Of a DNA stretch of 64,000 bases, positions 1 through 64,000 are shown one piece after another. How positions within the stretch are numbered: the first letter of the stretch is position 1; each line of letters starts with the position of its first letter. The notes under the pieces are model-generated. The model had not been told where the DNA came from. It was given only the letters and a program-made list of their open reading frames with translations, and ran no database searches. This DNA comes from Desulfobacterales bacterium (GTDB lineage: Bacteria; Desulfobacterota; Desulfobacteria; Desulfobacterales; UBA5852), in contig CAXXVS010000002.1 of NCBI GenBank assembly GCA_963674755.2, positions 1,280,001-1,344,000 of the forward strand. The letters are read 5' to 3'. The translations under genes were made by a program, and so were the position numbers.

Positions 1-246
1 GTGGTCCTTCGTCGGCAGATTGACAACCGTGACAATTTCGTCGAACTCGCTCTTTTCCCAAACGTGGGGCTTTCCTGGTCGCACTTCGCCGGCTTTGCAT
101 GCCTTTGCGTACTTCTTGAACATTTCCGGGTATCGGTTCTTGAAAGCCAGGGCCACCCCTGCACCCATTACACCAACACAGTTCACCGTATTGATGCGGA
201 TGTCCGCCGGTGTGTCAAAGATATCACCTTGTGTGTAGCGGATCAT
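1..246 (-). CDS. darG: Macrodomain protein, DarG-type antitoxin (N-terminal 82 aa; truncated by window edge)
   Basis: Manual translation from ATG at 246: MIRYTQGDIFDTPADIRINTVNCVGVMGAGVALAFKNRYPEMF...VVNLPTKDH. Has the macrodomain GDIF and NxVGVMGxG motifs and the DarG NxPTK lysine (K80). Starts immediately after the DarT-HD stop (247-249). Confidence 0.9.
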   Translation of the reverse strand, partial: MIRYTQGDIFDTPADIRINTVNCVGVMGAGVALAFKNRYPEMFKKYAKACKAGEVRPGKPHVWEKSEFDEIVTVVNLPTKDH

Positions 247-1632
247 CTATTCCTTGTCCTCCAAATTTTCCAAAGCCCATTCCCGCAGATCGGGCAGACC
301 TGACTTAATTCTTTCGAGCCAACCCGGGTGTGAAGAAATCATCCTGGCCAATCCACCCTCTGGAATAAGGCTCTCAACGTCCGCGCAATTCAAGGCTGCA
401 AGCATATCGAAGTCTTCGGCGCAATCGATCACGTCGAGAAGTTGCTGCTGGTCGCGCCCTTTGCCTATGATATCGCCGATCAAGTCGTGATAAGCAACGA
501 GCAAAATAACCTGTCGAACCTCTTTTTCATCGAGTGTCCCGATATCTTCTGTCAAAATCCTTTGAATCAGTGGTATTGCCCTGGCGGGATGATCCGGGTC
601 GACTCTTTGACGCCCCTGATCGTCTCGTGGGCTGTTACCCTTGCCTATGTCATGAAGATATGCGGCAAATTCGACCAAAACCTTTTCGCGATCGGATAGT
701 TCTTCATAGAGTTCAGATTTTCTCAGCTTATCGACCACGGTTAAGGTATGCGCTCCGACATCCTCACGATGCTCTTGGTTCGCTGTGGGCAGATCGTTGA
801 TGGCATCCAGCTCCGGCAATGCGCAGAAATTGTCATCGAGCTCATCAACAGCGTCCTCAATACTTTCGAAGATTGCCTCATTCGGAGATTCTTCATTCCG
901 AGTCTCCATCACTTCCCTTGCAGCCGCTACATATTGATTTCGGAGAGATATCGGTCCCGTGACGATCGAGACTTTTCCCTGCTCGTAGAAGTTGGTAAAA
1001 TAGAAATATCTCCTCTTATGCCCATCGAATTCAAGAGCGGGAGGCTCTATGTCGGCTTCGTCGTAAATCTCCTTGACCTTTTCCTTAATCATTTTATTCC
1101 ATACAATGATGTGGTCGATCTTCGAGACTTTTAAGCGTTTATAGACCAAAGCCTCAGCCATTCGAGCGTGGCGAGCTTCATCAGACGGACTACCCCATTT
1201 CTTGGAATCGATATTCGCCCAGTCGAGGTTTACGAGATCTGAAGGTTCCGAGTAAAATGTCGGAGGTACGGCAGTATTTGCGGAGGCATTAGTGAAAACG
1301 GCATTAGGCAAAGCCAATACATCAATGGGAACACCGAGATAAAGCAGATAGAGTTGATCAACGTTCTTTGCGTTTACGACCGAAAGAAGCATGGGAGACC
1401 TGGAACAGAAATAGAAAGGTACGTAGTCGTGAACAACGCCGCCGGGTCCAACTGGAACGTCCATAACTGCCCGACGGTCCTGAATACTACTAGAGGCAAT
1501 GGAAATATGGGAAATTCCGCGCCGCTCCTTTTCGTTGTACGACAGTAGCCCGTGCTGCAAAATGTCCGGCAGATTATCCAGATGCGTAAACTGGTAAATA
1601 TGGCGACTATTGTGTTCATCAGGTATCGGCAT
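247..1632 (-). CDS. darT: DarT (DUF4433) DNA ADP-ribosyltransferase fused to a C-terminal HD domain
   Basis: aa ~10-212 carry DarT motifs (FTHLDNL, IQDRR, PGGVVHDYVPFYF, RSPML, RMAE160ALV). aa ~270-461 carry HD motifs (H295, H327-D328 in LHDIGK, H348, H382, D418). Confidence 0.88.
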   Translation of the reverse strand: MPIPDEHNSRHIYQFTHLDNLPDILQHGLLSYNEKERRGISHISIASSSIQDRRAVMDVPVGPGGVVHDYVPFYFCSRSPMLLSVVNAKNVDQLYLLYLGVPIDVLALPNAVFTNASANTAVPPTFYSEPSDLVNLDWANIDSKKWGSPSDEARHARMAEALVYKRLKVSKIDHIIVWNKMIKEKVKEIYDEADIEPPALEFDGHKRRYFYFTNFYEQGKVSIVTGPISLRNQYVAAAREVMETRNEESPNEAIFESIEDAVDELDDNFCALPELDAINDLPTANQEHREDVGAHTLTVVDKLRKSELYEELSDREKVLVEFAAYLHDIGKGNSPRDDQGRQRVDPDHPARAIPLIQRILTEDIGTLDEKEVRQVILLVAYHDLIGDIIGKGRDQQQLLDVIDCAEDFDMLAALNCADVESLIPEGGLARMISSHPGWLERIKSGLPDLREWALENLEDKE

Positions 1633-1635
1633 ATC

Positions 1636-4600
1636 TCAGCCCTCCTCCGCCTGCAAAATATCCTGCGGCCCGACATGGTAATGCTCTATCTTGACGATGG
1701 GTTTCCATCCAAGGCGGGCAGGATTACGAATGATATGCAATTCCGGATTAGTGGCGCAGTTGAAGACGACATAGAGCCAGAAGTCACCCTGGAGCCGTGC
1801 AGCGGTCTGGAATTCGTTGGTCGTAAGAGCCACCTCACCGATGTGAGAGCGGCCTTTGACTTCGATGAATCGCACTTCGACAGAGGTCTGTTGGTCTTCG
1901 GAATGGGGCCGACGTGAGATGAGGTCGAAGCCACGATTCTCACTTTCGACGCTCTGCACCTTCCATCCGCGGGCCTCTTCGTGGGCAATGACGGCTTCGA
2001 CGGCAATACGCTCGATTTCTGGATCGCTTACCATGGGCTTTATGTCGGGAGCCTCACGGTCTGGGTGCGGCAATACCCAGGCAGAGGCGAAATGGTGAAT
2101 GTTACTGATAGTGCATTCACGCTCCTGGAGCAGCTCAGCCCGACGGGTTTCGAGACGATTATTCAGTTCATCGAGACGGTCCTCAGTCATCTTGAGACGC
2201 CCCTCAAGACCGATCTCGTTGGTACCCGCCTCTTTCTGGTTCATCAATTCGGCGAATTGGCACTGCACCTTGTCTATGACCGCGTTGAGACTGATTTCCA
2301 TGTGTTCGGAAATCCTTCGCGTTTCCTGCTCACGGCGACCTATTTCCGCTCTCAGTAGGGGCTGCAAGGCTTGCTCATGGAGAGCAATTTCTAGAGCGGT
2401 AGCGTCAGGTGGTGTCAACCCCGCTGGGATTTCGGTGCCTTTGGGCGCAAGAGACAGGTCAAGAAAAATGGTCGGTTGCTTGACCATCATACGACCGTTG
2501 ACGTCAGTCTGTACGGCAAACAGGCGCTTGTGAAGCACATTGGCCCGCCCATCCCGCACCTCCGCTGAGAAAACGTCCAGATGCGCGGGGTTTGATGCGT
2601 GCAAATCGTAGAATACAGCGCCGCGTGAATGGCAATCTCTCACATCGCGCTCAATAAAAACGCGGATGCACTCAAACAATGGATGGCCGGGTGTCACCCA
2701 CTCGAGGGTTGGATCTTCTTGAAGCTCCTCTTTGTCAAAGACGATGTGCTTGTATTCTCTGCCCAGGCGGCCGAATTGTGGCTCGAGTTCATTGGCAAGC
2801 GGCATCAGATTGCGGGGCAGACGCCCGATGCGGTAAACGTGCCGGTTCTGCTGCTGTGCTTTGGGTGAAACGCCGGCCAGGGGTGCGGCTCCAAGAAAAA
2901 AACCCTCAATGACCTCCGGCACAAGACGGCGCTCTTTGGCCTCTTCGGACTTTCCGACAATGGCCGATAGGTTCAGGCTTCGTTTGGCCAGTCCCTCCAG
3001 CGTGGATTCCGTGATCTCGCGCAAGCGTTCGGTATCCACCTGTTCAATGATGCGTGATTTGATGAGTTCCTCGGTCATCTGGTTGTGCGCATACATGTCC
3101 CGGAGCATCCGCTCGATTTGGTTGGCAGGAAAGACGTCGCCAAGGACATTGAAGACCTTACCTGTGCGGTTCGGGTCCAGATCGGCTTCGATCTTATCAA
3201 TCCGCTCAAAGAGCTTTTCGAAAACCCGGCCTTCACGGGTGTTCGTCGCCACGAAGTTTTGGATATAGCAATCCTTTTCCTGACCGTAGCGATGGATACG
3301 CCCCATACGCTGCTCGAGTCGATTCGGGTTCCACGGGATGTCGTAGTTGATCATGTACCAGCAGAATTGAAGGTTGATGCCCTCACCGGCAGCTTCTGTG
3401 GCCACAAGAATCTGGCAATCCTCCCTGAACTCTCTTTCTGCATAGATACGGGTCCCAGGGGTGTTCCGGTCGCCGATCTTCATACCACCATGGATTTGCG
3501 TTGCGTTGAACCCCCATTCGCGTAATTTCCCGAGAGGACGCCCGTCGTGGCCGTCGGCCACGAGATAGTCCAGTGTGTCTTTATGTTCGGTAAATATGAG
3601 CAGCTTCATTCGAGGGTCATCAAAGAAATTCTCGTCGGTCAGGAAGGATTTCAGCCGAACGAGTTTTGACTCCACTTCCCATTTTTCCAGCGCACACGCC
3701 TTCTCGACCAGGTTTTCGAGTTCAACGATATCATCGCGAAGGGCTTGGGGGTCGATGGAAATGACGGCTGCTTCAGCGGCTTCCAGAACGGATTGCTGCA
3801 TGTCCTCGGGCAGATCTTCAAAATCGTCCGGTATTTTTTTATCAATTTGTTTTTGCCGGTATTCTTCAGGATTCTCAAGAATCCAGCGACGCTTCTGTAT
3901 CATTCGTTCCAGGGTGCGCCGGACCGCATAAATGCTCGATGCGAAACGCCTTTGAAGCATGGCCATTGTAAACCCGACGGCCCTGGCTGCCGCCGTGTTC
4001 TGTTCCGACGCACGAATGGACTGGTCTTCAACATATTGGGTTAACGCATCGTAGAAATCCAGTTCCTCATCGTCTATTTCGAATCCGGCAGTGTGGACAA
4101 TCCGCTTGGTGAACAGGCTCTTTGATTTTCCAGTTTTTTGATCAGGGAAAGTGACCAGCGCTTCCTTGACGCGGCGCAAATAAAAAGGCGCCTCATTACG
4201 TTCCATAGCGAGATGTATGCTCTTTACGTCGGCATATACATCAGGATCGAGCAGCCGCAGGAATAATGAGAAGTTCTTGGGATCGCCTTTGTGCGGTGTC
4301 GCAGTCATTAAAAGGTAATGGTCCGTCATTCTCGACAACGACTCCCCCAATTGATATGCCAGCGTCTTTTTTTCCTCCCCATAGGCACTCATTTTGTGTG
4401 CTTCATCGACAATCACCAGATCCCAGTGGCTGCGCATCAAACTGTCCTTTGCATCCTCTATTCGGGACACCCAGGAAACGGATGTGATCACCTGGTCTAT
4501 ATCCTGCCAGGGATTTGCACCGTAATTGGCTCGAAGCAAGTCGCTCCGGATCACTGTGAAGTCCTCACGGAAACGGTCTTTGAGTTCACGCTGCCACTGA

Positions 4601-5085
4601 AAGGAAAGATTGGCGGGGGTGACGATCAGCACACGGCGAATCAGACCACGGACTTTCAATTCTTTGACAAGTAATCCTGCCATGATGGTTTTTCCGGCAC
4701 CGGGATCATCGGCGAGCAGAAACCGGATACGCGGGAGTTTGAGAAAGTAATCATAAACGGCTTCAAGCTGGTGCGGCAAGGGGTCTACGCGAGCGATGGA
4801 AAGACTGAAGTAGGGGTCATACTCATATGCCAGGCCTAAACGAATAGATTCAATCCCAAGCCGGAAACGCTCCGAATCGCCATCGTATGGCTTTGAATCC
4901 GGCGAAACTTCGAGTGTCGCTATCTGTTCCGGGGACAGGACGGGCTGATGAACTTTGCCTGAATCCAGCCCTTCCGCAATAACTTTAACCGAGCTTCCCA
5001 TTGGAACAACGGCAATGATTTTAACGGGTTCAGGGAACATTGGCCCGTATGCGATGGCATTTGGTTTGAGATGTTCGAGATTCAT
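1636..5085 (-). CDS. SNF2-family helicase with C-terminal DUF3883 (PD-(D/E)xK-like) domain
   Basis: LLADDPGAGKT, DEAH, TATP, ATEAAGEGINLQ, QRMGRIHRYGQ; C-terminal RGFDLIS...RFIEVKGR...LTTNE. Confidence 0.92.
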   Translation of the reverse strand: MNLEHLKPNAIAYGPMFPEPVKIIAVVPMGSSVKVIAEGLDSGKVHQPVLSPEQIATLEVSPDSKPYDGDSERFRLGIESIRLGLAYEYDPYFSLSIARVDPLPHQLEAVYDYFLKLPRIRFLLADDPGAGKTIMAGLLVKELKVRGLIRRVLIVTPANLSFQWQRELKDRFREDFTVIRSDLLRANYGANPWQDIDQVITSVSWVSRIEDAKDSLMRSHWDLVIVDEAHKMSAYGEEKKTLAYQLGESLSRMTDHYLLMTATPHKGDPKNFSLFLRLLDPDVYADVKSIHLAMERNEAPFYLRRVKEALVTFPDQKTGKSKSLFTKRIVHTAGFEIDDEELDFYDALTQYVEDQSIRASEQNTAAARAVGFTMAMLQRRFASSIYAVRRTLERMIQKRRWILENPEEYRQKQIDKKIPDDFEDLPEDMQQSVLEAAEAAVISIDPQALRDDIVELENLVEKACALEKWEVESKLVRLKSFLTDENFFDDPRMKLLIFTEHKDTLDYLVADGHDGRPLGKLREWGFNATQIHGGMKIGDRNTPGTRIYAEREFREDCQILVATEAAGEGINLQFCWYMINYDIPWNPNRLEQRMGRIHRYGQEKDCYIQNFVATNTREGRVFEKLFERIDKIEADLDPNRTGKVFNVLGDVFPANQIERMLRDMYAHNQMTEELIKSRIIEQVDTERLREITESTLEGLAKRSLNLSAIVGKSEEAKERRLVPEVIEGFFLGAAPLAGVSPKAQQQNRHVYRIGRLPRNLMPLANELEPQFGRLGREYKHIVFDKEELQEDPTLEWVTPGHPLFECIRVFIERDVRDCHSRGAVFYDLHASNPAHLDVFSAEVRDGRANVLHKRLFAVQTDVNGRMMVKQPTIFLDLSLAPKGTEIPAGLTPPDATALEIALHEQALQPLLRAEIGRREQETRRISEHMEISLNAVIDKVQCQFAELMNQKEAGTNEIGLEGRLKMTEDRLDELNNRLETRRAELLQERECTISNIHHFASAWVLPHPDREAPDIKPMVSDPEIERIAVEAVIAHEEARGWKVQSVESENRGFDLISRRPHSEDQQTSVEVRFIEVKGRSHIGEVALTTNEFQTAARLQGDFWLYVVFNCATNPELHIIRNPARLGWKPIVKIEHYHVGPQDILQAEEG

Positions 5086-5250
5086 TTTTTAACCCGCCTC
5101 TTTTCGATAATCTTTGTCCGTTTGACGCATTGCCTGCTTCAATGACCTGTCATCGAATTTTAATCTTCGTTACGCTCGTTTGACGGCATATTTGTATCTA
5201 GGTAACCGCGAACAACCCAGAATTTCGTTCCTTGGTATATATTTTTTTTT

Positions 5251-5573
5251 AGCGATGCGCGGCAGCAAATGCGAACCACATTTAGGGCAAGCTGGTCAAT
5301 TGCCTTTGTTGCCTTGAAATGACGACTTCGTGAAAGAACGGTCAATCCAAATGGGTTCAAACAAGGAGGCTGAAAGAACCATTGGAAACCGTAGCTTCGT
5401 GCGCAAAGGTGACGTAGGTTGGAATGGTCTGCTACCGTCATTGAACACAACTCAAGGAGATTCCTGCGAATCGGCAGGATGAGGGTCAGCAGACCACCTT
5501 GCTCTGCCGACCGTTTTCAAGGCTTGAAGCTTATTTTGAGATCGGTGCCTATGCCGATAGCTCAAGATTTTTT
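5251..5573 (+). ncRNA. Candidate structured non-coding RNA, family not recognised
   Basis: At least six nested helices found by eye, G-U pairs favouring the + strand, and a terminal hairpin followed by a T run (see findings). Confidence 0.45.
5533..5573 (+). terminator. Intrinsic terminator-like hairpin
   Basis: TTGAG-ATCGGT (5536-5546) pairs with GCCGAT (5553-5558) and CTCAA (5561-5565); TTTTTT follows at 5568-5573. Confidence 0.45.
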
Positions 5574-5740
5574 CCCATAAATTATCGGAAAAGTCCAATG
5601 ATTTAGACCACTAATAAAAATAATTCCTGAAAAAGCCCATGTCTTGAGTGCAACTGTTGCGCCCTATGCTTGAGGGCCGCCATACTTATTGCCGAACCCG
5701 ACCGCCAGCTAAAAATGAGTGTAAAGACCATTCCGTATTA

Positions 5741-6172
5741 TTAACCCCTGGTTATCGAACTAATCAATTCGATAGCCTTCTGGTATTTCGCAAGGCGCTC
5801 GTAATCCTCTTCCGTCGGATGGGAGATGCGTGACAGGTCGCTGTTGTCCTCCAGGTCGGCAAGCTTCACGCGCCTACCGATTGGATTGAGCGTCGCCCGC
5901 AGCACGAATTCCGTGTAGGACTCACCGGTTCGCATGGTGACGGCATCGACCGCATCGACAACCGCTTCCGAGAAACCTTCGTTTCTGAGATCCTCGAGCG
6001 TAATGTCGCTGTCCTCGACCACGTCGTGGAGAACCGCAGCGATCCGCTCCTCGGTGGTTTCCTGCTTCAACATCACGCGAAGGGGATGGAGGATATAGGG
6101 CGCACCGGCCTTGTCCACTTTTCCCGTATACGCCTTCGCGGCAATTGCAATTGCATGTTCAAGCGTACTGAT
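5741..6172 (-). CDS. Small HD-domain phosphohydrolase (RelA/SpoT-hydrolase/Mesh1-like); ATC at the expected start position
   Basis: DKAGAPYILHPLRV, AAVLHDVVED, VKLADLEDN. The frame extends 18 codons upstream of the GTG at 6118 (ISTLEHAIAIAAKAYTGK) to ATC at 6172; in-frame TAA at 6190-6188. Confidence 0.8.
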   Translation of the reverse strand: MSTLEHAIAIAAKAYTGKVDKAGAPYILHPLRVMLKQETTEERIAAVLHDVVEDSDITLEDLRNEGFSEAVVDAVDAVTMRTGESYTEFVLRATLNPIGRRVKLADLEDNSDLSRISHPTEEDYERLAKYQKAIELISSITRG

Positions 6173-6208
6173 AGGCCGCCCTTCCCCTTAGGTCCAATCC
6201 TTTAGCGT

Positions 6209-7186
6209 TCAGTTCATCAGCGGAGCCATAAGTCTCGGGATTTTTTCACGCCAGTCAAGCTGTTCCTGAACATCCCGCCGTTCCTTGGCCAACCAGGCGA
6301 GAATCTGACTCAAATCGAAAAGGTTGCCACAGCGCTCGGGCGTCCCCGACACCTGGTTCACAGGTTCCATCGGGATGGAAGTCGGTTCGTTTCCCTTGTA
6401 GGGTCCAGCCACCTCGGCATCCGATCCGTGGCAGGCGATATGGTATGCGCGGGCTGCCGCTTTGAAGCCCCACCCTGCTTTCAAGTCTTTGTTGATCCAA
6501 GGAACCAGTCTGCTGGCTGAGACCTTGGTAGTTCGCCATCGCTCGAAATTATTTTTCTCACTTTCAGCTTCCTCGAGGCCTCCCGAGAGGATTTTCCCCA
6601 CTTCTTCAATAGGGGGCTCGCCGATGTGACGGCGGCGCAGGTCGGATCTGGTGACCCCGATGACCATGCCATTGCTGCACACGAAGCGAAACCACCCCAT
6701 GAGGGCACGAAACCGCGTGCTGCCATCTACCGAATTGATGCACTCGAGCCGGAGCGCCATCGGATGGCCGTCGCCCGGGTCGAAAATAAATTTTTCCGGT
6801 AAATAGAGGCTCAGATGCATCCGCTCGCCGTACTCCGTGATCTCGATTTCCGCTCGGACATCAGCGGGATCGACACTGACGCTTTCAAGCGATCTTTCGA
6901 CGATATTCAAAGCAGCCTTGTGAGGCACGAGCGTGTAGTCTTTTGACACCACGCCCACGGGGATCAAGTTACCGTCGCCCTGGAAAGGGCGCCTGACAAT
7001 CGTATCGAATCGCGCATTCAAGCAAGTGCGCTCGCCTCCCGGTTGCTCCAGGCTGAAGCTGCGACGTTCAAAATCGGGGATGTGGGCGCGGACATCGGCC
7101 AGCGAACCCTGGTGGAAAGCCACGGGAGAGCTGAACCATTTCGGGCGTGGGTCTGAATCTGAAACCTGTACCTGTGGAATTGCCAT
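6209..7186 (-). CDS. DUF932/DUF945-family protein
   Basis: GVVSKDYTLVPH, INSVDGS and FRFVCSNGMVIG motifs typical of this mobile-element family. Confidence 0.8.
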   Translation of the reverse strand: MAIPQVQVSDSDPRPKWFSSPVAFHQGSLADVRAHIPDFERRSFSLEQPGGERTCLNARFDTIVRRPFQGDGNLIPVGVVSKDYTLVPHKAALNIVERSLESVSVDPADVRAEIEITEYGERMHLSLYLPEKFIFDPGDGHPMALRLECINSVDGSTRFRALMGWFRFVCSNGMVIGVTRSDLRRRHIGEPPIEEVGKILSGGLEEAESEKNNFERWRTTKVSASRLVPWINKDLKAGWGFKAAARAYHIACHGSDAEVAGPYKGNEPTSIPMEPVNQVSGTPERCGNLFDLSQILAWLAKERRDVQEQLDWREKIPRLMAPLMN

Positions 7187-7314
7187 ATGGGGACACTCCT
7201 GTAGGACCTTCTCATCGCGCTCATCGCGACCGATGTATATTTCAGGTCTTTGTCAGATGGGGTCAAAATCGAAGCGAAAATCAACACGTGTCGAATGCCA
7301 ATCGACGCTATTGA

Positions 7315-7881
7315 TCAAAGCTCGTTGGCATACAGGCTCTTTACTTCATCGGGTTGGATGCACAAATAGCGCAGCGTGATCGACTGATTGCTGTGGTTGA
7401 AGGCCTCTGTCAATTCCGGAAGGCCGGCGCCGAATCGCACCCGCTGATGGTACCCCCAGGTTTTGCGCAGGCTGTGACTGCCGTAGTTGCCCGGCAGCCT
7501 TATGGCGGCGCACCATTGCTTGATCATTTTGCGCAAATAATCCCGCGTAAGGGGCTTTTCGGAGCGTCCCACGAACAGGTAGTCATCATCAGATGCTTCT
7601 GCGCGAGTGGCCAGCAGCTTCTGTATGGCCTCCACCGCAGCGCGGTTCCAGGTTATTCGTCGACACTTTTTGGTTTTTTGCTCCCGAATTTCAAAATCTT
7701 GCATTGGCTTTATATTGCGCACTTCACCCACTTTGAGCGATAGCAGATCCGAGCCGCGTAAGCTGGTGTTGATGCCGACAACGAAAAGAGCGAAGTTACG
7801 AGGATTGCCGGCTATCATCGTTTTTATCGCTTTGATGTCTTTGACTTGGCGGATAGGCTCAACTTTATATGTTTCACTCAA
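7315..7881 (-). CDS. Small tyrosine recombinase (catalytic domain only)
   Basis: VEPIR, GINTSLRGSDLLSLK, GSHSLRKTWGYH, FNHS, TLRYL. Likely TTG start at 7881 after an AGGAG RBS (ORF track starts at 7926). Confidence 0.88.
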   Translation of the reverse strand: MSETYKVEPIRQVKDIKAIKTMIAGNPRNFALFVVGINTSLRGSDLLSLKVGEVRNIKPMQDFEIREQKTKKCRRITWNRAAVEAIQKLLATRAEASDDDYLFVGRSEKPLTRDYLRKMIKQWCAAIRLPGNYGSHSLRKTWGYHQRVRFGAGLPELTEAFNHSNQSITLRYLCIQPDEVKSLYANEL

Positions 7882-9030
7882 ATTACCGCTCCTATGATGG
7901 TTTTCTATCACTTCAGTGAATAACAAAACCTCTATGTATTCTGTTTTTTAATTGTTTTTACTAGTTTTTGCAGACTTTTACAAGAATATTTTTACTATCG
8001 GCTGAGATTTCGCCTCTCCATTTTTAGTCTACGACCGTCTAACGATCCTCCCTCCCCTCCCATAGGCATATGGCCGCCAGGGTCCAGCAAACAACTGGAC
8101 GAGTCCATGATGACGTACTGTTGAGAATCAAAAATATTGTTAAGTATTTCAATAAGAAGTCCAATAGGTCCAGTGTCTTCACTTCTATAGTTTAAATTTT
8201 TAGAAAAAATCAAAATGTAAAAGATATAAAGATAGGGCCGGAAGAGGTGGACTTCATAGACGCCAATCGCTCAACATCATGCTATTATGGCGAATCCGTC
8301 CAGCGGCCAGCCTGCCCGAACAGCCACCCTCGTCCAGGCAAAGCTGTAAATAGGAGATTTTTTTGGCGCTTTACCAGTGGCCAAATTGCTTCCTTGCCAG
8401 GCCGCTCTATTCTGAAAGCGCCTTAAACAATGACTTCAATGCGCTCGATAAAGATTTCTACGACGACTGCCAGCGGTACAGGCTTCTCAAAGTAGTCCCG
8501 CCTGACCCCCAACTTGGAGGAGCAGCGGGGGTGAGAGGGCGATAGGGATAACCTCCTATGTTTATTGGTTTTGCGGAATGGGTACTGAAATGATGCGCAG
8601 TTGCCACTGAATCTATCGGCGGCGTTTTGAAACTGATAGATCACCTTTCCAAATAAAAATTTCTAACCGAGTTTCTAAATCCGCTTTTTATTCTCTATGT
8701 ATTTTTTTACAGACTATTTGACCACCTTGAACGTCAAAAATAATGACAAAATCATCGCGAACCAGCGTCATTGAAGGATTTAATCAAAATCTTCATAGTC
8801 TGCCATTCTTCAAAAGGCAGACAAACAGGCATTCGACTTTTCGGAGTGGTTTTAAAAATCTGATGCCTCGACCGCCGGCTTCGATCACCTGGCCGGTTAC
8901 CAAACTTCATCCCCACTTAAGCCGGCCATAATAGTAGTGCCCGCCTGCGCTACCCTGCAGCTTCAAAGAATACTGCCATGCATCCGGCTCCAGAGGGATG
9001 GTTGGTTAGGATGAACTCCGGGAACAGAAA

Positions 9031-9137
9031 ACCGGGGACGGGACTCCTACCCCCCCCGCCTTCTATAAGGCGCATGGGATTTTTGAAATTTTAAAACTCG
9101 GCCTGACTGTCTGAGAACTTCGAAGGGGGCTTGATAC
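9031..9137 (+). repeat. Degenerate direct repeat, copy A
   Basis: Aligns by eye with 10273-10369: GGGG-CGGG, C-run, TCTAT, GCAYGGGATTTTT, AATTT, AAAA, CGGCC, AAGGGGGCWTGA. Confidence 0.6.
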
Positions 9138-9245
9138 ATTGCGGCATATGTTGCACTTAAAAAGTATTTTTGTTAGGGGGGGAGGAATTCTTTTCTGTAT
9201 CAAGTTAGCATCACCACTTTTCGAAAGATTGAAAGGGCTCGGATA

Positions 9246-9413
9246 ATGGCCAGAGGAACTCCACCGGGACAGCAACCATATTACGTTCAGCAAAAAGACC
9301 AAAAAATTAAGCGTTTAAAAAAAGATATAGAAACTCTACAGCGAATTCTAGATTTATTATTTGATACAAAAAAAACTGGCTTGAATTATCTACAGCCGAT
9401 CTATTGGAGCTGA
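9246..9413 (+). CDS. Small basic hypothetical protein (55 aa; 66 aa to 9445 with a -1 shift at an A8 run)
   Basis: ATG 9246 MARGTPPGQQPYYVQQKDQKIKRLKKDIETLQRILDLLFDTKK...; below the ORF-track size cutoff. Confidence 0.4.
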   Translation: MARGTPPGQQPYYVQQKDQKIKRLKKDIETLQRILDLLFDTKKTGLNYLQPIYWS

Positions 9414-9488
9414 GAGAACGAATTAAAAAAGAAACAAAAAATTAAATGCCAGTTTTATGAACCTGCTTTAAATCCGTAGAGGAAAGCG

Positions 9489-10151
9489 ATGAAACATACG
9501 AGTATTAGAAATTTTATAACTTTATTGAACACCGGTAAAATCGACTATAGAGTGTTTAGACGAACGCTCAAAGACAATGTTGAGTATGCTAAAGTTTGGC
9601 CAAATGATCCATTACGTAATTATGATTTTGCGCTACCTTATCATTTTTTTCTAATCAAAAGTAGTGATGGTAAATATATAGGGGCAGTTTTAGATATGGG
9701 TAAAGAAAACTTACATGCATATATTTTTAATCAACATAGAAAAAAAGGATATCTAACAAATGCTATGAATAACGTCATCCTTCCATTTCTCTATCAAACA
9801 GGACGCCAAAAACAAACGTTCGAATTTGAGAATCCAAATCTTGGTGAGCATTTTGTCAAAAAATATGGTTTCAAAAAAATAGACCGGAACCATGCTGAAA
9901 TTGATTTAACAGAATATCAAAATGCGCTACCGATAAAATCTAAAGGTAAAGATCTTACCGTTGAAGAAATTAACAATATTATTGGACGATTTGAAAGTGT
10001 TCGAAGCTGCTTACGAATGATAAAAGATCAACTTGATACTGCATATGGTGAATGTAAAGAAATTTGTCTTGATCACTTAGTAGATCAATCTCACATAGCA
10101 TATGATGACATTCGTGATTTTTTTAATACTATTCAAACAGTAAAATCATAG
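9489..10151 (+). CDS. GNAT-like N-acetyltransferase-fold protein, very AT-rich
   Basis: AGAGGAAAG RBS; motif-A-like segment LHAYIFNQHRKKGYLTNAM; KYGFKK. Confidence 0.6.
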   Translation: MKHTSIRNFITLLNTGKIDYRVFRRTLKDNVEYAKVWPNDPLRNYDFALPYHFFLIKSSDGKYIGAVLDMGKENLHAYIFNQHRKKGYLTNAMNNVILPFLYQTGRQKQTFEFENPNLGEHFVKKYGFKKIDRNHAEIDLTEYQNALPIKSKGKDLTVEEINNIIGRFESVRSCLRMIKDQLDTAYGECKEICLDHLVDQSHIAYDDIRDFFNTIQTVKS

Positions 10152-10272
10152 CCAACCAGTATGTGCTCATTCGTTGAGGCGCGCTGCCTCTTATCTACGG
10201 CGAGAAATTTTCACACCAAGGCTGGCACACCTTTTATGGCTTTAGCAGAGGATGCCTGATCATCCTGGGACA

Positions 10273-10369
10273 ACCTGGGGCGGGCCCTCCCCCTATGCCT
10301 CTATTAGCAGCACGGGATTTTTTATAATTTGAAAAACGCGGCCGACATAAGTGCAAGGGGGCATGAGAC
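10273..10369 (+). repeat. Degenerate direct repeat, copy B
   Basis: See copy A at 9031-9137. Confidence 0.6.
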
Positions 10370-10794
10370 CCTGAAAAGGAAACGGTAGATAGTAACACCC
10401 GGCCAAAAGCTTCACTTTCGTAGTCAATTATTTCTAATATAGATATAATCTACTTAACCAATAGAGCCCTCCTGGAGTATCAGTCTAAAAAATATTACTG
10501 GTTTAATCTATCTCCAGTCACAGCATTTCCCTCAAAACGCATTTTCACTATCATTAAATCCCACCTCAATTGGTTTTTTGTAAACCGTGTCCCAAAGCTG
10601 GTTTAAATAATTTTACACTTCTCAAATTCCGTCCCCCGGGTATTCACCTATCAGTTCAATTCGACCAAAACGCCGCTAAATCAACGCAATAAATGGAATT
10701 GCAACTATATAAGTTGAGACTTTATTACATTTCTTAGGAAAGGGAATTATGGAACGCATAACTAATCACAAGGCTTAAGAGGAGGGTTTCTTAG

Positions 10795-13383
10795 TTGAGC
10801 GATTCCGATATCGAAAAGGTGTACAACGTTTTTTTCAGGCCTGGTGAAGTGGTCGAACTGCGAGCTCTCGGTTGCGGCGGAAAGAACAATGCCTGGGAGG
10901 GCTTTGCCCGCCATGACACCGGAGTCTTCGGCTATTGTAACAACGCTAAGGATTTCGTCCGATCAGCCGAGGCTTTGGATCGCCTCGCTGAACCTCCCTA
11001 TGGCATCTATTTCACAATCAATCCACCCAAGCCCGCAGTGATGGCCCGAGCTCATAATCGTCTGGTAGCTGTGAACAAAAAACGCCCCTGCACCTCGGAC
11101 AAGGAAATTCGCAAGGTCCGATGGCTACCCATCGATATTGACGTGAGCAACGCAGTGCGGCCTACGGGTGTTAGTTCAAGTGCAGAAGAGTTGAAACTAA
11201 CAAGATTGGCTGGTATCGAGATAGTGAAATTTCTTTCTGAAAAAATGGGCTTCCCGGATCCGATCAAGGGGATGAGCGGCAATGGTCACCATGTGATCTA
11301 CCGCATTCCTGAAATGGTTCCCGAGGAAGCCAAACCCCTTCTCAAAAAATGCCTGGCCGCTCTTCAGGACCAACTAACCGTCGAACATGTGGAAGTGGAT
11401 CAGAAGGTTTTCAACCCGTCCAGGATATGGAAGTTATACGGCACCACAGCCCGCAAAGGCGATCACACAAACGACCGTCCCCATCGCCAAAGCCGTTTAT
11501 TCAAAGATGCTCCGAAGAGCTTTGATGAAGTCCCTGAGGTACCGCTGAACAAACTGATAGCCCTTGCTGAGTTAGCTCACAAAGATGACCAGTCCAAGGC
11601 TAGTCACTCTCTTCCAGCGAAGTCCCCCGTTAATCACATCGAAAAATCATACTCACGGAACTTTGGAAAGGTCCTCCTGGGGCAATACCTAACTGCCTAT
11701 GGAGTCAATTATCGCGTGGAGCAGAAAAACGGATCGGATTGGTACTTCTTAGACGATGGTTGCCCTTTTGATCCACAGCACAAGGGCAAGGATGCCGCTA
11801 TCATTCAAAACCAGGATGGCAAGATTACCTACTATTGTTTCCACAATTCATGCCACGGGCTCACTTGGAAGGATGTACGCCAGGTCATTAGTGGGAACGA
11901 CAAGATCGTTGAATTTTGTGAGAACTATGATCCGGACTGGACGCCAACCAGGTCTTGCGGCACAGGATTATTGACTCATGTTAAGGTCCTATCCCCCGGG
12001 CCGCCGGGAAAAGGCAGCCTCATCGTGGAAATCCTAAACGCTCCGGAAACAGTTCCGCCCCCCGACGAAATCGATCCGTATGAATTTTTCGAAAGACGCG
12101 GCAAGCGCCATAAATTCTGTGTACATAAATTGGTCGCCTACCTGGCTACACTGTTACGGCCGATCGTATGCACGAGCGGAAAATTTTATCGCTATGATAA
12201 CGGATTCTGGCAGGAGATGGCCGATGCTGATGTTAGGCAGATGATCGTTGCGGCATTGGGAGAGCGGGTCCAGGCCAACTGGGTTAAGGAAGCTCTTACA
12301 CTTTTAAAGGATCGTGTTCGTCGCCAAGATGAGCACTGGCAGCCTTATCCGGAATTGGTCAATGTACGAAATGGCATGGTGAATATTGAGGATGGTAGCC
12401 TTCTGCCTCATGACCCTAAATATTGCAGTCGTGTCCAATTGCCCATCGACTATGACCCCAACGCCACTGCTCCCAGGTTGGAGCAGTTTTTTACCGAAAT
12501 TTTCCCTGAAAACGGGGAGGACGGCACGTGGCAAACCGGCGGTATGCTGAAAATGATGATGTTGCAGGAGTTCATGGGTTACTGCCTAATGGAGACCTGC
12601 AAATACGAAAGATGCATGTTTATGTATGGTCAAGGTGCAAACGGTAAGAGTACTGTACTGAATGTGATGGAGAAGATGTTGGGAGCAGACCACTGCAGTG
12701 ATATGAACATTGATGATCTGGCCAACCGTTTCAATATCCCCTACCTGCAGAACAAACTAATCAACAAGTCACCCGAAGCCCTATCAAAGGAACAGTCCGC
12801 AGTACAGAAGCTAAAAAGCTTTATCTCCGGGGATCGGGTGGTAGGAGAGTGGAAACACGGCGAACAAGTGAGCTTCGCTCCACGGACAAAATTCTTGTTT
12901 GCTATGAATCTGCCCCCGAATATTCACGACAAGTCCCACGGCTTCAACCGCAAGATTCTGGTGTTAAACTTCAACCGAGTTTTTGAAGAACACGAGATGG
13001 ACCGTGACCTGGCCGTCAAATTGGAAAACGAATTGGACGGGATCTTTGTTTTTGCACTGGAAGGCGCTATGCGCCTGCGCCAGCAAGATGGCTTTACTGA
13101 TGGGGGTATCATTCACCAAGACAAGGACATGTTCATGGGGCAGCTCAACAACGTTCTCTTGTTCGTTTCAGAAGAATGCGAAATCGAAGACGGCGCCCGA
13201 ATTCCCAGCGACGACTTGTTTGAGGCTTATAAAGCATGGTGCGACAAAAACGGTCTCCGAGCCTTGGGGGCCCCTAAGTTCCAAGAGCAGCTACTTCACA
13301 AGTATAAGATCAAGAAGGTTAAGGGATGTTGGTCTGAGCGCCGCCGCATGACCTTTAATGGCATTCGCCTTATCAAGCACTGA
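10795..13383 (+). CDS. Primase-helicase, phage/plasmid P4/D5 family (AEP-like primase, Zn finger, SF3 helicase)
   Basis: TTG start after GAGGAGG; WLPIDID and MSGNGHH primase motifs; CPF...H...CFHNSC; D5_N-like VNVRNGMVNI...PHDP; Walker A GQGANGKST. Confidence 0.9.
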   Translation: MSDSDIEKVYNVFFRPGEVVELRALGCGGKNNAWEGFARHDTGVFGYCNNAKDFVRSAEALDRLAEPPYGIYFTINPPKPAVMARAHNRLVAVNKKRPCTSDKEIRKVRWLPIDIDVSNAVRPTGVSSSAEELKLTRLAGIEIVKFLSEKMGFPDPIKGMSGNGHHVIYRIPEMVPEEAKPLLKKCLAALQDQLTVEHVEVDQKVFNPSRIWKLYGTTARKGDHTNDRPHRQSRLFKDAPKSFDEVPEVPLNKLIALAELAHKDDQSKASHSLPAKSPVNHIEKSYSRNFGKVLLGQYLTAYGVNYRVEQKNGSDWYFLDDGCPFDPQHKGKDAAIIQNQDGKITYYCFHNSCHGLTWKDVRQVISGNDKIVEFCENYDPDWTPTRSCGTGLLTHVKVLSPGPPGKGSLIVEILNAPETVPPPDEIDPYEFFERRGKRHKFCVHKLVAYLATLLRPIVCTSGKFYRYDNGFWQEMADADVRQMIVAALGERVQANWVKEALTLLKDRVRRQDEHWQPYPELVNVRNGMVNIEDGSLLPHDPKYCSRVQLPIDYDPNATAPRLEQFFTEIFPENGEDGTWQTGGMLKMMMLQEFMGYCLMETCKYERCMFMYGQGANGKSTVLNVMEKMLGADHCSDMNIDDLANRFNIPYLQNKLINKSPEALSKEQSAVQKLKSFISGDRVVGEWKHGEQVSFAPRTKFLFAMNLPPNIHDKSHGFNRKILVLNFNRVFEEHEMDRDLAVKLENELDGIFVFALEGAMRLRQQDGFTDGGIIHQDKDMFMGQLNNVLLFVSEECEIEDGARIPSDDLFEAYKAWCDKNGLRALGAPKFQEQLLHKYKIKKVKGCWSERRRMTFNGIRLIKH

Positions 13384-13447
13384 AGGTCAGACTATCTTGA
13401 CGCGCATGCCCCCGCATATTACAACCCCCAGAAAATGGGGGGAATGT

Positions 13448-14626
13448 ATGGCCGGTTCGATCTATTTCGAAGAGGACCGCGGCCGGTGGGCGATCAACTT
13501 CCCTTATGGCCGCAAGGGAAAGCGAAAAAAGATTAAGGTTCGGAAATGGCGCGGACACTATTTTTACCGGACCCACAACGATCCACGCAGGTGTCAGGGC
13601 TACAAAAGGGCCGACAAATGCCTTTCAATTATGCAGGCCGAGGTCGATCGTGGGGTTTTCCGCCCGGAAGCCTATACGGAAGATCAATGGTCCGATACCG
13701 TCCCATACTTAAATGAATGGCTTGATGCCCAGTCCTTGGCCCCTTCAACTTATTCGACCTACCGGGCCGCTGTTACCAACCACCTGATTCCCTTCTTTGG
13801 AGAACACGAATTCCAGCTCCACGAGATCCAGCTTGACACATTGACCAAGCTATTGAAGATTCTGCAGGCGAAGAATCTATCACCCAAATATTGCTGGAAC
13901 ATCATGAACACCCTGCACGCCTGCCTGCAATTTGCCTACGACTCCCATCGCATAGAGCGTATGCCGAGTTTCCCGAAGAAAGGCCAGTACAAACTCTGCG
14001 ACCCGGATCCTCAATGGGTCGATGAGGCCACTCAGCTATCCATAATCAGCAATATTCCCGAGGAACATCATCCGATATTCATGTGGATGAAAATGCACTA
14101 TCGGCGCCCCTGTGAAGCCATGAGCCTGTTTAAAACGGATTGGAATGAGGATCAGGGATATTGGTTGGTGCAGAGGTCGATCAGCAACCGTAAGCTCGTC
14201 AAGCGAACCAAGGACGGCCAGCGCTACATCGCCGTCATTGATCCGGATTTCGAGGCATACTGGCCGAGATACCAAACCTTTGAAGAAAAGCGTTCGCCTT
14301 TCTTTTTTACCTGCAAAAGCAGCCGGTCCGAAGGCAAGCGGTACACCGATTCCATTTTAAACCCACTCTGGAACGCTGCCTGTAAAAAGGTTGGGATCAA
14401 TATCGCTATGTACCCGGGAACCCGGCACTCAAGCGTGACGCAGTATCTGGTTGAAAAAGAAGGTTCGCTGGACGAGGCACAGGAATTAACCCAGCATTCG
14501 AATAAATCAACCCTAAAGAGATACTACGCTGCAGCTCGGATCGAGCGAATGCGAAAGGCCATTAGACGTGGGAAGGTTATTCCTTTTGGGGACCAGACGG
14601 GGACCGATGGCTCTGGGAACCCTTGA
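13448..14626 (+). CDS. int: Tyrosine integrase
   Basis: N-terminal arm-binding-like segment, LAPSTYSTY core-binding region, catalytic RRPCEAMSL, YPGTRHS, QHSN, KRYY. ATG at 13448 after a GGGGGGA RBS; adjacent to the att site. Confidence 0.9.
   Translation: MAGSIYFEEDRGRWAINFPYGRKGKRKKIKVRKWRGHYFYRTHNDPRRCQGYKRADKCLSIMQAEVDRGVFRPEAYTEDQWSDTVPYLNEWLDAQSLAPSTYSTYRAAVTNHLIPFFGEHEFQLHEIQLDTLTKLLKILQAKNLSPKYCWNIMNTLHACLQFAYDSHRIERMPSFPKKGQYKLCDPDPQWVDEATQLSIISNIPEEHHPIFMWMKMHYRRPCEAMSLFKTDWNEDQGYWLVQRSISNRKLVKRTKDGQRYIAVIDPDFEAYWPRYQTFEEKRSPFFFTCKSSRSEGKRYTDSILNPLWNAACKKVGINIAMYPGTRHSSVTQYLVEKEGSLDEAQELTQHSNKSTLKRYYAAARIERMRKAIRRGKVIPFGDQTGTDGSGNP
14588..14605 (+). repeat. Tandem GGGGACC repeat, putative integrase arm-type sites
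   Basis: GGGGACC at 14588-14594 and 14599-14605 (11-bp period), ~45 bp from the att core. Confidence 0.45.
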
Positions 14627-14647
14627 TTCTGTAAGCTTAAGGGTGGT

Positions 14648-14671
14648 TTCGATTCCCATGCACTTCCGCCA
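14648..14671 (+). other. att site: duplicated 3' end of tRNA-Sec (selC); not a full tRNA
   Basis: TTCGATTCCCATGCACTTCCGCCA = T-loop, 3' acceptor strand and GCCA end typical of tRNA-Sec. No 5' half or TCA anticodon arm upstream (integrase ends at 14626). Confidence 0.85.
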
Positions 14672-14843
14672 TTTTTTATCTTTCTGGAACCATTCGGTAT
14701 TTCGACTCCCCCTGCCCTTTAACCTTCTCAAACCCGCTTCACGAAATCCGGTCCCTACATCTTTCGGTCATCATACAGTCATCTATCCCAAAAGCCGACC
14801 GAAGTTAGCATATGTAACCCGGGATAACAAGAAACCCGGTCGA

Positions 14844-15185
14844 TCCTGCTTTACACGGCCTCCACCCTTTGCCACCTTATTCAGCAACAAAGCCTGAAGG
14901 GGTTTCTCCAGAACCTGGATCATTCCGCCATCTACCTGCTGATCGCCGGAACCTATACGCCCTTTACCCTGCGCAGCCCTGGGGATGGGGGTTTTTCGGA
15001 GTGGTTTGAGGCCTGGCGGTGCTCGGCATCGTATTGCAGTTCATGCCGGCGGGGCCGCCGAAAGCCGTTTCGCTGATATTGTACGTCGGGATGGGCTGGT
15101 CCGTTGTTGCGGCCGTCAAACCGCTGGTCCATTCGGTGGACACCGGCGGCATCCTCTTGCTCGTATTGGGGGGGGCCGGCCTACA
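14844..15185 (+). pseudogene. Hemolysin III (YqfA/PAQR) family remnant
   Basis: [10 protein letters not shown]...[19 protein letters not shown], then a frameshift, an in-frame TGA at 15007-15009, then LYVGMGW...LLLVLGG; both ends missing. Confidence 0.85.
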
Positions 15186-15696
15186 AAGCTGGCTTTTGGT
15201 GGGAGTGTTCATTTTCACTCCGCCCTTCAATCTTGCGCCTAAATCATCCTTAGCCTCTTTTCCTCGCCGAGCGGCAGCTATACCGTGCGCATTTTTACCA
15301 TGCCCAAATCACCTCGCCTTTGGCTTGGAAACGTTCTGACCCGGCTTGTCATTCAACCCGATTTATGAGATATGACTTACATCCGAAAACCTTACCGACG
15401 TGTCGGGAGTGCCAGGCCAGGCGACCCGATATTTCGATAATGCTTTAGAGGGTTTTTTTGACTTTTGGTTTTCCGGCTTTCTTTTGTCCAGCGCCGAGCA
15501 TCGGCGGGGCGGCGCAAGAAAGGTTTCGGCCTGCTCGTCCACCAAAGGCTTGTCGCAGACAGGTTTGGGCGAAGCGCGCTCCGACAAGGACCGGAAACAG
15601 CCGCCGGTCGATGCAGCGCATCTTGTCGGCAGGCAAAGCGCCAGAGGCGTGGAGGGTTTAACGCAAAACGAACGGTTAGGGATCAAGGAGGGTAAA

Positions 15697-16047
15697 ATGG
15701 CCAATTTTCTTTTTGTACTGAGCAAAGACGACAACGAGGCGGCAACCCGATGCTTTCAGTTCGCAAAAATCGCCTATGATAAGGGGCACAAGGTCAATAT
15801 GTTTTTTATTGACGGCGGGGTCACCTGGGCCGACAAGACCCGCGACTTGAGCATCAAAACCACCACCGGTGACTGCCCCCGGGACTATCTGCCCTACCTG
15901 GTCGACAAGGAAGTCGAAACCGGCATCTGCACGCCCTGTGCGAAAAACCGGCAGCTCGATGAAGCCAGCTTCTTCTCCAACATGCAACTGGACGGAGGGC
16001 CGCATCTGGTGGATATGGCTGCGCAGGCCAAGGTTTTCAATTTTTAG
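15697..16047 (+). CDS. DsrE-family protein
   Basis: AAGGAGG RBS; GHKVNMFFIDGGV and ICTPCAKNR motifs. Confidence 0.8.
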   Translation: MANFLFVLSKDDNEAATRCFQFAKIAYDKGHKVNMFFIDGGVTWADKTRDLSIKTTTGDCPRDYLPYLVDKEVETGICTPCAKNRQLDEASFFSNMQLDGGPHLVDMAAQAKVFNF

Positions 16048-16107
16048 GAACCTTATCGGATGGCTGATGTTTTCCCGGGCGACCGACAGCAAAGCTGGTC
16101 GCCCTTT

Positions 16108-16611
16108 CTATTCTTCGGAATGACCGCGCCTGTCGAACGTAAAGGGCCTTTCCTCTTCATCCAGAGACCGACCCTGAGATCGATCCTGGGAATCCGCCGA
16201 ATCCTCCGGACGGAGCGCTTCGGGCGACGGTTCGCATATCGGTTTTCTAATCAGGTAGAGAACCGCAGCGATGGAGGCCGCCATGCAGGCGATCTGCAAC
16301 AGGGTGTTGCCTGTGGTCATGCGATGATTCTGCAATATCGGAAAGATGGCGATGCCATTCAGCGGTAGGCAAAACAGCAGTCCTCCACAAAGGATCTTGC
16401 GCCCCCATTCACGGCAGGCCCACAAGCCGCAAAGGGCTGTGCCGATGAGGACGCCAACGGCCAGGAACACGAGGCCGCAGGTGACGAACCATCCCGCAGG
16501 TTCGGTCGTCTGGCGGGAAAAGATCATGAGCAGACCGATAACGAGCAGCAGCAGGGCGTTAAAACCGGCATAGATGGCAATGACAAACATGTTGAAAGGA
16601 TGGTGATGCAC
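16108..16611 (-). CDS. Hypothetical membrane protein (about 4 TM segments)
   Basis: AGGAG RBS before GTG; four hydrophobic stretches. Confidence 0.65.
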   Translation of the reverse strand: MHHHPFNMFVIAIYAGFNALLLLVIGLLMIFSRQTTEPAGWFVTCGLVFLAVGVLIGTALCGLWACREWGRKILCGGLLFCLPLNGIAIFPILQNHRMTTGNTLLQIACMAASIAAVLYLIRKPICEPSPEALRPEDSADSQDRSQGRSLDEEERPFTFDRRGHSEE

Positions 16612-16738
16612 TTGTCTCCTGTCATGATGCGGCTGTTGTCAAAACGATAGCGCACCGATTTTTTAGGATGAAACCGGAAGCAAGTCAAACGGGCGGAGCG
16701 CGTCTGGGATGATCACACAGCAGCCGGGAGGGTGCGGG

Positions 16739-17188
16739 TTATGCGGGCTCTTCCCCGCGGGTAAAACGGGGACGACAGTCAATCAACCGGATACGACAAA
16801 AAGGGTCCTGCTGGTAGAAATTATTCCAAGTCAACTGTGATCGGGCCTCTTCGATATCGGGGTAGGCCCGCATGTCGACCCCGCGCAGATCCGTCAAAGT
16901 GCAGATCATCCGCGCCATGTTAAAGAGCGTTAGGTCGGAGCTGGCCACAATCGCCCAATGGGGAATAAAGCAATGGTTGACTTCGGCAAAAGCGCATTTA
17001 CAGCTTCCCTCAATTTCGATGGCAGCCTGTTCTTCGGCTTCCCGGACATCGAACAGCGCCCGCATCGGGGCTTCGAAGCCAGGATCGCCCATACCGTGCT
17101 CCAAACCATCCAGAAAAGCTCCGGCCGCAATCGCCCCCTTAACGATCAAGGTAAAAATATCGCCTCTAACAGCGTGTCTGACCCCCAT
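16739..17188 (-). CDS. Hypothetical protein, possibly SpoIIAA/STAS-like fold
   Basis: AGGAAGG RBS; pattern TLIVKG...ALFDVRE...WAIVAS...YPDIEEARSQL. Confidence 0.55.
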   Translation of the reverse strand: MGVRHAVRGDIFTLIVKGAIAAGAFLDGLEHGMGDPGFEAPMRALFDVREAEEQAAIEIEGSCKCAFAEVNHCFIPHWAIVASSDLTLFNMARMICTLTDLRGVDMRAYPDIEEARSQLTWNNFYQQDPFCRIRLIDCRPRFTRGEEPA

Positions 17189-17463
17189 GGATTCGCCACC
17201 TTCCTATGACGGGGATTATCCCCTAATGGGAAATTCAATACCCACAGACTGCTCAAGGCCCCTATCTTCGGCTTATCAAAAATCTGCCACGCGTTAAAAA
17301 CCCATTGATGTCAAAGCCATAAATCGACACAGCGGGTTTCAGAAACTTCAGGCACATATTTTGCTTTTCTCAATATTCACCAGGGTCACTCGCCCTGCGG
17401 CGACTTCCTCCCGGTCCTGTACCCTAAACGACGCAGATGCCCGATGCGAAAGAAAGCCACCAT

Positions 17464-17715
17464 ATGAAACCTGAGTTGAACGTCAATATCTGCCAAATCA
17501 TTCCGCGGAATTCAAATGACGATGTCGGCTGGTTTTTCATCAATGTCGACCACGACCTGCCGGATGATACCGGATCGTGCGCTTCCATCAAGCTCGAAAT
17601 ACCGGTGCGCCTGCCCCCTGACAGCGACCTGTCATTGACCGAACCGGAAGTCATGCAAAAAGCGCAAGATCTCATGGTCAACGCCCTGGCAGCCCTCAAA
17701 TCCACCGCTTCGTGA
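17464..17715 (+). CDS. Small hypothetical protein
   Basis: ORF fills the gap between neighbours with host-like codon usage. Confidence 0.55.
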   Translation: MKPELNVNICQIIPRNSNDDVGWFFINVDHDLPDDTGSCASIKLEIPVRLPPDSDLSLTEPEVMQKAQDLMVNALAALKSTAS

Positions 17716-17749
17716 GCATCTATCCTGTCCCCGGCCTTCCTGATCAGGC

Positions 17750-18472
17750 CTAATCATAATAGTCATGGGCGCGCAGGGTGGCCACGACTTCATCAAAGGC
17801 CGGCTTGCTTTCTTCAAAGCGATCTTCACGGCACACCATCATCACAACGGTCTGACAGGCATGCTCTTTTTGGCATGGAACCAGGAACCATTCGAATATC
17901 AAGCGTTGCGGCACCTGGTTTACCTCAATCAGCGCATCAACCCCGAAAACCATCTCGGGCTTGAAGGCCCGCTGGCTGAGAAAATAATTTTGTTGGGTTG
18001 TTACCAGGTTGTCTTTGTAAACATGATAGTCGAAGCGTTTGACATCCACTTCCGCATCCAGCTCGTTGCGCATCTCCTCGATACGCTCCTGCCAATAGGG
18101 CGCGTCGAGGTTGATATAGCGCGGCAACACCAATCTCAGTTTTTCATTCATCACGGCGATAAGGGCTTGTGAATCATGACGGGTCAACACCAGGCTGGCC
18201 ATATCTGCATCGACCCAGCCGGCTTTCTTTTCCAGAACGTCCTCCGGATCGTCGGCCGGCACCCAGCCGTCAGGCAATTCCAGGGAAAATTCGTATTCAA
18301 AGTTGGTGTAGGTTTTACCGACGATCAGCGGCGAGGGGACCATGGAGCACCCTGTCTGTCCCCAAAGGGCGGCCAGGAAGATCAGCAACGGCAGAAGCAT
18401 CAAGGGGAAAGGGCCTTGTCGCGTCCCGGGATGTGGGTGGCGCCGCACAGTCAAAACAAGTCTTATCCTCAC
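17750..18472 (-). CDS. Hypothetical lipoprotein (start may be ATG at 18400)
   Basis: Hydrophobic signal ending GQTGC; YTNFEYEFSLELPDGW. Confidence 0.65.
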   Translation of the reverse strand: MRIRLVLTVRRHPHPGTRQGPFPLMLLPLLIFLAALWGQTGCSMVPSPLIVGKTYTNFEYEFSLELPDGWVPADDPEDVLEKKAGWVDADMASLVLTRHDSQALIAVMNEKLRLVLPRYINLDAPYWQERIEEMRNELDAEVDVKRFDYHVYKDNLVTTQQNYFLSQRAFKPEMVFGVDALIEVNQVPQRLIFEWFLVPCQKEHACQTVVMMVCREDRFEESKPAFDEVVATLRAHDYYD

Positions 18473-18876
18473 TAGGTAAAAAATGGGATATAGTCGGCCT
18501 GAAAAACCACTAAAATGGCCAGCTCAAGAAGGTGCTTCATAGTCGATTTTTCCTCAATTGCCAATGCCGCTGTTACAGCGTGTGCCGTCAGCCCCTATAG
18601 GAGCGATCCCATTGACAGCCGTGGGGGCCTGGATTTTCCCTTTAAATGACGTTTTTTGCTTGTGCAATTGCAGGACAGCACGTAATTTTGAGCCAATACC
18701 CTGAACCTGCTGCAACGTGTCCGTCCAAAAACGGCATTTGGGGGCCCCGGCCGGCGTTCTGACTCTTTTGGAATCCCCGACGTAGTCCCGCTACATCTGC
18801 GATTCCAACATCGTTGCGGCCCTGGCCCGAACCGAAATCTACCATCTCTGACGGGCACTACCTTAAGGAGGCTTAT

Positions 18877-19263
18877 ATGACCCTACTCGTCAGTGTCCAC
18901 CCCAAGGCTCTGGGGGCCTATGCCGTCACCCTTGCGGGAGAAATCAACGGGCGGACCTTCTCGATCCTGGAAACCAAACTGGATCAATTGCTGGAGGAAA
19001 AACCGACGTTGATCGTACTCGACATGGCGGAGGTCACCTATCTGAGCAGCGTCGGCATCCGGGTGATCCTCAAAACCAGAAAAGCGCTGACCGCCAATGC
19101 CGGCAAGCTCGTGTTCATGAACCTCCAGCCCCAGATCAAAAAGGTATTCGAGATTGTCAATGCCCTGCCGAGCATGCGGGTCTTCAAGGATTTGCGGGAA
19201 ATGGACGCCTATCTGGACCGAATGCAGCGCAAAGCCGCCGGTGCGATGCAAGATGAGGAGTGA
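18877..19263 (+). CDS. STAS-domain anti-sigma-factor antagonist
   Basis: AAGGAGG RBS; IVLDMAEVTYLSSVGIRVI. Confidence 0.9.
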   Translation: MTLLVSVHPKALGAYAVTLAGEINGRTFSILETKLDQLLEEKPTLIVLDMAEVTYLSSVGIRVILKTRKALTANAGKLVFMNLQPQIKKVFEIVNALPSMRVFKDLREMDAYLDRMQRKAAGAMQDEE

Positions 19264-19269
19264 GCCGGT

Positions 19270-20409
19270 CTAGTGCGGCCGATTGGCGCTCAGGGCCGCG
19301 GCGATCGCGATAAACTTTCCCTGGCAGGCCATGAAAGCCGCCACCACGCGGGGGTCGAAATGCGTGCCGGATCTCTCCCGGATGAAACGTACCGCTTCCT
19401 CGTGGGACAGGCCGGGTTTGTAGATCCGTTTGCTGATCAGGGCGTCATAGACATCCGCCACCGCCACCAGGCGCGCCGATAAGGCGATCGCATCGCCTTT
19501 GATGCCAAAGGGGTAGCCGCTGCCGTCCCATTTTTCATGGTGCCCCAAGGTAATTTCGATGGCTCTTGACAGATAAGGACTCCCGCCCCCCAGTTCCTCA
19601 CGCAGTTCCAGCAGGGTATCCCCACCGATCGTTGGATGGTTTTGCATAATCGCGCGTTCCCGGGAACTCAAGCCCCCCTTCTTGAACAGGATGCCGTCCG
19701 GAATGGCGACCTTGCCGATGTCGTGCAGGGCGGCCGTTTTGACCACGCTCCGAATCCATTCCGGGGTAATGGTGGCATCGCTTTTCGCCAATTCCAGCGC
19801 CAGAATTTCCACATAGCGGGAAATGCGTTCCAGGTGTTTGCCGGTATGGTCATCGCGGGCCTCAGTCATTTTGGCCATTGCGAAGACGATGCCGTCCCGG
19901 CTGCGCAACAGTTCCCGCCTCTGCTCGGCGACCTTTTGCGCCAGGCTCCGGTTCAATTCCGTCAGATCGGCATTGGCCTTGCGCAGCTGCCGCTGGTGGC
20001 AGCGCAGGGCCAGGTGGGTATTGACCCGGGCAATGACTTCCTCGGGCTGGAAGGGTTTGGTGATGTAATCGACCGCTCCCAGTCCGAGGCCCTTGACTTT
20101 GGCTTGCGTATGTTCGACGGCGGAAAGAAAAATCACCGGAATGTCAGAGGTCTGCGGATCGGACTTCAGACGGCGGCAAACTTCATAACCATCCATATCC
20201 GGCATCCGGATGTCGAGCAGAACCAGATCGGGTGCGGCTTGGGTGGCCATGGCCAAAGCAGCGGCGCCGTCCCGGGCCGCAAGCAGACGGTAGCCGTTGT
20301 CTTCCAGGGTCGCTTGCAGCACCTGGAGGTTGGTGGGATTGTCATCCACCATCAAGATTTTTTCGTCGTCTTTCCGCTGCCGGCAGGCCAGGTCATCCTC
20401 CGGGCGCAT
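19270..20409 (-). CDS. Response regulator with HD-GYP domain (RpfG-like c-di-GMP phosphodiesterase)
   Basis: REC domain (VDD, LLDIRMP, KP); LHDIGK; HHEKWDGSGYP. Confidence 0.93.
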   Translation of the reverse strand: MRPEDDLACRQRKDDEKILMVDDNPTNLQVLQATLEDNGYRLLAARDGAAALAMATQAAPDLVLLDIRMPDMDGYEVCRRLKSDPQTSDIPVIFLSAVEHTQAKVKGLGLGAVDYITKPFQPEEVIARVNTHLALRCHQRQLRKANADLTELNRSLAQKVAEQRRELLRSRDGIVFAMAKMTEARDDHTGKHLERISRYVEILALELAKSDATITPEWIRSVVKTAALHDIGKVAIPDGILFKKGGLSSRERAIMQNHPTIGGDTLLELREELGGGSPYLSRAIEITLGHHEKWDGSGYPFGIKGDAIALSARLVAVADVYDALISKRIYKPGLSHEEAVRFIRERSGTHFDPRVVAAFMACQGKFIAIAAALSANRPH

Positions 20410-20644
20410 GCGAGGTCCCCATCTGCAGTTGATTCCCAGTGTTTGGTGTAAAGGCGCTACCGCCCGGGGGTTTCAGGCGGTCATCTGGCCGATGCCCGTC
20501 CCCGGGCTGGGCGCAACATAAGCAGCCCCGCCACGGTAGGCAATCTCAGGCAGCAAGATATCCCGAGGGACCCGATCCTAAAAAATGTCCCTTCGCGTCT
20601 AAACGGGAGCACGGCCGAGACTGGCGCCGGCCGGATGCGCCGTC

Positions 20645-20899
20645 CTATGGAGCGGGCGATCCGTCGGAGTCCACTGTTTCAGCATTTAGATCGGGTACCG
20701 GCGGATCTTCCGGCACGGAAGGCGGTACGCCATAGATCGTATAGACGCCCGCCGTGCCCGTGAAGAGTCCCGGCCCCGGCTTGAGTTCGTTGTCGGGCTG
20801 GTAGTGGAAAGGTTGGGGCGGCGTGGCGCAGCCCGCCAGCACCCAGAGCCCCACCCCACCCAGCAGTACCAAACGTTTCAAGATGTTCATGAGAGCCAT
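20645..20899 (-). CDS. Small lipoprotein
   Basis: Lipobox LAGC; directly downstream of the porin. Confidence 0.7.
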   Translation of the reverse strand: MALMNILKRLVLLGGVGLWVLAGCATPPQPFHYQPDNELKPGPGLFTGTAGVYTIYGVPPSVPEDPPVPDLNAETVDSDGSPAP

Positions 20900-20903
20900 C
20901 CCC

Positions 20904-22250
20904 TTAAAATTTCACTCGTACGCCGGTCATCAGCGCATTGATGGCGTCAAAGTCGGCCTGTTCCCGATCCAGATCGTACCAGCGATACCCGATATAATAC
21001 TCCGAGCCCCATTCCGGAAATTCCTGGACCGCCTGAAAGCCCATCGACCTGGCTTCATCTCCGTCCTGGGCGACGTCGTCGTTGCGGGCATAGTCCACCG
21101 AAAACCGGGTCTCGCCGACCTGGAACCATTTGGCCCGATACCCCAGTTTGGCGTAGTAGAAGGTGGGGTCGTCATTGCGGGAGGTTCCGTTCGGGTTTTG
21201 CAGTCCGCTGTCCAGATTCTGGTAGCCGCCGGCCACCGTAAAATTCCACCCGCTGCGGTGCAGAATGGAAGCGCTGCCGTTGTACTGGTTGGCGACGGTG
21301 TTGCTGATGGCCTGGGGATCGGCATAGGCCAGCGCCGCGGCGAATTCCCAGTCCTGGCCCCACTTGGCGGCGTACCGCAGGGCCACGTCCCCCCCGTCGG
21401 AAAGCAGCGAGCCGGAGAGCTGGAATCCCCAGAAGTCAGGGCTGTCGTAACGGATGCGGTTGCGGCGGCTCAGACCGTCGAAATCGTTGAAAACACTTCT
21501 GACCGCAGTGTTCGAAAGGGCGTTGGTGGCATCGTTGTAAAACAAAATCCCACCGGCCATGTCCTCGACGCTGGCATAGCCCACCACGCTGGTGCCGGAC
21601 AGGTCCATCTCCGAGGTGCCGTCCGAGGCGGTGCTGCCCTTGCCCAGATAGAGCTTGCCGAAACGCTTGGAGGTCAGCTGGGCATCCATCCAGCGTTCGT
21701 TGAAACCGGTGCCGTCCCCATCATTCGGGTTCTTGTCGTTCTGGTTGACCATGTTGCTGGGATTGGACTGGTACTCGAACTCCATACGCGTACCGATGGT
21801 GAGATCGTCATTGACCTTGGCCTCGCCCAACAGTCCGATGCGCGAAGAGGAATTGTCGTTGTCGACAAAGTAGTAGTCCGAGCTGTTCCCGTCGTCGGCC
21901 GCCAGAAAGGCCCGGTCGACCTGCCCGTAGAGCTCGACCGACACCTTGTCGCCTTTGCCTTTGCCATGCAAGACACTCTTCGTATAGGGCGTCTTGGCCA
22001 CCTCGGCCAGGGCGGCCGCCTTGGCTTCGTCCACCGCCTTCTGGGACAAGGCATCCACCTGCTGTTGCAGCTTCTCCAGCGCTTTGGCCTGGGCCTCGAT
22101 CTGGGCCTGCTGCTGTTTGATCAGCTGCTCCATACGCTCCAGCGTCTTTTCATCCACCGCACCGGCAGGGCCCGCCAGGCTCAACACCAGGCCGACCGCC
22201 ACCAGAAATCCCGCCATGCGGCGGGACATGCATCGCTTTCGGGACATCAT
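20904..22250 (-). CDS. Porin (Gram-negative type) with N-terminal coiled coil
   Basis: AAGGAGG RBS; signal peptide; VELYGQVD, SSRIGLLG, RYDSPDFWG; terminal RVKF. Confidence 0.85.
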   Translation of the reverse strand: MMSRKRCMSRRMAGFLVAVGLVLSLAGPAGAVDEKTLERMEQLIKQQQAQIEAQAKALEKLQQQVDALSQKAVDEAKAAALAEVAKTPYTKSVLHGKGKGDKVSVELYGQVDRAFLAADDGNSSDYYFVDNDNSSSRIGLLGEAKVNDDLTIGTRMEFEYQSNPSNMVNQNDKNPNDGDGTGFNERWMDAQLTSKRFGKLYLGKGSTASDGTSEMDLSGTSVVGYASVEDMAGGILFYNDATNALSNTAVRSVFNDFDGLSRRNRIRYDSPDFWGFQLSGSLLSDGGDVALRYAAKWGQDWEFAAALAYADPQAISNTVANQYNGSASILHRSGWNFTVAGGYQNLDSGLQNPNGTSRNDDPTFYYAKLGYRAKWFQVGETRFSVDYARNDDVAQDGDEARSMGFQAVQEFPEWGSEYYIGYRWYDLDREQADFDAINALMTGVRVKF

Positions 22251-22457
22251 TAATTCCTCCTTTCGTTTTTGCTTGTGGGAGACAAATGGGTTGTCTATGT
22301 CACGAATGGTATGGTCAAGCTGTGTTCGGGGGTACCAACAGTTCGGTGAGCGTGCCGATCCGGGCGGCATTCGACAGGCCCCTCAAGGTTGGGCGGTCGT
22401 CGGAGGGCCCGGTCTACGGTGCCACCGCTGACCGGGCCGCCGTTCCGGCCAGGCCTG

Positions 22458-23084
22458 TCAGATCGGAAGGGCGGCAAGCTGGGTGGCGACCACGCGGCTG
22501 AAGGTCAGCAACAGACCGCTCATGGCCGTCACGACCGCTTCATTGCTGTCGCCTTCCACCGGCTGCTGCAAGGTCATCCGCTTGCGCGGCGCCAGGGCCT
22601 TGCCGCCACGATCCAGCCATTCCCAACTGACGATCAGTAGGGCGCTCCCGTTGCGCACCGCGTCAAACCGGTCGATTTCCATCTGGAGCTGAAACTGCGG
22701 CGTGGATACCACCCACCAGGGATAGCGATAAACCCCGCCGCTGCCGGTGATGGTCGCCAGATTGTCCACCATGACCCGAATGGTGTTCTGTTTCAGGGGT
22801 TCTGCCCAGTTGGCGAAGGGGGCGGCGATGATCTCGCTGGCGCCGGACCGGGTGACCAGTTGCGGCCGGTCGAGGTAAGCGGGAAATACCAGGGGCCCCA
22901 CCCCGATGGTCATGGGCTCCGCCCTGGCCGATGCCACGCGATCGGTATCGGAAGCCAATGCCGTCAGGACATAGAGCCTGGGCAGCCGCCGGGTGCCTTC
23001 ACCCAGGCGGAGGCACCCGGCGACAAGGACCGCCAGGATCATTACCGCACTCATTGCATAGAACAGAGAACGCTTGGGCATCAC
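22458..23084 (-). CDS. PqiC-family (ABC auxiliary) lipoprotein
   Basis: VAGC lipobox; PAYLDRPQLV, WAEPL. Confidence 0.85.
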   Translation of the reverse strand: MMPKRSLFYAMSAVMILAVLVAGCLRLGEGTRRLPRLYVLTALASDTDRVASARAEPMTIGVGPLVFPAYLDRPQLVTRSGASEIIAAPFANWAEPLKQNTIRVMVDNLATITGSGGVYRYPWWVVSTPQFQLQMEIDRFDAVRNGSALLIVSWEWLDRGGKALAPRKRMTLQQPVEGDSNEAVVTAMSGLLLTFSRVVATQLAALPI

Positions 23085-24073
23085 TGGCCTCCCGGATTTT
23101 CCAGGCCCCGAATCAGGGCCTCGGGTTGCTGCTGCAGCAAATCGGTTAAGGCCCGCAGGGAGTTGGCGGCCGCCCCGACCTCCTTCAGGGCCTTGGCGAC
23201 TTCGTAATGAAAAGCGGACCGCTCGCCATATCCCTCGGCCAGCAGGTCGACGGTTTGCAGCGTCTGATCAGCCTTGACCATGGCCTGGCGAATGGCTTCA
23301 AGCGCTGCCCGGGCCTCGACCAGCACCGGATCGATTTGCCGGTCGGTGTCCTGAATGAGTTTATCCGCGTTGTGCGAGGCGCGTTGCAGGCTCCGCAGCA
23401 GGGGCGCGGTCTGTTCGTCCAGATGGCGGGCCAGACCACCCACCGCGTCGGCCGCCGTCCGAATACTGCCGAGGACTTTCTCCAATTCGTTTTTGTCGAG
23501 GATGCCGCCGACCTGTTGCACGGCCTGATTGATGTTGTCGACCAATTCCCGAAAGGAAATTTTCTCGAGGGCCTGGGCGAGACGCTCGAAGCTGGAAGGA
23601 ATGGTGGGAATCTCCGGAATCTTGCCGTCTCCTTTGAGACTTACCGAACTGTTGGGATAGAAATCCATCTGGATCATGAGTTGACCGGTAACGATGCTTT
23701 GCAGGGACAATTGGGCGCGCATGCCTTTTTCGATCAAGGTCCGTAAATCCGATACCCCCTTTGGCCCGCGACCGGCCCCTTCCGAATGATGGAAACGCCG
23801 GGGATCGATCTCCACCATGACGGGCACCGTGAATTTCAAGGGGTTGCTTTCGATGAAGACCGAGATGTCGGTTACTTCGCCCACCCGCACGCCGCGAAAC
23901 GCCACGGGGGCACCGATATTCAACCCCTTGAGGTCGCCGTCGAAGTACATGACATAGGTTTCCTGGCTCCGAAAAAACACGCCGGAGCCAAAGGTCAGGA
24001 TGCCGGCCACCGCCAGCACCAGGGCTCCGATAACAAAGGCTCCGATGGCGGTCTTGCTCCCCTTTAGACTCAT
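23081..24073 (-). CDS. mlaD: MCE/MlaD-family protein
   Basis: IGAFVIG; GLNIGAPVAFRGVRVGEV; C-terminal QPEALIRG. Confidence 0.88.
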   Translation of the reverse strand: MSLKGSKTAIGAFVIGALVLAVAGILTFGSGVFFRSQETYVMYFDGDLKGLNIGAPVAFRGVRVGEVTDISVFIESNPLKFTVPVMVEIDPRRFHHSEGAGRGPKGVSDLRTLIEKGMRAQLSLQSIVTGQLMIQMDFYPNSSVSLKGDGKIPEIPTIPSSFERLAQALEKISFRELVDNINQAVQQVGGILDKNELEKVLGSIRTAADAVGGLARHLDEQTAPLLRSLQRASHNADKLIQDTDRQIDPVLVEARAALEAIRQAMVKADQTLQTVDLLAEGYGERSAFHYEVAKALKEVGAAANSLRALTDLLQQQPEALIRGLENPGGQ

Positions 24074-24116
24074 GCTTTACTCCCGAATAGGCGCTCGGAA
24101 AGCACCGCTCCCCATG

Positions 24117-24881
24117 TCAGACATGAAAGGTATGGTCCCGTGTAAGAAACCGTACGATACGGTCATCCCGCGACGAAGCCGCCAGTTGCTTCGGATCGCC
24201 CCGGGCGATCATGGTTTTCGCTTCCGCATCCAAAAAAACCGCCCCGCTGCCGATGGAAAATATGCTGGCCAGTTCATGGGTCACCACGATCACCGTGGTT
24301 CCCAGACTGTCGTTGATTTCCAGAATCAGATCATCCAGCCGTTTGGCGCTGATCGGATCCAGGCCGGCCGAAGGCTCGTCGAAAAACAGGATTTCCGGAT
24401 CCAGGGCCATGGCCCTGGCCAGACCGGCCCGCTTGCGCATGCCGCCGCTGATTTCCGCCGGGTAGTAGTCCTCAAATCCCGCCAATCCCACCAGGGCCAA
24501 CTTAAGGGCCACCATTTCGCCGATGCGTTGCCGGTCCAGTCGGGTGTATTCCCGCAACGGCAGGGCCACATTTTCCGCCAGGGTCATGGAACTCCATAAA
24601 GCGCCGCCCTGGTAGAGAATGCCCATACGGCGCATGAGGTCCTGGCGGACGGGTTCGGGGGAGGCCCAGAAATCGGTAGCGCCGTATAAGATCCGCCCGC
24701 CCGCCGGCGCCTGCAACCCGATCAGATGCCTGAGCAGGGTGCTTTTCCCGCAACCGCTGCCCCCCATGACGATAAAAATATCACCCCGCTTGACCTCGAA
24801 GTTGAGGTCGCGCTGGATCACGACGTCACCATAAGCCATGGTGAGATCCTGGACGACGATATGGGCAGGGCCTTCACTCAT
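24117..24881 (-). CDS. mlaF: MlaF-type ABC ATP-binding protein
   Basis: GGSGCGKS, ISGGMRKRAGLARA, FFDEPSAGLDP. Confidence 0.9.
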   Translation of the reverse strand: MSEGPAHIVVQDLTMAYGDVVIQRDLNFEVKRGDIFIVMGGSGCGKSTLLRHLIGLQAPAGGRILYGATDFWASPEPVRQDLMRRMGILYQGGALWSSMTLAENVALPLREYTRLDRQRIGEMVALKLALVGLAGFEDYYPAEISGGMRKRAGLARAMALDPEILFFDEPSAGLDPISAKRLDDLILEINDSLGTTVIVVTHELASIFSIGSGAVFLDAEAKTMIARGDPKQLAASSRDDRIVRFLTRDHTFHV

Positions 24882-24917
24882 TGCGTAGCAAAACCTGAGG
24901 ATCCCGATGGTGTGGGA

Positions 24918-26057
24918 TTACACACCGATAATATTGCAGATCACCGTAATGATGGCATCCGCGACCACAATAGCGACAATGCCGGTCACCACCGCCCGGG
25001 TGGCCGCCCCGCCCACCGCCATGGCGCTGCGGCCGCACTGCATGCCGCGCAGGCAACCGGCCATGGCCACCAAAACGCCGAAGACAGCGCTTTTGACCAG
25101 CCCGACCGTGAAATGATTCAGGGCCACGGCATGCTGGGTTTGCACCCAGTACTGCCGGAAAGGCAGGTCCAGCATGCCGGTGCCGACGATGAAACCGCCG
25201 GCAATGCCCATCAGATCGGCATAGAGGCACAGGAGAGGCATCATCAGAACCAATGCCAGGATACGCGGGAGCACCAAAAATTCAATGGGGGAAATCCCCA
25301 TGGTGACCAGGGCGTCAATCTCTTCGTTGACCTGCATGGTGCCCAACTGGGCGGCAAAGGCTGCCCCCGTGCGCCCCGCCATGATGACCGCGGCCATCAT
25401 GGCCCCCATTTCCCGGGCCATGCCCAAACCCACCAGGTTGGCCACATAGATCTGGGCGCCGAACATGCGCAATTGTACCGCACCCACAAAGGCCAGGATC
25501 AACCCCACGAGGACGCTGATCAGCGAGACGATTGGAAGCGCCCGGGCACCGCAATCCTGCACCATGAATCCGAAATCCCGCCAGGGAAAACGCGCCCGGC
25601 CGGTCACGAGGCGGCCGGCGGCTGCAACAATCTCGCCGGTGAACGTCAATACCGAGCGTGCCTCCGCAAGGACGGCAACGGTATGATCCCCGACCCGCTC
25701 CAGCCATCCCGCATATCCCCGGTGACGCCGAGCGCCCTGCCTTTCCGGCACGCCCATGGCAAGCTCAAGCATCCGGCGGGCTCCCTCCGGCAATCCTTCC
25801 GTTTTGAACGCGATGTTTGCCGACCGGCAATGTTGCCTGAGTGTCAGGAGGAATGCCAGGTAGGCGCTGTCCCAGCTCTCCAGGGCGCGGGTATCAAATC
25901 CGACGCCGGCCGGTTTAAACGCCTCCAGGGCATCCACCAGCGATTGGAACGGGGGGATATCGGCCTGGACCCGCCAATCCCCCGCAAAGCGGATTTCAGC
26001 CGCCGTTTCATCTGATCGGTGGAGATGAAATTGTGCCGGCGTGAAGTGATCCGTCAT
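24918..26057 (-). CDS. mlaE: MlaE-type ABC permease with N-terminal STAS-like domain
   Basis: REMG, AGRTGAAFAAQLGTMQVNEEIDAL. Confidence 0.9.
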   Translation of the reverse strand: MTDHFTPAQFHLHRSDETAAEIRFAGDWRVQADIPPFQSLVDALEAFKPAGVGFDTRALESWDSAYLAFLLTLRQHCRSANIAFKTEGLPEGARRMLELAMGVPERQGARRHRGYAGWLERVGDHTVAVLAEARSVLTFTGEIVAAAGRLVTGRARFPWRDFGFMVQDCGARALPIVSLISVLVGLILAFVGAVQLRMFGAQIYVANLVGLGMAREMGAMMAAVIMAGRTGAAFAAQLGTMQVNEEIDALVTMGISPIEFLVLPRILALVLMMPLLCLYADLMGIAGGFIVGTGMLDLPFRQYWVQTQHAVALNHFTVGLVKSAVFGVLVAMAGCLRGMQCGRSAMAVGGAATRAVVTGIVAIVVADAIITVICNIIGV

Positions 26058-26167
26058 CGCGACCTGCGGCCTATGTGATGTTGTCGGATAAGCGAGTACG
26101 GTTCAAAGCCGTGCCCGCGGGGGTGGGAGCCTGCTACACAAGATCGTTGATGCGCTGGCGATCGTCT

Positions 26168-26722
26168 TCAGAATCGGTAGACCATGGCCAGCATGATCAT
26201 ATCCACCCCGGGATTTTCGCTGTAAATCCCGGCATTGGACATGTGCTGAACGCGGGCCAGGACACTGAGGTTTTCCAGAAACCAGTAGTATAAGCTGATG
26301 TGGTGGGTGAACTGTAGCGGTCCGCCCAAATCTTCGGCCCCGTATTGGTGCCTGCTGATCAGGGTCAGGGCCGACCCGGCCCGCAATTCAATGGGCAAGC
26401 GACCGCCGGCGCCGTTGAAAACGAATTCGAAACCCAGCGAACCCGCAACTCCTCTTTCGCCGCCACCGTCCAAAATTCCCACACTTGTCGTCAGGTTGGT
26501 GTCGACTTGGATGGCCCGCCCCCACTGCCAGCTCCAGGGGAGGCCATAACTAGCAAACAAATCGTACTGGTTGAAGGATTCATCCTCGTTGTTGAAACTG
26601 GGCCCGGCACGCAGCCCCGCTTCCCAGGAACTTCGACCAGCGATCGCATTTACAGGGCAAAGGGCGATGATGGCGGCGATCAGCATGGCAAAGGCCATCA
26701 GCAGAGGTCGGTAACGTTGCAA
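26168..26722 (-). CDS. PagL-like acyloxyacyl hydrolase (outer-membrane beta-barrel)
   Basis: Signal peptide; LGGPLQF, QHMSNAGIYSENPG; terminal YRF. Confidence 0.8.
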   Translation of the reverse strand: MQRYRPLLMAFAMLIAAIIALCPVNAIAGRSSWEAGLRAGPSFNNEDESFNQYDLFASYGLPWSWQWGRAIQVDTNLTTSVGILDGGGERGVAGSLGFEFVFNGAGGRLPIELRAGSALTLISRHQYGAEDLGGPLQFTHHISLYYWFLENLSVLARVQHMSNAGIYSENPGVDMIMLAMVYRF

Positions 26723-27058
26723 TTTTTCGGTCGCCCTCCCCTGTCGATGATGTCGTTGCCGTTTTTACCCGCCGGGCGAACCCGCTCATAAACCCGTGCC
26801 CGACGTGACCGAATCATAGCATAAATTATTCCGGTTGCAATACCACCCGCACGTGCTAATTTAAAATCTTTCAAGCACTTGGGACTTCCGGATAACGGTT
26901 TGGAGTCCTGCGCGGCCGCCTTGCACCGCGTTAGTGATTGACATGGCGACCGCCATATGCCATGTGCGGTCCTTTTCTTTCCCAACCCAGCGTCGGATGA
27001 CGCCCCGTCGGAGGAAACGAACCGGGGCTGATGTAAAAATCAATTAGGAGCATTTTGC

Positions 27059-29167
27059 GTGGCCAACAATCTCTACATCACATCTTTGGCACCCCGCAGC
27101 GGGAAATCGGTCATGAGTCTCGGCATCATGGAGATGCTGTCCCGCCGTATCCGGAAAATCGGCTTTTTCCGTCCTATCATTCCGGAGGGCGGGCAAGACA
27201 ACAATATCCAGCTCATTTTAAAGCGCTATGCCTTGGACCTCCCCTACGAAGCCATGTATGCCTATAGCCACGAGAAAGCCATGGAATTGTTCACCCGCGG
27301 CGAGACCGACGAACTGATCAAGGGGATCGTGGCCAAATACAAGGCGCTGGAAAGCCGCTGCAACTTTGTCTTATGCGAAGGAACGGATTATACCGGCGTC
27401 TCTTCAGCGTTTGAGCTCGACTTCAACGCGGCCGTAGCCAACAATCTGGGCGCCCCGATTTTAACCGTCGTCAACGGCCGCGATAAAAGCATCCCAGAGG
27501 TTCGGGATGCGGTGCGCATTGCCGAAGAAGCCTTTACGCAGCAGGGATGCGTGATTCTGGCCACCATCGTCAACCGCTATACGGGCGATGATCTCCCCCA
27601 ACTGGCGCTTGCAATGCGCCCGGCGAACGACCAGCAGCCGCCGGTATATGTGATCCCCAACGAAGACATTCTGGGCAAACCCACGGTGGGGGAAATCGCC
27701 CGGGCGCTGACCGGCAGCTGCATCCAGTGCGAACCGGACGGCATGAACCGTGAAGTCGGACAAATCCTGGTGGCGGCCATGCAATTGCGCAATTTTCTGG
27801 ACTACCTCCAGGAAGGCGCCCTGATCATCGCCCCGGGGGACCGCGCCGATATCATCCTGGGGACCCTGGCGACATTCTTTTCCGAAACCTACCCCAACGT
27901 GGCCGGCATCGTGCTGACCGGCGGCCTGTCCCCCGAACCACCGGTGCAGCGGCTGATCGATGGCCTGCGCAGCACGCCGATATCGCGTCTGCCCACGCCG
28001 ATCATCAGCGTGGCAACGGACACCTTTCATACCGCCACCAACGCTTATACTGTTCGCGCGACCCTCACACCGGACAACGAGCGGAAAATCGCCACGGCCC
28101 TGGGGCTTTTTGAAACCCACGTGGATGTGGAAGGCCTCGAGAAGCGCATTGCGGTGACCCGCTCAATCCGCAAGACGCCTATCATGTTCCAGTATCAGCT
28201 CATCGAGCGTGCCAAAGCCCGACGACGGCACATTGTCCTGCCCGAAGGCGTGGAGGACCGTATCCTGCGGGCCGCTGAAATTCTCTCGCGACGCGGCGTC
28301 GCCCACCTGACCCTGCTGGGGGATACAGCCAAGATCGAACAGAAAATCACCCGGCTCGGCCTGCAACTGAAGGATGTCCCCATTATCGACCCCCTCACAT
28401 CCAGCCTGCGCGAGGACTATGCGGCCTTTTACTATGATCTGCGCAAACACAAGGGCATCAATGAAGAAATGGCCCGGGACGCCATGACCGACGTGAGCTA
28501 TTTCGGGACCATGATGGTACACCTGGGCCAGGCCGACGGCATGGTGTCAGGTGCCATCCACACCACGGCCCATACCATCCGGCCGGCCTTTGAAATCATC
28601 CGCACCAAGGCGGACTGTTCTATCGTCTCCAGCGTCTTTTTCATGTGTCTGCAGGACCGGGTGCTGGTCTACGGCGATTGTGCCATCAATCCCAACCCGA
28701 GTGCGGTTCAGTTGGCCGACATTGCCGTCAGCTCGGCCGAAACAGCCGCTAAATTCGGCGTGGAGCCGCGGGTGGCCATGCTCTCCTATTCCACAGGGGC
28801 TTCCGGCAAGGGCGAAGATGTCGATAACGTGCGCGCCGCCACGCAGTTGGTAAGGGAACGCCGGCCGGATCTGCAGATCGAAGGGCCCATCCAATACGAT
28901 GCCGCCATCGACGCCAGTGTGGCCCGTACCAAGATGCCCAACAGTGCGGTTGCCGGGAAGGCCACGGTCTTTATCTTCCCGGATCTGAATACCGGCAACA
29001 ACACCTACAAAGCTGTCCAGCGATCCGCCCACGCCATCGCCGTGGGCCCTGTCCTGCAGGGCCTCAACAAACCGGTCAATGATTTGAGCCGCGGATGCCT
29101 CGTGGAAGACATCGTCAACACGGTGGCCATTACCGCCATCCAGGCTCAAGAAGAACAGGCGCGCTAA
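27059..29167 (+). CDS. pta: Phosphate acetyltransferase (long form)
   Basis: SGKS N-terminus, DRTGG-like region, IVLPEG, FIFPDLNTGNNTYKAVQR, DLSRGC. Confidence 0.97.
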   Translation: MANNLYITSLAPRSGKSVMSLGIMEMLSRRIRKIGFFRPIIPEGGQDNNIQLILKRYALDLPYEAMYAYSHEKAMELFTRGETDELIKGIVAKYKALESRCNFVLCEGTDYTGVSSAFELDFNAAVANNLGAPILTVVNGRDKSIPEVRDAVRIAEEAFTQQGCVILATIVNRYTGDDLPQLALAMRPANDQQPPVYVIPNEDILGKPTVGEIARALTGSCIQCEPDGMNREVGQILVAAMQLRNFLDYLQEGALIIAPGDRADIILGTLATFFSETYPNVAGIVLTGGLSPEPPVQRLIDGLRSTPISRLPTPIISVATDTFHTATNAYTVRATLTPDNERKIATALGLFETHVDVEGLEKRIAVTRSIRKTPIMFQYQLIERAKARRRHIVLPEGVEDRILRAAEILSRRGVAHLTLLGDTAKIEQKITRLGLQLKDVPIIDPLTSSLREDYAAFYYDLRKHKGINEEMARDAMTDVSYFGTMMVHLGQADGMVSGAIHTTAHTIRPAFEIIRTKADCSIVSSVFFMCLQDRVLVYGDCAINPNPSAVQLADIAVSSAETAAKFGVEPRVAMLSYSTGASGKGEDVDNVRAATQLVRERRPDLQIEGPIQYDAAIDASVARTKMPNSAVAGKATVFIFPDLNTGNNTYKAVQRSAHAIAVGPVLQGLNKPVNDLSRGCLVEDIVNTVAITAIQAQEEQAR

Positions 29168-29209
29168 AGAGAAGCCTTAACACCAGCCCTCACAGGAAAT
29201 GACGCCTTC

Positions 29210-30424
29210 ATGAAAATCATGGTCATCAATTCCGGCAGTTCATCAATCAAATACCAGATTTTCGAGATGCAGGATCGATCGGTACTGGCATCCGGACTGG
29301 TGGAAAAAATCGGCGAGCCCGATGGTCGCCTCACCCAACAGACCAAAGCCGGGGGCCGCGCTTTCGAGACCATCGAAAATACCCTGCCGATTGCCGATCA
29401 CAAAGCCGGCTTTGACCTGATCAACGCAACCCTCAAGGAAACCGGAGCCCTGGCCGACATGGCCGAATTGGTCGGCATCGGGCACCGCGTGGTCCACGGC
29501 GGCGAGGCCTTCCAACAGCCCACCCTGATCGATGCCGAGGTTATCGGCACCATTCGCTCGCTGATTCCCTTGGCTCCCTTGCACAACCCGGCCAATCTAA
29601 CCGGAATCGAGGTGGCCCTGGCCATTGCCCCGCAAGTACCCCAGGTGGCGATTTTCGACACGGCTTTCCACCAGAGTCTACCGCCCCACGCTTTCCGCTA
29701 CGCCCTGCCGCGGGAACTCTACGAGCGGCATGCCATTCGCCGCTACGGATTCCACGGAACCTCCCATTTCTATGTGGCCAAGCAGGCGGCCCGCATGCTG
29801 AAGCACCCCTTGGAATCCCTCAGTTTGATCACCCTACATCTGGGCAACGGCGCCAGCGCGGCAGCGATCCGCGACGGTAAGAGCATCGACACCTCCATGG
29901 GGCTGACGCCGCTGGAAGGGTTGATCATGGGCACCCGCTGCGGCGACCTGGATCCGGCCATCATTTTTTATCTGGCCCGGGAGACCGGCCGCAGCGTGGA
30001 GGCCATCGACGATCTGCTCAACAGAGACAGCGGCCTGCGGGGCATCTGCGGCGCCAACGACATGCGCGAAATCCATCGTCTCGCGGAGGCCGGGGACCCG
30101 GCCGCGCAGCTGGCCATCGACATGTACGTCTATCGTCTACGGAAGTATATCGGCAGCTACAGCGCCGCCCTGGGCCGGCTGGAGGCCATCATCTTTACCG
30201 GCGGCATCGGCGAAAATGCCGGCTCCATTCGCGCAGCCGTCTGTCGCGATATGGCCCTGTTCGGTCTTGAGATCGACCTCGCCAAGAATGACGCGCCCTC
30301 ACGGGAGGCCCGCGAAATCCAGGACGACACCAGCCGCGTCAAGATCCTCGTGATCCCCACCAACGAAGAACTTGAAATTGCCGATCAGACTAAGGTATTG
30401 TTGTCGCAAGCAGGCCTGATTTAA
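29210..30424 (+). CDS. ackA: Acetate kinase
   Basis: INSGSSSIKY, GHRVVHGG, APLHNP, FTGGIGEN, PTNEEL. Confidence 0.98.
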   Translation: MKIMVINSGSSSIKYQIFEMQDRSVLASGLVEKIGEPDGRLTQQTKAGGRAFETIENTLPIADHKAGFDLINATLKETGALADMAELVGIGHRVVHGGEAFQQPTLIDAEVIGTIRSLIPLAPLHNPANLTGIEVALAIAPQVPQVAIFDTAFHQSLPPHAFRYALPRELYERHAIRRYGFHGTSHFYVAKQAARMLKHPLESLSLITLHLGNGASAAAIRDGKSIDTSMGLTPLEGLIMGTRCGDLDPAIIFYLARETGRSVEAIDDLLNRDSGLRGICGANDMREIHRLAEAGDPAAQLAIDMYVYRLRKYIGSYSAALGRLEAIIFTGGIGENAGSIRAAVCRDMALFGLEIDLAKNDAPSREAREIQDDTSRVKILVIPTNEELEIADQTKVLLSQAGLI

Positions 30425-30633
30425 AGCGCACCTCCCGGCGCGCCTGTCAGTGCGGCCGGCGCCGCAGGCGTCCGCCGGGCAGCGCTCCTGCCATGCCGTC
30501 GAGCGGCGGTGCATCCCCCGGCGCTGTCGATGGGCCGTATTGTTTTTCGCCCAATCGGTTCTAGTATATATTCCGGTACACCGTTTGTGAAATCCCTTCA
30601 TACCCTTCAACGGTCGAACAGGAGACCGCATCC

Positions 30634-32292
30634 ATGACACCACTGACACCCTTGACATCCTTCCGGGGCCCGCGCGGTCCTGTGATCCTTTTGATAATGG
30701 ACGGGATCGGCATCGGACGTTTTCCGGAAGGCGACATGGTACGCCAGGCCAACACCCCGGTCTTGGACTGGCTGGCCGACCACAGCCTGACCACCCGTCT
30801 CAAAGCCCATGGCACGGCGGTGGGCATGCCCTCGGACAGTGATATGGGCAACAGCGAGGTCGGCCACAATGCCATCGGCTGCGGACGGGTGTTCGAACAG
30901 GGCGCCGCTTTAGTCAACGCGTCCATTGCCGACGGCGCCCTTTTCAAGGGAAAGGTGTGGCAGGAGCTGATCACCAATGCCGCGCGCCCGGGTCAAAGCC
31001 TCCATTTCATCGGACTGCTCTCCGACGGCAACGTCCACAGCCACATCGATCACCTGGAAGCCCTGCTCGCCGAAGCCCGGCGCAGCGGGGTGACCAAGGC
31101 CCGGGTGCACGCCCTGCTGGACGGCCGCGATGTGCCGTCGACCTCGGCGCTGACCTACATCGATCGCCTGGAAACGGTTTTGGCCGACCTCAACCAATCA
31201 GGCGGTGTCGATTTCGCCATTGCCTCCGGCGGCGGTCGCATGAAGATCACCATGGACCGCTACGAGGCCGACTGGGACATGGTGGCCCGCGGCTGGCAGA
31301 CCCATGTCAAAGGCGAAGGTCGGGGGTTTGTATCCAGCCGTGAGGCCATCGAGACCTATCGGAAGGAGCATCCCGGCGTCATCGATCAGGATCTGCCGCC
31401 CTTCGTGATTCAGCGTGATGGGGCACCGGTTGGACCCATCCGGGATGGCGACAGCGTCATTTTCTTCAATTTCCGCGGCGATCGGGCCATCGAAATCAGC
31501 AAGGCCTTCGAAGAGCAGACCTTTTCCCATTTTGAGCGGCAGCCCTTCCCCCAGGTCCAGTATGCCGGCATGATGCAGTATGACGGCGATGCTTTGATCC
31601 CCAAGCGTTATCTGGTCGATCCCCCGGGCATCGATCGCACCATGGGCGAGTATCTGGCCAAAAGCGGCGTGCGCCAACTGGCCATCAGCGAAACCCAGAA
31701 ATTCGGTCATGTGACGTATTTTTTCAACGGCAACCGCACCGGGAAGTTCGACGAATCCCTGGAAGATTATATCGAAGTCCCCTCGGACCGCGTTCCCTTC
31801 GAAGAGCGCCCCTGGATGAAGGCCGCGGAAATCACGGACAAGGTAGTGGAAGCCGTCCAGGCCAACCGGCACCGCTTCATCCGCCTGAATTATGCCAACG
31901 GCGACATGGTGGGCCATACCGGAATCCTTCCGGCGGTGGAAATCGCCGTGGAAACGGTGGATCTCTGCCTGGGAAGGATGCTGCAGGCCGTTCAAGCAAG
32001 CGAAGGCCTCCTGATCGTTTCGGCCGACCATGGCAATGCGGACGATATGTTCGAACGCAACAAAAAAACAGGCGCCGTCATGATCGAAGACGGCACAGGC
32101 CTTCCCAAAACCAAGACCTCCCATTCCCTCAACCCGGTTCCGGTGTATATTTACGAGCCCACCGGCCGCATACCCCTGCGGCTTTCCCGGCACAAGGATC
32201 TGGGCATCAGCAGCCTGGCCGCAACAACCCTGACCCTGCTGGGGTTTGAACCGCCGGCGGATTATACGCCGAGTATTGTGGATCTCGGATGA
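30634..32292 (+). CDS. gpmI: 2,3-bisphosphoglycerate-independent phosphoglycerate mutase
   Basis: MGNSEVGHN, LSDGNVHSH, LDGRD, DMVGHTG, ADHGN. Confidence 0.96.
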   Translation: MTPLTPLTSFRGPRGPVILLIMDGIGIGRFPEGDMVRQANTPVLDWLADHSLTTRLKAHGTAVGMPSDSDMGNSEVGHNAIGCGRVFEQGAALVNASIADGALFKGKVWQELITNAARPGQSLHFIGLLSDGNVHSHIDHLEALLAEARRSGVTKARVHALLDGRDVPSTSALTYIDRLETVLADLNQSGGVDFAIASGGGRMKITMDRYEADWDMVARGWQTHVKGEGRGFVSSREAIETYRKEHPGVIDQDLPPFVIQRDGAPVGPIRDGDSVIFFNFRGDRAIEISKAFEEQTFSHFERQPFPQVQYAGMMQYDGDALIPKRYLVDPPGIDRTMGEYLAKSGVRQLAISETQKFGHVTYFFNGNRTGKFDESLEDYIEVPSDRVPFEERPWMKAAEITDKVVEAVQANRHRFIRLNYANGDMVGHTGILPAVEIAVETVDLCLGRMLQAVQASEGLLIVSADHGNADDMFERNKKTGAVMIEDGTGLPKTKTSHSLNPVPVYIYEPTGRIPLRLSRHKDLGISSLAATTLTLLGFEPPADYTPSIVDLG

Positions 32293-32392
32293 ACCCTCTC
32301 GATTCACGACTGCTCAGCCCCCAGTCGCGACCGGTCGTATACTGAAAACGTGGCACGCGCAAATTTGACGAAAATACTAAGCGAGGTGAAGC

Positions 32393-33589
32393 ATGGCAAA
32401 ACTGACGGTGGATGATTTGGTCGTAGAAGACCAAAGGGTATTGATGCGTGTGGATTTCAACGTCCCGCTCAAAGACGGGCAGGTGGCGGACGATACGCGT
32501 ATCCGGGCCGCCCTGCCGACGATTCAAACCATCCTGGCGCGCGGCGGCCGTCTGGTGCTCATGTCCCATCTGGGCCGCCCCAAAGGGCAGCGCGTGCCCG
32601 AACTCTCCCTGGCGCCCTGCGCCCGGGTCCTGCAAGATCTGCTGCAGCAGCCGGTGACCTTCGTGGACGACTGTATCGGTCCGGCCGTGGAAGCCGCCGC
32701 CGACCTGCTGAGCAACGGTGAGCTCATGCTGCTGGAGAACCTGCGCTTCCACCGGGAGGAAACCGACAACAATCCGGGGTTTGCCGCCAAGTTGGCCCGC
32801 CTGGGGGATGTCTACGTCAACGATGCCTTCGGCACGGCCCATCGCGCCCACGCCTCCACGGAAGGGGTCACCCACCATATCGATCTGTGTGCCGCCGGAT
32901 ATCTGCTGATGAAAGAGATCAACTATCTCGGGCGGGTTATCGAAACACCCCAAAAGCCGTTCGTGGCCGTTCTGGGCGGCGCCAAGATCTCCGGCAAAAT
33001 CGATGTGATCGATCACCTGCTGGACAAGGTGGACCATATTCTCGTGGGCGGCGGCATGGCCTATACTTTTTTCAAAGCCCAAGGTTACGGCATCGGTACT
33101 TCGCTGTTGGAGGAAGATCGCGTCGACATGGCCCGCCGCCTTCTGGAAAAAGCCAACGGCAAGATCATCCTGCCCAGCGACACCCTGGTCACCGACCGGC
33201 TTGATATCAAAGAGGGCACCATCGGGAACCTCAAGGCCGTGCCGGTGGACGCCATCCCCGATGGCTGGTGCGGCGTGGATATCGGGCCCCAGACCCTTAC
33301 AAACTATGGCCGGACCCTGCGTGCGGCCCGTACCGTGGTGTGGAACGGCCCCATGGGAATCTTCGAGCTGCCGGCCAGTGCCGAAGGAACCTTCGCCCTG
33401 GCTCGCCTTATGGCCGATATTACCGCCGCCGGGGCGATCACGGTGATCGGGGGCGGCGACTCGGCCCGGGCCGTAGCAGATGCCGGTGTGGCTCAGAACG
33501 TCTCGCATGTCTCCACCGGGGGCGGCGCTTCGCTCGAGATGCTGGAGGGCAAGGTCCTACCCGGTCTGGCGGCCTTGACGGATAAATGA
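32393..33589 (+). CDS. pgk: Phosphoglycerate kinase
   Basis: [39 protein letters not shown]. Confidence 0.98.
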
Positions 33590-33600
33590 AGGGGGTCCCC

Positions 33601-35727
33601 ATGACAGCGGTCAACGACCTGTTAAACCAAGTACGCCAAGGCTTTCAGGGCCTCGATGTCCCCGACCGATACAAGAACAGGGCGCTGGAATGGCTTACCC
33701 GCTGGATGACCGATCCGGTCTTCCAGGACTATCGGCCCCAGATCAGCTACCTGATCGAAACCCAACGCTGGGAGTTTCTGCTGGATGCCTTCTACCAGGT
33801 CATTCCTTTCGGCACCGGCGGCCGCCGGGGCCTGGTGGGGATCGGCCCCAACCGCATCAACCCCTGGACCATCCGCTCTTCCGCCCAGGGACATGCCCAG
33901 TACCTGATCCAGCAGTTCGGCGACGAGGCCCGGCGACGCGGCATCGTGTTGACCTATGACGTGCGACGTTTTTCCGAAAAGCAGCCCTATGCCCAGGATC
34001 GGCCCAATCCGGTGCAGAATCTGGACGGACGGGATCTGGCCGTGGCGGCCGCGGAAGTCTATGCGGCCAACGGCATCCGCGTCTATATGTTCGACGGGGT
34101 GCGCAGCACACCCCAGTTGTCCTTCACCATCCGCCATCTTAACGGCATCTCCGGAGACATGTTCAGCGCCAGCCACAACCTGCCCAGCGACAACGGCAAA
34201 AAAGTCTATGACCGCTTCGGCGGCCAATTGATCCCGCCGGAGGATCAAACTCTGGTGGATGAAGTCAGCGAGCATGTCTCCCGGATTCGCACCCTGCCCT
34301 ACCGGGAGGCAGTGGAGCAGGGGCTCATCCACCCACTCGGCGAAGAAGCGGATCAGGCCTACCAGCAGGCCGTGGCTGCCTTGAGCCGCTCCGGGGAACG
34401 CGGCATCCGTCTGCTCTACGCGCCCCTGCACGGCACCGGACTGACATCGGTCTACCCGATTTTAAAACAGCTGGGCTTCGACATCACCCTGGATCCGGCC
34501 ACCGCCAACCTGAGCGGCGCTTTCGAAAATGTCACCTTCCACATCCCCAACCCGGAAGTACGACAGTCCTTCGACAGTGCCCTGCCCCATGCCGCGAAGA
34601 TCCAGGCCGATCTGATCTTAAGCACCGATCCCGATGCGGATCGTATCGGGATCATGGTCCGCCACCAGGACGACTGGGTGTTTTTAACCGGCAACGAGAT
34701 CGGGATTCTGCTGGCCCACTACGGCATCCGTCAGGCCGAAGACCGCGGGGATTTGGGGGCCGACAGCACGATTATCAAGACCGATGTGACAACCTCGCTC
34801 ATTGCACGCCTGGCCGAATCCAAGGGCGTGTCGTGTATCGGCGACTTGCTGGTGGGGTTTAAATATATCGGGGCGGAGATGAACCGGCTGGACACCGCCG
34901 GGAAGATGCCGGGGTTTATTTTGGGGACCGAAGAAAGCCATGGCTACCTGATGGGCAACTATGCCCGGGACAAGGACGCCGCCGGGGCCGCCATCTGGAT
35001 GGCGGAATACGCCGCCGAACTCAAGCGCACAGGCCTGACCCTGGTGGACCAGCTTGAGCGCATCTATGCCGCCCATGGGTATTGCCACAACCATCTGACC
35101 GAAATCCGGCTGCTGGGCGCCGTGGGCATGGAGCAGATCGGGAGCATCATGGACGAGCTGCGCCGGCGGCCGCCGGAGGCCTTCGGTGATTTCGGCGTGC
35201 AATCCAAGCGCGACCGCTGGGAAGGCCCGCCCCAGCCGCACCTTTCCAGCACCGACACGGCCGCGCGCAACGTGCTCGTGTTTCACCTCCGGAACACAGA
35301 CGCGACCAGCAGCATGCGCGTGACCGTTCGCCCCTCGGGTACGGAACCCAAGGTCAAGATGTACTTCGAGGTGGTCGGCAAGCCTTGCCCGCTCGCGCAG
35401 CTCGACGCCGCCCGGGCCGCGATCCGTAAAACCGGCGAACACATCGAAAAGGCGGTCATGTTGCACTGCTACCGCATTCTGGGAATTGATTTTCCGGAAC
35501 GGGGCTTCCTCCTGTTCTGGCAGCTGCCCCTGACCGACAAACTGCATTATTTCGAGATCGAAGACGACATCGCCGCCTTGCAGCAATTGGCATCCCCTGG
35601 TGAGCGTCAAAATCGCCTGAATGCGATGCTGGCCTTTCTGGGCGCCAATCCGATCGAAAAAATTGACGACGCCTTCAAGGCCCGCTACGGGGAAAGCCTT
35701 CGCTCGTATCTGAAGATTGTGCCCTGA
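33601..35727 (+). CDS. Phospho-sugar mutase (PGM/PMM family)
   Basis: FGTGGRRG, SASHN, TDPDADR, GTEESHG, RPSGTEPKVK. Confidence 0.92.
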   Translation: MTAVNDLLNQVRQGFQGLDVPDRYKNRALEWLTRWMTDPVFQDYRPQISYLIETQRWEFLLDAFYQVIPFGTGGRRGLVGIGPNRINPWTIRSSAQGHAQYLIQQFGDEARRRGIVLTYDVRRFSEKQPYAQDRPNPVQNLDGRDLAVAAAEVYAANGIRVYMFDGVRSTPQLSFTIRHLNGISGDMFSASHNLPSDNGKKVYDRFGGQLIPPEDQTLVDEVSEHVSRIRTLPYREAVEQGLIHPLGEEADQAYQQAVAALSRSGERGIRLLYAPLHGTGLTSVYPILKQLGFDITLDPATANLSGAFENVTFHIPNPEVRQSFDSALPHAAKIQADLILSTDPDADRIGIMVRHQDDWVFLTGNEIGILLAHYGIRQAEDRGDLGADSTIIKTDVTTSLIARLAESKGVSCIGDLLVGFKYIGAEMNRLDTAGKMPGFILGTEESHGYLMGNYARDKDAAGAAIWMAEYAAELKRTGLTLVDQLERIYAAHGYCHNHLTEIRLLGAVGMEQIGSIMDELRRRPPEAFGDFGVQSKRDRWEGPPQPHLSSTDTAARNVLVFHLRNTDATSSMRVTVRPSGTEPKVKMYFEVVGKPCPLAQLDAARAAIRKTGEHIEKAVMLHCYRILGIDFPERGFLLFWQLPLTDKLHYFEIEDDIAALQQLASPGERQNRLNAMLAFLGANPIEKIDDAFKARYGESLRSYLKIVP

Positions 35728-35873
35728 GGCCTGGATAAAGGCTGTCAGGGCAGCCATTCGGGGACGGCTTCTTTCGCGCGCGAATTCGGTGCCTGGCGCG
35801 AAGGGGAAAAACGGCAGCGTCGTTCGGCTCGTGTTTGTCCCGAAATGGTTGATTTTAGCTGATAGGAGGGTCC

Positions 35874-37181
35874 ATGGCGCCTGACGACAAACGCTTCCAA
35901 TCCCGCCATATCGGTATCATCTCCACCCGCATCGCCGGCACCGACGGGGTTTCTCTGGAGACTGAAAAGTGGGCCGACGTTTTGGAGAAAGAAGGATTCA
36001 GCTGCTTTTATCTGGCCGGCGAACTGGACCGCCCGCCCGAACGCAGCATCGTGGTGGCGGAGGCTCATTTTACCCACCCCGACATCCAGGGCATTTACCG
36101 CGACTGCTTCGACCGCGAAATCCGCCAACGCCGCACCACCGAAAAACTCCACAGGCTCAAAAACCTTCTCAAGGATCATTTGGAAACATTCGTGAGACGC
36201 TTCGATCTCGGCCTGCTGCTGATCGAAAACGCCCTGACGATACCCCTGAACATCCCCTTAGGCGTCGCTCTGACCGAGTTCATCATGGAAACCGGCATCC
36301 CGACCATCGCCCACCACCACGATTTCTACTGGGAGCGCGACCGATTCACCAATAACGCCGTTGCCGACTATTTGAGTCTGGCGTTTCCGCCCAACCTGCC
36401 CAGTATCCGGCATGTGGTCATCAACTCCCACGCCAGCACGCAATTGAGCCTGCGCACCGGCATTTCCGCCCTGGTGTGCCCCAACGTCATGGATTTTGCC
36501 AACCCGCCGGAGCCGCCCGACGACTACGCCGCCGATGTGCGCCAGGCCCTGGGGTTGGAGGACGACGAACTATTGATTCTCCAGCCCACCCGGGTCGTCC
36601 AGCGCAAGGGCATCGAGCATGCCATCGAGCTGGTGCACCGCCTGGGCCGCAAGGCCAAATTGATCATATCCCATGCCTCGGGCGATGAAGGCTATGACTA
36701 CGAGCTGCGCCTGCGGGATTATTCCGATCTCATGGGGGTCAACACCCTCTTTGTCTCGGACATCATCAACGAGCATCGCGGCACGACGGACGACGGTCGC
36801 AAGATCTACACCCTGGAGGACATCTACCCCTTTGCCGACCTGGTGACCTACCCTTCCACTTTCGAAGGGTTCGGCAATGCCTTTCTGGAAGCAGTCTACT
36901 TTCGCAAACCCATCGTGGTGAACAACTATTCCATCTACCACAAGGACATCAAGCCCAAGGGCTTCCAAGTCATCGAAATCGACGGTTACGTGACCGAAGA
37001 GGCCGTCCAGAAAGCCTGCTGGGTGCTCAATGACCAGCGGTTGTGCAAACGCATGGTCGATCACAACTATGAACTGGGCCGCCGCTACTTTTCATATGAA
37101 GTACTGCACTCCCAGCTCAGGGCTTTCATGATGGTCAATCGTATGGGGGGGCGTGACGGTATACGGGGTGAAATTGGATGA
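35874..37181 (+). CDS. GT4-family glycosyltransferase, mannosylglucosylglycerate-synthase-like
   Basis: GTDGVSLETEKW, HHHDFYWERDRF, QPTRVVQRKGIE, EGFGNAFLEA. Confidence 0.85.
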   Translation: MAPDDKRFQSRHIGIISTRIAGTDGVSLETEKWADVLEKEGFSCFYLAGELDRPPERSIVVAEAHFTHPDIQGIYRDCFDREIRQRRTTEKLHRLKNLLKDHLETFVRRFDLGLLLIENALTIPLNIPLGVALTEFIMETGIPTIAHHHDFYWERDRFTNNAVADYLSLAFPPNLPSIRHVVINSHASTQLSLRTGISALVCPNVMDFANPPEPPDDYAADVRQALGLEDDELLILQPTRVVQRKGIEHAIELVHRLGRKAKLIISHASGDEGYDYELRLRDYSDLMGVNTLFVSDIINEHRGTTDDGRKIYTLEDIYPFADLVTYPSTFEGFGNAFLEAVYFRKPIVVNNYSIYHKDIKPKGFQVIEIDGYVTEEAVQKACWVLNDQRLCKRMVDHNYELGRRYFSYEVLHSQLRAFMMVNRMGGRDGIRGEIG

Positions 37182-37266
37182 ACGGGGTGAGCGCAGTGTC
37201 ATCACAGCCAGCCCGCCGAACAGGCGGGGATCGAAGCCAAGCCGCCTTCCGGTTCCTGGGCGGGCG

Positions 37267-39519
37267 TCACCCCTCCCGGCCAAGCGTGTCCTTGATGGTC
37301 TCCGCCAGCCCATTGCGCACCACAGGTTTGTAGATCAGCTTGCGGACACCTATCTGGCGTGCGCGCTCTTCGTTCATCCGCTCGTTGAAGCCCGTGCACA
37401 GGATGATGGGCATATCCGGCCGGATTCGGAGAAGGGCGCGTGATAATTCATCCCCGGCCATCTCCGGCATGGTCATGTCAGTGATGACCAGATCGAAGGC
37501 CTGGGGCGTATCGGCGAAGGCCTGCAGCGCCTCACGGCTGCTCGTATATGCCTTCACCCGGTAGCCTAGGGAATCCAGTATCAGCTGCATGACATGCGCC
37601 ACCTGAGGTTCGTCGTCCACCACCAGGATCGTTTCCTGCCGGCCGGCCGTCGTCACACTTATTCCAGTCGTTTCCGGAACTTGAGCAACCACGTGGTGGG
37701 CCGGCAAAAAGATACGGAAGACAGTCCCCCGTCCCGGCTCGCTTTCGACCTGTATATCCCCCCCGCAGTTCTTGACGATACCGTGGACGACGGACAGCCC
37801 CATGCCGGTCCCCTTGCCTTTGCCTTTGGTTGTAAAATAGGGGTCGAAAATACGGTCTATAATCTCCGGTGCAATCCCCTGGCCGGTATCGGCCACCGTC
37901 AATTGAACACTGCGGCGGTTTTCATCCCCACCACCCGCAAGGCCCGTGCCGGCGTACCCTTGGCGGTCGTCAAGGGTAATGGTGAGGACCCCGCCACTTG
38001 TCTCCATGGCATGGGCGGCATTGGTGGCCAGATTCATCACGACCTGGTGCAGCTGGGTGGGGTCCGCCATCACGGTTGCATCCGAATGAAGGGCTTCCCG
38101 AATGGCGATGGTAGCAGGGATGGAGGCCCGCAGCAGTTTGACAGCCTCCCGCACCACACTGCTGAAGCGGACCGGTTTAGGCGCGATCTCCGCCTGGCGG
38201 CTAAAGGTCAGGATCTGTTGGGTGAGATCCTTGGCCCGGTGGGCGGCCTTGAGAATTTCATTCAGGTAGCCGTCCACCGGAGACCGGCCCCGGCAGTCTT
38301 CCAGCGCAATTTCGCTGTATCCCAGAATCGCGGCCAAAATATTGTTGAAATCGTGGGCAATGCCGCCGGCCAGGGTGCCGATGGCTTCCATCTTCTGGGC
38401 CTGGCGCAGCTTGGTTTCCAGCTCAATTTTCTCTTCCTGGATGCTGGTCAGTTCCGTAATATCCATGGCGATCTGCAAGCGCACCAGCCGACCGTCAATC
38501 CAACGGATGGCCCGGTCGAAATTCAGATAGCGCCGCCCGGTAACCGGGTTGCTGCCCTCCCAGACATGCAGCCCCGTGGCCTGGCCGTCAGCGTCCACAA
38601 TGGCCGCACTGATACAGGGATCACAGGGTGTCTCCCTGTTTTGAAACACTTCCCAGCATTTGGCGCCGGTCTTATCACCACCAAAGCTTTCGCGCATGTG
38701 CCGATTCATGAGCAGGATGTCATGGTTTTCAATATCGGCCACGAAGACGTCCGCATCGATGCTGTCCAGAACGGTCACCAGGATTTCGTGGGAATGCGTG
38801 ATCTCTTCTTCGGCCCGGCGGCGCTCGGCAAATTCACGCTTCAAATCGTCGTTGGCTTTCCGCAGTTCCAGATGTTTTTCCGCCAGCGAGCGGCCTGTCG
38901 CCTGCTGCTTTTCGAGCACCGTCTTAAGCCCTCGCAGCAAAACAGCGATCGAAAGCGTAACAACGGTGTCCAACAAAAGAAAGTTGGCGCTGATCACCCA
39001 CCATTTGTCGGCCATATTCGCGGGGATAAAAGCGATCGTCAGATGACCGGTCGCCAGGGTAATGCCAAAACAAATCACGGTTGCGGCATTGATCGCCAGG
39101 GAGACCATCGCCGGTCTCAGACCGAAAAGGAGACTGGTCATGATCGGGAACGCAAAAAGCCAGATCGGCCCGGCGGCAAAGGGTCCCAAGCGGATGAGAA
39201 GTGCCACCCCCAGAAAATAAATAAACGCCAGCAGCATGCCCGCCCGCAGGGTAAACGCAACCCGCCGTGCTAACGTCCCCCATACGAACCAAGCATACCC
39301 AAGGGTATCGAAAACCGCCAGCCACCAGATTTTTTCAACGATGGACAGATAAACGCTGGGGAGATAGGCGATAGCGCCCAAAAGCGCCACGGCGCGATAA
39401 ATCACATCCAGAATGCGCTCGCGCCAGTACATGATGCTGCTGGCCGTCGTCGTTTCCTGAGGCTCGCCCCGCGGATATAGGGTGCCTAAAACCCTTGTGA
39501 TGCTATCCCCGAAGATCAT
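37267..39519 (-). CDS. Membrane hybrid sensor histidine kinase (TM-PAS-HK-REC)
   Basis: [32 protein letters not shown]-terminal REC domain. Confidence 0.93.
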
Positions 39520-39639
39520 TGAGCGTCCTTCCCGGTGGTGTATTGTCGGACCCGGCAACTTTGATACTTGATTTTGGTGCGGGAACTGCTAATTTGGTGA
39601 TCATAACATCATCCCCAACCGGTTTGGCGGGAGGTTACG

Positions 39640-40284
39640 ATGAAAACGAAATGGATAGGTGCCTCACTTGTACTGGTCATGATGGCTGCCGGCCCTCTGC
39701 TTGCCGATTCGGTCTATTTCTGGACCGATGAAGCCGGGGTCCGTCATTACAGCAATACCGGTATCCCACCCGGAGTTCAAGAATCCAGCGAACGCCCCGA
39801 AGAATTCTCCCCAGCCCCCAGCCCTGAGTCAAACGATGCGTCCGGGAACGACAGCGCCAGTAAACCCTCGCCGGATACATGGTCCGGGGATACACCCGAA
39901 GAAAAAGAGGCGGCCGCTGACAGCACCAAAAAAATGGATAAACGGCTGGCCGCCAGGGTCGAGAAAGAGCGCGCCCGTCTGGGGGCCGAAATCAAGCGGA
40001 TCCAGAATCTGTCCATCGGCAATTCTTTTACGCCGGGTATGAAGGACGCCATGGTCAAACCCCTCGAAGAGCAACTGGCGCTGCTCAATGCCGATCCGGA
40101 GCGCTATTTCCGGATGAAACGCGAAGGTGCTTTCGACAACGGTTCCGGCGGCAACGCCCCGCCTGCGAGTAGTCCTCTCGGCAACTCCTTAGAATCTTTT
40201 GAAGGTTCCTCCTCGTCAGGCCAATCCTCGACGGGCGAAGTGAATCCTCCCGTGGGGGAATCCGGAAGCCCTCCTTCCGAATAA
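39640..40284 (+). CDS. DUF4124-domain exported protein
   Basis: Signal peptide followed by VYFWTDEAGVRHYSN. Confidence 0.8.
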   Translation: MKTKWIGASLVLVMMAAGPLLADSVYFWTDEAGVRHYSNTGIPPGVQESSERPEEFSPAPSPESNDASGNDSASKPSPDTWSGDTPEEKEAAADSTKKMDKRLAARVEKERARLGAEIKRIQNLSIGNSFTPGMKDAMVKPLEEQLALLNADPERYFRMKREGAFDNGSGGNAPPASSPLGNSLESFEGSSSSGQSSTGEVNPPVGESGSPPSE

Positions 40285-40405
40285 AGGTATTACGCTGAGG
40301 AACCATCCGAACAGGCGTGTTCACAGGGGGTAGCGATGTCCCTGCCGTGAAAAGCGCGTGCATTGAAGGGCGGCCCCCAGCAGGGCCGCTCTGTTCTGTC
40401 TGGCG

Positions 40406-40807
40406 TCAGGCCATGGCCTGCAATACCTTCTTGACGGTGTTGCCGTCGGCTTTGCTGCCGAAATGTCCCATGATGTCCCCCATGGCCTGCATTTTGTTTT
40501 TATAGGTCGCGAAGTCGATATTCGCGTTGATCCATTCAGCAATTTCACGATCGGAAGCCATGACGGGCAAATAGGCCTCCAAGACCTTCAGATAGTCCGA
40601 GGGCCCGGCGGCGCCCTGCCGGTTCAGCACCTCCTTTTCGGACTTGATCAGCTTCTTGATCACCTGCAATACCTCCTTGTCCGACACGTCCTTTGCGGGA
40701 AGCCGGCCCAGCTCCCCGATGACGACGCGCAGGGCGTCCTTTTTAGGCGTGTCCTGAACCCTCATGGCCGCTTTTAAATCCGCTTTGATCTGCTCTTGTA
40801 ACTTCAT
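40406..40807 (-). CDS. GatB/YqeY-domain protein
   Basis: LQEQIKADLKAAMR, LEAYLP, MGDIM...ADG. Confidence 0.85.
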   Translation of the reverse strand: MKLQEQIKADLKAAMRVQDTPKKDALRVVIGELGRLPAKDVSDKEVLQVIKKLIKSEKEVLNRQGAAGPSDYLKVLEAYLPVMASDREIAEWINANIDFATYKNKMQAMGDIMGHFGSKADGNTVKKVLQAMA

Positions 40808-41093
40808 CGGTGGGTATCCCTTGAAAAGGTCATGGTTTCCCGGCAGTCTTCGATGCGGTGCTTCCTTGGCGTGAAGCGGGAATCGTTGCGTGGCATTGGG
40901 TTTCAGACGCCGGCCTTTACCGTCGGGAGTCGCCTCCGGCAAGAACGGCCCTTGCACCGGGTATTAAGGGAGATGGTCTTTCTACGATACTGCGTGGCCC
41001 GCTAAAGTCAAGCCGTTGCATCCCCATGCCATTTATCCTATAGAGATGCCGCTTGGATAACCCCATTCTCCTTTAAGGGATATTTCGAACCCT

Positions 41094-42365
41094 ATGGACA
41101 CTGCTAACGCCCCCGTCGAATTGCTGGCGCCGGCGGGTAATTTCGAAAAACTGGAAACCGCCATTCACTTCGGTGCCGACGCCGTCTATCTGTCCGGCGA
41201 AGAGTTCAGCCTGCGTAATTTCTCCGGCAATTTCAGCCTCGATGGCCTTCATACGGCCGTCCGCTACGCCCACCGCCGTGGGGTACGTGTCTACGTGGCT
41301 TGCAACATCTATTCCCGCAATCAGGAGCAGGCGGCCCTAAACCGCTATCTGCAACAGCTGGCGGCCATCGGTCCCGACGCCGTGATCGTGTCCGACCCGG
41401 CCGTTTTTATGGCGGTTCGCAACATTCAGCCCGCGCTGCCGGTTCACATCAGCACCCAGGCCAACACCACGAATTATGCCGCCGCGCGATTCTGGCGCGA
41501 TCTCGGCGCCGAGCGCATTATTGCCGCCCGTGAACTGACCTTGGTGGAAATCGAGGAAATCGCCGCCTGCGGCGACATTGCCGTAGAAGTCTTTGTCCAT
41601 GGCGCCATGTGCATTTCCTACTCGGGCCGCTGCCTGCTCAGCAACTACCTTGCCCAGCGTGACAGCAACCGGGGCCGTTGTGCCCAGCCCTGCCGGTGGC
41701 AGTATGCCGTCGTCGAAGAAAAACGCCCGGGGCAATATCTCCCCCTGCACGAGGACGAGCGCGGGACTTATATTTTCAATTCACGCGACCTGTGCATGAT
41801 CGACCATATTCCCGCCCTCATCGAAAGCGGCATCCGGGCCCTCAAAATCGAGGGCCGCATGAAAGGCATCCATTATGTGGCCGCGACGGTCAAGGCCTAT
41901 CGCGAAGCCATCGATGCCTATTACCGCCGGCCGGAAAACTACGGGGTTGCCCGGGATTGGCGGAGTTTGGTGGACAGCGTCAACCAGCGCGGCTACTGCA
42001 CCGGCTTTTACTTTGGCGACCCGTCCCAGACCAGCCCCAATCTGGAACTGAAGAGGCCCTCCTATGAACACCGTCTGGTGGGCCGGATCGTTTCCGTGGA
42101 AAGCGCCGGCATCGCCATATTGGATGTGCGCAATCGGCTTGCGGGCGGCGAGGCTGTCGAGCTCCTCTCCCCCGGTCAACCGATACAAAAGGCCACCATC
42201 CAGGGCATGACCGACCTTGAGGGCGCCGCCCTCCCGGTGGCCCACGCGGGCAGGCAGGTCAGGCTGACCATAGGTGTGCCTTGCGGCATCAACGATTTGA
42301 TTCGCCGCCCTGACCCCTCAACCCGCCACCGGCGCCGATCGTCGATAGGCGCCGGTGGCCAATGA
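41094..42365 (+). CDS. U32-family peptidase-like protein (TrhP/YegQ-like)
   Basis: ELLAPAG, GADAVY, HGAMCISYSGRCLLS, CAQPCRW, LKIEGR. Confidence 0.92.
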   Translation: MDTANAPVELLAPAGNFEKLETAIHFGADAVYLSGEEFSLRNFSGNFSLDGLHTAVRYAHRRGVRVYVACNIYSRNQEQAALNRYLQQLAAIGPDAVIVSDPAVFMAVRNIQPALPVHISTQANTTNYAAARFWRDLGAERIIAARELTLVEIEEIAACGDIAVEVFVHGAMCISYSGRCLLSNYLAQRDSNRGRCAQPCRWQYAVVEEKRPGQYLPLHEDERGTYIFNSRDLCMIDHIPALIESGIRALKIEGRMKGIHYVAATVKAYREAIDAYYRRPENYGVARDWRSLVDSVNQRGYCTGFYFGDPSQTSPNLELKRPSYEHRLVGRIVSVESAGIAILDVRNRLAGGEAVELLSPGQPIQKATIQGMTDLEGAALPVAHAGRQVRLTIGVPCGINDLIRRPDPSTRHRRRSSIGAGGQ

Positions 42366-42386
42366 CGAAAGGACATCCGCGCACCC

Positions 42387-43181
42387 ATGTTGCTCGTTGC
42401 CGACAATCTGCAAATCACACATCCGGATATGGCGGAGGCGATACGGCACCACCGGCCGGAGCCCATCCGATCGTGGGTAACCCGCCTTGAGGCCGCCGGT
42501 GCCCAGGCCGTCGATTTGAATACCGGTCCCCTGGGTCGCAATGCGGCGGAAGATATGGCCTTCTGTGTCACCGCGGTGCAGTCTGCAACGGATCTACCCG
42601 TCCTGATCGACACGGCCAACCCTTTGGCCATGCGAGCCGGCCTTGAGGCCAACCGTAAAACCGTTGTTATCAACGGCATCTCCCTGGAGCGCCAAAAATT
42701 GGAGGCCATCCTGCCGCTGGCCATTGAATACGATGTGGATGTCATCGCCTATCTTCTGGATGAACGCAGCCGGGTACCGTTGCAGTTTGATGAACGGCTG
42801 TCCCTGGCTCTTGACCTCTTCCAGCGCTGTCAAGCCGCCGGACTGCGGCGGGAGCAGCTCATTTTTGATCCGGTGGTGGCCCCCCTGATCTGGGAAGACG
42901 GATTGCAGCGCAATCGTGATCTTCTGGAAATCATCCGCCGCCTTCCGGAACTTTTGGATGGTCCTGTGCGCACCATTGCCGGCCTCTCCAACCTGACCAG
43001 CGGGCCGGGCCCTTCCCAGGCCAAACAGCACCTGGAGCAATCTTTTGTAGGCATGCTGGCAGCTTCCGGCCTCTCCTGGCTGCTGTTGAATATGCACCAC
43101 CGGGAGACCGTCGCCGTCGTGCGCAACTGCCGTCTGCTGCTGACCGAACAGCTCTTCTCCTGGCAAAGCGTATTCTCTTAG
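42387..43181 (+). CDS. Pterin-binding (DHPS-fold) protein, AcsE/MetH-folate-domain-like
   Basis: GAQAVDLN, LIDTAN, INGIS, IFDP, GLSNLT. Confidence 0.8.
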   Translation: MLLVADNLQITHPDMAEAIRHHRPEPIRSWVTRLEAAGAQAVDLNTGPLGRNAAEDMAFCVTAVQSATDLPVLIDTANPLAMRAGLEANRKTVVINGISLERQKLEAILPLAIEYDVDVIAYLLDERSRVPLQFDERLSLALDLFQRCQAAGLRREQLIFDPVVAPLIWEDGLQRNRDLLEIIRRLPELLDGPVRTIAGLSNLTSGPGPSQAKQHLEQSFVGMLAASGLSWLLLNMHHRETVAVVRNCRLLLTEQLFSWQSVFS

Positions 43182-43226
43182 GCGCCGCGCAATAGGCGAT
43201 CGACAGTGGATAGGCGCCTCAGGGGT

Positions 43227-43502
43227 TTAGTCGTCCTGGGCTGGTCCGTGGATGGCCGCTTCGGCCGCTTCAAATTCGCGGGTAATGGCCTGGGTCATTT
43301 CAGCTGCGGCCTTTAAGCGCTGCGCTGCTTCCGGAAACCCCATCCCCTCGACCTTGCGGGCCCAATCGCGGTAGTTGTCAGCATGGTCATCGTTGTGATG
43401 GATCCAGTGGTGAAGAAGCTTGAGGACTTTTTCCTTGTCGGTGAGTCCCCCTTCGATAGGGGCGGAAGAATGGGAATGATCGTGCTGATGATGATGGCTC
43501 AT
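43227..43502 (-). CDS. Small His-rich protein (probable metal binding)
   Basis: AAGGAG RBS; MSHHHQHDHSH, LLHHWIHHNDDHA. Confidence 0.8.
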   Translation of the reverse strand: MSHHHQHDHSHSSAPIEGGLTDKEKVLKLLHHWIHHNDDHADNYRDWARKVEGMGFPEAAQRLKAAAEMTQAITREFEAAEAAIHGPAQDD

Positions 43503-43692
43503 GAAGCAGGTCTCCTTTTAGGGTTTTTCCGGTGATTCCCATACACCGATGCGGGTGGTGCGTCAACGCCGGATTGGGGCGAAACCACAACACACATTAC
43601 CGGAGACCCGCACAGGCGCATGGTTTTCCGTACGCCCGGTGACCTATTGACTTCGCCCTGGCAACCTTTCGACCCGGACGGATTTTTCGCCC

Positions 43693-44763
43693 TTACGAAT
43701 AGATAATGTTGCAGACCAGGGGCGGATACTTCCACACCCCCGGCTTGGGAAGAATGTGTTGACCGGCGACCGTCAACCAGGACAGATCGGGTTTCATTTC
43801 TCTAAGCTTCCCGTCATCCGGGGGACGCGCCTGGTCGGTCGGCAGGTAGGTGGCCTGAAAAATGCAGACCCCTTTGTTGCGCTGCTTGAAGATGACATAG
43901 TTTTTGGAAAAGGTCTGAATGGAAATCCGGTTGGCCGTGGCCAAGTTTTGCATCTCTTCCTTGGTTAGCTCCATCAGCACGGCCTTTGAAACGCCCCGCT
44001 CGGATATTCTTATCAACCCGCGCGTTTCGCTGCTTCCGGCATAGACCGTGGAAATACAGGACAGCTGCCGCAAATATTGCATCGCCACAACGGCGGCCGT
44101 GCGACGGCCGCCGGCCATCACGGGCAGGCCGTAAAACTCAAAGAATTTCTTTTGCAGATCCTCGGCATATTTTTCGCCACGTTCGAAGATGTCTTTTGAA
44201 ATATAACGCAAGTCACGAGCCAGGCTTTCGGCGGCTTCGATAATCGGCCAGTCCACCCGCACGTGAAAGTGGGTCAGGCTGTAGCGATTGCGGGCTTTGG
44301 TGGCGGGATCACGCTGGATGAGGAGCGCGTAGTCCACCGGCAAAAGTGCTTTGATGAACATGGGAAACTGGAGCGACTCCAGATATTTGTGGTTACGATC
44401 GAATTTGTTGGACAAGGGCAGGGTCTTGGAAGACAACAGGTTGGACTTGTTGGTTTTATTTAGGTCGAAAAAACGGATGTACTTTTTATGCTCCGGTGGA
44501 ATCGTATCTTCCACGAACAGCACCAGAAAAGCATTCTGGCATTCATACTCGACATCGGGAATGCGCGCACGCGGTTTCAATTCCCGCTTTTCGACAAAAG
44601 GGAAGGCCACTTTGCTGGCCTGAAAGCGCGTATAGGAATCGATGAGGGCATACTGCAGCATCAACGCATCCAGCTCGTCACGCAACAATTCATAGTAGGA
44701 TCGCCGCAGCCGGTTCTCACCGCTCAGCTCTTCTCTAACTTTCCAGAATGTCACTGGACCCAC
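43693..44763 (-). CDS. Hypothetical protein
   Basis: 356-aa ORF with host-like codon usage; no recognised motif. Confidence 0.75.
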   Translation of the reverse strand: MGPVTFWKVREELSGENRLRRSYYELLRDELDALMLQYALIDSYTRFQASKVAFPFVEKRELKPRARIPDVEYECQNAFLVLFVEDTIPPEHKKYIRFFDLNKTNKSNLLSSKTLPLSNKFDRNHKYLESLQFPMFIKALLPVDYALLIQRDPATKARNRYSLTHFHVRVDWPIIEAAESLARDLRYISKDIFERGEKYAEDLQKKFFEFYGLPVMAGGRRTAAVVAMQYLRQLSCISTVYAGSSETRGLIRISERGVSKAVLMELTKEEMQNLATANRISIQTFSKNYVIFKQRNKGVCIFQATYLPTDQARPPDDGKLREMKPDLSWLTVAGQHILPKPGVWKYPPLVCNIIYS

Positions 44764-44891
44764 CCGTTCCGTGGAAATGACAACCGGGTATCATGGCAGG
44801 GACCCGGTCGGCGATGGTCATGATCAGCAGGCAAGTATGGTGTCAGGCAAGTGTGTCGTTTTTCCTTAAATACCATTTATTTAAGGGTGCG

Positions 44892-45614
44892 TCAACGGTG
44901 CCGCTGGTCGCTATTGTTCATTTTTGCGATCCACGCGTACAGCCGTTCGCGATAGCGATAGCCCAGCAGGATACCCAAGCCGCATACGCCGAGGATGATC
45001 ACAAAGACGCCATACATGCGCTCGAACAACATGGCGCCCTGCAGGCTGAGCATGAGCGTGCCCGGCATTCTGCCGAAGGTCGCCATCAGTAAAAACAGCT
45101 TGAGGGGCATAGCGGTCACGCCCAAGAAAAGGCAAAGGTAGTCTTTGGGAAATCCGGGGAAGATAAACAGCAGCACAATGACAAGGGCGCCATTGTGGGT
45201 CACCATCTGATCCATTTGCTGCCGTTGGGCGGCAGGGATCACCCTCCGAATAAATCGTCGTCCCAGAAACCGCCCGATCATGAAATTGATCAGCGAACCA
45301 ATGGCCAGGCTGATGCTCGAATAGACAAACCCTTTCAGCGCACCAAAAAGATAACCGCCGATAAAGCCGGTGGCTTCTCCCGGAATGGGGGCGAGAACCA
45401 CCTGCGCGATTTGAATAGCCATGAATACGAGCGGCGCCCAGGGACCTGAAGCCAGGATAAAGGCCTGAATCTTCTCCCGGTCGATCATCAGGTGGTAGGC
45501 TGCCGTCAAGGCCTGCAGGAGAGGTGCACGGAAGATAACAGTGAAAACGCCCAGCAACAGGACAAGCATTGCCAGGACCAGGGTGACGCGTTTGGGAGGG
45601 CGGTATATGGCCAT
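44892..45614 (-). CDS. TVP38/TMEM64 (DedA-like) membrane protein
   Basis: QVVLAPIPGE, FIFPGFPKD, GRMPG. Confidence 0.88.
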   Translation of the reverse strand: MAIYRPPKRVTLVLAMLVLLLGVFTVIFRAPLLQALTAAYHLMIDREKIQAFILASGPWAPLVFMAIQIAQVVLAPIPGEATGFIGGYLFGALKGFVYSSISLAIGSLINFMIGRFLGRRFIRRVIPAAQRQQMDQMVTHNGALVIVLLFIFPGFPKDYLCLFLGVTAMPLKLFLLMATFGRMPGTLMLSLQGAMLFERMYGVFVIILGVCGLGILLGYRYRERLYAWIAKMNNSDQRHR

Positions 45615-45689
45615 GGGCGTCTCTATGTCGATCCACTGATCGGAATGCGGCTTTGGCGCACCACCGTCAGGGGCTGGAGGAAGGCCGCA

Positions 45690-45986
45690 TCAATGTTTGG
45701 GCGTTGGGTGCCCGGAAGCGGAAGATGGCTTTTCCTGGCGTTTCTGATGGAGGGCTTTCTTGCGCGACCAGCGTTCGAAAAAGCCCATCATGCCGGCCTC
45801 GTATGCACGGTCCACTTTCTCCTCCCGCACCTGGACCGCTTCGGCCGTTTGCATGGCGGTCCGCAGGCATTCGGTTTTGCAATAACATACCCGGCAGCTT
45901 TCCGGCGTTTCCCGAAGCCCGTCCGGGCCCATGGGGAAAACGCACTCCAGTTTGCTGAAACAATAAGGACGTTCGTCACGTGTCAT
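45690..45986 (-). CDS. Small Cys-rich hypothetical protein
   Basis: GAGG RBS; PYCF...VFP...CRVC..KTECLR. Confidence 0.7.
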   Translation of the reverse strand: MTRDERPYCFSKLECVFPMGPDGLRETPESCRVCYCKTECLRTAMQTAEAVQVREEKVDRAYEAGMMGFFERWSRKKALHQKRQEKPSSASGHPTPKH

Positions 45987-46023
45987 GCCACCTCGCTTCT
46001 GTTCCGTGGGAAAGGCCGGGCGG

Positions 46024-46746
46024 TCATGGCAACCCGGCTTCACTCCTCAATTCGGCCATCATACCGCTGTCCGCATAGCTGAAGTAGGTTCCCCCCCCGA
46101 TAATGATGTGTTCGTGGATCGTCAAGTCCATCAGGCGGCAGGCCTGGATGAGCCTGCGGGTCAGGGCCGAGTCTTCCGGTGAGGGGCGCGGATCGCCGGA
46201 AGGATGGTTGTGAACCAGAATGAGCGCAGCCGCATGATGATCCAAGGCGGCCCGGATAACTTCGCGGGGGTAGACGCTGCTGGCGGTCAAGGTGCCTTCG
46301 AAAAGGGTCTGAATGCCCAGGACCCGATTTTTAGCATCCAGAAAGAGCACTTTGAATTGTTCCCGTTTTTTATCCTTCAAACTCTGATAAAGATAATCGA
46401 AGAGGGTCGTGGAATTATGTACAACGGCACCGGCGGTAAGGCGCTTTTCCAGGTAGCGCTCGCAAACCGCCGGGATGAGTTTAATGCCGAACAGATTTTT
46501 AGGGCCGATGCCAGGAATCTCACAAAGGTCGCGCGGCGCGGCTTCGAACACCGCCGGCAGGCTGCCGAAGCGCTGCAAGGCGGCTTTGGCCGCCGGTTTG
46601 CAATCCCTGCGCGGTGTGGCCAGGGTGAGCAGGAGTTCGAGGACTTCATAATCGTGAAAGCCGCTCAGACCCGCAGCCAGAAATTTTTCCCGCAGCCGTC
46701 CACGATGGCCTTCGGCCGAAGAGCGGCCTGATTTCTTATCGACCAT
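46024..46746 (-). CDS. radC: RadC/JAB-domain protein
   Basis: GHRGRLREKF, VYPREV, HNHPSGDPRPSPED. Confidence 0.93.
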   Translation of the reverse strand: MVDKKSGRSSAEGHRGRLREKFLAAGLSGFHDYEVLELLLTLATPRRDCKPAAKAALQRFGSLPAVFEAAPRDLCEIPGIGPKNLFGIKLIPAVCERYLEKRLTAGAVVHNSTTLFDYLYQSLKDKKREQFKVLFLDAKNRVLGIQTLFEGTLTASSVYPREVIRAALDHHAAALILVHNHPSGDPRPSPEDSALTRRLIQACRLMDLTIHEHIIIGGGTYFSYADSGMMAELRSEAGLP

Positions 46747-46796
46747 GACAGCAACCTGCCCTATCAGGCCGTGGGCAAATGGCGCCTAAGGCCGGA

Positions 46797-46875
46797 ATGC
46801 GGCGTTGCAGCCTTTGCTAAACGACGCTGCAACCCTGATGGTTGCAGCGCTTTTCGCATCGTGCCGCGCCTTGCC
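46797..46875. repeat. Intergenic palindromic (REP/MITE-like) element
   Basis: Perfect 10-bp stem CGCTGCAACC (46825-46834) / GGTTGCAGCG (46840-46849), inside ATGCGGCGTTGC...GCGCCTTGC. Confidence 0.5.
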
Positions 46876-46926
46876 TTGCGACCTGTGGGTTATCCACTAC
46901 CTGCGATCCCCAAGCGCCCGGCCACG

Positions 46927-47952
46927 CTATTCGATTTCCTGTTTGAGATCCCGCGTCATCAGCCGGTAGACCGCCTCCCGGGGGGAGGCGCCATCATAGA
47001 GAATATGATACATCTCATGGCAAATGGGCATCTCGACCCCCACCTCCCGCGACAGATTATAAACGGATTTGGCGGTCTTGACGCCCTCCGCCACCATCCG
47101 CATCTCGGAGAGAATTTCGTCCAGGCTGAGCCCTTCCCCGATCTTTTTGCCCACCGTGTGGTTGCGGCTCAGGTCGCCGGTACAGGTTAGAATCAGATCG
47201 CCGACGCCGGCGATGCCGGCCAGGGTGCGCTGATCCGCGCCCAAGCGGCTGCCGAGACGCTGGATCTCCACCAGACCCCGGGTAATCAGAGCGGCCCGCG
47301 TATTGAGCCCCAGCCCCAGACCGTCGATGACCCCGGCGGCGATGGCGATGATGTTCTTGACCGCCCCGCCCAATTCGACGCCGATCACGTCCTGGTTGGT
47401 ATAGACGCGAAAATAGGGGCTGGCGAAAACGTGCTGCACTTTTTCGGCGGTCGCCAGGCTGTGGCTGGCCGTCGTTATGACCGTGGGCGCCTGGCGCGCC
47501 ACTTCCCGGGCAAAGCTCGGACCGGAAAGAACGGCCAGTTGATCGGCGGATACTTGCGGCAGGGTTTCCCTGATAACCCCGGACATGGTCAGGTGGGTCT
47601 TGTTCTCGATACCCTTGGAAGCGGAGACGACAATCGTTTCCGCGCCGATCGCATCCGCCATGCGCAGGGTGGTCTCCCGCATGAGGTGGGAGGGCACCAC
47701 CAGCAGCACAAGATCTTTATGGGCCACGACAGCGTGCAAATCGTTGCTGGGGTGCACATTGGGCGAGAGGGACACCCCCGGCAAAAACACCTTGTTCTCA
47801 TGGTGTTTCTCGATCTGCCGGCAGACCTCGGGTTCGAAAACCCACAAATCCAGTGGATAGCCTTGGCCCCCCAGGAGATTAGCCAGGGCGGTCCCCCAGC
47901 TGCCGGCCCCGACCACGCCGATTTTCATATTCTGATCGATCTCACTGTTCAT
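46927..47952 (-). CDS. gpsA: NAD(P)H-dependent glycerol-3-phosphate dehydrogenase
   Basis: GAGSWGTALA, SKGIE, SGPSFA, GDLILTC, SRN. Confidence 0.96.
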   Translation of the reverse strand: MNSEIDQNMKIGVVGAGSWGTALANLLGGQGYPLDLWVFEPEVCRQIEKHHENKVFLPGVSLSPNVHPSNDLHAVVAHKDLVLLVVPSHLMRETTLRMADAIGAETIVVSASKGIENKTHLTMSGVIRETLPQVSADQLAVLSGPSFAREVARQAPTVITTASHSLATAEKVQHVFASPYFRVYTNQDVIGVELGGAVKNIIAIAAGVIDGLGLGLNTRAALITRGLVEIQRLGSRLGADQRTLAGIAGVGDLILTCTGDLSRNHTVGKKIGEGLSLDEILSEMRMVAEGVKTAKSVYNLSREVGVEMPICHEMYHILYDGASPREAVYRLMTRDLKQEIE

Positions 47953-47983
47953 GGTACACCTTGTCCGTTGAATTGCCGGTTAA

Positions 47984-50458
<2,475 letters not shown>

Positions 50459-50857
50459 AGGGTCGTTCCTTGGTCTATCCGAAAAAACGTTAAGCCGAGA
50501 GGGTCGTGCTATCGTAAAATAAGGCAAACGCCGGCCACAAACCGACCGCCTGCAGACTTTCCCGTTTGGCTGAACCGTTGTTGTCGAAGGTTAGCGGACG
50601 CTGCAAAAGCCAGTGTCGGGCGGGAAGGCATCATCGGGTAAGGATGCCACAAAGGCAGGATGTGGCCGATCCATTCTTTTCTTTTCAGGTGCGGGGAACC
50701 CATAGCCGACAGCCATTGCGTGACAACCACCGATAACACCGGGACGACAGATAAAAGAGGGCCACGGCCCTCCCTGCGGCTTCCAAGCCTTCCGGGCGGT
50801 CGCGGCCTTGCGTGTCATCTGTGGGGTTGCATTGCAGCAAGACGTCCCGGGGACGCT

Positions 50858-51016
50858 TTACTTGCTCACAAAGGCGCCGAAAAGGAGCAGCAAAAGGACC
50901 TCGTAAACCCCGACGGCGAGATAAGATGCGCCGCTGAGCGCATAAACGATACCACCACCGACAATTACCGGTACGCCGCAAAAAACCATGATCCCCAATT
51001 TTCTTGCAATGTCCAT
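50858..51016 (-). CDS. Small membrane protein (2 TM segments)
   Basis: AAGGAG RBS; MDIARKLGIMVFCGVPVIVGGG. Confidence 0.65.
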   Translation of the reverse strand: MDIARKLGIMVFCGVPVIVGGGIVYALSGASYLAVGVYEVLLLLLFGAFVSK

Positions 51017-51202
51017 CTCGGCCGATCTCCTTGGGTTTCCTTTCATCCGGGATTGTGGTTTGGACGATCCCGGGCCGTGGGTCGCAACCCTTCATCCTAC
51101 TGCTAAAAGCAAGGAATCATTAGCAGATACGTCTTCCAAAGTAAAGTGCTAAAAGTGCGCGGCAGGGGCTTGCGAAGACTTTGCACCTGCCGCCTTCAAT
51201 CC

Positions 51203-52489
51203 CTATCGTTCGATCACCATGGCCATCCCCATGCCGCCGCCGATGCACATGCTGATCAGGGCGGAAGCATACCCTTTACGCTGCATCTGGTGGATGGCCG
51301 TGACCATTTGGCGGGCGCCCGTACACCCAATGGGATGGCCGATGGAAATGCCGCTGCCGAGCTCGTTGGGGCGCTCTTCGGGCAGCTTGAGCTCCCGGCA
51401 ACAGGCAATCGCCTGGGAGGCGAAGGCCTCGTTGAGCTCGACCATATCAAGGTCGCCGATCTGCATGCCCTGGCTTTTCAAAACCTTGCGTACCGCCGGG
51501 ACCGGTCCCAACCCCATATAAGCCGGATCGAGCCCGCCGGAGGCAAAGGCCTTGATTTCAGCCACAGGCGTCAGCCCGAGGGCTTGGGCCTTTTCCCGCG
51601 CCATGAGCACCACTGCGGCCGCTGCATCATTAATTCCGGAAGCATTTCCAGCGGTTACCGTTCCATCCTTACGGAACACGGGCCGCAACTTGGCCATCTT
51701 TTCCACCGTGGTGTCCATGGGACGCTCGTCGATCTGGAAAAGGTCCTCGCCCTTGCGGCTCTTCAATACCACCGGAACGATTTCCTGGGCGAAGAGGCCG
51801 TCCACGATGGCCTGGCGGGCGCGCGCATGACTCAAGGCGCCTAGCGCATCCTGTTCTTCCCGGGTGATGCCGTAACGCTCGGCGATATTTTCGGCGGTCA
51901 CCCCCATATGGTAGCCATAAAAAATTTCGTACAATCCGTCGAAAACCATGAGATCGGTAACGTCCCCGGTCCCGGTGACTTCCATCCGGTAACCCCAGCG
52001 GGCCTTGGGAAGGGCCATGGGCACCTGGCTCATATTCTCCATCCCGCCGGCAATGATCACCTCGGCCTGCCCGGTGGCGATGCTGGCGGCCCCCAGAGCG
52101 ATGGCCTTCAGTCCTGACCCGCAAACCTTGTTGATCGTAAAGGCCGGCGTCTCCTTGGGGATCCCCGCCCTGACCATGGCCTGGCGGGCCGTGTTCTGCC
52201 CCTGCCCGGCCTGCAGCACGTTGCCCATGACCACTTCATCCACGGTTACCGCCTGCGCGGTGTCCGGCCAGTCCTGATAGCGCTGCTCCAATTCAAGCGG
52301 GCTGCTCTCACGCAGGGCATCCGGAGACACTTCTTCCATAACCGAACTGACCACCGGCTTGAGGTCGAGACGCTGCAGGGCCTCACGGATGACAAGAGCG
52401 CCCAGATCCACCACCGGGGTATTTTTAAGAGATCCTCCGAAAGCGCCCACCGCAGTGCGCACCCCCCCCACAATGACCACATCTTTCAT
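51203..52489 (-). CDS. Acetyl-CoA C-acetyltransferase (thiolase)
   Basis: INKVCGSG, GNASGINDAA, NEAFA, GHPIGCTG, CIGGG. Confidence 0.95.
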   Translation of the reverse strand: MKDVVIVGGVRTAVGAFGGSLKNTPVVDLGALVIREALQRLDLKPVVSSVMEEVSPDALRESSPLELEQRYQDWPDTAQAVTVDEVVMGNVLQAGQGQNTARQAMVRAGIPKETPAFTINKVCGSGLKAIALGAASIATGQAEVIIAGGMENMSQVPMALPKARWGYRMEVTGTGDVTDLMVFDGLYEIFYGYHMGVTAENIAERYGITREEQDALGALSHARARQAIVDGLFAQEIVPVVLKSRKGEDLFQIDERPMDTTVEKMAKLRPVFRKDGTVTAGNASGINDAAAAVVLMAREKAQALGLTPVAEIKAFASGGLDPAYMGLGPVPAVRKVLKSQGMQIGDLDMVELNEAFASQAIACCRELKLPEERPNELGSGISIGHPIGCTGARQMVTAIHQMQRKGYASALISMCIGGGMGMAMVIER

Positions 52490-52594
52490 GAAATCGCCTC
52501 CTTGCTTGAATTTTGCCATGCTCTGCTATAGGTTGACGTATAAGAACCGTTCACGCTACCATCGCCTTCTCGCTGAGGTCAAATCAAAATCGTT

Positions 52595-53374
52595 ATGTGC
52601 CTGATCGTCTTTGCCTACCGTGTCCACCCCTCGTTTCCCGTGATCATCGCCGCCAACCGGGACGAATTTTATGCCCGCCCGACCGCGGCTATGGGGGAAT
52701 GGGCGGATGCGCCGCAGATTGTAGCCGGACGCGATCTCGAGGGGGGCGGGACATGGATGGGCATCAGCCGGGAGGGGTGCCTGGCCGCCCTCACCAACTA
52801 CCGCGAACCCGGCCGCCTGCGAAGCGACGCACCGTCCCGCGGTCATTTGGTGAGTGATTTCCTGAGGGGGGAAGCAAATCTTAACCGATACATTGATGAA
52901 ATATCTTTAACATCCCAGGATTACAACGGATACAATATATTATTATCCGATGGAAGCCGCTGGGTGTATGTTTCCAATCGAAGCCCTGCCCCCCGCGAAC
53001 TGCCCCCGGGCATCTATGGCCTGAGCAACCACCTGCTCAACACCCCATGGCCTAAAGTCCGGCGAAGCCGCATCGCCGTCGAACACCTGTTGGCATCCGC
53101 AAGCCCGCCTACCATCCCGCCCCTTATGGACATATTGCAGGATCGTACGGTGCCGCCGGATGCGGCCCTGCCCCGCACCGGGGTCGGGCTTGAATGGGAG
53201 CGGCGCTTGGGATCGATTTTCATTCACAGCGCCATCTACGGCACCCGTTCCTCGACCGTGCTGCTCCTGGATCGTGAGGGCACAGCGCAGATTTGCGAAC
53301 GCACCTTTGATGTTAACGGCTTCGTCGGTCAGGTCGACTACACCCTCCACTTGCCGGAGCCGCACGGGGGCTGA
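52595..53374 (+). CDS. NRDE/TANGO2-family protein
   Basis: MCL...AANRDEF, GGTWMG, YGTRSST. Confidence 0.93.
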   Translation: MCLIVFAYRVHPSFPVIIAANRDEFYARPTAAMGEWADAPQIVAGRDLEGGGTWMGISREGCLAALTNYREPGRLRSDAPSRGHLVSDFLRGEANLNRYIDEISLTSQDYNGYNILLSDGSRWVYVSNRSPAPRELPPGIYGLSNHLLNTPWPKVRRSRIAVEHLLASASPPTIPPLMDILQDRTVPPDAALPRTGVGLEWERRLGSIFIHSAIYGTRSSTVLLLDREGTAQICERTFDVNGFVGQVDYTLHLPEPHGG

Positions 53375-53404
53375 AGGAAAATCCGCCTCTGCCATTCAGG
53401 CGAA

Positions 53405-53857
53405 TCACTCGGTATCGGTCTGGCGCACGATCATTACCGAACAGGGCGCTTTCTGGGAAACCCGTTTCGTCACGCTGCCGAAAAGCACCAGCCCCATCCC
53501 GGATAAGCCGTAGGATCCCATGATCACCAGATCCGCCTGGCGCTCTTCGAGAAAGGCCAGAATCTCGGTCGAAACATGGCCGTCGAGCACCACATACTGG
53601 GACGTCAGTCCCCGGGAAGCCTCCGCATCATAGCGTTCCTGCATACGCTCCTGGATCTGCATCAAAAGCGTTTCGCGCGGCGGTTCCTCCGGGGGAATCC
53701 ATTCCGCTTCGGTGAGCACCGGATTGACCACCGGCGGCAGCACATGCACAATCGACAATTTCGCGCCATAGTGCCGTGACAGGTCGCAAGCCGCCGCAAC
53801 CGCTTTGTCGGCGTTTTCGGAAAAATCCGTACAGCAGACAATGGTTTTCATCTTCAT
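53405..53857 (-). CDS. Universal stress protein
   Basis: TDFSEN, DLVIMGS, FGSV, APCSV. Confidence 0.92.
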   Translation of the reverse strand: MKMKTIVCCTDFSENADKAVAAACDLSRHYGAKLSIVHVLPPVVNPVLTEAEWIPPEEPPRETLLMQIQERMQERYDAEASRGLTSQYVVLDGHVSTEILAFLEERQADLVIMGSYGLSGMGLVLFGSVTKRVSQKAPCSVMIVRQTDTE

Positions 53858-53886
53858 TTCCCTCTCCTTTCACCACTGCAAATTGA

Positions 53887-54351
53887 TCAGGCCTTCACCG
53901 CGCCGGACATGAGGGTTCGCAGCATATCTTCCTTGCCGATGATGCCCACCACTTTTCCTTCTTCCACCACTGGCAGGGTATGAAGCTTTTTTTCCACCAT
54001 AAGGGAGGCGATATCCTCGATCGATGTTCCCGGCCTCACTGTCACCGGCTTGGGTGTCATGGCCTGTTCCACCCGTGTCGCCGCAATTTTCTCAACTTCC
54101 CTTTCGAATTGCTTGGATGAGGTCAAGGGGATGTAGCCATCCAACAGGGTGAACAGGGATGGCAGGGGGATACGTTTTTGCTGGGCGATCATGTCGCTCT
54201 GGCAGACAATCCCCACCAGCCGATTCTCGGCATCCACCACCGGCAGGCCGTTGATCCGGTTTTCCAGCAGCATTCGGGTGGCCTGGGTAATGTCGGTATC
54301 CGGGCCGACGGTGATCACATCCCGCGTCATGATATCCTGTGCTGTTTGCAT
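53887..54351 (-). CDS. CBS-domain pair protein
   Basis: DIMTRDV, GLPVVD, TLPVVE. Confidence 0.9.
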   Translation of the reverse strand: MQTAQDIMTRDVITVGPDTDITQATRMLLENRINGLPVVDAENRLVGIVCQSDMIAQQKRIPLPSLFTLLDGYIPLTSSKQFEREVEKIAATRVEQAMTPKPVTVRPGTSIEDIASLMVEKKLHTLPVVEEGKVVGIIGKEDMLRTLMSGAVKA

Positions 54352-54459
54352 GGCGACCTCTTCTATGGAACGGTTGCTTGGGAGGGAAGCACCCCTGTGC
54401 TCAATGAACTGAAATCGCTTTAATTGTTACTAAAAAAATAGGGCGCCCTACCGGCGATG

Positions 54460-55842
54460 TCAACCTGTTTCAGGGCCGTTATTCTTATCCGGCGGCGCGG
54501 CCTGCGGCATCATCTGACGCCAGCGGTCCAGGCGGTATTTCACGGTTTTCTCATACCCCCGCGCTGTGGGATGATAATAGCGCTGGCCCTGGAGTTTCTC
54601 GGGCAGGTGCTGCTGAACGGCAAAGGCGTCTTCGAAGTCGTGGGCATAGCGGTAGTCGGCCCCGTAACCCAGATCCTTCATCAGCCGGGTCGGTGCATTG
54701 CGCAGATGCAGGGGCACGGGAAGGCTGCCATGGCGCCGGGCCGCCTCCCGGGCCGCCTTATAAGCCGTGTAAACGGCATTGCTCTTGGGTGCGGTGGCCA
54801 GGTAGACCGCCACCTGGGCCAGAGCCAGCTCGCCCTCGGGGGCGCCCAGAAAATGATAGGCATCCCTGCCGTTCAGAGCGGTGGTAAGGGCCTGGGGATC
54901 GGCCACCCCAATGTCTTCCGAGGCGAAGCGCACCATGCGGCGGGCGATATAGAGCGGGTCCTCCCCCGCCGCCAGCATGCGTGCCAGCCAGTAGAGCGCC
55001 GCATCGGGATCGCTGCCCCGCAGGCTTTTGTGCAGCGCGGAGATCAGGTTGAAGTGCTCGTCCCCGGATTTGTCGTAGCGCAGGGCCTTGCGCTGGAGCA
55101 CTGCCTCCAGATCGGCCAGTTCGATGCGGGTCGCCGCCCTATCTTCCGCTGCTCCGGCCGGGCTGCTCCCCAGGGCCGCCGCCATTTCCAGGTTATTGAG
55201 GGCACAACGCGCATCGCCGTCCGCGGTTTGGACCAGAAACGCCAGAGCGTCGGATGCCAGCTGGAGGTTGAAGCGCCCCAGCCCCCGGTCCTTGTCCTGA
55301 AGGGCCAGCTGAACGATGCGGGCCAGCGTCTCCGGGGTGTGTGACCGCAGTACCACCACGCGGCAGCGGGACATGAGGGCCGGGATGACTTCAAAGGAGG
55401 GGTTTTCCGTGGTAGCCCCGATCAGGGTGATCAGGCCGGTTTCCACATGATGCAGAAAAGCGTCCTGCTGGGCCTTGTTGAAGCGGTGGATTTCGTCCAC
55501 AAACAAGAGGGTCCGCCGCTGGTGAAGATCCCGTTCCTGACGGGCCTCCTCGATCACATGGCGAATGTCCTTGACCCCGCTCAGAACCGCTGAAAATTCC
55601 ACGAAACGGGCCTGGGAAGCGCCCGCAATCAATCTTGCCAGCGTGGTCTTGCCGCATCCCGGCGGTCCCCAGATGATCATCGAGAACAAGCGCTGGCGGT
55701 GGATGGCCTGCTGGATCAGGCTGCCCTCACCCACCGCATCGGTCTGCCCGATGAATTCTTCCAGGGTGCGCGGACGCATACGGTCGGCCAGGGGGGCATC
55801 CGGCGCCATTTTCCGCCTGGCATTGTATTCGAAAAGATCCAC
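54460..55842 (-). CDS. rarA: Replication-associated recombination protein A (AAA+)
   Basis: PLADRMRP, GPPGCGKT, DEIHRFNKAQQD, KSLRGSD. Confidence 0.95.
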   Translation of the reverse strand: MDLFEYNARRKMAPDAPLADRMRPRTLEEFIGQTDAVGEGSLIQQAIHRQRLFSMIIWGPPGCGKTTLARLIAGASQARFVEFSAVLSGVKDIRHVIEEARQERDLHQRRTLLFVDEIHRFNKAQQDAFLHHVETGLITLIGATTENPSFEVIPALMSRCRVVVLRSHTPETLARIVQLALQDKDRGLGRFNLQLASDALAFLVQTADGDARCALNNLEMAAALGSSPAGAAEDRAATRIELADLEAVLQRKALRYDKSGDEHFNLISALHKSLRGSDPDAALYWLARMLAAGEDPLYIARRMVRFASEDIGVADPQALTTALNGRDAYHFLGAPEGELALAQVAVYLATAPKSNAVYTAYKAAREAARRHGSLPVPLHLRNAPTRLMKDLGYGADYRYAHDFEDAFAVQQHLPEKLQGQRYYHPTARGYEKTVKYRLDRWRQMMPQAAPPDKNNGPETG

Positions 55843-55889
55843 GCCTGGTGTCCTTGTCCCAGCGCCAATCGGGTGGGTCGGCCCAACCG

Positions 55890-57278
55890 CTAACGGCGTT
55901 TGGCGGGAGCGCGCTTTTTCCGGTCCCGACGCCGCTTTTCGCGTGCCGCCGGGTGGTCGTTGAATTCCATGCGGCCGGAGCGTTGACGCAGCAGCAGACG
56001 AACCGGGGACTGGTCCAGCCCGGTGGCTTCCCGGATCCGGTTGAGCAGGTAGCGGCGGTAGGAAAAATGAACCGCTTCCGGGTAGTTCACGAACAGGACA
56101 AAGGTCGGTGGCCGGCTTGAAACCTGGGTCGCGTAATAAAATTTAATGCGCCGGCCGCGATGCAGGGACGGCTCGTTGTCTTCCATGGCCTGGGCCAGAA
56201 TGCGGTTGACTTGTCCGGTGGCGACGCGGGCGGCGTATTGGTTATAGACGGTATTGACCAACTGGAAAATGCGCGGCAGCCGCTGCCCCGTCAAGGCGGA
56301 AATCGTGATGACCGGCGCATACGCCAGGAATTTGGCTTCCTCCCGCAATCGTAAGAGGTATTGCTTGGCCGTGCGGTGGTCCTTTTCGACCAGATCCCAC
56401 TTGTTGAGGAGAAAAATGCACCCGCAGCCCCGGTCGTAGGCATAGCCGGCCACGCTGATATCCTGGTCCGTAATCCCCTCCGACGCGTCGATCAGGATCA
56501 GGGCCACATCGCAGCGGTCCAGGCTGCGCAAGGCCTTTAATACCGAAAATTTTTCCAGTTTCTGGGTCACCTTGCCCTTGCGCCGTATCCCGGCGGTGTC
56601 GATGAGGCGATAGTGCTTGTGGTCATGGGTGATGAGGGAGTCGACGGCATCCCGGGTGGTCCCGGGGATAGCGCTGACCAGGTGACGCTCCTCCCCGACC
56701 AGGCGGTTGACCAGGGAGGATTTACCCACATTCGGGCGGCCCACCACCGCCAACTTGATCTCGTCCCGGGCCTCTTCCTGGCCGGGGGTGAAGCTCGCCA
56801 CCAGCGCATCGAGCAAATCATTATAGCCATAACGGTGTTCGGCGGACAGGGGATAGAGCTTGTCCAGGCCCAGACTGTAGAAATCGGTCAGAACGGATTC
56901 CTGCTCCGGGCTGTCGATCTTGTTGACCACATAGAAGACCGGTTTGGCGGCGCTGCGCAAATGGGCGACGATATCGTGGTCGAACGGGGAGAGGCCGTGC
57001 TTGCCATCCATCAGCATGACCACCACATCCGCGTCCTCGATGGCCAGGAAAACCTGCTGGCGAATGGCGTCGGCAAAGCGATCGTCGATCTGGCCCGAAA
57101 AACCACCCGTGTCGACGACCGTAAAGGGAAGGCCGTCCCATTCGGCTTCCCCGTAGTTCCGATCGCGGGTGACGCCCGGTAAGTCGTCCACCAGGGCATC
57201 GCGGCTGCGGGTCAGGCGGTTGAAGAGCGTGGACTTGCCCACATTGGGCCGTCCCACCAGGGCAACAATGGGTTTCAT
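55890..57278 (-). CDS. der: Ribosome biogenesis GTPase Der (EngA)
   Basis: Two GRPNVGKS G-domains followed by a KH-like C-terminus. Confidence 0.97.
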
Positions 57279-57596
57279 CGTCGGTGTGACCTGTCGTAGG
57301 CTAATGTAAAAATGGGGTTATCAGACGTTGTCCGTGGTTTGGCAAATGACGTCCGGGCAGATGGATCAGCGTGATTTTCGGATTGTGGATATATCCCAGG
57401 CCCCACGCATTTGTCAATCAGTGTCCGGCGAGACTGCTGCAAGGTTCCCTATTGCCAAGCCGTCCGAACCGAAATCGTGTCCAAGCCATTGACTTGTCGA
57501 TGATTTGGCGCTTTAACGTCAAGGAGAAAGAGAACGATCTTATCGTTTACACCTGACAAAACGCCATATCCCGAATAGGCGCTATAAAGACTTCCC

Positions 57597-58454
57597 ATGG
57601 CATCCATCGAACCCTGTCCTCATGATCGCTGCGCGACGTCGTTTTCGGAGGAAACCCTCTGCCAGGTGAACGAGCGGGTCTCCTGCGGTGCCTGCTGCGG
57701 CCTTTACAATGTCCCGGCTGCCTCCCGTAACGTCCTTCTCCATCTCCTCAAAGCGCGCACCCGGCAGTTCGCGGCAACACCGCGGACGGTGGATGCTATT
57801 TTCCAGTTCAAGGAAGCCGTTGTCCGGCAGGAATGCCAGGATCGTCCCATGCGGGACTTCCATCACTGCCCTTTCCTGGGGCTTATCGGGCCGCAACAGG
57901 CCACCGTCGGCTGTCTGCTGCACCCGGACGGGGCCGGTAACAATGGCATGGATTTCAGAAGCCTTAGCTATTACGGCGGGATGACCTGCCACATCTATTT
58001 TTGTCCCTCGACCCGCCTCCTGCCTTTGCGCCACAAACAGATCCTACGGACCGTGCTGGACGACTGGTATCTTTACGGTCTCATCGCCACGGAGACCAAG
58101 CTGCTTAAAGCGTTTTTCGAAGAACTCGAAAGCCGCATGAACCGCCCCCTTTACACGGAGGATTTCACGACCCGGCCGGCCTGCCGGGAGGCGTTGAAGC
58201 ATCTTTTCCTGTTGCGGGCCAGCTGGCCCTTTCGCGCACCCGACAACCACCGGGTGGTCAATTATTTTTTCAACGATCATCTCTATGCGCGGCCGGCCAT
58301 CCCACCGTCGCGCGAGGGCCAAACCATTTCCCGCTACCGCTTGATCCTCCAGGAGCTGGAAACCGATCCGTCCTCCGAGCACGTGCTGCACCAGGCCGAG
58401 CTCTATCTCGACGACCGCTTCAAGCTGGTCCAGGATACCCTGGAGACCACTTGA
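57597..58454 (+). CDS. Cys-rich hypothetical protein (YkgJ/CxxCC-like metal-binding)
   Basis: SCGACCG, CPFLG, GCLLHP, C..YFCP. Confidence 0.7.
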   Translation: MASIEPCPHDRCATSFSEETLCQVNERVSCGACCGLYNVPAASRNVLLHLLKARTRQFAATPRTVDAIFQFKEAVVRQECQDRPMRDFHHCPFLGLIGPQQATVGCLLHPDGAGNNGMDFRSLSYYGGMTCHIYFCPSTRLLPLRHKQILRTVLDDWYLYGLIATETKLLKAFFEELESRMNRPLYTEDFTTRPACREALKHLFLLRASWPFRAPDNHRVVNYFFNDHLYARPAIPPSREGQTISRYRLILQELETDPSSEHVLHQAELYLDDRFKLVQDTLETT

Positions 58455-58948
58455 GGACGCCGATGACACGCCACATGCCCGGCATCGTGCCCAATCACGC
58501 GACGACCTCTCACGACGGCCTCCGCCGGCGTCTGTTTTGCTATGGCACCTTGCAGCTTCCCACCGTGCTGGAGGCGGTGATCGGACGCCGTCTGCAAGGC
58601 GTGCGGGCGGCCCTGGCCGGATACGGCGCTTTCCGGATCCACCGGGCGGAATATCCGGGGCTCCTTCGCCTCCCCGGCCAGACCGCATGGGGCATGCTCT
58701 ATGACGGCCTATCCTTGCCGGAACTTGACGTACTGGATCGTTTCGAGGGGGCGTTATACGAGCGCCGGGCTTACCCCGTGCAGCGGATTGATGGCCGACG
58801 GGTCCAGGCCTGGGTCTATATGGTCGCCGCCGGCCGACACGGGCAACTTACGGCGGCCCCCTGGCACCTTCAACGTTTCAGGCGATCGGTCTACCGGCGT
58901 TTCATGAAACGCTTTGTTACGGACCGCCGATTCCTCTATGACCCCTAA
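58451..58948 (+). CDS. Gamma-glutamylcyclotransferase (AIG2-like)
   Basis: LFCYGTL, YPGL, LDRFEG, AWVY. Confidence 0.88.
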   Translation: MRTPMTRHMPGIVPNHATTSHDGLRRRLFCYGTLQLPTVLEAVIGRRLQGVRAALAGYGAFRIHRAEYPGLLRLPGQTAWGMLYDGLSLPELDVLDRFEGALYERRAYPVQRIDGRRVQAWVYMVAAGRHGQLTAAPWHLQRFRRSVYRRFMKRFVTDRRFLYDP

Positions 58949-58990
58949 CAGGAAGGCCGGCTTGGATCATGCGATCCGCCCCCGGACAGT

Positions 58991-59758
58991 ATGAATGCCT
59001 TGATTCGCTACGCCCTAGTACGCGCGCCCGGACCGGATGCCGCGGGTGGACTAACAGAACAAAGCGGCCCGCCGGTCAGTCTGGAACGTCTCCGGGATCA
59101 GCATGCGGCCTACTGCCATCTGCTGCAAACCCTTGGCATCACCCTGATCCGACTCGACCCCCTTCCCGGTTTCCCGGATGCCTATTTCGTGGAAGACACG
59201 GCGGTGGTCACATCCGAGATTGCGGTTGTCACACGGCCCGGTGCACCCCAGCGCCGTGGCGAGGAGAAGACCGTGGCACACCGCCTGGCGGATTATCGGC
59301 CGTTGAAGATTATCACCCCGCCCGGCACATTGGACGGCGGCGATGTCCTGATCGTTGGCCGGGACGTCTTTGTCGGTCTTTCCGGCCGCACCAATCGTGA
59401 AGGCGCCGACCAGCTGGCCCAGATACTGGCGCCCTGGGATTATCGCTGTACAACGGTTGAAGTTCCCGACGGGCTGCATCTCAAAAGCAGCATTGCCGCT
59501 ATCGGTGACCGTCAATTGCTGATAAAAGCCACCTGGTCGCAGCTGTCCGAATTTAAAGACTATGCCAAACTCCTGGTGGATCCCGCCGAGGCCTATGCCT
59601 GCAATACCCTCGCCGTCAACGGGCATCTGATCATGCCCGCGGGTTATCCACGGACCCGTGCCCTGCTGGAATCGACCGGCCAGCCGATCTACGAGCTGGG
59701 TACCAGCGCCTTTCGCCGCATGGACGGCGGGCTGACCTGCCTCTCGCTACGCTTTTAA
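58991..59758 (+). CDS. Dimethylarginine dimethylaminohydrolase/amidinotransferase family
   Basis: PDAYFVEDT, LDGGDV, LHLKS, DGGLTCLS. Confidence 0.92.
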   Translation: MNALIRYALVRAPGPDAAGGLTEQSGPPVSLERLRDQHAAYCHLLQTLGITLIRLDPLPGFPDAYFVEDTAVVTSEIAVVTRPGAPQRRGEEKTVAHRLADYRPLKIITPPGTLDGGDVLIVGRDVFVGLSGRTNREGADQLAQILAPWDYRCTTVEVPDGLHLKSSIAAIGDRQLLIKATWSQLSEFKDYAKLLVDPAEAYACNTLAVNGHLIMPAGYPRTRALLESTGQPIYELGTSAFRRMDGGLTCLSLRF

Positions 59759-59911
59759 ATGTTCCGACCGCGATCGCCTTTCTTGCATTCCGCCCAAACA
59801 ACCTTAGCTTAAAATCCAATCGGAAAAAGCGGCTCCGGCCGCAAACGGCGGGAGCCAAGCGCTCCCGGGCCATCGTTTCCCGTTTCCAACCGTACGAAAG
59901 GAACTCCGATC

Positions 59912-60334
59912 ATGAAAGATGAACGTAACGCACACCTCAAAGTGCAGGAACTTTGCGACTGCTATGCCACCACCGATCCCTTGCAGGAGATGTCGCGCCT
60001 GCCCCATGATGCGGATCAGGAAGAGGGGGCCCTGAAGTGGCTGGCGCTGGCCGCTCTCCACGGGATCAATCACAATGCCAGCCGTATCACGATCCGGAAG
60101 ACCCCGGAGGACGGCGTCCACGTCACGGCGGAATACCGGCGCAGCGAGCTTCCCTCCCCGGGGGAAGCCGTGGGGAAGCATATTTTTGAGGCGATCCGTG
60201 AAATCACCCACATCGAGGCTTCCAAGGGCAAAACGCAACTGGCCCTGGGGCTGCGGGACAGCAGCGTCGATCTGCGCATCAAAATCAAATCCAAGGACGG
60301 GCAAGAGAAAATTACGATCAAATTTCCTGAATAA
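59912..60334 (+). CDS. Hypothetical protein resembling a stand-alone GspE/PilB N2 domain
   Basis: AAGGA RBS; pattern HGINHNASRITI...VDLRIK...GQEKITIKF. Confidence 0.6.
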   Translation: MKDERNAHLKVQELCDCYATTDPLQEMSRLPHDADQEEGALKWLALAALHGINHNASRITIRKTPEDGVHVTAEYRRSELPSPGEAVGKHIFEAIREITHIEASKGKTQLALGLRDSSVDLRIKIKSKDGQEKITIKFPE

Positions 60335-60431
60335 TGTCAAAGACCAGCCATGACAGGAAGTACCCTTGGGAATCGGGGTACCGTCGCCGGAAAGGGTTGC
60401 GGGGGGAACACCAGGGCTTAAAGGAGGAAGG

Positions 60432-61055
60432 ATGCCGTCCGGAAGAGGCTTGATATTGGCATTGATCACTATGGTGGCATTGGGGGGACTGCTGGGGGGC
60501 TGCGCTTCGTCGCCCCAGGGAACGGATGGATTCGCTTTTCCTGCCCAGCCCCCCCTCCCACTGGACGCCGCTGACCTGAAGCCCGGCCTGGCGGTACTCT
60601 ATTTCAAGCATCCTTTTGTTCGCAGTCTGGATGCACTTCCCCAGGGCGATGAAGCACGGGCGCGCGGCTGGACAGGTCCTCCCATCACCGACCTGAACCA
60701 CCAGTTCGGTCGTGGGGCTATCTTCGACAGCGGCACCAATCGCGGCATTGCCATGGAACTGGACGGATATATCCGGTTGGCGCAGCCCGGCACCTATTTT
60801 TTCCAGGCCAACAGCAACGACGGCATCCGCATGATTATCGGCTCCCAGCTCCTGATCGACGACCCGGACTGGCATTCCGACCGCCTGACGCCCGAATCCC
60901 ACCTGGCCATCCGCCAGCCCGGCTGGTATGCTTTGCGGTTGCGTTATTTCCAGCGCAAGGGAACGGCCAGCCTTCAGCTCTATTGGAAGCCCCCGGGGCA
61001 GGAGCGTTTTTCCATTGTTCCCCCCAAGGTGCTTGCACACCAACCAGCCGACTGA
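60432..61055 (+). CDS. PA14-domain lipoprotein
   Basis: AAGGAGG RBS; LGGC lipobox; GYI...GTYFF...SNDG, GWYALRLRYFQ, LQLYW. Confidence 0.85.
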   Translation: MPSGRGLILALITMVALGGLLGGCASSPQGTDGFAFPAQPPLPLDAADLKPGLAVLYFKHPFVRSLDALPQGDEARARGWTGPPITDLNHQFGRGAIFDSGTNRGIAMELDGYIRLAQPGTYFFQANSNDGIRMIIGSQLLIDDPDWHSDRLTPESHLAIRQPGWYALRLRYFQRKGTASLQLYWKPPGQERFSIVPPKVLAHQPAD

Positions 61056-61113
61056 TATAGCTGGGCGGCGTTCGGCGCTACGTTCACCCTGTCACCCCAA
61101 CACTGGAAACCGC

Positions 61114-62196
61114 ATGCCGCGCTACCGCCTGATTTTCGACGGCCACTACCGGCCCGGTCTATCCCCGCAGGATGCCCAGCAGCGCTTGGCCGCGTTGTTC
61201 AAGGTGGCGCCCGGTGAGATCAGCACCCTTTTTTCCACCGCGCCGGTAATCCTCAAAGAAAATCTCACCTACGATGAAGCCCTACGGGACAAGGCCGATT
61301 TCGAAGCCACCGGCGCCTTGTGCCGTCTGGAACCCCAGTCTTCTTTGAGCACCTCCGCCAAAAAAATTTTCGCCCTTGGCCATATGGGACGATCCCGGCC
61401 GCAGGGGCAAACGTCCGATGACGGCGAACGGCGATACGGGCTTCTTCATCCTTACGTGATGGCTTTTTTCTCACGGTCTTTCTACGCCGATGTGGCCGCC
61501 CACTGGCGGGGACGCGCTTTCGTTCACCTCCTGGTGATCCTGCTGCTTGCTGCCACCGCCTACACCCGCCATTTCCAGGGCCTCATCGACGCCTTTGTCA
61601 CCCAGGAGGCCCCGGCCATCATTGCCCAGATTCCGCGCATCACGATTACGGACGGCACTGTCCATGTATCGGTATCCGAACCCTACACCATTCGGGAGCC
61701 GGACAACGATCGTGTTTTCGCGGTCATCGACACCACCGGCCAGATTACCTCTTTCAAGCAGACGAATGCCCTTATGCTGCTGACAGCCTCCCGTCTGGCG
61801 GTCCGCCTGGGACCGGAGGATGTCCGCATCGTCGACTTAAGCCCCATCGATACCCTGCAAATCGACCAGGCGGCGGTGTCCCAATGGCTGGCGGATATCC
61901 AGGCGTGGTCACCGTTTATAATCTTCCCGTTGGCCCTTGGGTTTTCCTTCATCTTCCGCAGCCTGCAGGCCCTGCTCTACGGCGGTTTGGGGGTTGCCCT
62001 GGCCGGACTGCTGAAAACCCCGATCACCTATGGTGCCGCCGTCAGCGTTGCCATCATGGCCATGACCCCGGTTCTGCTGCTGGACGCCGTATTGATGCTG
62101 GCGCATATCGATCTGCCCCTGTGGGGCCTTTTAGGGTTTCTGCTGGCCGTAGGCTACCTTGCATTCGGCATCCGATCCGCGCTCCGGCCGGCCTGA
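61114..62196 (+). CDS. DUF1189-like membrane protein with N-terminal bL12-CTD-like domain
   Basis: N-terminal PVILKENLTYDEA...GA; four to five TM segments; periplasmic IPRITITDG...VIDTTG. Confidence 0.7.
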   Translation: MPRYRLIFDGHYRPGLSPQDAQQRLAALFKVAPGEISTLFSTAPVILKENLTYDEALRDKADFEATGALCRLEPQSSLSTSAKKIFALGHMGRSRPQGQTSDDGERRYGLLHPYVMAFFSRSFYADVAAHWRGRAFVHLLVILLLAATAYTRHFQGLIDAFVTQEAPAIIAQIPRITITDGTVHVSVSEPYTIREPDNDRVFAVIDTTGQITSFKQTNALMLLTASRLAVRLGPEDVRIVDLSPIDTLQIDQAAVSQWLADIQAWSPFIIFPLALGFSFIFRSLQALLYGGLGVALAGLLKTPITYGAAVSVAIMAMTPVLLLDAVLMLAHIDLPLWGLLGFLLAVGYLAFGIRSALRPA

Positions 62197-62250
62197 CAGC
62201 TTCCGGTCCACGCCGGTCGGCCATCGCTAATATCGGGAAACGTTTCCAGG

Positions 62251-62853
62251 GTGACACCCTACCGCAATTTTGCCGAATTGGCGCAACGTGAGGAAGAGGG
62301 CTTCGATTACCTCATCCTGTACCGTTGCGGACCTTCCGGCGTCCTGGTCATGGCACCCCACGCCGGTGGCATCGAACCGGGCACAGGGGACATAGCCGAT
62401 GCCCTGGCCGGCTCCGAGCACGCCTTCTACTGCTTCAAGGGACTCAAAAAGAGCGGCAACCATATCCTGCACATCACCAGCAACCGCTTTGACGAGCCCC
62501 TGGCCGTGCGCCTGCTGGGGAAAGCCCGGTGGGTGTTGACTGTTCACGGCTGTCGCGATGCCGCACCGCTGGTATGGGTCGGCGGTCGTGATTTGCTGCG
62601 GGGCGACACCATGATCAAGGCCCTGGAGGGGATCGGCATTCCCGCACACCGCTGTGAAGACCCTGCTTTGCGTGGATTGCAGCCGGAAAATATCTGCAAC
62701 AGCGGCCGCTCCCGAGCCGGCGTGCAGCTGGAAATCAGCCGTGGCCTGCGTGAAATGCTTTTCAGCAATTTATTCCGCCGGCGCCTCAGGCACCCTACCC
62801 CCCTCTTTGACCGCTTCACGACGGCCGTACGCGGCAGCCTCACGGATCGCTAG
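62251..62853 (+). CDS. Poly-gamma-glutamate hydrolase family (DUF867)
   Basis: APHAGGIEPGT, HITSNRFDEP, TVHG, NICN, GVQLEIS. Confidence 0.88.
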   Translation: MTPYRNFAELAQREEEGFDYLILYRCGPSGVLVMAPHAGGIEPGTGDIADALAGSEHAFYCFKGLKKSGNHILHITSNRFDEPLAVRLLGKARWVLTVHGCRDAAPLVWVGGRDLLRGDTMIKALEGIGIPAHRCEDPALRGLQPENICNSGRSRAGVQLEISRGLREMLFSNLFRRRLRHPTPLFDRFTTAVRGSLTDR

Positions 62854-63008
62854 AACTTTTGCGGGGCCTCCGCCCGAGGCGGCGGGTTTAGATCGAAACG
62901 AAATCCTGTTGACCATCCCCACCCGGCTGCGGTAGGCGATAGGAGCACTTCCGCGCCAAAGTCCCGATGCATCACCGCCATCCACCGCTCCCGACAGGAG
63001 GCTGCTTT

Positions 63009-63503
63009 ATGACGCAGGAACTCAACAGCCGCATGAAACTCGCCATGGCGTCGGAATCCGCCACCGCCGCCCGCAATCGTCTGTATGCCGCCAAGGCCAA
63101 AAAGGAAGGACAGCTTGCCTTGGCCAAGCTCATGACCGCTATGGCCACCGGCGAACAGATCAGTGCCCGGCGGGCGTTGATCCATCTGCGGGGTAAAATC
63201 GGACAGGCGGCTGCCCATCTGGAAGAACTTCGCCAACAAAAGGAAACCGCCGCCGCTCAGATCTATCCTGCCAGCCGGCAAGCCGCCGCTTCCGCTGGCG
63301 ACCGCTCCGCGGAAGCGGCCTTCCTGCAATTCGAGAAGGTCAGCCACAACCATGCCGCCCTGCTCGGCAATCCCGGCGTCGACACCGACGACCATGAGTT
63401 CTTCGTCTGCCAGGTGTGCGGCTATATCGCCTTGGACGTCATCCCGGAAAATTGCCCGGTGTGTGGTGCCGTGCCGGAACGCTTCAAGCCGGCCGTGGCC
63501 TGA
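63009..63503 (+). CDS. Rubrerythrin-like protein
   Basis: AGGAGG RBS; ferritin-like helices plus C-terminal CQVCGY...CPVCG. Confidence 0.8.
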   Translation: MTQELNSRMKLAMASESATAARNRLYAAKAKKEGQLALAKLMTAMATGEQISARRALIHLRGKIGQAAAHLEELRQQKETAAAQIYPASRQAAASAGDRSAEAAFLQFEKVSHNHAALLGNPGVDTDDHEFFVCQVCGYIALDVIPENCPVCGAVPERFKPAVA

Positions 63504-63529
63504 AGCATCGCCGGGGGGAGGATCAATTC

Positions 63530-63916
63530 ATGGATATTCATACCCATCAGCAAATCGATCAAACGCTCTGTGGATCTCCCGAAGAGCTGCAGCCCGGCTA
63601 CTGCCGGGTGGCTTTCACCGCCAGCGCCTGCATGGCCGCGGACGGCAAAGGTCTGGTGCACGGGGGCTTTATTTTTGGATTGGCCGACTATGCGGCCATG
63701 CTGGCCGTCAACGACCCCACCGTCGTGCTGGGCGCCGCAGAGGTCAAATTCCTCAAACCGGCATCGGTGGGCCAGCCCATCGTCGCCGAAGCCCGTGTCA
63801 AAGAAGTCAGCGGCCGCAAACACATAGTGGAGGTGGTGGTGACACGGGATGCTGAAACCCTGCTGGAGGGGCGCCTGACCTGCTTTGTTCTGGATCGGCA
63901 CGTCCTGGACAAATGA
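63530..63916 (+). CDS. PaaI-type hotdog-fold thioesterase
   Basis: GLVHGGFIFGLADYAA, VKFLKP. Confidence 0.88.
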   Translation: MDIHTHQQIDQTLCGSPEELQPGYCRVAFTASACMAADGKGLVHGGFIFGLADYAAMLAVNDPTVVLGAAEVKFLKPASVGQPIVAEARVKEVSGRKHIVEVVVTRDAETLLEGRLTCFVLDRHVLDK

Positions 63917-64000
63917 CCTCAGCCCTGTTTCCCGAAAGCGGACCTGGGGGCTTCGTTCGCTCATCATGGTTGCCGGCAAACCGGATCGGGGCACCCGGCA

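Follow-up and report, generated by a model that had tools for sequence, protein, structure and literature searches.

A DarT toxin fused to an HD domain and paired with a macrodomain–DprA-like partner: a widespread, apparently undescribed branch of DarTG-type toxin–antitoxin systems

We found that the window (the whole stretch of 64,000 nucleotides that was analysed) carries at its left end a gene encoding a DarT-type ADP-ribosyltransferase (ART) joined to an HD domain. This protein, DarT-HD, is a real and conserved DarTG variant, and it represents a distinct branch of the DarTG toxin–antitoxin family that is widespread and apparently not yet described. Judging from homology, its ART is very probably an active DNA ADP-ribosyltransferase, whose mark the macrodomain of the partner protein erases, and its HD an active dinuclear phosphohydrolase, with an anti-phage role for the pair. 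As for what the HD acts on, we give a probability of roughly 0.4 to DNA-linked ADP-ribose, with evasion of phage macrodomains, T4 AdfM among them, as the benefit. Two features are absent from the original prediction on this DNA, namely a partner that combines a macrodomain with a DprA-like domain, and an S-A-N base-binding loop in the ART. The toxin gene and its parts are located as follows:

247..1632, minus strand (read 1632 to 247): DarT-HD gene (protein P0001), 461 aa in one open frame
1036..1596, minus strand: DarT2-like ADP-ribosyltransferase domain, aa 13-199, with R53/R54, H68, Y74, M81 and E160
877..1035, minus strand: linker, with an invariant TGP (aa 225-227)
250..876, minus strand: HD domain region, aa 253-461, with an extended H...HD...H...H...D motif, of the CCA-enzyme clade

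The gene is preceded by a GGAGGAG ribosome-binding site. The prediction that DarT and HD are fused in a single 461-aa reading frame was borne out by Pfam, which matched DarT (PF14487) at aa 13-199 (E 3.9e-43, 148 bits vs. a cut-off of 22.5) and HD (PF01966) at 24.7 bits vs. a cut-off of 22, and every residue that it had named was found in place (QDRR at 51-54, E160, H295, H327-D328, H348, H382 and D418). There is no stop or frameshift between the halves: a public contig from run X2 spans the whole gene with no other letters and no gaps, and one from run X1, also without indels, covers all but the last ~115 bases; both runs derive from one sample, which is possibly the source of the window itself. 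An assembly artefact was ruled out by the spanning contigs together with 119 near-full-length relatives. A look for RNA data containing the gene listed none, an outcome without bearing on its expression. The C-terminal half models as an HD fold, as had been expected (HD-only model, pLDDT 93, pTM 0.91), and the full-length AlphaFold2 model, made with 30 sequences, reached a pLDDT of 88 and a pTM of 0.85.

The ART half has the fold and the catalytic residues of DarTG2 toxins. Its score against the NCBIfam equivalog NF048013 was just below threshold (149.5 vs. 150), its top Foldseek match was Thermus DarT (7omv, E 2.4e-13), and alignment to that structure placed the DarT2 catalytic set at R54, H68, Y74, M81 and E160 (R51, H65, Y71, M78 and E160 in the Thermus numbering used in passages of PMC9967889). 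Among the best 120 of 884 protein matches, the catalytic residues are kept in 119-120 proteins, R54 in 119 and E160 in all 120. The base-binding loop is different. In DarT2 it reads G-H-A and bears the base-coordinating His119, equivalent to Asn104 in DarT1 (PMC11543638, in part), whereas in DarT-HD it reads S-A-N (S117-A118-N119). His119 falls on S117 in two of three pairwise alignments to solved DarTs, and among 158 full-length proteins this position is Ser in 136 and Ala in 19. The alignment to M. tuberculosis DarT instead sets its Asn on N119, the essentially invariant residue two positions further on (153/158), which may take over the role of His119. Base recognition may thus be altered or merely shifted, and the target of the ART is to this extent uncertain. 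Single-domain DarT relatives mostly have an FTDGHA loop, and short SAN-loop proteins show ragged ends and are apparently truncated.

In a quick maximum-likelihood tree of the ART domain, unrooted and built without a DarT1 outgroup, 32 fused and 34 single-domain rows were split by one branch with an SH-aLRT of 99. DarT-HD stands apart from DarTG2 both in this grouping and in size, its toxin being ~450 aa long with a C-terminal HD as compared to a single domain of ~210 aa. The protein search, in which 7,999 candidates were scored and 884 matched, listed the query and 119 relatives; these at least 119 near-full-length proteins (405-496 aa, 41-88% identity) come from several phyla and, among the matches listed, from Desulfosarcina, Planctomycetota, Bacillus, Brevibacillus, Clostridia, Bacteroidales, Chitinophaga and Pedobacter. 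Named genomes and plasmids added Rhizobium, Neorhizobium, Cyanobium, Sinorhizobium, Agrobacterium and Klebsiella. The distribution is patchy, with DarT-HD in one of 401 genomes of the phylum (at most eight candidates scored per genome) and in one of the 17 of the family. Phage genomes gave CCA-type HDs only and no full DarT-HD match, and one viral contig (L074) has DarT-HD together with its partner. Three DarT-HD proteins (L043:6315-8351, P0291 and P0230) carry N-terminal Sel1 repeats or leucine-rich repeats and are possible sensor fusions. The Sel1-type copy of L043 lies between type III RM genes and adjoins RtcB, with no macrodomain gene seen.

The HD half was predicted to resemble the HD domains of CCA-adding enzymes and GlnD, and this resemblance was recovered in two ways. 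NCBIfam models for CCA (PRK10885) and GlnD matched aa 271-420, both below their cut-offs, and the top structural match of the HD-only model was the tRNA-processing enzyme 3wfo (TM 0.62; VIA Z 17.3, rmsd 2.8 over 178 residues; runner-up Z 11.6). The match is confined to aa 271-420, and no nucleotidyltransferase head domain was found in DarT-HD. All the metal-site residues are present, H295, H327, D328, H348 and H382 in 120/120 and D418 in 119/120 of the best 120 of 884 matches, accompanied by H288, K331, Q342, D383 and R393. This active-site signature is nearest to that of CCA-enzyme HDs (H288, K331, Q342, H348, H382-D383) and then to HD+AAA_33 proteins. DarT-HD shares with these enzymes and with GlnD the fold and the signature, but it has no nucleotidyltransferase or kinase domain, is fused to an ART, and has D347 and R393 as invariants of its own.

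CCA-adding enzymes and HD+AAA_33 proteins, the latter presumably HD-Pnk-like, mainly heal 2'/3' phosphate ends. Their kinship to our HD would fit an action on the nucleic-acid backbone, in which the HD would nick the marked ssDNA as Cas3 does, or strip 2'/3'-phosphate or cyclic-phosphate ends as CCA and HD-Pnk enzymes do, and would thus add a second kind of damage or an end preparation. We regard this as an unlikely reading, which nevertheless has several observations in its favour: the signature itself, 3wfo as best structure, the RtcB gene adjoining the orphan copy of L043, weak PADLOC matches to Cas3-HD (E 1e-4), and the nature of Cas3 HDs as dinuclear ssDNA phosphodiesterases (PMC8177086, in part). 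The Cas3 matches, however, span only aa 287-382, and the Pfam Cas3_HD score is sub-threshold (14.6 vs. 23.1 bits). Moreover, DarT-HD neighbourhoods have no recurrent ligase or kinase gene, and nicks would not be reversed by an antitoxin that erases ADP-ribose only. No Cas3 chain was among the matches listed in two HD fold searches, an outcome that does not argue against a Cas3-type HD.

PMC8177086 (in part) takes the six-residue motif as the mark of a dinuclear site, one example being YqeK, an enzyme that cuts the phosphoanhydride bridge of Ap4A, and describes HD phosphatases of the YfbR/dNTPase type as having an Arg about three residues ahead of the first His. In DarT-HD the corresponding position is V292, and among the best 120 of 884 matches it is Val in 113 and Arg in none. 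Depletion of a nucleotide, one of four functions proposed in the original prediction, is disfavoured by this replacement, and hydrolysis of a small molecule more generally (free ADP-ribose released by the macrodomain, NAD+, or a cyclic or dinucleoside nucleotide) appears to us quite unlikely. It would amount to a second toxic activity or to by-product clearance. Dinuclear HDs do include YqeK and cyclic-dinucleotide phosphodiesterases (PMC8177086, in part), the HD is intact in two proteins with a decayed ART (P0258 and P0259), and a review describes, in one part, a Thoeris variant with a DprA-type SLOG whose other SLOG types bind nucleotide signals. Against this reading stand the missing phosphatase Arg and the lasting fusion itself, which a diffusible substrate does not need; no stand-alone or otherwise fused member was found among the strong matches listed.

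The HD subfamily travels with DarT. When an HD-only profile was searched against 1.84 billion protein cluster representatives, 70 proteins matched at E up to 1e-30. Of the 150 matches listed, 83 were strong; 55 of them had DarT, none had another N-terminal domain, and the remaining 28 had fewer than 120 residues N-terminal of the HD, many of these showing linker or starting within the domain, so that some could be stand-alone. With an HD-only DNA pattern, DarT sequence was found upstream in 52/52 loci, in the same open reading frame in 49. Both profile and pattern were built from fusion proteins and are biased to them. The architecture is also visible in public annotation as ESM Atlas DarT+HD clusters of 101, 125 and 68 members. 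The two active sites are kept together as well, both being intact in 142 of 158 proteins longer than 400 aa. The ART set was kept and the HD set not in 12/158 (2 of them truncated, 7 with a change at H382 and 3 with a clearly degenerate HD, namely P0297, P0300 and P0302); the reverse occurred in 4/158 (1 truncated, 1 changed at H68, and 2 without E160, P0258 and P0259 being the degenerate ones). Mean identity to P0001 is 56% in the ART, 52% in the HD and 34% in the linker, which is the least conserved part.

HD domains can cut phosphoesters and anhydrides, not the base-ribose bond, and the bond most directly supplied by a fused ART is the pyrophosphate of its mark. In the mechanism that we propose, the ART would ADP-ribosylate a base of single-stranded DNA, after which the HD would cut the ADP-ribose at its pyrophosphate, releasing AMP and leaving a phosphoribosyl-base that macrodomains, including phage ones such as T4 AdfM, could not remove. 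The scheme requires that, without infection, either the toxin is kept in check or the macrodomain acts faster than the HD, and the macrodomain partner would erase the mark as long as it is untrimmed. The chemistry has precedents: NUDIX enzymes and ENPP1 cleave the pyrophosphate of ADP-ribose and leave phosphoribose (PMC11543638, PMC11668277 and PMC8883491, each in part), and Legionella SidE combines an ART and a phosphodiesterase (PDE) in one chain that converts ADP-ribose to phosphoribose (PMC11668277 and PMC8883491, in part). A reason to make the mark irreversible is offered by phage T4, whose macrodomain protein tk.4/adfM defeats DarTG2 (PMC13716836, in part).

Among the four ideas of the original prediction (trimming of the adduct, cleavage of the marked DNA, nucleotide depletion and gating of the toxin), trimming fits best, although we hold it tentatively, at somewhat less than even odds. 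It is favoured by the joint retention of both sites in most proteins and by the similar conservation of HD and ART, by an HD subfamily that travels with DarT, by the dinuclear motif of the YqeK type lacking the phosphatase Arg, and by the SidE precedent. Several points speak against it. A fast, ungated HD would defeat its own antitoxin; the nearest HD relatives, CCA and HD+AAA_33 proteins, have the different job of end healing; the coupling is not strict, since some lineages have lost either site; and the SidE PDE is a distant fold match and no close relative (SidE chains appeared among the HD fold matches at Z 8.6, a level graded middling by the tool). SidE also differs in being an ARTC-class, secreted effector that targets ubiquitin, and serves as an analogy only.

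The partner starts with an ATG directly after the DarT-HD stop, and most of it lies to the left of the window:

1..246, minus strand: 5' end of the partner gene
G000:C2:1275978-1280246: whole partner gene, 1422 aa, consisting of a DarG macrodomain, a DprA/ShosA-like domain and an HmaB/DUF1156 methylase

The original prediction had the toxin paired with DarG. This holds for the macrodomain, which, as in DarTG2, is downstream of the toxin and tightly coupled to it; it matches 5m3i and 5m31 at E 1e-53 and 9e-52, and K80 and W83 are invariant in 36/36 rows. It does not hold for the canonical DarG2 C-terminal DarT-binding domain, which was not found in the partner and in whose place there is a degenerate DprA/ShosA-like domain. 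The PADLOC DarG match covers positions 1-152 of 329, i.e. the first ~150 aa only, and across loci 1-152 to 1-174 of 329, the remainder being DprA-like. In 57 loci with a strong HD match, 42 had at least 1,300 nt downstream and were informative; 36 of these 42 have a macrodomain plus DprA-like partner, in 4 the macrodomain is followed by a short tail of ~100 aa, and in 2 no macrodomain is encoded. The DprA-like part was absent from the single-domain DarT loci examined (0/8; L006-L012 and L084). In a plasmid collection, a full-length partner occurs in three records, and the same three, and no others, have full-length DarT-HD. The invariance of K80 and W83 implies that the untrimmed mark must last long enough for erasure.

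The second domain of the partner matches PF02481 with 31 bits vs. 29.6, the DprA structure 3uqz at E 1.3e-7, ShosA (9vzo/8zva) at E 2e-6 and PADLOC PsyrA at E 3.4e-8, and in this it resembles the antitoxins of ShosTA and PsyrTA. It differs from them in being fused to a macrodomain, in serving a toxin that is an ART and not a PRTase, and in the loss of the arginines on which both the ssDNA binding and the antitoxin activity of ShosA depend (PMC12961424, in part): with numbering mapped by a four-residue offset, the R139 column has Arg in 3/36 partners and the R234 column in 0/36. This loss disfavours a ShosA-style role as ssDNA binder and RecA loader. The domain evolves fast (mean identity 29% vs. 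61% for the macrodomain) and looks repurposed and not enzymatic; most likely it would act as a toxin binder or trigger sensor in place of the DarG2 C-terminal domain. A role as LOG-type remover of the phosphoribosyl scar was considered and is not supported, in view of the same 29% vs. 61% and of the position of the sole invariant Glu (45/45), which as read from the sequence follows strand 1 and not strand 3. When the DprA-like part was searched back against 400 genomes, one of which was not scored, the seed locus and a single PRTase-DprA pair were the sole matches, too few for a co-occurrence test. The closest non-DarT match to the domain is found at L083:574-2202, where a PRTase-like gene is accompanied by an intact DprA-like gene; this pair appears ShosTA/PsyrTA-like. 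In another locus (L051:8363-10426) the macro-DprA partner is joined to a nucleotidyltransferase domain (688 aa), which may be a read-through or an assembly join. A subgroup of six loci (L033, L036, L039, L040, L044 and L071) has a ~250-aa partner without the DprA-like part, and toxins that mostly carry an unannotated N-terminal extension of 140-230 aa; in four of them a gene for an LPXTG-type surface protein or homologue comes next.

A partner without the canonical toxin-binding region of DarG2 is also what one might expect if the HD itself restrained or gated the toxin, either as a built-in damper, like writer-eraser fusions such as GlnD, or as a metal- or nucleotide-binding switch packed on the ART. 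The GlnD-type HD matches agree with such a role, the pTM of the full-length model hints at a fixed orientation of the two halves, and two copies whose ART is intact (L043 and L045) show no macrodomain gene in the 4-7 kb downstream of them. Yet an HD unable to break the base-ribose bond would leave a scar, the ART is intact in lineages whose HD is dead, and in the orphan L045 the HD has H382 changed to Asp. We consider gating clearly improbable.

In the literature searched, no description of DarT-HD or of a macro-DprA antitoxin was found, so that the architecture is apparently undescribed, as had been supposed; comparative-genomics papers beyond this set, or their supplements, could list it. 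Two DarTG types have been described (PMC11825919, in part), and a 2026 paper (PMC12945103, in part) still presents ARTs that modify nucleotides, leaving aside PARPs, pierisin and MTX, as mostly single-domain. DarT-HD differs from DarTG2 in three linked respects, toxin architecture, base-binding loop and antitoxin, and annotation pipelines label it as plain DarT. A rather doubtful, wider reading is that it constitutes a third DarTG type, with a mark made in two steps, ADP-ribosylation and HD-catalysed loss of AMP, giving a natural phosphoribosyl-DNA under gating by the repurposed DprA-like domain. Its target base or motif would then possibly be other than that of DarT2, and phosphoribosyl-DNA would be beyond both macrodomain and NADAR erasers, having evolved against the anti-DarT enzymes of phages. 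Trimming of the mark by the HD, if it occurs, would amount to a novel DNA modification and would show directly how bacteria respond to phage macrodomain erasers; editing tools based on DarT (PMC13368585) would gain another kind of DNA lesion. Whatever the HD does, the system is a test case ready for use, with two genes and two clean active-site mutants.

At this locus the pair lies within an Hma system, the DUF499-centred, BREX-related system, as indicated by hmaA and hmaC on its two sides:

1636..5085, minus strand: hmaA, SNF2 helicase with a NOV_C domain (HmaA E 2e-196)
L001:11002-13959, beyond the window: hmaC, DUF499 ATPase (HmaC E 1.5e-114)

The methylase part of the partner matches HmaB at E 5e-132, so HmaA, HmaB and HmaC are all at the locus, in the order hmaA, darT-HD, [macro-DprA-hmaB], hmaC, separated by 3, 0 and 18 nt. 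A Hma-embedded pair is also present in L070. Embedded genes are common in Hma (931/1,485 systems; bioRxiv 10.1101/2024.01.29.577857, in part), and insertion into restriction-type defence operons is shared with DarTG2 (PMC5179494, in part); DarT is mentioned nowhere in the main text of that preprint or of PMC12839542. What sets this locus apart from other Hma systems is the in-frame fusion of the embedded antitoxin to HmaB, an arrangement found in four sequences (here, L070:5560-9741, P0389 and P0390). In close relatives the two are separate; the partner of D. ovata and D. alkanivorans is a protein of 412 aa with no HmaB fusion. A read-through artefact was ruled out by the recurrence in L070, P0389 and P0390 and by a junction-spanning contig. 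Such a fusion would couple control of the toxin to the Hma methylase.

PADLOC-matching genes lie within 2-3 genes of DarT-HD in 19/44 loci, a count that has no background control and comes from a scan that took 108 of 116 neighbour ORFs; they include Lamassu, Kiwa, Dnd, type III RM and NucC. The anti-phage role is favoured by the Hma embedding, by these defence neighbours and by the patchy distribution; it is likely, and rests on genomic context without a control.

The locus itself is carried by what is likely an integrated, low-GC element of ~68.5 kb, with a GC content of mostly 35-55% vs. 57-58%, whose right end would be a repeat of the 3' end of tRNA-Sec (the tRNA gene being at C2:1226048-1226145):

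14641..14672, plus strand: 32-bp repeat (31/32) of the tRNA-Sec 3' end
7315-7926: integrase
10795-13383: D5-like primase
6209-7186: DUF932 gene

Past hmaC, L001:7953-10906 on the minus strand holds genes for a ResIII/DEAD helicase (648 aa) and a DUF4062 protein (254 aa), possibly further defence genes. Upstream of hmaA, a stand-alone RelA/SpoT-type HD gene is found at 5741-6118 on the minus strand (125 aa, HD_4 E 4.6e-4).
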